Positions 1 to 34,665 of a DNA stretch of 34,665 bases are shown one piece after another. The notes beneath the pieces are model-generated. The model did no database searches, was not told the DNA's origin, and saw nothing but the letters and a program-made list of their open reading frames with translations. The stretch's first letter is position 1; every line of letters begins with the position of its first letter. Made by a program: the position numbers and the translations under genes. Source of the stretch: a bacterium (GTDB lineage: Bacteria > UBP18 > UBA7526); the NCBI GenBank assembly GCA_030616365.1, contig JAUWXM010000003.1, positions 1-34,665 of the forward strand. The letters are read 5' to 3'.

Positions 1-535
1 GGAAGAGGGCGGTAAAGACGCTGTTCTTCATCCACTTATCTGGCCCGTTTACCACCCGGCTGGCAAAGAGCATAATCCAGGGTAGCCAGCATTGTCCATA
101 ATACTCCATAGCCCCCTCAGCAATTCTTAAGGGGAAATGGCTGCTAAACATAAAGACCAGAGCCGCCAAGTAGGCTCCCCTGGTGTTAATGCCCCACTCG
201 CGAGCGAGTTTAAAGGTTCCTATCAGGCCAATGATCGTGCAGGCCACGATTACCAATTTTATACCTGCCACCGGACCAAATAACAGAATTAAGGGAAATA
301 AAGGAGACAGGCAGGAAGTGGCCACGTTTCCAATCCTCGGTATTCCACCACCCACATAGGGGTTCCAGAGCGGCCATTGACCATATTTCAGAATGCTATC
401 CCGTGCTCCCGCAGCCTGGAAGGCATGCGGATCCCAATCATGAATACCCCAGTAATGGATGTGAGATAAGATAGGCGCCAGAAAAAGAAGGGCCAAGAGA
501 GAAAAGATTACAATATGTAAGTAAACGTTTTTCAT
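1..535 (-). CDS. YfhO-like / GT-C fold membrane glycosyltransferase, 3' end outside the window (not in ORF track)
   Basis: Manual translation from ATG at 535 gives MKNVYLHIVIFSLLALLFLAPILSHIHYWGIHDWDPHAFQAAGARDSILKYGQWPLWNPYVGGGIPRIGN... and stays open to the window edge. It has an N-terminal TM helix, an acidic DWD loop, a PLWNPY..GG.P motif and further TM segments. Confidence 0.75.
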   Translation of the reverse strand, partial: MKNVYLHIVIFSLLALLFLAPILSHIHYWGIHDWDPHAFQAAGARDSILKYGQWPLWNPYVGGGIPRIGNVATSCLSPLFPLILLFGPVAGIKLVIVACTIIGLIGTFKLAREWGINTRGAYLAALVFMFSSHFPLRIAEGAMEYYGQCWLPWIMLFASRVVNGPDKWMKNSVFTALF

Positions 536-557
536 ATATTGACCTTTTTTAATTAAT

Positions 558-586
558 AGTATAACATATATAAACAAAAAGTTCAA
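558..586 (-). promoter_or_regulatory. sigma70-type promoter for the GT-C gene
   Basis: Minus strand reads TTGAAC (586-581), 17 nt, TATACT (563-558), with an extended -10 TG. Confidence 0.55.
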
Positions 587-606
587 AAACTAATCTCTGG
601 AAAAGT

Positions 607-635
607 TTGCCAAAAATGGATCTCTATGATAGAAT
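607..635 (+). promoter_or_regulatory. sigma70-type promoter for the aldo/keto reductase (divergent)
   Basis: TTGCCA (607-612), 17 nt, TAGAAT (630-635), with an extended -10 TG; RBS AAGGAG precedes ATG 720. Confidence 0.55.
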
Positions 636-719
636 AAAATTGATTCAACAAGTAGAAGGCTATCTTGATGGGAGAAATTCAATAAATTAGGGTAACCAAA
701 CAAGAATAAGAAGGAGTGT

Positions 720-1850
720 ATGCAGAAGCGGCGTTTAGGAAGAACAGAATTAATGGTTTCCTGTATAGGGCTCGGTGCGGGCAGTCGGATGTTTATGGAA
801 AGAGGTTACTCTGGACCAGATGCTCCCCCGACAGTAATTAACTGCGCCTTAGATAAAGGAATTAACTTCATTGATACCGCAAGAAGTTACTATAAGAGCG
901 AACAGATAATAGGTGAGGCAATAAAGGGTAGGAGAGATGAGTGCTTCTTAGCTACCAAAACCTATCTGAGAAAAGGCTCCCGGGTAGAAAAAGATATTGA
1001 TATTAGCCTGAAGAATTTACAAACAGATAGGATTGACTTATATCAAATACATAATATTACTTATAAAGATGAACTAAGAACTATACTTCAACCAAAGGGT
1101 GCCTTAGAGATGTTGAAGAAAGCAAAAGAGGCGGGTAAGATTAACTATATTGGAATCACAGGATTCCGTCCAGATATAATGAAGGAATGTATTCAGACGG
1201 GTGAATTTGATACTATTCAGATCCCATTTAATTTTATCGAAAGAACTCAGACAGAAAAAATTTTACTTCTAGCTAAAAGGTATGATCTGGGGATTATTAT
1301 TATGCGACCTTTCCTTGGAGGACTATTGGCTAATAGTGGGGAGGCTATTTTAAGATTCATCTTTAGTTATGATGTCTCTGTAGTTATCCCTGGCTGCAGT
1401 ACTGTAGAACATATACAAATGAATGCCCGAATAGGTAAAGATCTCAGGCCAGTATCATCAGAGGAAAGAGAAAGTTTGTTTTCAAACATAGGAGGTATTT
1501 TTTGCCGGGGCTGTAAGGTCTGTGAGCAGGGCTGCCCAATCAGCCTTTCTATTGCTGAAATCTTGCGTTGGGAAACCTACCTTTATTTTAATGCCACCTA
1601 TGCGAGAGATCATTACAGACAGCATCTTAAGAAAGCTACTGCTTGTATTGATTGTGGTAAATGCGAAGAGGTGTGTCCATACAACTTACCAATTAGAAAG
1701 ATGCTTAAGACCGCTCACCAGCGCCTTATGAAGGGCAAATTGGAGGATATAATAGTAGGTCTTCTTAGGAAATTACAGTTATACGAAAGATTGAGAGCAA
1801 CCTATTTTCGGTTGGGCCTGCCCCTGCCGAACAGATATTTATCCGATTAA
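720..1850 (+). CDS. Aldo/keto reductase with C-terminal 2x[4Fe-4S] ferredoxin domain
   Basis: MQKRRLGRT start; FIDTARSY, ATK and QIH carry the AKR tetrad; CRGCKVCEQGCP and CIDCGKCEEVCP are ferredoxin motifs. Confidence 0.92.
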   Translation: MQKRRLGRTELMVSCIGLGAGSRMFMERGYSGPDAPPTVINCALDKGINFIDTARSYYKSEQIIGEAIKGRRDECFLATKTYLRKGSRVEKDIDISLKNLQTDRIDLYQIHNITYKDELRTILQPKGALEMLKKAKEAGKINYIGITGFRPDIMKECIQTGEFDTIQIPFNFIERTQTEKILLLAKRYDLGIIIMRPFLGGLLANSGEAILRFIFSYDVSVVIPGCSTVEHIQMNARIGKDLRPVSSEERESLFSNIGGIFCRGCKVCEQGCPISLSIAEILRWETYLYFNATYARDHYRQHLKKATACIDCGKCEEVCPYNLPIRKMLKTAHQRLMKGKLEDIIVGLLRKLQLYERLRATYFRLGLPLPNRYLSD

Positions 1851-1919
1851 TTATAAGTCACAATATAATCTGCTAATTTAAGAACTCAAGGATCAAATGA
1901 CTAATGACCAAATATCCAA

Positions 1920-1978
1920 TTTATCCTGCACTTTTTTACTTTGAAGAAGATACTTCATAGCAAAAGGTGCGGGATTTA
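1920..1978. mobile_element. 51-bp palindromic MITE/REP-like element with TTTA direct repeats
   Basis: TTTA [TCCTGCACTTTTT ... TGAAG-aagata-CTTCA ... AAAAGGTGCGGGA] TTTA. It could also serve as the terminator of the upstream gene. Confidence 0.55.
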
Positions 1979-2120
1979 TATGCTTTCTCGTCATTGGACA
2001 TTAAAGAATTTGCTATTCATTTGACATTCGTCATTGGATAATTTGTTAGCTAAAAATGGGTTGATTTAGTTGTTGCTTATTTGATAAGAGTAATAATCAT
2101 GAGAAGATAAGGTTATTAAA

Positions 2121-2753
2121 TTGGCTAATGATAATTATAAAGGTAAATTGAAAATTGGCCTAAAACAGTGGCTTTCTATTCTCCTGAAACGAGAGATATA
2201 TCTGATGTTGCTGATATATCTATTTGTGCTTATTCCTTTAGCCTATTTTCTGGTCTGGCTGGGCGTCAAATTGGATAAGGCTTTGGGCTTTTTAAAGTTC
2301 ATTGGCAGGCCCTGGAATATAGTATGCTTTCTTTTCTTTATCCTTACAGGGTTGTTCATCGTCTGGTGGTCATACACTTATTTAATCTTAGAAGGTACGG
2401 GGAGTCCGGCCACAATGTTAGGACAGACAAAAAAACTGGTTAAAAAGGGCCCCTATGCCTTTGTCAGGAACCCCTCGGTGATTGGTAAGCTTCTTGGAGT
2501 GGTAGGATTAGGATGTTTATCTGGATCTTTTTCTTTCACCTTTATTATAGTGCCTCTTTTGCTTTTTGGATCGCTTCTTGAGAAGCGATTCCACGAAGAA
2601 AGGAATATGGAGAGGCTATGGGGGCAAGAATATATAGATTATAAAGAGGCCGTTCCTATGGTCATCCCCCGCTTTGATCGGATACTGCGAGAATTAGTGT
2701 CTTTTTTCAGAAAGAAAAAACATGATGAAGATACTTTTAATCAATCCGCCTAA
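2121..2753 (+). CDS. Isoprenylcysteine carboxyl methyltransferase / PEMT-family integral membrane methyltransferase
   Basis: TM helices followed by LVKKGPYAFVRNP and EERNMERLWGQEYIDYKEAVP; TTG start. Confidence 0.85.
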   Translation: MANDNYKGKLKIGLKQWLSILLKREIYLMLLIYLFVLIPLAYFLVWLGVKLDKALGFLKFIGRPWNIVCFLFFILTGLFIVWWSYTYLILEGTGSPATMLGQTKKLVKKGPYAFVRNPSVIGKLLGVVGLGCLSGSFSFTFIIVPLLLFGSLLEKRFHEERNMERLWGQEYIDYKEAVPMVIPRFDRILRELVSFFRKKKHDEDTFNQSA

Positions 2754-4173
2754 AAGATATACAATTTGGGCAGGGATACCCGAAGCCCTCAATAAAAGAG
2801 TATTTCTATATCCCCCCTTGGGGCTTATGTATATCCAAGCCTATTTAGAGGAATATACAGAACATAAAGTAATTATCCTGGATGCCTTAGCAGATAATTT
2901 AGATTTTTCTCAGATTGAGAGAAAGGTAAAACAGATTCAACCTGATGTAGTAGGGGTTACTGCCTGCACCCATAGTCTACTGGATGTAGTCAAGACCGTA
3001 GCAGCAGCAAAAAGAGCAAATAAAAAAATACACCTTTGTTTGGGCGGTCCTCATGTTTCTACCTTTGCCCGGGAGTCAATAAATCTCACTGGAGTAGATT
3101 CGGTTATTTTGGGCGATGGGGAGATTACGTTTAAAGAACTAGTAGAGTCTCTTGAGAAGGGAGATGATTTGTGTAATGTAAAGGGGATTATTTTCAAAAA
3201 TAATGACGATATTATTCAAACCGGAGAAGCTCGGTATACAGAGAATTTAGATATTCTACCTTTTCCCAAAAGAGAAAGATTGACGAATCTGAATCGATAT
3301 TATACCTCTGGAACAGAATCCAATCTTATGACTACGATGGTAACAAGTAGAGGTTGTCCTTATCGATGTAATTTTTGTAATACCTCTAAGAATTACCGTT
3401 ACCGTTCTCCGTCTAATGTTGTGGATGAAATAGAGCAATGCTTAAGATTGAATATTAGAGAATTCTATTTTATTGACGATACCTTTAATGTAAGCATTAA
3501 AAGAGTGATTGACATTTGTAGGGAGATATTAAAAAGAAATTTGAGAATCAAGTGGGGTTTTAAGGCAAGATGCGATAATATCGATTATAAAATGCTCAAG
3601 TTAGTCAGGGAGGCAGGCTGTAGAAAGATTCATTATGGAGTGGAGGCAGCAGGCGATGAGGCATTGACAGAACTCAATAAGGGTGGACAGGTAAATGTAA
3701 GACAGATAGAGCAGGTTTTCCAATGGACAAAAGATCTTGGAATAAGAACTATTGCTTATGTAATGATTGGTTGTCCTTACGAAAAGACAAGGGCAGATAT
3801 ATTAAGGGTTTTGGATTTTGTTAAAAAGATCGATGCTGATTATGTTGTGTTCTCTATATTTTCGCCCTACCCTGATACAGATTGTTATCAGGAGGCTGTA
3901 AAAAAAGGGATAATTAGAAAAGGGATATGGGAAGAATTTATTAAAAATCCGGTAGAGGGATATGAACTGCCTACCTGTTGGGAGGAGTATTTTTCTAAAA
4001 AAGAATTGTTGGAATTATTAAAGTTGGTGCACCGAAAATTTTATCTTAGATGGCAGATATTTTTCAGGGTTCTATTTAGCCTCCACAGTTTAGGAGAACT
4101 TAGAAGGGTGTATAAAGATATCATTGCCTTGGGAAAGTTATTAGTTATTCAAGAACCGCAGGGAAAGATATGA
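2722..4173 (+). CDS. B12-binding radical SAM protein (type A; start may be 2725)
   Basis: KILLINPP...PPLGLMY, GGPH, GDGE, SRGCPYRCNFC, DDTF, PYPDT. Confidence 0.93.
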   Translation: MMKILLINPPKRYTIWAGIPEALNKRVFLYPPLGLMYIQAYLEEYTEHKVIILDALADNLDFSQIERKVKQIQPDVVGVTACTHSLLDVVKTVAAAKRANKKIHLCLGGPHVSTFARESINLTGVDSVILGDGEITFKELVESLEKGDDLCNVKGIIFKNNDDIIQTGEARYTENLDILPFPKRERLTNLNRYYTSGTESNLMTTMVTSRGCPYRCNFCNTSKNYRYRSPSNVVDEIEQCLRLNIREFYFIDDTFNVSIKRVIDICREILKRNLRIKWGFKARCDNIDYKMLKLVREAGCRKIHYGVEAAGDEALTELNKGGQVNVRQIEQVFQWTKDLGIRTIAYVMIGCPYEKTRADILRVLDFVKKIDADYVVFSIFSPYPDTDCYQEAVKKGIIRKGIWEEFIKNPVEGYELPTCWEEYFSKKELLELLKLVHRKFYLRWQIFFRVLFSLHSLGELRRVYKDIIALGKLLVIQEPQGKI

Positions 4174-5699
4174 AAGAGGAAATAACCACAAGTCTCATCT
4201 CTTTATACGATGTTGAAAATAACGCAGTGCGAAGTATCGCCGCTTTATTAAGAAAAAATGGCTATCGCGTTTTTGAGATTTATTTCAAAAATTGGGTGAA
4301 TAACCGTTTGGTTTGGCCTAAAAAAAGGGAATTGGATAATCTGATAAATCTTTTAAGAAATACGAACACAGATTTAGTTGGCATAAGTCTTCGGGCATCA
4401 GCTTATTTAAAGGTGACCATTTCAATTACCGAGTATATAAAAAGATTTTTGAAGATCCCAATAGTTTGGGGTGGTTTACATCCTACTTTAGTCCCTGAGG
4501 AATGCATAGAATTTGCTGATATAGTCTGCCTGGGTGAAGGAGAGTATCCCATGCTGGAGCTTGCGGATAGCATTTCACAACAAAAAGATATAGATAACAC
4601 ACCAAACTTATGGATTAGAAAAGGAAAAGAGATTAAAAGAAACGAGATTCGTCCTCTTATACAGAATCTTGATGAATTGCCATTTTTAGATTATACCAGC
4701 GAAGATAAATATTACATCGAAAACCGAAGGGTATTTATCGGGGACCCCGTGATAAAAAGACCTCTATTCCGTATAATGGCATCTCGCGGCTGTCTATTCG
4801 ATTGCAGTTACTGTTATAATAGTATACTGAAAAAGATATATCATAGTAAGGGTAGATATTTTCGCTATCGTAGTGTAAAGAATGTAATCGAGGAACTCTC
4901 TCGGATAAAACGAATTTTTAAAAACTTAAAATATATACGCTTTGATGATGAGATGTTTATCTTCAACAATGAATGGATTAAAGAATTCTGTCAGGAATAT
5001 AAGAAGAGAATAGATTTGCCCTTTGAATGTTTCTTGTCTCCCGAAAATTACAAAGAAGAATTGTTACCCAGACTTAAACAGGCGGGCTTAAAGGTAGTTT
5101 ATATGGGGATTGAGGGTCCGAATAGAATAAATAAGACGTTGTACAACAGGAAATTTTCTGTAAAAGATATTTTAAATGATATAAGGATCTTCCATAAGTT
5201 GGGTTTAGATGCCCGGTATCAAATTATTCTTGATGATCCTCTTTCTACAGAAGAGGATAAAAGAACCTTTTTTGAATTCTTAATGGATCTTCCCAGGCCG
5301 TTTGAGCTGTATCTATTTTCTTTAACAATTTTTCCCAGGACCAAATTAGCAGAGACGCTACTTGCTCAAGGATTAATTAGTGAGAGCGATATTGAAGGCA
5401 AAGCAATGAAGACATTTTCCCAACTAAGGGTTGATTTAAGTTTCCCTCGTGCAAAGTCAGATCAATTTTGGATTAGTCTGATAGTACTTATTTCAAAAAA
5501 TTTTGTTTCCAAGAGCTTAATCGATAGATTATCAAGAAGTAAATTTTTATATAAACACCCCAGACCTCTGGTAATTTTTAGTCAGATATGTAATCTGCTG
5601 AAGATGGTATGGGTAGTTTTTAAAATGTTCTTAAAAGGGGAAATGACCTGGATTCAATTCAAACAGTGGGCCAATCCCCGTTCCCTGATTACCCAATAA
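4170..5699 (+). CDS. B12-binding radical SAM protein (type B)
   Basis: WGGLHPT, GEGE, SRGCLFDCSYC, FDDE; ATGA overlap with the upstream gene. Confidence 0.92.
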   Translation: MKEEITTSLISLYDVENNAVRSIAALLRKNGYRVFEIYFKNWVNNRLVWPKKRELDNLINLLRNTNTDLVGISLRASAYLKVTISITEYIKRFLKIPIVWGGLHPTLVPEECIEFADIVCLGEGEYPMLELADSISQQKDIDNTPNLWIRKGKEIKRNEIRPLIQNLDELPFLDYTSEDKYYIENRRVFIGDPVIKRPLFRIMASRGCLFDCSYCYNSILKKIYHSKGRYFRYRSVKNVIEELSRIKRIFKNLKYIRFDDEMFIFNNEWIKEFCQEYKKRIDLPFECFLSPENYKEELLPRLKQAGLKVVYMGIEGPNRINKTLYNRKFSVKDILNDIRIFHKLGLDARYQIILDDPLSTEEDKRTFFEFLMDLPRPFELYLFSLTIFPRTKLAETLLAQGLISESDIEGKAMKTFSQLRVDLSFPRAKSDQFWISLIVLISKNFVSKSLIDRLSRSKFLYKHPRPLVIFSQICNLLKMVWVVFKMFLKGEMTWIQFKQWANPRSLITQ

Positions 5700-5707
5700 A
5701 ACTTATT

Positions 5708-7243
5708 CTATTGGGAGATAAGTTTTCTTAGGCTTCCGTATTGCTTGAGTTTGATGGGGTTTAACTCTCCCTGAAAAAGCATCTCTATTGCCATACCTGA
5801 GGCTTTCAGGAAATCGCAGGTAAAAGCCAGCCACTTTAAAGTGGCTGGCTTTTTTTCTAGCAACGAGCGGCGAGAAAGGAAGCGGATAAAGAACCTGGGA
5901 ATAAAAGACTTGGAGGTGAGAGAGCAAAGGCTTATCCAGAAGAGTTCCTCTTTGGGTCTGGGATACCAGAGGCTGAGACGGAACTGGCGGAAGGACTTGG
6001 TAGCCCTTCCCTCCACCTCTTCCGGTTTTATCATCCCCAGATCTAAGAGTTCATTGGTCAGAGCCGTTTTAGGGAAATGGGTCAGGGAGTACATATAGAT
6101 CTTAAAGGGTCGTGGAATCTGTAAGAGCATATGCAGCATTTCTTTCTTATCCTTCCGGGTGGAGAGAGGGTTATCCCAGATAAGGTCATAGACTACTTCT
6201 ATCCCCAAATCCTTAGCCAGATGGGCAAATTGTAGAATCTGCTGGTTGGGAGTATCCCGACCATAGACCTCCTTTAACTCCTTCTTAGAACCAGACTGCA
6301 GGCCTACCTGAATCTTAATCAATCCCGCCTTTCTTAATTGGGAAAGGGTCTGCCGATTGGCAAGATCCGGATGGAGAAGGATCTCAAAGGGAATCCCGAT
6401 TCTCTCTTTATAGAGGGAAGAAAAACGGGATATCCACTCCTTGGCAAAGAAGAAGGTATCTCCATCAAACTTTATTCTGCGAAGACACTTAAAATAGTTC
6501 CGGGCATACTCTAACTCAGTAATTACATTCTCTGGTGAGCGAGAACGATAATACTTTCCCTTTTCCCGATAGATTTTCCTCAAGATACTGTTATTACAGT
6601 ACTTGCAGTTAAAGGGGCAGCCCCGAGTGGGATAGATGCGATACTCAGAATCTTTTAAAAGCGGGTCACATCGCTTAAGCCTATTATCCTCAATGAAATA
6701 TTTATCCCGGCCTCCGTAATCCGGGAAGGGCAAATGGTCTAAATCTTCGATTAAAGGACGAAGCGCATTCTTCTGCATTCTTCCCTTCACCTTGATCCAT
6801 AGATTGGAGATTCCTTCCGGGCTTTCTCTTCGTTCCAAGGCCCTCATTAAATCCAGAAGTGGTTCCTCCCCCTCCCCTACGCAGACCATATCAGCGATCT
6901 CTATACCATCCTCGGGAGAGATGGTGGGATGGACCCCTCCCCAGACCACCGGGGCCTTGAATCTTCTCTTAATCTCTTTAGTGAGCTGAGTGGCGATCCG
7001 GAGATAGGGAGTTCCCAGACCGATCCCGATGAGCAAACTCTCCAAACCGGAGAGAAGTTCCATAAGTAACTTCACTTCTTTTTGGGAAGGTGGTCTAATG
7101 GCATTATTTACCCACTGCTTGAAAAAGATGATATTTACTGGATACCCATGTCTTGTGAGAAAAGAAGAGATATACCTCACTCCCCGATTCTCAATCCCAT
7201 AGAGAGAGATAAGGGTAAGGATTGGTTTCTTATTCTTTTTCAT
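5708..7243 (-). CDS. B12-binding radical SAM protein (type B', paralog of 4170..5699)
   Basis: WGGVHPT, GEGE, TRGCPFNCKYC; shares LISLY..EN..VR.I and FK.WVNN with 4170..5699, and ends KLISQ versus SLITQ. Confidence 0.92.
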   Translation of the reverse strand: MKKNKKPILTLISLYGIENRGVRYISSFLTRHGYPVNIIFFKQWVNNAIRPPSQKEVKLLMELLSGLESLLIGIGLGTPYLRIATQLTKEIKRRFKAPVVWGGVHPTISPEDGIEIADMVCVGEGEEPLLDLMRALERRESPEGISNLWIKVKGRMQKNALRPLIEDLDHLPFPDYGGRDKYFIEDNRLKRCDPLLKDSEYRIYPTRGCPFNCKYCNNSILRKIYREKGKYYRSRSPENVITELEYARNYFKCLRRIKFDGDTFFFAKEWISRFSSLYKERIGIPFEILLHPDLANRQTLSQLRKAGLIKIQVGLQSGSKKELKEVYGRDTPNQQILQFAHLAKDLGIEVVYDLIWDNPLSTRKDKKEMLHMLLQIPRPFKIYMYSLTHFPKTALTNELLDLGMIKPEEVEGRATKSFRQFRLSLWYPRPKEELFWISLCSLTSKSFIPRFFIRFLSRRSLLEKKPATLKWLAFTCDFLKASGMAIEMLFQGELNPIKLKQYGSLRKLISQ

Positions 7244-8655
7244 TAACTACTCCCTAAGATTTTTAAGGCGGTCTTTGCCTGCCAGAAGAAATTCCGGGGA
7301 TGAAGGATAGATTTTAGGTTTTTAAAAATAACTGAGGGCCGAAGATAGTATCGGCGGTAGATAGAGATTAAAATCTTTTCTAATTCTTCCTTAGTAAAGA
7401 ATTCTTCCCAGACTCTGGGCTCAAAATCTTTAGTGGGGTGGAGAGCGAACTCTCTCCAGAAATCTCTTCCAAAGAGGCCTTTCTCTAATCCCTCTTGATA
7501 GAGTTCGGTATCCGGGTAAGGGGTAAGGATATTAAAGAGGGCGAAGTCGGAATTTAGTCTTTTGGCAAAGTGGAGGGTGTGAAGGATATCTTCCCGGCTC
7601 TTCTCATGGGGACAACCGATTAAGAAGTAAGCCACAACAGGAATTCCGATCTCTTTTGTCCAGGTAAAGACCTCTTCAGTCTGGTGGATGGTTAGACCTT
7701 TCTTTAACCTCTTAAGACCTTCGTCTGTGCTGGTCTCCACTCCTAAGTTCATTCTAATGCAGTTAGCTGCTTTTAGTTCTCGCAGCACTTCCCGGGTGAG
7801 GGTATCCACCCTTCCCCGAAAGCCCCAGGGGATTCGCAGATTTCGTCTCTTAATCTCCTGGCAGAGGGAGATTACCCATTCAGGAGAAAGGTTGAAGGTA
7901 TCGTCGACGAAATGAATCTCCTCCACTCCCAGATGCCAGCATTCTTCCATTTCCTGAACCACATTGTGAACAGAGCGCCGGCGATAATTCTCCTTAGGGG
8001 TGCTACAGAAAATACAATGGTAGGGGCAGCCCCGACTGCTCGCCATAGTGGTAAAGGTGGACCTTCTCCCTAAAATATAATAATAGAGTTGAGGTTTAGT
8101 CAGTTCCCGGACAGGGAAAGGAAGCCTATCCAGGTCTGGGGAAGGGCCTGGTCTCTTCCCAGGGATGACTTCTTCTCCTTCTTTAAATATCAGACCAGGA
8201 ACCTTTCTCAAGTCTTTTTCCTGGGAAAGGGATTCCACTAATTGGAAAAAAGAAATTTCCCCTTCTCCGGGAATGACCGAATCCACCCCGAATAATTGTA
8301 GGGTTTCTTGGGGAAAGATCCGGGCATGGGGTCCTCCGATATTAATATGAATCCTGGGATCTATCTTCTTAATCAATCCGGTAAGTAGAAGCACATCTAT
8401 TAGGTTATTGGTATGGGCAGTAATTCCTATTATCTGAGGGTTGGACTCCCGAATTACTTGTTCTATCTCAGTCTGACTTAGGTCCTCCGCTATCGCATCC
8501 AGAATCTGAACCTCATGGTCACTATATTTCCGGAGATAGGAGGCGATGTACATCAATCCCAAAGGAGGAAAGATGCCTACCTCCCGGGATAGAGCAGGAG
8601 GAAGTTCGGTCTGAATGATATTCTTTATTGGAGGATTGATAAGTAATACTTTCAT
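7243..8655 (-). CDS. B12-binding radical SAM protein (type A', paralog of 2722..4173)
   Basis: KVLLINPP...PPLGLMY, GGPH, SRGCPYHCIFC, IGCPHEKSREDIL, PYPDT, WEEFFTKEEL. Confidence 0.93.
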   Translation of the reverse strand: MKVLLINPPIKNIIQTELPPALSREVGIFPPLGLMYIASYLRKYSDHEVQILDAIAEDLSQTEIEQVIRESNPQIIGITAHTNNLIDVLLLTGLIKKIDPRIHINIGGPHARIFPQETLQLFGVDSVIPGEGEISFFQLVESLSQEKDLRKVPGLIFKEGEEVIPGKRPGPSPDLDRLPFPVRELTKPQLYYYILGRRSTFTTMASSRGCPYHCIFCSTPKENYRRRSVHNVVQEMEECWHLGVEEIHFVDDTFNLSPEWVISLCQEIKRRNLRIPWGFRGRVDTLTREVLRELKAANCIRMNLGVETSTDEGLKRLKKGLTIHQTEEVFTWTKEIGIPVVAYFLIGCPHEKSREDILHTLHFAKRLNSDFALFNILTPYPDTELYQEGLEKGLFGRDFWREFALHPTKDFEPRVWEEFFTKEELEKILISIYRRYYLRPSVIFKNLKSILHPRNFFWQAKTALKILGSS

Positions 8656-8662
8656 AAGAAGA

Positions 8663-9712
8663 TTAGTGCCTCATGCTTAATCTTAAGATGTGGTACAAAA
8701 TCCGCCAATCTTTCATCATAAAGGAGGTCTCCATCCAGCAGGGACGAATGCAGCCCGGACAACCAGAGATCAGCTCCTGGCGTTGCTTTTGATATTGGGG
8801 GCTGTGTATCACATTTCTTAATTCTGGGGAGGTCTTCATTCCCGGGTAATCAAAGCGGTGGCAGATAGAGATGCTCCCTTCCGGACTAACTGAGAGATAG
8901 AAGCCTCCGGCATCACACTCCCAGTCAATCCTTCCCGTCTTCAGGCAAATCCGGGAGGCCTCCAGAAACTTAAGGGAATTAAGGATGGGGTAGGATGCCC
9001 TCTTCATCTCTTTTAACTGCTCATAGACTTCATCTACTATAGGATGGTCTTCTTTTCTAATGGCTAGCTCAGGAGCATAGGCAGCGAAGGAGTCCTGAAT
9101 ATCGGAAGAAGGGGTTAAAACCACGGGAATAAAGGAGGCTAAGTAACCTTTGTCGTGGACAAAGCGGGCGATCTCAGGGAGTTCCTTGAGGTTTAAACGG
9201 GAGACCACGGTATTTAGAAGAAGCCTCTTCCCCTTCCGGGGCAATAATTTTTTAAAGAGGTCGAGTGAACGCATTATCTTAGGAAGAGTATCCTTCGAGC
9301 GGTGGATGAAATCCTGGGTCCTGGGGGAAAGGGAGTCCAGAGAGATGGAGGCGCTAGTCAGTCCTGCCTGGACCACGGCCCGGATATCTTCTGGAGTGGA
9401 CTTTATACCATTGGTAACAACTCTTACCCAGAGACCTTCATCTCTAAAGATACGGACGATCTTAGACAGGTCCTCTCTCATAAAAGGTTCTCCCCCACCT
9501 AAGGCCACGCTAATCGCTCCTAAAGAACGCAGACCTCGGGCAAGAGACTTAATCTCCGAAAGAGAAAGCTCCTTCCCTTTATCTCCTCCCTTCCAGACAC
9601 TGCACATCCGGCAGCGGAGATGGCAGCGATGAGTAACCCCGTAATGGATATAAACAAAGCCTCTACCTCTCAGGAAATATTTTAGAAAACGGAGATAATT
9701 AGAGATATTCAT
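8663..9712 (-). CDS. Radical SAM protein with C-terminal Twitch/SPASM-like auxiliary Fe-S domain
   Basis: CHLRCRMC, GGGEP, VTNG, ISLDS; C-terminal CDAG...PEGSISIC...CPGCIRPC. Confidence 0.9.
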   Translation of the reverse strand: MNISNYLRFLKYFLRGRGFVYIHYGVTHRCHLRCRMCSVWKGGDKGKELSLSEIKSLARGLRSLGAISVALGGGEPFMREDLSKIVRIFRDEGLWVRVVTNGIKSTPEDIRAVVQAGLTSASISLDSLSPRTQDFIHRSKDTLPKIMRSLDLFKKLLPRKGKRLLLNTVVSRLNLKELPEIARFVHDKGYLASFIPVVLTPSSDIQDSFAAYAPELAIRKEDHPIVDEVYEQLKEMKRASYPILNSLKFLEASRICLKTGRIDWECDAGGFYLSVSPEGSISICHRFDYPGMKTSPELRNVIHSPQYQKQRQELISGCPGCIRPCWMETSFMMKDWRILYHILRLSMRH

Positions 9713-10302
9713 TCTGGGATCTGACAGCTAAGAAGGACCCTTTCTCTCTGATAGAAAGAGAACTTTTTCTCTTGGCAAAAATGCATCTTCTGGAGGAGGT
9801 TAATCGTTTTTTGATCATTCCTTTCCACACTCACCTTTACTCCATTGATTCCCCTTCTCTTTAGTTCTTCCAGGGACCTTAGAATCAATTTACTCCCTAT
9901 GCCCCTTCTTCTACTCTCTGGGTTAACAGCAATAAAGAGAAGTTCCGCTTTGGTTTGAGGCAAACTAACCTTCCTGGAATATTGGAAAGTCTGGAAGAGT
10001 GAAGAAAGAAGCCGAGGATGGCGAAAGAGGGCCCTCAGAGAAATCCCTAAGAAAAAAAGAAAATGCCCGAGGAATAGAGATCTTAAAAGGCGCTGGGAGT
10101 CCGTTGCCCCGGCTATGAATCCCTGCATCTCCTTTCCTTCCCAATAGGTATAGACAAAACCATAGCGGGACTTAAGGAGGGAGTGGTAAAGGGTCTTCAA
10201 AAAGGGAATTCCTAACTGGGCAAAGGTGGAGTGGGGGATATATAAAGAGTGAAACCGGGCAACCTGGGAGATATCATCTTGCTTTAATAGTTGTAGGTTC
10301 AA
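9709..10302 (-). CDS. GNAT family N-acyltransferase
   Basis: ELLFIAVNPESRRRGIGSKL is the acetyl-CoA binding motif A; TTG start; coupled to the downstream gene. Confidence 0.88.
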   Translation of the reverse strand: MNLQLLKQDDISQVARFHSLYIPHSTFAQLGIPFLKTLYHSLLKSRYGFVYTYWEGKEMQGFIAGATDSQRLLRSLFLGHFLFFLGISLRALFRHPRLLSSLFQTFQYSRKVSLPQTKAELLFIAVNPESRRRGIGSKLILRSLEELKRRGINGVKVSVERNDQKTINLLQKMHFCQEKKFSFYQRERVLLSCQIPE

Positions 10303-10312
10303 TTAACTAACC

Positions 10313-11347
10313 TTATCCTTCTTTTTTCCTAAAACTGGTAAATAAAAGTTTTACCAAACCCCAAATAAATCCTAATCCAATGGCTATATGCATTACCTGC
10401 AATGCAAAAAGGGCATAAAACACCATTGGCCAGCCATACATTTTTCGGGCAAAACCTAAAAAACCCCATTCCATAACGAACTGAATTAACCAGGCCAGAC
10501 CTGCCAGGGCCACCATCCAGGGCATAAAGAGTCCAGCAATTAATGCCATTAAGGCCATAAATGTTAAGATACAAGAAAAAGCAGCATCGGCGGTTCCCAC
10601 CGCTCCGCGGGACTCAAATTTCTTTCTCCGCAGCAAAAGAGGAACCCAGCGTGCTGTCCGTTCCAGGAGGATGAGACACCGGCAGCCTAGGGTTTTATAA
10701 TAGTGGTGGTACGCCGCGGAACGTAGGAGGAGATGTCTATACCCCTTCCGCTCCATTTCGTAGGCCATATGGAACTCCTCCATACCAACCCCACCATATC
10801 GTTCTGAGAAACCACCCAATGCCTCAAATATTGATCTTCGTATCGCCCCGCACTCGGACTGAATGCAAAAAATGGGTCTTTCCATCTCCTCTTCGCCCCA
10901 ACGATAACCCCAAGCCGCGCGAAGTTCAACAAAACGAGCGCTCCACTTCGGGTTTAAATCGCCCGGAAGGGCATAGGCACCGACCGCGTGAATATCAGGA
11001 CGGGTCTGCAGGGTATTTACCATTGCCTCCAGCGCACCTGGTTGGGGCACAATATCAGCATCCACAAATATTAAAATGTCCGCATGTGCAGCTCTTGCGC
11101 CGATATTACGAGCGGCTGATACACCCAGATTCCGCTCTAACTTTATAACCCGAGCTCCTAATCTCTTGGCAATCCGAGCAGAGCCGTCGGTGCTGGCGTC
11201 ATCCACCACAATCAATTCCCAACCTGGTAGTTTGATACGGGGCCTGATAGCCTGTAGGCAAGTTTCCAAGGTGGCAGCGGCATTATAAACAGGAACAATC
11301 ACCGCTACTTTTGAGTCTAAACCGTTGTTTGCTGTTCCTTCTTTCAT
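10313..11347 (-). CDS. GT2 family glycosyltransferase with C-terminal TM helices
   Basis: VIVPVYN, VVDDASTDGS, ARNIGA, FVDAD. Start moved to ATG 11347, which overlaps the upstream TGA (ATGA). Confidence 0.9.
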   Translation of the reverse strand: MKEGTANNGLDSKVAVIVPVYNAAATLETCLQAIRPRIKLPGWELIVVDDASTDGSARIAKRLGARVIKLERNLGVSAARNIGARAAHADILIFVDADIVPQPGALEAMVNTLQTRPDIHAVGAYALPGDLNPKWSARFVELRAAWGYRWGEEEMERPIFCIQSECGAIRRSIFEALGGFSERYGGVGMEEFHMAYEMERKGYRHLLLRSAAYHHYYKTLGCRCLILLERTARWVPLLLRRKKFESRGAVGTADAAFSCILTFMALMALIAGLFMPWMVALAGLAWLIQFVMEWGFLGFARKMYGWPMVFYALFALQVMHIAIGLGFIWGLVKLLFTSFRKKEG

Positions 11348-12780
11348 TTTCTGGCTTTCCAGTATTGCCACTGGGTATAGACTCTATACACTAGCCCTTC
11401 AAGATAAAAGCTAAACCAGCGGTGACGCCACCTGAACTGGGCTAATTTATGGGATAAAAAATAAGCCCAACGGAACCGTCTTAAACCGCTCAGTATATGT
11501 TCATAGCGAAAAGCTAAAAAGGAAATGAGGTAAACATTTTTGAAGAGTGGCCACTTGCTCAGCCAGGGGGTGTGAATCCGGTCCATAGTAAAATAGCTCC
11601 AGTCAACCAATCGAGAAGGAGGTTCAAAACCCATCTCTTTGGCCTCCTCAAAGAGTTCGGTGCCTGGCAGAGGTGCGTATGGCTGAATAACAATTTCGGC
11701 GGAGGGGTGGTGACGGTGGAGCTCATCGGCAAAATCCAAAACAGCCAAAGCATCCTGATAAATCTCTTTAGGGAAGCCAATCATAAGCGAATAGGTTACA
11801 ATAATGGGGGAATCCCTCATAATCTCAACTCCCTGATCAATAACTGCCTTAGTAATTCCCTTGCGAATATATTTCAGAATATGGTCCAGCGGAGACTCGA
11901 GACCAAAAAAGAGCCACTGGCAGCCGATTTTTTCGAAATTGCGAATTAGCTTTTTATCAATACAGTCTATTCTGGGACTGGCGGACCACTTTAAAGCAAG
12001 CCCCTCCATTACCGGGACCAGTTCCCGAAGAAAAGACTTTTGTCCTCCCATGCTGTCATCATAGAAAAAGATATTATCGACACCGAGAGAAATCAAACGT
12101 TCCAGCTCCTTTCTAATTAAACTTGGCGATTTATGGCGGCATATTCTGTTATGATAAAAGTCGTTATAACAAAAACGACAGTTGAAAGGGCAGCCCCGGG
12201 ACATCTGGTAGCCAACGGTTGGAAAGTTGGTATTCGGCCGGAGGTAGCGGGACAGAAGCTCTCCTGCTTTTCCCTGATAGGGAAAGGGTAATTCTTCAAT
12301 GTCTAGAAAGGGGCGGTCCCGGTTGATATGAATGCCTCCCTCTTTGTCCTTCCAGGCTAACCCGGCAATAGTGTTCAGGGCCGGTCGCCCTCTGCGGAGA
12401 TGCTGGTAAAGCTCATAAAGTGTTTCCTCCCCTTCTTTAATTACCAGGTAATCGATCGGGGGTTCAGCCAGTGTTTGTTCCGGACACATACTGGGATGAA
12501 CACCACCCCAGACTACAGGCGTATTCGGGCAACCTTGCTTAACGTAACTGGTCAGTGATAGTCCCCGAAGTATCTGGAGGGAAGTGAGGGCGCTAACCCC
12601 GATCAGTTTAGGTTTCTTCTCGAGCGCTTCGTCCAATTCTCGGCGGTTTTGCACCCGCTCATCGTAATATTCGACATCTATTCCCCGCCCCTCCAGGTAG
12701 GTCCCCACTGTGAAGATAGACAACGGGGTCATCACATGATAGGGAAACGAACTGGTATTGGGAAATATTAAAAGAATCAT
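11344..12780 (-). CDS. B12-binding radical SAM protein
   Basis: WGGVHPS, KEGEET, SRGCPFNCRFC, YDD, GLES, PLPGT. Confidence 0.92.
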   Translation of the reverse strand: MILLIFPNTSSFPYHVMTPLSIFTVGTYLEGRGIDVEYYDERVQNRRELDEALEKKPKLIGVSALTSLQILRGLSLTSYVKQGCPNTPVVWGGVHPSMCPEQTLAEPPIDYLVIKEGEETLYELYQHLRRGRPALNTIAGLAWKDKEGGIHINRDRPFLDIEELPFPYQGKAGELLSRYLRPNTNFPTVGYQMSRGCPFNCRFCYNDFYHNRICRHKSPSLIRKELERLISLGVDNIFFYDDSMGGQKSFLRELVPVMEGLALKWSASPRIDCIDKKLIRNFEKIGCQWLFFGLESPLDHILKYIRKGITKAVIDQGVEIMRDSPIIVTYSLMIGFPKEIYQDALAVLDFADELHRHHPSAEIVIQPYAPLPGTELFEEAKEMGFEPPSRLVDWSYFTMDRIHTPWLSKWPLFKNVYLISFLAFRYEHILSGLRRFRWAYFLSHKLAQFRWRHRWFSFYLEGLVYRVYTQWQYWKARK

Positions 12781-12900
12781 TTTAATACCCCGCTAACTTA
12801 ATCATTACTCTTGGGAGAAAGAATCAGAAAGCAGGATGGAATAAATCGCGACCAGCACTCGAACGTTTCAAAAGCCATGACTGGATCAGTCGCCATGGGC

Positions 12901-14349
12901 TCAGGGCTTTGCCCCAACCGGCTTTGAAGTCCGCTTCTTCTTTAGATTAAAGAAGAGGAGATAAAGCAAAAGTTTTAAGGCCCGAAAGTATTTTTTCAGG
13001 TCAGAGAATCTCCGGATATGGCGAAGATGACGCCACCAGATGATAGGTCGAAGATAAAACCGGCGGTAGAATCTTCGCTGGGCTCTTATTAAATCGCCAT
13101 AGGTTAACCCCCGGGGCAGGAAGACCGGCTGGAAAAAAGAGTAATCATCCGGATTCTCAGAGACTAAATCCCCGTATTTTTTATAAAGAGTGTACTGTTC
13201 CGTTCCTTTAAGGGGAGTGTTAATCTGTACGGTAACATCTTTTGAAGGAAGGCTCAGCGCAAACTGGATAGTTTCTTCCATAGTCTCCCTGGTATCCGGG
13301 CAATGGCCTAACATGAAGAAGGTCTTGGACTGCAGGCCTACTTCATCCGCCCATCCCACCACCCTTTTTATTTGTTCTTTGCTCATCTCCTTCTTAATAA
13401 ACCTTAGTATCTCTTCATTCCCGCTCTCAATCCCTATCCTTACTCGCCAGCATCCGGCCTCTTTCATTCTTTTTAGGAGGGATTTGCTCCTCATAGTATC
13501 GCTTCTGATGTTACAGGTCCAGGTAACATCCATTCTCTCTTTCTCCAATTCCTTCAGAAAACCTTCCATCCTCTCCATAGAAATGCCAAAGAGAGAGTCC
13601 ACAAAGGCAATGTCCTTTATTCCATAGGTATCTACCAGATGCTTCATCTCTAAGACTATTCTCCGGGGAGTGTAAGAGGTATAAAGATTGCCATAGACAC
13701 TGTGGTCACAGAATATACAGTGGTAAGGGCACCCCCGGCTGGTAATCATGGCGGTCTTGGGAAGGCGATATTCATCATTGGGCAGAGGTGAGTATTTATA
13801 AATTGGTAAGAGGTGCCGAGCAGGAAAAGGGAGAGAATCCAGGTCTCTTATCCTCTCTCTCTTAGGAGTAACTCGGAGTTTAGTATTCTTTCGATAGGCT
13901 ATGCCTTTGACACTCTCTATATTCCGTCTCCCAGAGATGGCATCCAAAAGTTCCACTATAGTCATCTCCCCCTCACCCAATACTGCTAAGTCAAAACAGG
14001 AGTGCTTGATGAGCTCCTCCGAATTAGTGGTGATGTGGCTTCCCCCGATTATTATGGGCACCTCTGGCTTCTTTTTCTTTATACGGTTTGCTGTCTCCCG
14101 AGCATTAGTGAAAAAGATGGTGGTGGAGGTAATGCCGATTACATCCGGAGCAAAGTGATCTATCCTCTCCATGACCCCCGAAAGAGACAGTCTTTCTACT
14201 AAGGTATCTATTAGGTCTACTTCTATACCTTTCTTCTCCAGAACGGCGGCGATATAAGCTAGACCTAAAGGAGGAGAGTTAAAGAAGAGATATTCTATAA
14301 CAGGATTCCTCTTCTCTCCCCGGGGTGGGTTAATCAGGGTGACTTTCAT
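12901..14349 (-). CDS. B12-binding radical SAM protein
   Basis: LINPP...PPLGLAY, GGSH, GEGE, SRGCPYHCIFC, GIESG, PLKGT. Confidence 0.93.
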   Translation of the reverse strand: MKVTLINPPRGEKRNPVIEYLFFNSPPLGLAYIAAVLEKKGIEVDLIDTLVERLSLSGVMERIDHFAPDVIGITSTTIFFTNARETANRIKKKKPEVPIIIGGSHITTNSEELIKHSCFDLAVLGEGEMTIVELLDAISGRRNIESVKGIAYRKNTKLRVTPKRERIRDLDSLPFPARHLLPIYKYSPLPNDEYRLPKTAMITSRGCPYHCIFCDHSVYGNLYTSYTPRRIVLEMKHLVDTYGIKDIAFVDSLFGISMERMEGFLKELEKERMDVTWTCNIRSDTMRSKSLLKRMKEAGCWRVRIGIESGNEEILRFIKKEMSKEQIKRVVGWADEVGLQSKTFFMLGHCPDTRETMEETIQFALSLPSKDVTVQINTPLKGTEQYTLYKKYGDLVSENPDDYSFFQPVFLPRGLTYGDLIRAQRRFYRRFYLRPIIWWRHLRHIRRFSDLKKYFRALKLLLYLLFFNLKKKRTSKPVGAKP

Positions 14350-14375
14350 TTGAAATTCCTAATAATAAATATAGT

Positions 14376-15176
14376 TTATTGGGCCGGATAAAAGTCACTC
14401 TCATACTCCACCTCTTGGACTAGGCGGTCGATACCCAGTTCAGAGAGATGGGAAGGGATCCGTTTATTCTTAAAGAACTGGGTGTTACCCTTAAGGAATA
14501 AAGGCACGGGCATATTCCTATGAGTGAGTTTAAAGGTATAGACTCTGCATTCCTTTCGGCAGGAGAAAATACTTCTCAGGGGTTGGGTTCGCTGGTCACA
14601 GGCATTGGTGAGGCACATCCTGGTAGTGGTAACATAGGCATAAGGATAGTATAAGGAAGCGGGAATCTTAGGTTCCCTCTTTATTCCTTGAAGAAGGTTA
14701 TCCAGCTCTACCCGTCGGATGCCCATTTGGGAGAGAAAATTCTGGACCAAGGGGAGATCCAGATAGAACCTCTGAAAATGGTCCCACATCTCCCGGGGTA
14801 TCCTATCTTTGATATTGAGGAGACGGGGCCCTCTCTTCTGCTTGGATAAGAGTCGACCCAAAACTAAAGGGAATTCTGGATAATTCTCTCGGAGAAAGCT
14901 GAGCACCCCCCAATCATTAACTACTACTTCAGGTTTTTTCCAATCCTTTAGAACTTTCCAGAGCGGTGTTAAGTTCTTTAGCCCTTCATCAGTAACAAAA
15001 GGGGTGACCAGGGTAAAGGATAGCCTTTTCTGGCGGGCGAAGTTCAAGGCCTCTCTCAGTTCTGAAGAAGAAGGCAAGAGATATTGACAGAATTCCGGAC
15101 CAAAGTAGAGCCGCTGATGCTGGGAAGTAATCAGGGATAGATTATCAAGATTAGAAATTAAGGCTGCTTTTTCCAT
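14376..15176 (-). CDS. U32-family Fe-S protein, UbiV-like partner subunit
   Basis: LYFGPEFC resembles the N-terminal Cys motif of UbiV; also VVVNDWG, GIRRVELD and TTRMC...CRKEC. Start set at ATG 15176 (MEKAAL) because 15266 would overlap the upstream gene by 116 nt. Confidence 0.75.
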   Translation of the reverse strand: MEKAALISNLDNLSLITSQHQRLYFGPEFCQYLLPSSSELREALNFARQKRLSFTLVTPFVTDEGLKNLTPLWKVLKDWKKPEVVVNDWGVLSFLRENYPEFPLVLGRLLSKQKRGPRLLNIKDRIPREMWDHFQRFYLDLPLVQNFLSQMGIRRVELDNLLQGIKREPKIPASLYYPYAYVTTTRMCLTNACDQRTQPLRSIFSCRKECRVYTFKLTHRNMPVPLFLKGNTQFFKNKRIPSHLSELGIDRLVQEVEYESDFYPAQ

Positions 15177-16242
15177 AGTAATAACAGAGTTCTCCACAGG
15201 GAAAATGATAGCTCTGTCGGTATTTCTCCTTAACAAAATTAACAAAATCTTCTTGGGAAGGCTCATGGGAAAGAAAGTCTAAGGATGCTTTTAAAAACTT
15301 TACATCTTTCAATTTCTTAGAAGTAGGATTGCTCCTTCCTATAATCTTGATGCTATGCATACCTGCCTTCTGGAATTCATATAGCTGGCAAACCCCACAG
15401 GGATCGAGTCCGGAAAGGAGATTAAAGGTATTAGAGATACTCTTCTCCGCAGCACGTAGTTTCTCCTCATCGATTTTAGCAGATGAGGAGAAGGCCTTTA
15501 CCTCATAATTCAGAAAACAGGCACCCACTGAGCCGAAAAGAGAGGAACGGGAGATGGAAGAGGATATTCGGGAAGGCAGTCTTCTTAAAACATTCAAGAG
15601 ATAGTAGTCTAAGCCCAGGCTCTTGGGGATATTCCAGATGGGGCCCCATCTGACCTCATTAACTCCATGTTGAAAGGTGCAGAAGCCATCGATATTCTTG
15701 CAGCCCCGATTGAGAATAAAAGATTCCATCTCTATTCCTTTTGCCTTTTGAACTATCTCTACTATTTCTGGAACAGAGAAATGACGAGGGAGAATGATGC
15801 GGCTAGCCCCTAATTTCCGGTAAAATCTTATTGTCCAGGAGTTAAAGATAGTTCCTCCGGTGCTGATGTGGAGAGGGATTTTTATTCCTCTCTCTTTGAT
15901 ATAGAGGAGAAGCCCTAAATCAGCAACGATCAAGGCATCCACTCCAGTCTTTAACCCTTCCTCTAATTGTTTTTCCAGGGCCGGGTATTGAAGCTTGGTA
16001 TAGAAGGCGTTCAGGGCAAGAATGACCGGGACATTATGAGAGTGGGCCAGGGCAACTACTTCTTTAAGTTCCTGGTGATCATTGAGATTGGAGGCCTTCC
16101 ACTCCCTCCGATTGGGAGAGGCCACATTGGTATACTTCTTCTTCCAGGAAGCAGAAAGGACACCACAATAGAGTTCCTGGGCTCCAGCAACAATGAGGGA
16201 TTCCACCTCACGGGGTTTATTTACTGGTGCTAAAATCTTCAT
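15151..16242 (-). CDS. U32 'peptidase' family Fe-S protein, UbiU/TrhP/RlhA-like hydroxylase subunit
   Basis: MKILAP, AGAQELYCG, GVDALIVADLG, LHIST, GASRIILPR, CX6C (CKNIDGFC), GAC, CGVC, SIKIIGR. Confidence 0.88.
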   Translation of the reverse strand: MKILAPVNKPREVESLIVAGAQELYCGVLSASWKKKYTNVASPNRREWKASNLNDHQELKEVVALAHSHNVPVILALNAFYTKLQYPALEKQLEEGLKTGVDALIVADLGLLLYIKERGIKIPLHISTGGTIFNSWTIRFYRKLGASRIILPRHFSVPEIVEIVQKAKGIEMESFILNRGCKNIDGFCTFQHGVNEVRWGPIWNIPKSLGLDYYLLNVLRRLPSRISSSISRSSLFGSVGACFLNYEVKAFSSSAKIDEEKLRAAEKSISNTFNLLSGLDPCGVCQLYEFQKAGMHSIKIIGRSNPTSKKLKDVKFLKASLDFLSHEPSQEDFVNFVKEKYRQSYHFPCGELCYYYGKSSLNF

Positions 16243-17566
16243 TTAATCTCTTCTTATCTCTAAGGCAGTTGGCCCAGGCCCCCAGTTCCTGTTCCCCCAG
16301 ATCTAGAGAGAGCTCTCCCTTTCCACAGTTAAGGGCTATCCGGGAATCGTACATATAGGGATCGCAGGCAGAGATGAAACCTAAGAGTAGATACTTGGAA
16401 GGTATGCAAGAAATATCGAATCCCGAGGTCAATAAAGACCTATGCATCAGGAAATCCTTGGCTAAGATGAGGGTGGAAGGCCTAAGAAGTTTAGGAAAGA
16501 GATTGGCAAATAAAATAGCCTTGGCTAATCTGCGACTTGCTTTAACATTCTCTTTATAGCTATCTAGTGCTTTTTCCATTTTGGCTAAGTTAAGGATACG
16601 GTGAATGTTTTGATAACCCCCTTCCCTTCTCACCAGAAGGTAGTGATGGATATAGAAACACTTCTTCAGGGAGGTTAAAGAGAGGAGGGTAAAGTAAAGC
16701 TTCTGGAATCGGAATATCTCTTCTCTGGTAATGGGTTCTTTACTCTCCCTGGTCTGCTCGGTTAAAAAATCTATAATCTCATCAGGCAAGAGGCAGACTT
16801 TATAATCGAAATCCCGGGCCTTTCCTAGCCAGCGGCAGCCCAAAAAGAATATCTCCCGCACAAAAGGATTAGCCACCCCATAGTCCAGAATTTTAATAAT
16901 CTCTTTCTCATTATATCCCCGAAGAATGGTGGCCACTAAGTCCGTGCCGATATTCAGCCTCTTTAGGTTTTTCAGGGCCTTTAGCTTAATGGAAAGAAGT
17001 TTCTCTCCTCGAACCTTCAAATAAAACCGATCATCGAAGCCATCGAACTGAAAGTGAACCTCCCTTAAACCTGCATCCCATAATTTCTTCAGATAGGAGA
17101 AATCAGCGATTTTGATTCCATTGGTATGCAAAGCAGCCAGGTTGCCAGAATTGCGAATCATGCTTATGATCCGGGGAAGGTCTTTTCTCATGGTAGGCTC
17201 TGTCCCCATGAGATCGAATTTATATCCCCTCTTCCCCTGAATGAAGGCTTTTAGCCTCTCTAAGGGATAATCAATAGTGGGGTTCTCATTGGCCGAGGCC
17301 AAGCAGATGGAGCAATTGAGGTTACATCTCTCGGTCAGTCTGAGAATGTAGTCGCGCTGGGGTAGTCTTTCTTTGATTAAGGAGAAGTAGAAGTCATTCA
17401 GTTCCCGGTAGTACCAGGGGTGTTGAGAGAGAAAGACCCGGAATCTACCGTGCTGGGGACACTCCTTGACCATATAAATCTTCCCCTCTTCTTCAATGAT
17501 ATTAGCCGGGACCCTCTGGATGCATTGGGGACAGAAGCTTTCCGTCTTCCTGATTAGCCTATTCAT
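16217..17566 (-). CDS. Radical SAM protein of the MJ0619/Tes (GDGT-MAS) architecture, divergent
   Basis: N-terminal TESFCPQC...KECPQHG metal site, CNLNCSIC, HTNG, FQFDG, C-terminal DPYMYDSRIALNC. Confidence 0.8.
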   Translation of the reverse strand: MNRLIRKTESFCPQCIQRVPANIIEEEGKIYMVKECPQHGRFRVFLSQHPWYYRELNDFYFSLIKERLPQRDYILRLTERCNLNCSICLASANENPTIDYPLERLKAFIQGKRGYKFDLMGTEPTMRKDLPRIISMIRNSGNLAALHTNGIKIADFSYLKKLWDAGLREVHFQFDGFDDRFYLKVRGEKLLSIKLKALKNLKRLNIGTDLVATILRGYNEKEIIKILDYGVANPFVREIFFLGCRWLGKARDFDYKVCLLPDEIIDFLTEQTRESKEPITREEIFRFQKLYFTLLSLTSLKKCFYIHHYLLVRREGGYQNIHRILNLAKMEKALDSYKENVKASRRLAKAILFANLFPKLLRPSTLILAKDFLMHRSLLTSGFDISCIPSKYLLLGFISACDPYMYDSRIALNCGKGELSLDLGEQELGAWANCLRDKKRLNEDFSTSK

Positions 17567-18579
17567 CTGCTTGTCCTATGGAAAGCCCTTAGCCATTGAT
17601 AGACCACCTTGGGATTAAGAGCGAAGAGATAGTTGTACTCTGTGAAACAACTGGCGGCGCAGGCCTCACAGGGGATATTCTCTAAGGCCAGGAAGGCGTT
17701 TCTAAAACCAACCTCTAAGAAGTTTAAGGCGGGAGATTCCTCTATTAAAAGGGAGCAGCGATAAACCCTACCATCGGTATCAACATTGCAGTAGAGTTTG
17801 CCCGCCAAGCAGGGTAGGCCGTAATTCCTATCCCGGGAAACCGGTCTCTGATAATCCGGCCAACGAAGGAGGTATTTCAGGTAGTTGGTGGAGGAAGCGA
17901 CTCGCGCTCCTTCTCTTTTTAGGTGGAGTATCTTTCGGATGGCCTTCTGTAAATCCCCAGGGGAAGGGGATAATTCTTTAAGATTGCGGCCCAATTTTTC
18001 ATTATGATGGAGGATTTGGAAGGTGCTCATCAGACCATATCTCTCGGCTGTCTTTAAAATGAAATTAATGGCTCCCAGATTATACTTGGTGAGGACGGTG
18101 ATGGTCCAAGTATTGAGGTGCTGAGAGGCCACTTCTATCCCCTCCATGGCTTTAGAAAAACTCCCCTTCCCCCGATTGGCCTCATGGGCTATGCGGTCCC
18201 CGTCTAAGCCAATCACGATATGACCTAAGTTCTTCAGGCTCTCCATCTTCTCCGGAATCAGGAAGCCATTGGAATCCAGGGTGACATATAATCCTTTACC
18301 CGAAGCATAATCGATAATCTGCCTAATATCATCCCTTAATAAGGGTTCCCCGCCCCAGAGCCCTAATCTCTGGGTCCCGGCCTGGACCATCTGGTCAATG
18401 AGGCTGAATATTTGGTCCATGGATAGCTCCTTCTGTCTTCGCTGAGGAAACCGGCAGTATGAACAGTGGGCTGGACAGCGATTGGTCACAGAGAGCATAA
18501 CATTGAGGGGCTTTCTTTTTTTAAAAAGCCGGTAGGCTAAGGCCCCCCAACCCATCTGGAATTTATTCTTCCATCTCAT
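17563..18579 (-). CDS. Radical SAM protein with Twitch/SPASM-like domain
   Basis: CPAHCSYC, WGGEPLLR, DSNG; C-terminal CLAG...DGRVYRC...CEACAASC. Confidence 0.9.
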   Translation of the reverse strand: MRWKNKFQMGWGALAYRLFKKRKPLNVMLSVTNRCPAHCSYCRFPQRRQKELSMDQIFSLIDQMVQAGTQRLGLWGGEPLLRDDIRQIIDYASGKGLYVTLDSNGFLIPEKMESLKNLGHIVIGLDGDRIAHEANRGKGSFSKAMEGIEVASQHLNTWTITVLTKYNLGAINFILKTAERYGLMSTFQILHHNEKLGRNLKELSPSPGDLQKAIRKILHLKREGARVASSTNYLKYLLRWPDYQRPVSRDRNYGLPCLAGKLYCNVDTDGRVYRCSLLIEESPALNFLEVGFRNAFLALENIPCEACAASCFTEYNYLFALNPKVVYQWLRAFHRTSR

Positions 18580-26539: not shown

Positions 26540-27153
26540 TATTGAGTATAGGGATAGTTTCTGGGCTGAACGGTGGACCTCAGGTGTACTACATCCTCCT
26601 CTCCGGTAGCCCCTCTTTTTAGTTTAGCTTCTATTTCAATCATCCAGATGCTGTTGTATGAGCCTGCTTCAGGAGTGAATGAATTGATAGTGTTATCAGC
26701 CCACTTAGAATAATAATAAAGAGAAAAACTATCCATATATTTGGCCATTTCTTTTCCTCCTACACCTTCCTCATTACGATATAGGATGTGTTGAGCAGAA
26801 TCATAATAATAAGAGACATCCTTCAGGGTAGTAGTGTCTAAGAGATAGGCGCTGAAATTTATACTGGTAGCATCTGCAGCTTCCATCCAAGTGGCTTCTC
26901 TGGCTTCCCTGGTTAGTCTATCCATGGCCACTCGGGCCTGGGCGATGATGTCTGTTCTTTCCTTCCCTCCTCGCCAGACATCTAAACCACCCTTGAGAAT
27001 GCCATATAAAGCCATAGCGATCATACCAAGAATGGCTAAGGCAACCAGAATTTCAATGAGGGTAAGCCCCGTTGGAGATCCTTGCCAGAGGCAAGGCATC
27101 CGTCCCCTTCGGGGTCGGATTATCTCCAACGGGGTAAATCCTCTCTTCTTCAT
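26539..27153 (-). CDS. PilW/GspJ-like minor (pseudo)pilin with a 24-aa insertion in the leader
   Basis: MKKRGFT-PLE...SPT-GLTLIEILVALAILG; QARVAMDRLTREAREA; LRSTVQPRN. Confidence 0.85.
   Translation of the reverse strand: MKKRGFTPLEIIRPRRGRMPCLWQGSPTGLTLIEILVALAILGMIAMALYGILKGGLDVWRGGKERTDIIAQARVAMDRLTREAREATWMEAADATSINFSAYLLDTTTLKDVSYYYDSAQHILYRNEEGVGGKEMAKYMDSFSLYYYSKWADNTINSFTPEAGSYNSIWMIEIEAKLKRGATGEEDVVHLRSTVQPRNYPYTQ
27063..27138. mobile_element. 68-bp palindromic MITE-like element inserted in frame, with 4-bp TTTA/CTTA duplication
   Basis: Perfect 13-bp TIRs CCCCGTTGGAGAT (27067-27079) and ATCTCCAACGGGG (27122-27134), with two internal hairpins; 68+4=72 nt. Confidence 0.8.
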
Positions 27154-27170
27154 TTATGGTACTCCTGTGA

Positions 27171-27668
27171 TTAGTAGACTGATAATGTTTTTAGGCCGTA
27201 TAGAGAGACGGTAGCGATATCAGAATGCTCAACATAGACAATAATCCTTTTACAAGGGGTATTGGCCCCTGTTCCCATAGGGGTCTGGAGATCATAGGCA
27301 CTGACAAAGGCCACAGAGACGCTGCGTGTGAAGTCGGCATAGGCAGTCCCTACGCTGCTGCCCATAACATCTAGAGGAGGTATTTTATTCTTCCAATCAG
27401 AGTAATCATCGACATCGTCATATTCAGATCTATAGTTTTCTTCATGCCCAAAAGTGGCACTTTGTGTTTGAGGATCCCAGAACTCCTTGCCCATTATCTC
27501 GTCCATCAGGTCCTGGGCTAAGTTTGTGGCCTGGGTTCTCACCTGGTTGGCGATAACCCCATCCATACCCACAGTGAACATGGTGATGAGCATGGCGATC
27601 CCCATTGATAGAATGACTAAAGCAATCAAAATCTCGATTAAAGTAAAACCTTTCCTCTTTTTTAACAT
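27171..27668 (-). CDS. PilV/GspI (MshD-like) minor pilin
   Basis: KRKG/FTLIEILIAL; ATNLAQDLMDEI; YDDVDDY. Confidence 0.87.
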   Translation of the reverse strand: MLKKRKGFTLIEILIALVILSMGIAMLITMFTVGMDGVIANQVRTQATNLAQDLMDEIMGKEFWDPQTQSATFGHEENYRSEYDDVDDYSDWKNKIPPLDVMGSSVGTAYADFTRSVSVAFVSAYDLQTPMGTGANTPCKRIIVYVEHSDIATVSLYGLKTLSVY

Positions 27669-27675
27669 ATCTTTC

Positions 27676-28167
27676 CTACCAAATACTCACTGCCCCAGTC
27701 TCTGCGGCTATTCCAATATACAATTGATTTGAGCCCTTTTGAATCAGGACATTTCTGCTGCTTGTTAAGTCACCTCCGCTATCTGAGGGTTTGCCCAGAG
27801 CATTAAAAGTCACATAATGTTCACCAAAGGTGGTGTCCTCTATGGTAACGCCCTTCAATTGCTCATCATCATCAAAGTCGATATTTAGATTCGTGCCCCG
27901 TTTGAGAGGATTCTCTACAACTGTTCCCGTTTCCTCATTGTAAACGCTATAACGGTTCTCTGATGGAATAAAGTCTACAGTATGATCCTCATGCTGGGCG
28001 ATGGCGCGGCTCTGGGCTAATCTTATGTGATTGGCAATCTGTTCGGCGGCCGCGTCCACCTTGAAGCTGTCCGCCTGGCGGAAGAGGCGAGGAGCAAAGA
28101 CCGCAGCTAAGATGCCGATCAATAAGATAACAATGACCAGTTCAATGAAAGTAAAGCCTCTTGACAT
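27676..28167 (-). CDS. FimT/FimU/GspH-like minor pilin
   Basis: MSRG/FTFIELVIVILLIGILAA; IRLAQSRAI; VTFNALGKP; ETGAV; RBS GGAGG. Confidence 0.88.
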   Translation of the reverse strand: MSRGFTFIELVIVILLIGILAAVFAPRLFRQADSFKVDAAAEQIANHIRLAQSRAIAQHEDHTVDFIPSENRYSVYNEETGTVVENPLKRGTNLNIDFDDDEQLKGVTIEDTTFGEHYVTFNALGKPSDSGGDLTSSRNVLIQKGSNQLYIGIAAETGAVSIW

Positions 28168-28193
28168 AAAACCTCCAAGTATAGGGGTAAGGG

Positions 28194-30629
28194 TTAGGGG
28201 TTAGCCATTCTGGTCAGGGCTTCTTTTGCCGGAAGAAAATTGGGTCGCATCTTTAAGAGATATTTATATTCTGCTTTTGCTTCTTTTATTCTGCCTCCCC
28301 TTTCATAAAGACTAGCCAGTTGGAAGTGGGCCAGGGTATAATCGAACTTCAGGAGGGCCCCCTCATAACCACAGGATATCTTAGGAAAGAGATTCCGTTG
28401 CTCAATCTCAATAATTTTCTCATACTCTGAGAGTGCTCTGTTATATAAGCCTTTCTTAGAATAGAGGAGGGCAAGGTTATAGTGGGGTTCTACATAGTTC
28501 GGCTCATAATAGACCGCTCTTTCAAACTTCTCAATGGCTTTATCATCCCAACCCATTTTAGCATAGATGACCCCTAAAGCGCAAGAAGAAAATGGGAAGG
28601 TGGGATCAATCCTTAGAGATTCTTTGAACTGAGTGATGGATTTATTCATCAGGAGCCTATTTCTTCCCTGAGAGGCAAGCCAGTAGATAACCCCTAAATC
28701 TCTTCTATAATGACTATTCTCAGGGTTCAAAAGGACCATCTCCTCATATTCCCCAGTGGCCTTCTCAAGCCAGAATTCTCTTTTTTCTTTAGCGATGAGA
28801 GCAAGGTGGCGATATAAGTCTCCCAGGTTCTTGTGATAGCGGTCGTTGGTGGGCTCTAACTTCTGAGCGATGAGATAGGAGGATATCGCTTGATCGAAGG
28901 TCTTCTTCTTCTGATAATCGATTCCTTTTTTATAATGCCTATGGGCTATCAAGGGAAGGGTTGCCTGGGCAACGAGGAACAGGGTGAGGCAGATGATGAA
29001 ACTGCCCCGGATGAGGGGGCTGTGGTAGAGATGAGAGAATAGAGAGGCTGCGGGATGTGGGATGTGGGATGTGGGATGGGTTAGGTCCGTTGACCCGTTG
29101 GCCCGTTGGCCCGTTAGCCGGTTGACCCGTTGACCCGTTGGCCTGTCTTTCGTCTTTGCTTGGAGTATGAGGAGGGCGGCGAAGTAGATGAAGAGTATGT
29201 CTGTGGCTGGGGGGCGAAGGACGAAGTCGACAAAACTGTGAAGGAGAAGGCCGCTAAGGCCGGATAGGAGGCCGATGGTCAGATAGGGCTGAAAGTTGGC
29301 CGGTTGGCCGGTTGGCCGGTTTGCCGGTTGGTCAATTTGCCCGGTCCCAACATCTGTTGGGGTATTCGCCGGTTCTTTTAACTGGGTAACTGGGTAACGG
29401 GGTAACTGGGTAACTTTTGTTAGGGTTCGGAGGCCGGTGCGGAAGATGAGGGTTATTATCCATAAGAAGATGACCAGGCTGGGGAGACCAGTCTCGGCTG
29501 CTATCTGAAGATATTCATTATGGGCAAAACGAGCAGAGAGGCCATAGCGGGCAATGGTTTCATTGGTTAAGGGTATAGGAATCTTATGCCCCTTAAATAT
29601 TATACCATAGGTTCCCATCCCGGTGCCAAGGAAGGGATAGTCTCTGATGATTCTTAGTGTCCTCCCCCAGATCTGAAGTCTGTCAATGATGAATTTATTG
29701 GCCGGGGTTCTCTGAAAGGTGAACCCTCGCTCCTCTTTGAGGGGCGGGGTAAAGAAGCGGGTTGAGATGGGTTCCCCCAGGGAGACGTCGCTCGGTTCCT
29801 GGACAGTGACTTGGGCAGTAGAGTAGGGTTTGAGCTCTGTCAAAAATTGGGTGGTCTTCTTCAATGGTTGGGGCTTCAGAATTATCTGGATAGTAACAAG
29901 GGAGGCAGTAATGACGAGAAGTATTCCCAATAGAGAGAAGAGGCGTCTTTTCCTTTCTAAAATTCTCTTTCTTGCCAGGAGGATGAAGATGACTACGGAA
30001 CCCACAAAGGCCAGGTATCCTCCCCGGGAATGGGTGGCGAGTAGAGAGATAAAGGCTAAGGATGCGGTGATGAAGGCGAGGCGGGAGAGCCACTTTGAGG
30101 AAGACCAGAGGGCAAGGGCAAAGGCTAAGGGGATGATGAGGAGGAGATAGCCGGCCAGGGAATTGGGATTGGGAGGAAAAGTGGAAGCAATTTCAGTCAA
30201 ATTTGGCCAGTGGGAGAAGTATTGATAGACTCCGTAACCGGCTACGATGCTTCCCACACCAAGAATAGCAGAAATGGCAACCGGGAAATGATACTTTTTC
30301 CTAAGATTATTGACCAAGAGAAAATAGAGAAGAATAAAGGCCGCTACTTTATATAATTCAGAGAGGCTCGCTCCCTTATTTACAGAAAAAATGGTGGAAA
30401 GTAAGGCAAGGAAGAGGAAGAGCACCAGGGGAAGGTTTAAAGGGGTCTTGATGAATTTTACACCCCTCTCCCAGTTCATCCTGAGAAACCAGAGACAGGT
30501 TAGAAATAGGATGAGGATATAGGTAGCGGTAAGGGTCGGGATTTGCTTTGTTGCCCGAATAAGAGGGGTATAGATGAGGATGGCTAAGAGGCCAAGCTCC
30601 GTTATCCTAGCAAAAGTCTTCCTCGCCAT
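28194..30629 (-). CDS. O-antigen ligase-like (Wzy_C) oligosaccharyltransferase with C-terminal TPRs
   Basis: NPNSLAGYL, THSRGG, RLQIW...YPFLGTGMGTY, AHNEYLQIAAETG, LHSFVDF, followed by TPR repeats. Confidence 0.88.
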   Translation of the reverse strand: MARKTFARITELGLLAILIYTPLIRATKQIPTLTATYILILFLTCLWFLRMNWERGVKFIKTPLNLPLVLFLFLALLSTIFSVNKGASLSELYKVAAFILLYFLLVNNLRKKYHFPVAISAILGVGSIVAGYGVYQYFSHWPNLTEIASTFPPNPNSLAGYLLLIIPLAFALALWSSSKWLSRLAFITASLAFISLLATHSRGGYLAFVGSVVIFILLARKRILERKRRLFSLLGILLVITASLVTIQIILKPQPLKKTTQFLTELKPYSTAQVTVQEPSDVSLGEPISTRFFTPPLKEERGFTFQRTPANKFIIDRLQIWGRTLRIIRDYPFLGTGMGTYGIIFKGHKIPIPLTNETIARYGLSARFAHNEYLQIAAETGLPSLVIFLWIITLIFRTGLRTLTKVTQLPRYPVTQLKEPANTPTDVGTGQIDQPANRPTGQPANFQPYLTIGLLSGLSGLLLHSFVDFVLRPPATDILFIYFAALLILQAKTKDRPTGQRVNRLTGQRANGSTDLTHPTSHIPHPAASLFSHLYHSPLIRGSFIICLTLFLVAQATLPLIAHRHYKKGIDYQKKKTFDQAISSYLIAQKLEPTNDRYHKNLGDLYRHLALIAKEKREFWLEKATGEYEEMVLLNPENSHYRRDLGVIYWLASQGRNRLLMNKSITQFKESLRIDPTFPFSSCALGVIYAKMGWDDKAIEKFERAVYYEPNYVEPHYNLALLYSKKGLYNRALSEYEKIIEIEQRNLFPKISCGYEGALLKFDYTLAHFQLASLYERGGRIKEAKAEYKYLLKMRPNFLPAKEALTRMANP
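29052..29415 (+). repeat. Four 7-8-mer microsatellite tracts inside the Wzy_C gene
   Basis: (GGGATGT)~4 at 29052-29078; (CCGTTGRC)~7 at 29087-29142; (GTTGGCCG)~5 at 29295-29334; (TAACTGGG)~4.6 at 29379-29415. Confidence 0.88.
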
Positions 30630-30634
30630 ATTCT

Positions 30635-32860
30635 TTATCTAGGCTTCTCTTTCTTAAGCGTCCGAAGGTATTGTCGGGCTGTCCTATAGTTGGGGTCGGT
30701 TCTTGATACTTTCTTAAACTCGCTCCCGGCCTTCTCGTACTCACCTTTTTTGTAATAGGCCAGGCCCATATTACAGTGGACGCCGAGGAAATCGGAATCC
30801 AATTTCAGTGCTTCCTCGAATTCCTTGAGCGCCTCATCATAACGGCCCTGCTCACCATAGGTCGCCCCCAGGTTATTGTGGGGGCTGGGAAAGTGGGGAT
30901 CGAGTGTTATGGCCTTTTCGAAGTTCTGGATGGCCTCCCCAAACCGCCCCTTCTTGGCATAAACAACCCCCAGATTGTCATAGGCTGAGGTAAAATCAGG
31001 ATTGATCTCTATGGCTCGCTCATAAGACTCTATCGCCTGGTCGTACATCTCATATTCCTGGAACATAAGCCCCAAGTTATAGTGGACTTCCATTGTATAC
31101 CAGCCTGCCTGACTAGCCTTCTTCGCCTCTTCCATCATTTGTTTAAAATCTTTTTCCATCCCGTAGTGTTGGGCTAAGGAATGGTGATAGATGGCTACTA
31201 TCTCGTTACTCTCTATATCCTTGAAGACTTTCTCATCGTCTACCCCCCGCAGGGTATAGCGACTATAATAATCCGGCTCTTTCCTGAGAGGACTTCCCTT
31301 TTTCACCAAACGATAGACCAGTCCGCTGACCCTCAATTCGTAATCCGGGATTTGGGATATATCCTTTCTCGTCCCATAGTAGACCGGCCGGAGGGTGGTG
31401 GTCGCTATCTCCCTCTCCACCCTGTTCTTCTGGGCTACCCACTCCTTCTTGGTCCACTTCTTATCTGTTCTATAAAAGCCGTAGATATCCTCGAAGAGGT
31501 TGCCCATGCGATCGTAGACCGTGACATCCGGCCGTTTGTTCTCCACTAATTTCAGATAGGCCATAGAGAAGGCGATATTATCCCCATAAATAAAGAGGAT
31601 GGCATCTCTATCTAAAGTATTTAAGATATTCATACCATAGTCATAGGCTAAGTAGTGGTGGCTGTGATCATTGAAAAAGTAGTTATTACGGAGGGGGAAG
31701 ATGGGAAGGATGAGTATCAAGAGAGCGCTTAAGAAGCGATAGGTTCTGGGGTTGGCCCCCAACCTCTCACTATAGCCCTTCCCCTTAACCCAGAGACACT
31801 CTATTCCATAACCAATCCATAGAGTAAGAACAATAAAGGAGGGAATAAAACGGATGGGAAAGTCATCAGGTACATCCTTTAATTTACCTACAGCGGCATA
31901 AGCCAATCCAAGAAATAGAAATATTACTAAAGTAATCACAAACCAGCGCCTATTATTTTTGAACATTCTCACCGCACCTAGCAAGCCTAACCAGCTAATA
32001 TATACTGGTATTTCTCTTGACCATATCTTAAAGTATGTCCCGATAGAATTTAAAGAAGTTTGAATAATATTTTTTGACAATACGAATCCATAATTCAACG
32101 GTCCGGGAACTATGGAGGTACTACTTTTAATATATTGCCTGCGCATAATATGGGCTAAGAAACGCTCCCAAGTCTGGGGGTTCCCCCAATCGATGGGTGG
32201 ATTGGCCAGGGAGCGTAAGGGAAGATAGAGATAAACGATTAAGCCTAATAAGAAAAAAAGAAACATAATGGTTAATTGCTTAACTTCTCTAATCATTCTC
32301 CAATTAACCAAGAGTACCCAGAAGATAAATACTGGAGCCAGATACAACAGAGATAGATGAATGGTCAAACTCAAACCATAGATGAGACAAGCTCCATAGA
32401 GGTATTTGCTTTCCTGCTTCTCCTGCCACAATAATAGCAGGAAAATGGCAATAAGCATGAACAAAATGAGTAAGGTATATACTTCAGCAATAACCGCTAT
32501 TGACCAAAAACATTTGCTAAAGGCTACAAGTAATGCCGTAACTATAGCAGGAATGATAATGTTAGAGGTTTTCCTCATTATCAGGTAAACCAGGACCACG
32601 GCACAGGAAGCAAAGAAGGCACTGGAGAGATTAACCCGCCAGGCGATGTTCCCTATGGGGATGAGGGTGAATAGTCGAGCGAGGAGGCACCAGAGGGGAA
32701 AGCCCGGGGGATGGGGGATGCCCAAAAGATAGGCGCTAGCGATGAGTTCCCCGCTATCCGCAACATAAAGAGTAGGACAGAGGGTCTTGAGATAGATTGC
32801 GAATGAGATAGAGAATATTAGAAGAGATATCCAGATATCTTTTCTTCTCAAATCTTCCAT
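30635..32860 (-). CDS. DUF2723 / TMEM260-like GT-C glycosyltransferase with C-terminal TPRs
   Basis: DSGEL...GIPHPPGFPLW, AEVYTL, YLPLRS.ANPPIDWGNP, GDN, TPRs. Confidence 0.88.
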   Translation of the reverse strand: MEDLRRKDIWISLLIFSISFAIYLKTLCPTLYVADSGELIASAYLLGIPHPPGFPLWCLLARLFTLIPIGNIAWRVNLSSAFFASCAVVLVYLIMRKTSNIIIPAIVTALLVAFSKCFWSIAVIAEVYTLLILFMLIAIFLLLLWQEKQESKYLYGACLIYGLSLTIHLSLLYLAPVFIFWVLLVNWRMIREVKQLTIMFLFFLLGLIVYLYLPLRSLANPPIDWGNPQTWERFLAHIMRRQYIKSSTSIVPGPLNYGFVLSKNIIQTSLNSIGTYFKIWSREIPVYISWLGLLGAVRMFKNNRRWFVITLVIFLFLGLAYAAVGKLKDVPDDFPIRFIPSFIVLTLWIGYGIECLWVKGKGYSERLGANPRTYRFLSALLILILPIFPLRNNYFFNDHSHHYLAYDYGMNILNTLDRDAILFIYGDNIAFSMAYLKLVENKRPDVTVYDRMGNLFEDIYGFYRTDKKWTKKEWVAQKNRVEREIATTTLRPVYYGTRKDISQIPDYELRVSGLVYRLVKKGSPLRKEPDYYSRYTLRGVDDEKVFKDIESNEIVAIYHHSLAQHYGMEKDFKQMMEEAKKASQAGWYTMEVHYNLGLMFQEYEMYDQAIESYERAIEINPDFTSAYDNLGVVYAKKGRFGEAIQNFEKAITLDPHFPSPHNNLGATYGEQGRYDEALKEFEEALKLDSDFLGVHCNMGLAYYKKGEYEKAGSEFKKVSRTDPNYRTARQYLRTLKKEKPR

Positions 32861-33246
32861 ATCCTTTATCTAGGCTTCTCTTTCTTAAGCGTCCGAAGGT
32901 AGTGTCGGGATACCCTATAGTGGGGGTCGGTTCTTGATACCTTCTTAAACTCGTGCCGGGCCATCTCCCAATCACCCTTTTTGTAATAGGCCAGTCCCAT
33001 ATTACAGTAGACGCCCATGAAATCGGAATCGAGTTTCAGTACTTTCTCGAATTCCTTGAGCGCTTTATCATAACGGCCCTGCTCGCCATAGGTCGCCCCC
33101 AGGTTATTGTGGGGGCTGGGAAAGTCCGGATCAAGTGCTATGGCCTCTTCAAAGTTCTGGATGGCCTCTTCAAACCGCCCCTTCCTGGCATAGATGACCC
33201 CCAGATTGTTATAGGCTGAGGTAAAATCAGGATTGATCTCTATGGC
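30635..33246. repeat. Long direct repeat of TPR-coding 3' ends (30635-31015 vs 32866-33246, offset 2231)
   Basis: Ungapped, highly similar DNA. Both proteins end YLRTLKKEKPR, and the spacer to the next ATG is conserved (catattcttta vs catatccttta). Confidence 0.85.
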
Positions 33247-34665
33247 CTTCTCATAGGCCTCTATGGCCTGGTCATATATTCTTTTTGCATCGTATATGAG
33301 GCCGAAGTTATAGTGAATTCCAGCGATATCCCATCTGGCCTCACCGGCCTTCTTGACCTCTGCTACCGCCCTCGCCAGGTCCTCCTCTTCAAAGTAATGT
33401 TGGGCTAAATGGTAATGGTACTCAGCCACTAGCTCTCGGGACATTTGATCCTTAAATATCGTCTCATCATCCACCCCCCGCAGGGTATAGCGACTATAAT
33501 AATCCGGCTCCTCTCTGGAAGGTGCTCCCTTCTTTGCCACACAGTAGACTAACCCGATATGCTTCAGTTCATAGTCCGGCATAGGGAACATATCCCTTCT
33601 GGGAGAATAATAGACGGGTCGGGAGGTGGTGACCATTATCTCCCTCTCTATCCTATCCTTTCTCTTGAGCCATGTTTCACGTGTCAGGTCAGAAGGACGG
33701 ATATCGCGGGTCTGATAGATATCCTCAAAGAGGTTTCCTGATCGGTCATAGATAGTAATATCGGGACGTTTATTCTCCACTAACTTGAGATAGGTCATGG
33801 AGAAGGAGATGTTGTCCCCATGCATGAATAGTATGGCGTCCTCGTCTAAAGTGGCCAGGACATTCATCCCATAGTCATAGGCCAGGAAGTGCCTACTGCG
33901 ATCATTGAATGGGTAGTTGGTGAGGAGGGAGGAGATGGGAAGGGCGAGTATCAGGAGGCTGCTCAAGAAGGAGTAGTATCTGGAGTGAGCGGTCAATCTC
34001 CTGTTCCATTGAGCTCCCTTAATCAGGAGATACCTTATCCCATAGCCCACCCAGAGGGTGAAAAAGAAGAAAGAAGGAAGGGTGGAACCGAATTGTATCA
34101 AGAGGTTGACCACCACCCCGGTCAATAGATAGCTTGAGAGGGTAACAAAGAACCAGGCCCTCCTCTCTCTGAATAGGGCAATGAGACCTACAAAGGCAAG
34201 CCAGCTGATATAGGGAGGCATCTCCTGGTATAGCTGTCTCAGGCAGGGCGAGAGGCGGTGCAGAATCATGAGCCATTTCTGGGTAAGGAGGGTGATGGGA
34301 GCGAAGAGAAAGAGGGTCTCGCCACCCCCATACTGTTTGCCAACCACATGGGCCCAGAAGCGACTCAGGGTCTGGGGATTTCCCCAATCAATGGCTGGGT
34401 TGTGGAGGGACCTCAGGGGGAGGTAGAGATAGAGAAGCAAGCCCAGCAGGAGGAGAAAGAAACATAGGGTGAGGCGTCTAATGTCCTTTATGAGCCGCCA
34501 ATCGGTAAAGAGGAGCCAGGGAATGAAGATGGGGAGAAAGACGAGCGTATGGCGATGTATCGCCAGGCTCAGGCCAAAGATGAGGGAGGCGAGATAGAGA
34601 TAATTAAATTCTTTTTTTTCGCTCCAGAGGAGGAGGAGATAGAAGAGCACCGCCATGAGTAATAT
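32866..34665 (-). CDS. Second DUF2723/TMEM260-like GT-C + TPR paralog, 5' end outside the window
   Basis: The frame stays open to the window edge (ILL-MAVLF). YLPLRSLHNPAIDWGNP, AYDYGMN and YLKLVENKRPD are shared with the paralog, whose first ~130 aa have no counterpart inside the window. Confidence 0.88.
   Translation of the reverse strand: MLLMAVLFYLLLLWSEKKEFNYLYLASLIFGLSLAIHRHTLVFLPIFIPWLLFTDWRLIKDIRRLTLCFFLLLLGLLLYLYLPLRSLHNPAIDWGNPQTLSRFWAHVVGKQYGGGETLFLFAPITLLTQKWLMILHRLSPCLRQLYQEMPPYISWLAFVGLIALFRERRAWFFVTLSSYLLTGVVVNLLIQFGSTLPSFFFFTLWVGYGIRYLLIKGAQWNRRLTAHSRYYSFLSSLLILALPISSLLTNYPFNDRSRHFLAYDYGMNVLATLDEDAILFMHGDNISFSMTYLKLVENKRPDITIYDRSGNLFEDIYQTRDIRPSDLTRETWLKRKDRIEREIMVTTSRPVYYSPRRDMFPMPDYELKHIGLVYCVAKKGAPSREEPDYYSRYTLRGVDDETIFKDQMSRELVAEYHYHLAQHYFEEEDLARAVAEVKKAGEARWDIAGIHYNFGLIYDAKRIYDQAIEAYEKAIEINPDFTSAYNNLGVIYARKGRFEEAIQNFEEAIALDPDFPSPHNNLGATYGEQGRYDKALKEFEKVLKLDSDFMGVYCNMGLAYYKKGDWEMARHEFKKVSRTDPHYRVSRHYLRTLKKEKPR

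Follow-up and report, generated by a model that had tools for sequence, protein, structure and literature searches.

A small inverted-repeat element of a widespread family in a minor-pilin leader: probable removal with the leader peptide, and a GIY-YIG nuclease as candidate mobiliser

In the window analysed here (the whole stretch of 34,665 nt, part of a genome designated G000 that was compared with five relatives, G001-G005), one minor-pilin gene raises the question of how a strongly folded palindromic insert can lie between the start codon and the hydrophobic helix of a prepilin while the gene remains open. The gene (26539..27153, minus strand; 204 aa, GspJ/PilW-like on the basis of its ORF, PF07963 and TIGR02532 matches and a weak gspJ match) is the third in a minor-pilin operon that also contains a GspH-like gene (27676-28167), a pilin gene (27171-27668), and a PilX_N-like gene (26102-26491). 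On the minus strand its ORF begins with ATG AAG AAG AGA GGA TTTA, continues through a 68-nt element, and resumes with CTTA CC CTC ATT GAA, and the intact product reads MKKRG/FTPLE...SPTG/LTLIEIL. We consider it likely that the 68-nt insert is a non-autonomous element (MITE) of a widespread family which landed in the TTTA of the prepilin Gly-Phe-Thr codons, and that leader cleavage removes the peptide it encodes.

The Y-shaped element occupies 27067..27134 on the minus strand (covariance model R1, 76.8 bits, E = 2.9e-18). Its inverted ends, of sequence CCCCGTTGGAGAT, pair perfectly over 13 bp, the start-codon-proximal end (27122..27134) being read as (T)PLEI and the distal end (27067..27079) as (S)PTG; within the window the 13-mer has two exact matches and one match with two mismatches, where 0.91 matches are expected at up to two mismatches. 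Between the ends lie two hairpins on the same strand. Inner hairpin 1 (27098..27120; 5 + 4 bp with an A.A mismatch and a 3-nt loop, from RNA folding) is common to the 68-nt subfamily (alignment A1), and inner hairpin 2 (27080..27096; 7-bp stem and 3-nt loop, from inverted-repeat search and RNA folding) has a stem that differs among copies through compensatory changes. The perfect ends and both internal hairpins had been proposed in the initial annotation, and they were borne out. RNA folding of 27055-27145 gives a three-way junction of -54.1 kcal/mol (z = -7.4), equalled in stability by none of 200 shuffles, and this structure lies 19 nt past the pilin AUG. A search of Rfam with 26900-27300 gave three chance-level matches only (E 1.6-4.2, far under the gathering scores).

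The insert is flanked by TTTA upstream (27135..27138, covering Phe6 and one base of the Thr7 codon, its first) and by CTTA downstream (27063..27066, covering likewise Leu30 and the initial base of the Thr31 codon), which agree in three of four bases and correspond to the 4-bp TNNA target duplication found family-wide. The copy would have inserted in the TTTA of the Gly-Phe-Thr codons and duplicated these 4 bp, so that 68 + 4 = 72 nt, or 24 codons, were added between G5 and L30. The Gly5 codon (27139..27141) belongs to the original first G/F site, which is now separated from the hydrophobic helix by 24 residues; GGG at 27067-27069, the final three bases of the distal end, encodes Gly29 at position -1 of a rebuilt prepilin site. 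Because the length is 2 mod 3 and the last codons of the element specify Thr-Gly, exactly 24 codons are added and G/(L,F)T-L-I-E is rebuilt before the helix. The flanking repeats, the in-frame 72-nt gain with its open reading frame, and the regeneration of G/LTLIE after the Thr-Gly of the right end (SPTG/LTLIEIL) all agree with what had been noticed at first.

Orthologues give direct comparisons of filled and empty sites. Among 29 homologues with an N-terminus, the window protein included, 12 are empty at the insert site (e.g., MKKKG/LTLIEIL), five carry the Y element (the window protein among them), two a longer element with the same ends, two remnants, six a different 35-nt palindrome, and two other repeats, and every insert length is a multiple of 3. 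The homologues thus do not share one leader, and the empty sites whose existence was to be checked are plentiful; they read G/LT, G/IT, or G/FT where the window gene has its downstream duplication. Over its length the window pilin is 45-73% identical to 30 homologues, and the first 28 mature residues of the empty orthologue P0012 are identical to its own. Public runs were compared at this site as assembled contigs, and a 143-nt contig of run X2, which joins 27063 to 27160 with 24 nt between, reads MKRKG/ITLIEI and is empty. On the orthologue tree the site state requires 15 changes against a minimum of 5, and four well-supported sister pairs differ; with 14 of its 26 inner branches open, the tree has too little resolution for gains, losses, and recombination to be distinguished in these counts. 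The 35-nt perfect palindrome of six orthologues is unexplained by the MITE model. The version in the G005 orthologue, sought with up to two mismatches in G000, G003, G004, and G005, was found at the pilin site only (single-copy in G005), and for that reason it cannot be filed as a repeat family.

The 68-nt insert has many relatives. Thirteen strong R1 matches are present in G000 and 43 Y-shaped copies in G001-G005, each of 53-104 nt, and the same inverted ends occur in all family copies and across many phyla; the prospect that the ends exist nowhere else, which would have told against a mobile element, is thereby removed. Lengths are 2 mod 3 in 13/13 copies of G000 and 42/43 of the relatives (55/56 together, in eight length classes of 62, 65, 68, 71, 74, 80, 98, and 104 nt), so that with the 4-bp duplication added the insertion is a multiple of 3 in 55/56 cases and copies stay in frame, as the suggested check of lengths had anticipated; in a cross-phylum sample 55 of 80 copies are 2 mod 3. 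Six in-frame intragenic copies occur in G000, the pilin included, the others (at least five) lying in real genes with Pfam domains on either side: a MurA/EPSP-family gene, a Memo/AMMECR1 linker, an RluD-like gene, an Amidase_3 protein, and the interdomain region of a GH94 protein. The element is thus found in unrelated genes, and also in intergenic DNA. Its fold is maintained across copies, with 96.7% of 486 cells paired (36-47% in slid controls) and 12 of 27 pairs changed on both sides, values reached by 0-1 of 500 shuffles. The family accordingly has the features of MITEs, namely inverted ends, a duplication of fixed length, small dispersed copies in number without a transposase gene, a longer coding element with shared ends, and filled versus empty sites in relatives. 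A repeat of the REP/RAYT (IS200/IS605-related) type was rejected on the presence of 4-bp duplications and the absence of PF01797 from G000, which is 76% complete; the transposase search of this genome covered the Y1/RAYT type (PF01797), of which none was found.

What draws the element to a pilin gene, or allows it to stay there, can be approached through its target. In 80 copies sampled from many phyla the 4-bp duplication is perfect in 43, and three of four bases are alike in 14 more; the consensus is TNNA (position 1 is T or position 4 is A in 76/84 pooled counts), preceded by G at -1 and followed by C at +1 (35/84 each), and flat farther out. TTTA/TAAA is the commonest duplication (12/42 perfect duplications). 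A target resembling the element's own end was rejected as a general rule because the logo is flat beyond -1/+1; by eye, 13 of 17 bases agree between a typical prepilin coding string and TTTA followed by the inverted end. Four of the 80 copies sampled from other phyla lie at exactly the prepilin G-F-T codons (in an Omnitrophica, a Phycisphaerae, a Planctomycetia, and an unclassified genome), and G000 offers 15 prepilin sites among 77,026 TNNA sites. These observations support the earlier proposal that a selfish element uses the TTTA of Gly-Phe-Thr as a safe harbour. None of 21 located copies in G001-G005 is at a prepilin site, so that pilins, though entered repeatedly, are a minor niche.

It is conceivable, although we lean against it, that recurrence at prepilins reflects active targeting rather than tolerance, that is, mainly an insertion bias of a nuclease whose preferred site is G|TNNA|C, most often with TTTA. 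The conserved GGG-TTT-ACN codons do spell the preferred site, G000 has only 341 GTTTAC/GTAAAC sites and yet two of its pilins read GGG TTT ACC, and the scattered site states among orthologues (15 changes, four sister pairs) would fit a hot spot. The window gene itself, however, reads GGA TTTA and lacks the G at -1, the flatness of the logo past -1/+1 leaves the LIE codons without any sign of recognition, and copies in other genes occupy linkers and domain boundaries, a pattern that marks selection on tolerance. Bias and tolerance are compatible with each other, and persistence at prepilin sites may best be accounted for by tolerance together with a (G)TNNA(C) target preference.

Longer relatives suggest what might move the family. 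A metagenome scan for the same ends enclosing an interior of 225-255 nt gave matches of which 80 loci were read; among these matches listed, lengths peak at 279 (31), 281 (11), and 277 (7), an ORF for a GIY-YIG protein reaches the last base of the element in 45 of the 80, and in 30 of those 45 the stop codon is formed by the first three flank bases. The ~279-nt elements have a sole gene, encoding an 86-aa minimal GIY-YIG nuclease of UPF0213/Slx1-like type, and this ORF extends across the element's right end; it is usually the duplicated target (TGA-A or TAA-A) that provides the stop. The element-coded nucleases match PF01541 (E = 2.5e-16 and 3.8e-18) and the UPF0213 structures 1zg2 (1.5e-8) and 1ywl (1e-3) in the PDB, and the residues expected of a GIY-YIG catalytic domain (GIY and YIG motifs, central Arg, C-terminal Glu) are visible in the element ORFs as YVY, YTG, R, and E. 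Further GIY-YIG mini-elements have different ends and TCAA duplications (273 nt in G001 and G002, another in G045). We suggest that the full-length members of about 279 nt supply the GIY-YIG nuclease as the mobilising enzyme of the family, probably acting on extruded branched DNA.

The call for a transposase with matching ends was thus answered in part: GIY-YIG-coding elements share the ends, and none was detected in G000 or in the ten other genomes checked. G000 yielded no full-length copy bounded by these ends, a nuclease homologue 56% identical being located at G000:C67; no such ends were found within 700 nt of nine small GIY-YIG genes in G001, G002, G004, and G005; and no full-length element was found in G041-G045, all of which have short copies, four at pilin sites, and four of which (4/5) encode small GIY-YIG homologues. 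As no full-length elements were found in the genomes checked, it is no more than a guess that a resident, diverged GIY-YIG protein mobilises the short copies in trans. We know of no transposition activity for GIY-YIG enzymes. DDE transposition typically shows inverted ends with a target duplication of fixed length, and 4 bp is a duplication that DDE transposases also leave.

An unrelated transposase (e.g., a DDE enzyme in trans) could move the inverted-end elements, with the GIY-YIG gene a cargo or hitch-hiker, a reading that we regard as rather unlikely. It would suit the inverted ends and fixed duplication, the lack of full-length copies in genomes with short ones, and the description of GIY-YIG enzymes as nucleases rather than strand-transferases in the available part of PMC1564403. 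Against it, the GIY-YIG ORF is the only gene of the ~279-nt elements, its overlap with the right end and the target-derived stop in 30/45 of the matches listed bespeak tight integration of gene and element, GIY-YIG mini-elements with other ends and TCAA duplications exist in G001, G002, and G045, and Y1 was not found in the 76% complete G000. The element-coded GIY-YIG nuclease is, in our reading, the more plausible mobiliser. It resembles UPF0213/Slx1-like proteins (1zg2, 1ywl) in being a bare GIY-YIG domain without auxiliary domains, and the eukaryotic protein Slx1 cuts branched DNA as a structure-specific nuclease, an activity that fits an element able to extrude a Y or cruciform. In the accessible part of Dunin-Horkawicz et al. 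2006 (PMC1564403), prokaryotic Slx1-like proteins are treated as vertically inherited repair proteins, and their genes are not described as bounded by inverted repeats with target duplications.

The fate of the encoded peptide depends on where the prepilin is cut. PF07963 (23.7 bits against a cut-off of 21.2) and TIGR02532 (26.8 bits against 16.3) both match residues 29-50 of the window pilin, i.e., the second site; the weak gspJ match starts at residue 29, as does TIGR02532; and it is at the second site that G/(F,L,I,M)xxxE is followed by a hydrophobic helix. The second-site Gly (-1; Gly29 in the window) is invariant in 29/29 homologues. The first-site Gly is lost in four, being Arg in P0003, P0004, P0008, and P0009, all insert-bearing, and the idea that the first site G/FTPLE is meaningful was not supported.

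G000 has 15 prepilin-like genes and an A24 prepilin peptidase gene (PF01478, at G000:C41). The assertion that other pilins lack the insert held within the window, which has two further pilin genes, and failed for the genome, in which C45:4778-5491 and C45:3667 carry related ends: the leader of the former is the right end of a related element, and the leader region of the latter contains the left-end half of an element. In the C45 paralogue the leader reads MSKNRLKRFLSPTG/FT, a match to the nuclease's C-terminal tail, and the sole Gly(-1) is element-coded; orthologues of the C45 pilin in G001, G002, and G003 have short leaders and are empty. From the invariant Gly (29/29), the placement of PF07963 and TIGR02532 on residues 29-50, and the element-coded sole Gly(-1) of this paralogue, we infer that prepilin peptidase most likely cuts at the second site, Gly29/Leu30, taking the element-coded peptide off with the leader. 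Cleavage there would leave the mature pilin unchanged and the insertion near neutral. Leaders of about 15-30 residues are a feature of type IVb pilins, and the window pilin resembles these in its 29-residue basic leader ending in Gly, with Leu, a residue other than Phe, at +1 and Glu at +5; unlike in type IVb pilins, such length does not characterise the family, the long leader having arisen by a 24-codon insertion into a 5-residue leader, to judge from the empty orthologues.

The very stable structure close to the start codon and the persistence of filled sites in several lineages might be taken to mean that the insert has been co-opted, with the mRNA structure, the long basic leader, or the first G/F site regulating translation, export, or processing of the pilin. 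This is improbable, given that 12/29 homologues have no insert at all, that the inserts are mutually unrelated (Y element, 35-nt palindrome, other repeats) and variable in length, that the first-site Gly is lost in four, and that the same element occurs in unrelated genes and intergenic DNA. It is more improbable still that the pilin is inactivated and its gene decaying, with the prepilin cut at a first site that retains G, F, and Glu at +5, or uncut, and with minor paralogues available among the 15 prepilin-like genes, since the ORF is intact and shares 45-73% identity with 30 homologues, no insert variant breaks the frame, none of the 29 homologues has lost the second-site Gly, and the mature N-terminus equals that of the empty P0012 over 28 residues.

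The insertion in a prepilin leader, with probable removal of its peptide, can be compared with several known systems. The Rickettsia palindromic elements (RPEs; Ogata et al. 2000, cited through the 2024 MITE review PMC10969869) are short palindromes with many in-frame insertions in unrelated genes of a small genome. RPEs and the Y element are alike in being translated as an extra peptide and tolerated at permissive positions; RPEs are ~100-150 bp, whereas the Y element is 53-104 nt with 13-bp inverted ends and a 4-bp TNNA duplication. The Y family further differs in lineage and sequence, in its compensated three-way junction, in its spread over many phyla, and in its candidate autonomous partner, and the RPE peptide is kept in the protein whereas at prepilin sites the Y-element peptide is probably removed by the host peptidase. 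The window element resembles an RPE in behaviour, a likeness by description that does not class it as one, its host being of an uncultured lineage unrelated to Rickettsia. Intragenic ERIC, BOX, and Anabaena MITEb/e, named in PMC10969869, resemble the Y family as non-autonomous elements with inverted ends, duplications, and occasional in-frame copies. They trace back to classical IS elements, whose transposases run to several hundred residues; the only gene between Y-family ends, in contrast, is that of the 86-aa GIY-YIG nuclease. The words 'pilin', 'leader', and 'GIY-YIG' are absent from the available text of that MITE review. Inteins and homing-endonuclease introns are similar in that a selfish insert persists because its product is taken out and the host protein left intact; unlike inteins, the Y element has no self-splicing chemistry, its 24 residues are far too few for an intein, and removal would be carried out by the host prepilin peptidase, cutting where the end of the element has restored the site.

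In the literature covered, which excludes subscription journals, we found no report of a MITE in a prepilin leader and none of a bacterial GIY-YIG gene bounded by inverted repeats. A bolder and doubtful reading, offered tentatively, is that the family forms a previously unrecognised class of mobile element, autonomous and, at ~279 nt, smaller than any other known, with a bare Slx1-like GIY-YIG nuclease as its only gene, read out across the inverted end, a stop codon borrowed from the target, ends suited to genes in either orientation, every length class 2 mod 3, pilin leaders as disposable sites, Y-shaped DNA as nuclease substrate, and turnover of sites by repeated insertion and precise excision. 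If this is true, disposable pilin leaders would be encoded by mini-elements and also, going by the C45 leader, by entire nuclease genes, and selfish DNA would be 'spliced' at the protein level by a host protease.

In the annotation of uncultured bacteria, element-coded sequence may account for long 'type IVb-like' leaders, for odd pilin N-termini, and for small insertions within essential enzymes. The rapid turnover between filled and empty states at a single codon position would provide a natural system for the study of insertion and precise excision. The work would also tie pan-bacterial tiny hairpin repeats to a candidate mobilising enzyme, the minimal GIY-YIG nuclease hitherto viewed as a repair protein. 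For the organisms themselves, an insert placed where the host trims the protein would make the parasite almost free of cost, and this may be a route by which selfish DNA lasts within the genes of very compact genomes.

The GspJ/PilW-like minor pilin gene at 26539-27153 (minus strand) reads ATG AAG AAG AGA GGA TTTA, the element, and then CTTA CC CTC ATT GAA on its coding strand. The 68-nt Y element lies between TTTA and CTTA, from 27134 down to 27067 on the minus strand, and its perfect 13-bp inverted ends enclose two inner hairpins on the same strand, one of 7 bp (27080-27096) and one of 5+4 bp (27098-27120). On re-reading the sequence, the anatomy described in the initial annotation (13-bp terminal inverted repeats, two hairpins, flanking 4-mers, 72 nt or 24 codons in total) was right in all details. 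The RNA of the insert stretch folds into a three-way junction (-54.1 kcal/mol, z-score -7.4, none of 200 shuffles as stable). Since 68 + 4 = 72 nt, the pilin ORF remains open, and its 204 aa run uninterrupted as MKKRG/FTPLE...SPTG/LTLIEIL, with the original prepilin site at G5/F6 and a rebuilt second site at G29/L30; matches to PF07963 and TIGR02532 cover residues 29-50, i.e. the second site. The adjoining genes encode a GspH-like pilin, another pilin and a PilX_N-like protein, and the locus is therefore a minor-pilin operon.

Searching 5.8 billion proteins recovered, in addition to the window pilin itself (P0001), 30 homologues at 45-73% identity, and the site was compared in the 29 proteins with an N-terminus, including the window protein and dropping the truncated P0021 and P0023. 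Orthologues with an empty site do exist: a short leader is found in 12/29 (P0006, P0012, P0015, P0017, P0019, P0022, P0024-P0028, P0031), for example MKKKG/LTLIEIL in P0012, whose following 28 residues are identical to those of the window pilin, and MKRKG/IT in P0031. The leaders are thus not uniform. The Y element is present in five (P0001, P0002, P0003, P0004, P0009), a 56-residue insert with the same end-coded TPLE...SPTG in two (P0010, P0013), remnants in two (P0014 from the relative G003, MKRRGFTPSPTG/IT, and P0008), a different insert made from a 35-nt perfect palindrome with the same TTTA/CTTA flanks in six (P0005 from G005, P0007, P0011, P0016, P0018, P0030), and other repeat-coded leaders in two (P0020, P0029). 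Glycine immediately precedes (L/I/F/V)T-L-I-E in 29/29, and the first-site Gly is replaced by Arg in P0003, P0004, P0008 and P0009. The 35-nt palindrome (locus L012 in G005:C57, 353-391, 15-bp stem, read (I/T)QHHF...AG) occupies the same codon position as the Y element; searches found it single-copy in G005 and did not find it in G003, G004 or the window's own genome (G000). It may represent a separate element, the footprint of an excision or a recombined allele. A third kind of insert occupies this site in P0020 and P0029, whose leaders end in ...TFSLSH.L.CKG/LT; P0020 also begins with the end-coded GFNPLEI.

In the public sequencing run X2, positions 27063 and 27160 are linked on a 143-nt contig (depth 2.46, with 10 differences in 77 nt) by 24 nt reading MKRKG/ITLIEI, an empty site; the filled site occurs on other contigs of X2 and of a second run, X4. 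In a tree built from the mature regions (29 rows), with 14 of its 26 inner branches unresolved and the bootstrap unsettled, the six site states require 15 changes versus a minimum of 5 and a shuffled mean of 15.5, and in each of four well-supported sister pairs the two members have different states (P0009/P0015, P0004/P0022, P0028/P0030, P0025/P0029). These changes and discordant pairs argue that the pilin site turns over, through repeated insertion, precise loss or recombination.

The exact 13-bp ends were found again in G000 (1.12 Mb, 116 contigs, 76% complete), together with variants carrying one or two changed bases at many places, so that the ends are multi-copy, in line with the selfish element proposed in the initial annotation. 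Eighteen Y-shaped copies from G000, G002 and G004 were aligned; the three helices are paired in 96.7% of 486 cells, both sides are altered in 12 of 27 pairs (52 cells), the observed values are reached by 0-1 of 500 shuffles, and structures shifted by 1-3 columns are only 36-47% paired. The helices are conserved, because compensatory changes maintain pairing. A covariance model built from this alignment detected 13 strong copies in G000 and 43 places in five same-family genomes (G004 25, G005 8, G001 5, G002 4, G003 1); comparison of the element with Rfam gave no similar family. Many copies are bordered by 4-bp direct repeats of variable sequence. The initial annotation had proposed checking lengths against the reading frame: 13/13 copies in G000 and 42/43 in the relatives are 2 mod 3 (62, 65, 68, 71, 74, 80, 98 or 104 nt), the sole exception being 76 nt. 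Once the 4-bp duplication is counted, each such insertion therefore adds whole codons. The ends contain a stop codon in just one of three frames and, the element being palindromic, read TPLE...LTG or PVR...NGV whichever its orientation. The Y family is mobile DNA built for in-frame residence.

Five more G000 copies lie in frame within genes, with Pfam domains on either side: in a MurA/EPSP-family enzyme, a Memo/AMMECR1 linker, an RluD-like synthase, an Amidase_3 protein (after its signal region) and the interdomain region of a GH94 enzyme. By inspection, the relatives have in-frame copies in an ABC ATPase and a pyridine-nucleotide-disulfide oxidoreductase. A copy in G002:C21 lies opposite a YjeF_N-like frame. 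At G000:C71:2659-2692, an intergenic 34-nt mini-copy, in which a 5-nt loop separates two diverged ends, is located just 3' of a tRNA-like gene, flanked by GGATTTA as in the window pilin gene. The 811-aa Wzy_C/TPR protein encoded at 28194-30629 (minus strand) has a low-complexity stretch at about residues 430-520, between its membrane and TPR parts, with repeated ...PANRPTGQPAN... / ...DRPTGQRVNRLTGQRANG... motifs, which may be repeat-coded insert DNA.

An exact-pattern scan for Y ends, one genome per species, gave at least 120 stretches, 80 of which were fetched. The matches listed come from Pirellulales, Phycisphaerae, many Patescibacteria, Omnitrophota, Nitrospirota, Gamma- and Deltaproteobacteria, Elusimicrobia, KSB1 and others. 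Among the 80 fetched loci, the 4-bp duplication is perfect in 43 and alike at three of four bases in 14 more, and the length is 2 mod 3 in 55. The duplication conforms to TNNA (76/84 pooled counts show the first-position T or the fourth-position A), most commonly TTTA/TAAA (12/42), with G before and C after it in 35/84 each and a flat logo further out. At 12 of 74 full-flank loci the copy lies in a frame that stays open for 100 aa or more to either side, and at 8 more in one open for 40 aa or more; all 20 belong to the 2-mod-3 class, which is partly true by construction. G000 offers 77,026 TNNA, 14,990 TTTA/TAAA and 341 GTTTAC/GTAAAC sites.

The initial annotation also proposed looking for a transposase with matching ends. 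Metagenome contigs scanned for the same ends around a 225-255 nt interior gave at least 121 stretches, and the 80 read have sharply peaked lengths of 279 nt (31), 281 nt (11) and 277 nt (7). An ORF of 84-87 residues is present in 45 of these 80, a count that leaves out variants with an internal stop seen at other loci; its start is about 20 nt in from the left end and it extends through the last base of the right end, and in 30/45 the stop codon is the first three flank bases (TGA-A 16, TAA-A 13, TAA-G 1). The ORF of the ~279-nt elements has no stop of its own, the duplicated target (TGA-A or TAA-A) supplying it in those 30/45 (L180-L259, e.g. L182, L201); at L183 the flank is TTTACC and the ORF continues as ...LTG-FT up to the contig end. 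The product is a GIY-YIG domain (PF01541, E = 2.5e-16 and 3.8e-18) with solved relatives among UPF0213 proteins (1zg2, 1ywl). Dunin-Horkawicz et al. (PMC1564403) present the UPF0213-type family as a stand-alone GIY-YIG protein in its minimal form and point out that Slx1 belongs to the structure-specific endonucleases.

Such full-length elements with the window's ends were found in metagenomes; none was found in G000 or in five other genomes bearing short copies, nor do window-type ends occur within 700 nt of nine small GIY-YIG genes in G001, G002, G004 and G005. The one GIY-YIG homologue in G000 (85 aa, 56% identical to the element ORF, on C67 beside tRNA genes) is without the Y-family ends and may have arisen from the element family by divergence or domestication. 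It lies directly 3' of two tRNA-like genes (G000:C67:2170-2560; ORF at L036 1456-1713), preceded by nested hairpins CCCCGT...ACGGGG and then TTTACC, and G005 has a like arrangement (L160). GIY-YIG mini-elements with different ends also exist, one in an Omnitrophota genome and another, of 273 nt with a TCAA duplication, in G001 and G002. The latter (G002:C30:56620-56802, L164; G001:C46:32999-33181, L167) encodes a 75-aa GIY-YIG protein and differs at one base between the two genomes, with identical flanks.

Elements have touched two or three of the 15 prepilin-like genes in G000. The pilin at C45:4778-5491 has the leader MSKNRLKRFLSPTG/FTLMEL. The final 12 residues of this leader correspond to the C-terminal tail of the element nuclease, and its DNA corresponds to the right-hand 25 nt of family copies; the pilin's sole Gly at -1 is coded by the element end. 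Its orthologues (45-51% identical) have short leaders (MIKEQKG/VT in G002, MLKNEKG/LT in G001, MLRNEKG/FT in G003). A left-end half is present in the leader region of a third pilin (C45:3667). Four of the 80 fetched cross-phylum loci (of at least 120) have copies exactly at prepilin G-F-T codons (L065, L085, L088, L108), where the coding strand reads TTTA in every case; among the 21 copies located in G001-G005 there are none (6/27 loci could not be located). Long leaders of C45:1459, C45:3667 and G002:C6 (L179) come from another dispersed repeat (...LTDSPIPR... / ...PDTPIPRYPDTP...).

Prepilin processing requires Gly at -1, and G000 encodes a PF01478 prepilin peptidase (at C41). This enzyme would cut the window pilin at Gly29/Leu30, because that site abuts the hydrophobic helix and its Gly is invariant, rather than at the first site, which sits in the cytoplasm 24 residues further out and can be dispensed with in orthologues. 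Trimmed with the leader, the insert would be nearly neutral, which would explain its persistence. The (G)TNNA(C) preference, with TTTA commonest, would make GGN-TTT-ACN a good target, the rest being tolerance. The minimal GIY-YIG nuclease would mobilize both full-length and mini elements, perhaps by cutting branched DNA extruded by the palindrome. Palindromic transposons can be lost by slippage between flanking repeats across the hairpin, and loss of the Y element may likewise be slippage between its 4-bp repeats.

In full-text literature, with most subscription journals outside its coverage, no paper was found that describes a MITE within the leader of a prepilin, or inverted repeats flanking a bacterial GIY-YIG gene, and the words pilin, leader and GIY-YIG are absent from a MITE review (PMC10969869). 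The Y family behaves in the same way as the Rickettsia palindromic elements and other intragenic MITEs described in that review. The pilin insert is a real and well-defined feature, an in-frame MITE of an already known type; what is special to it is its probable removal by a host protease, and what is special to the family is a remarkably small candidate autonomous form.
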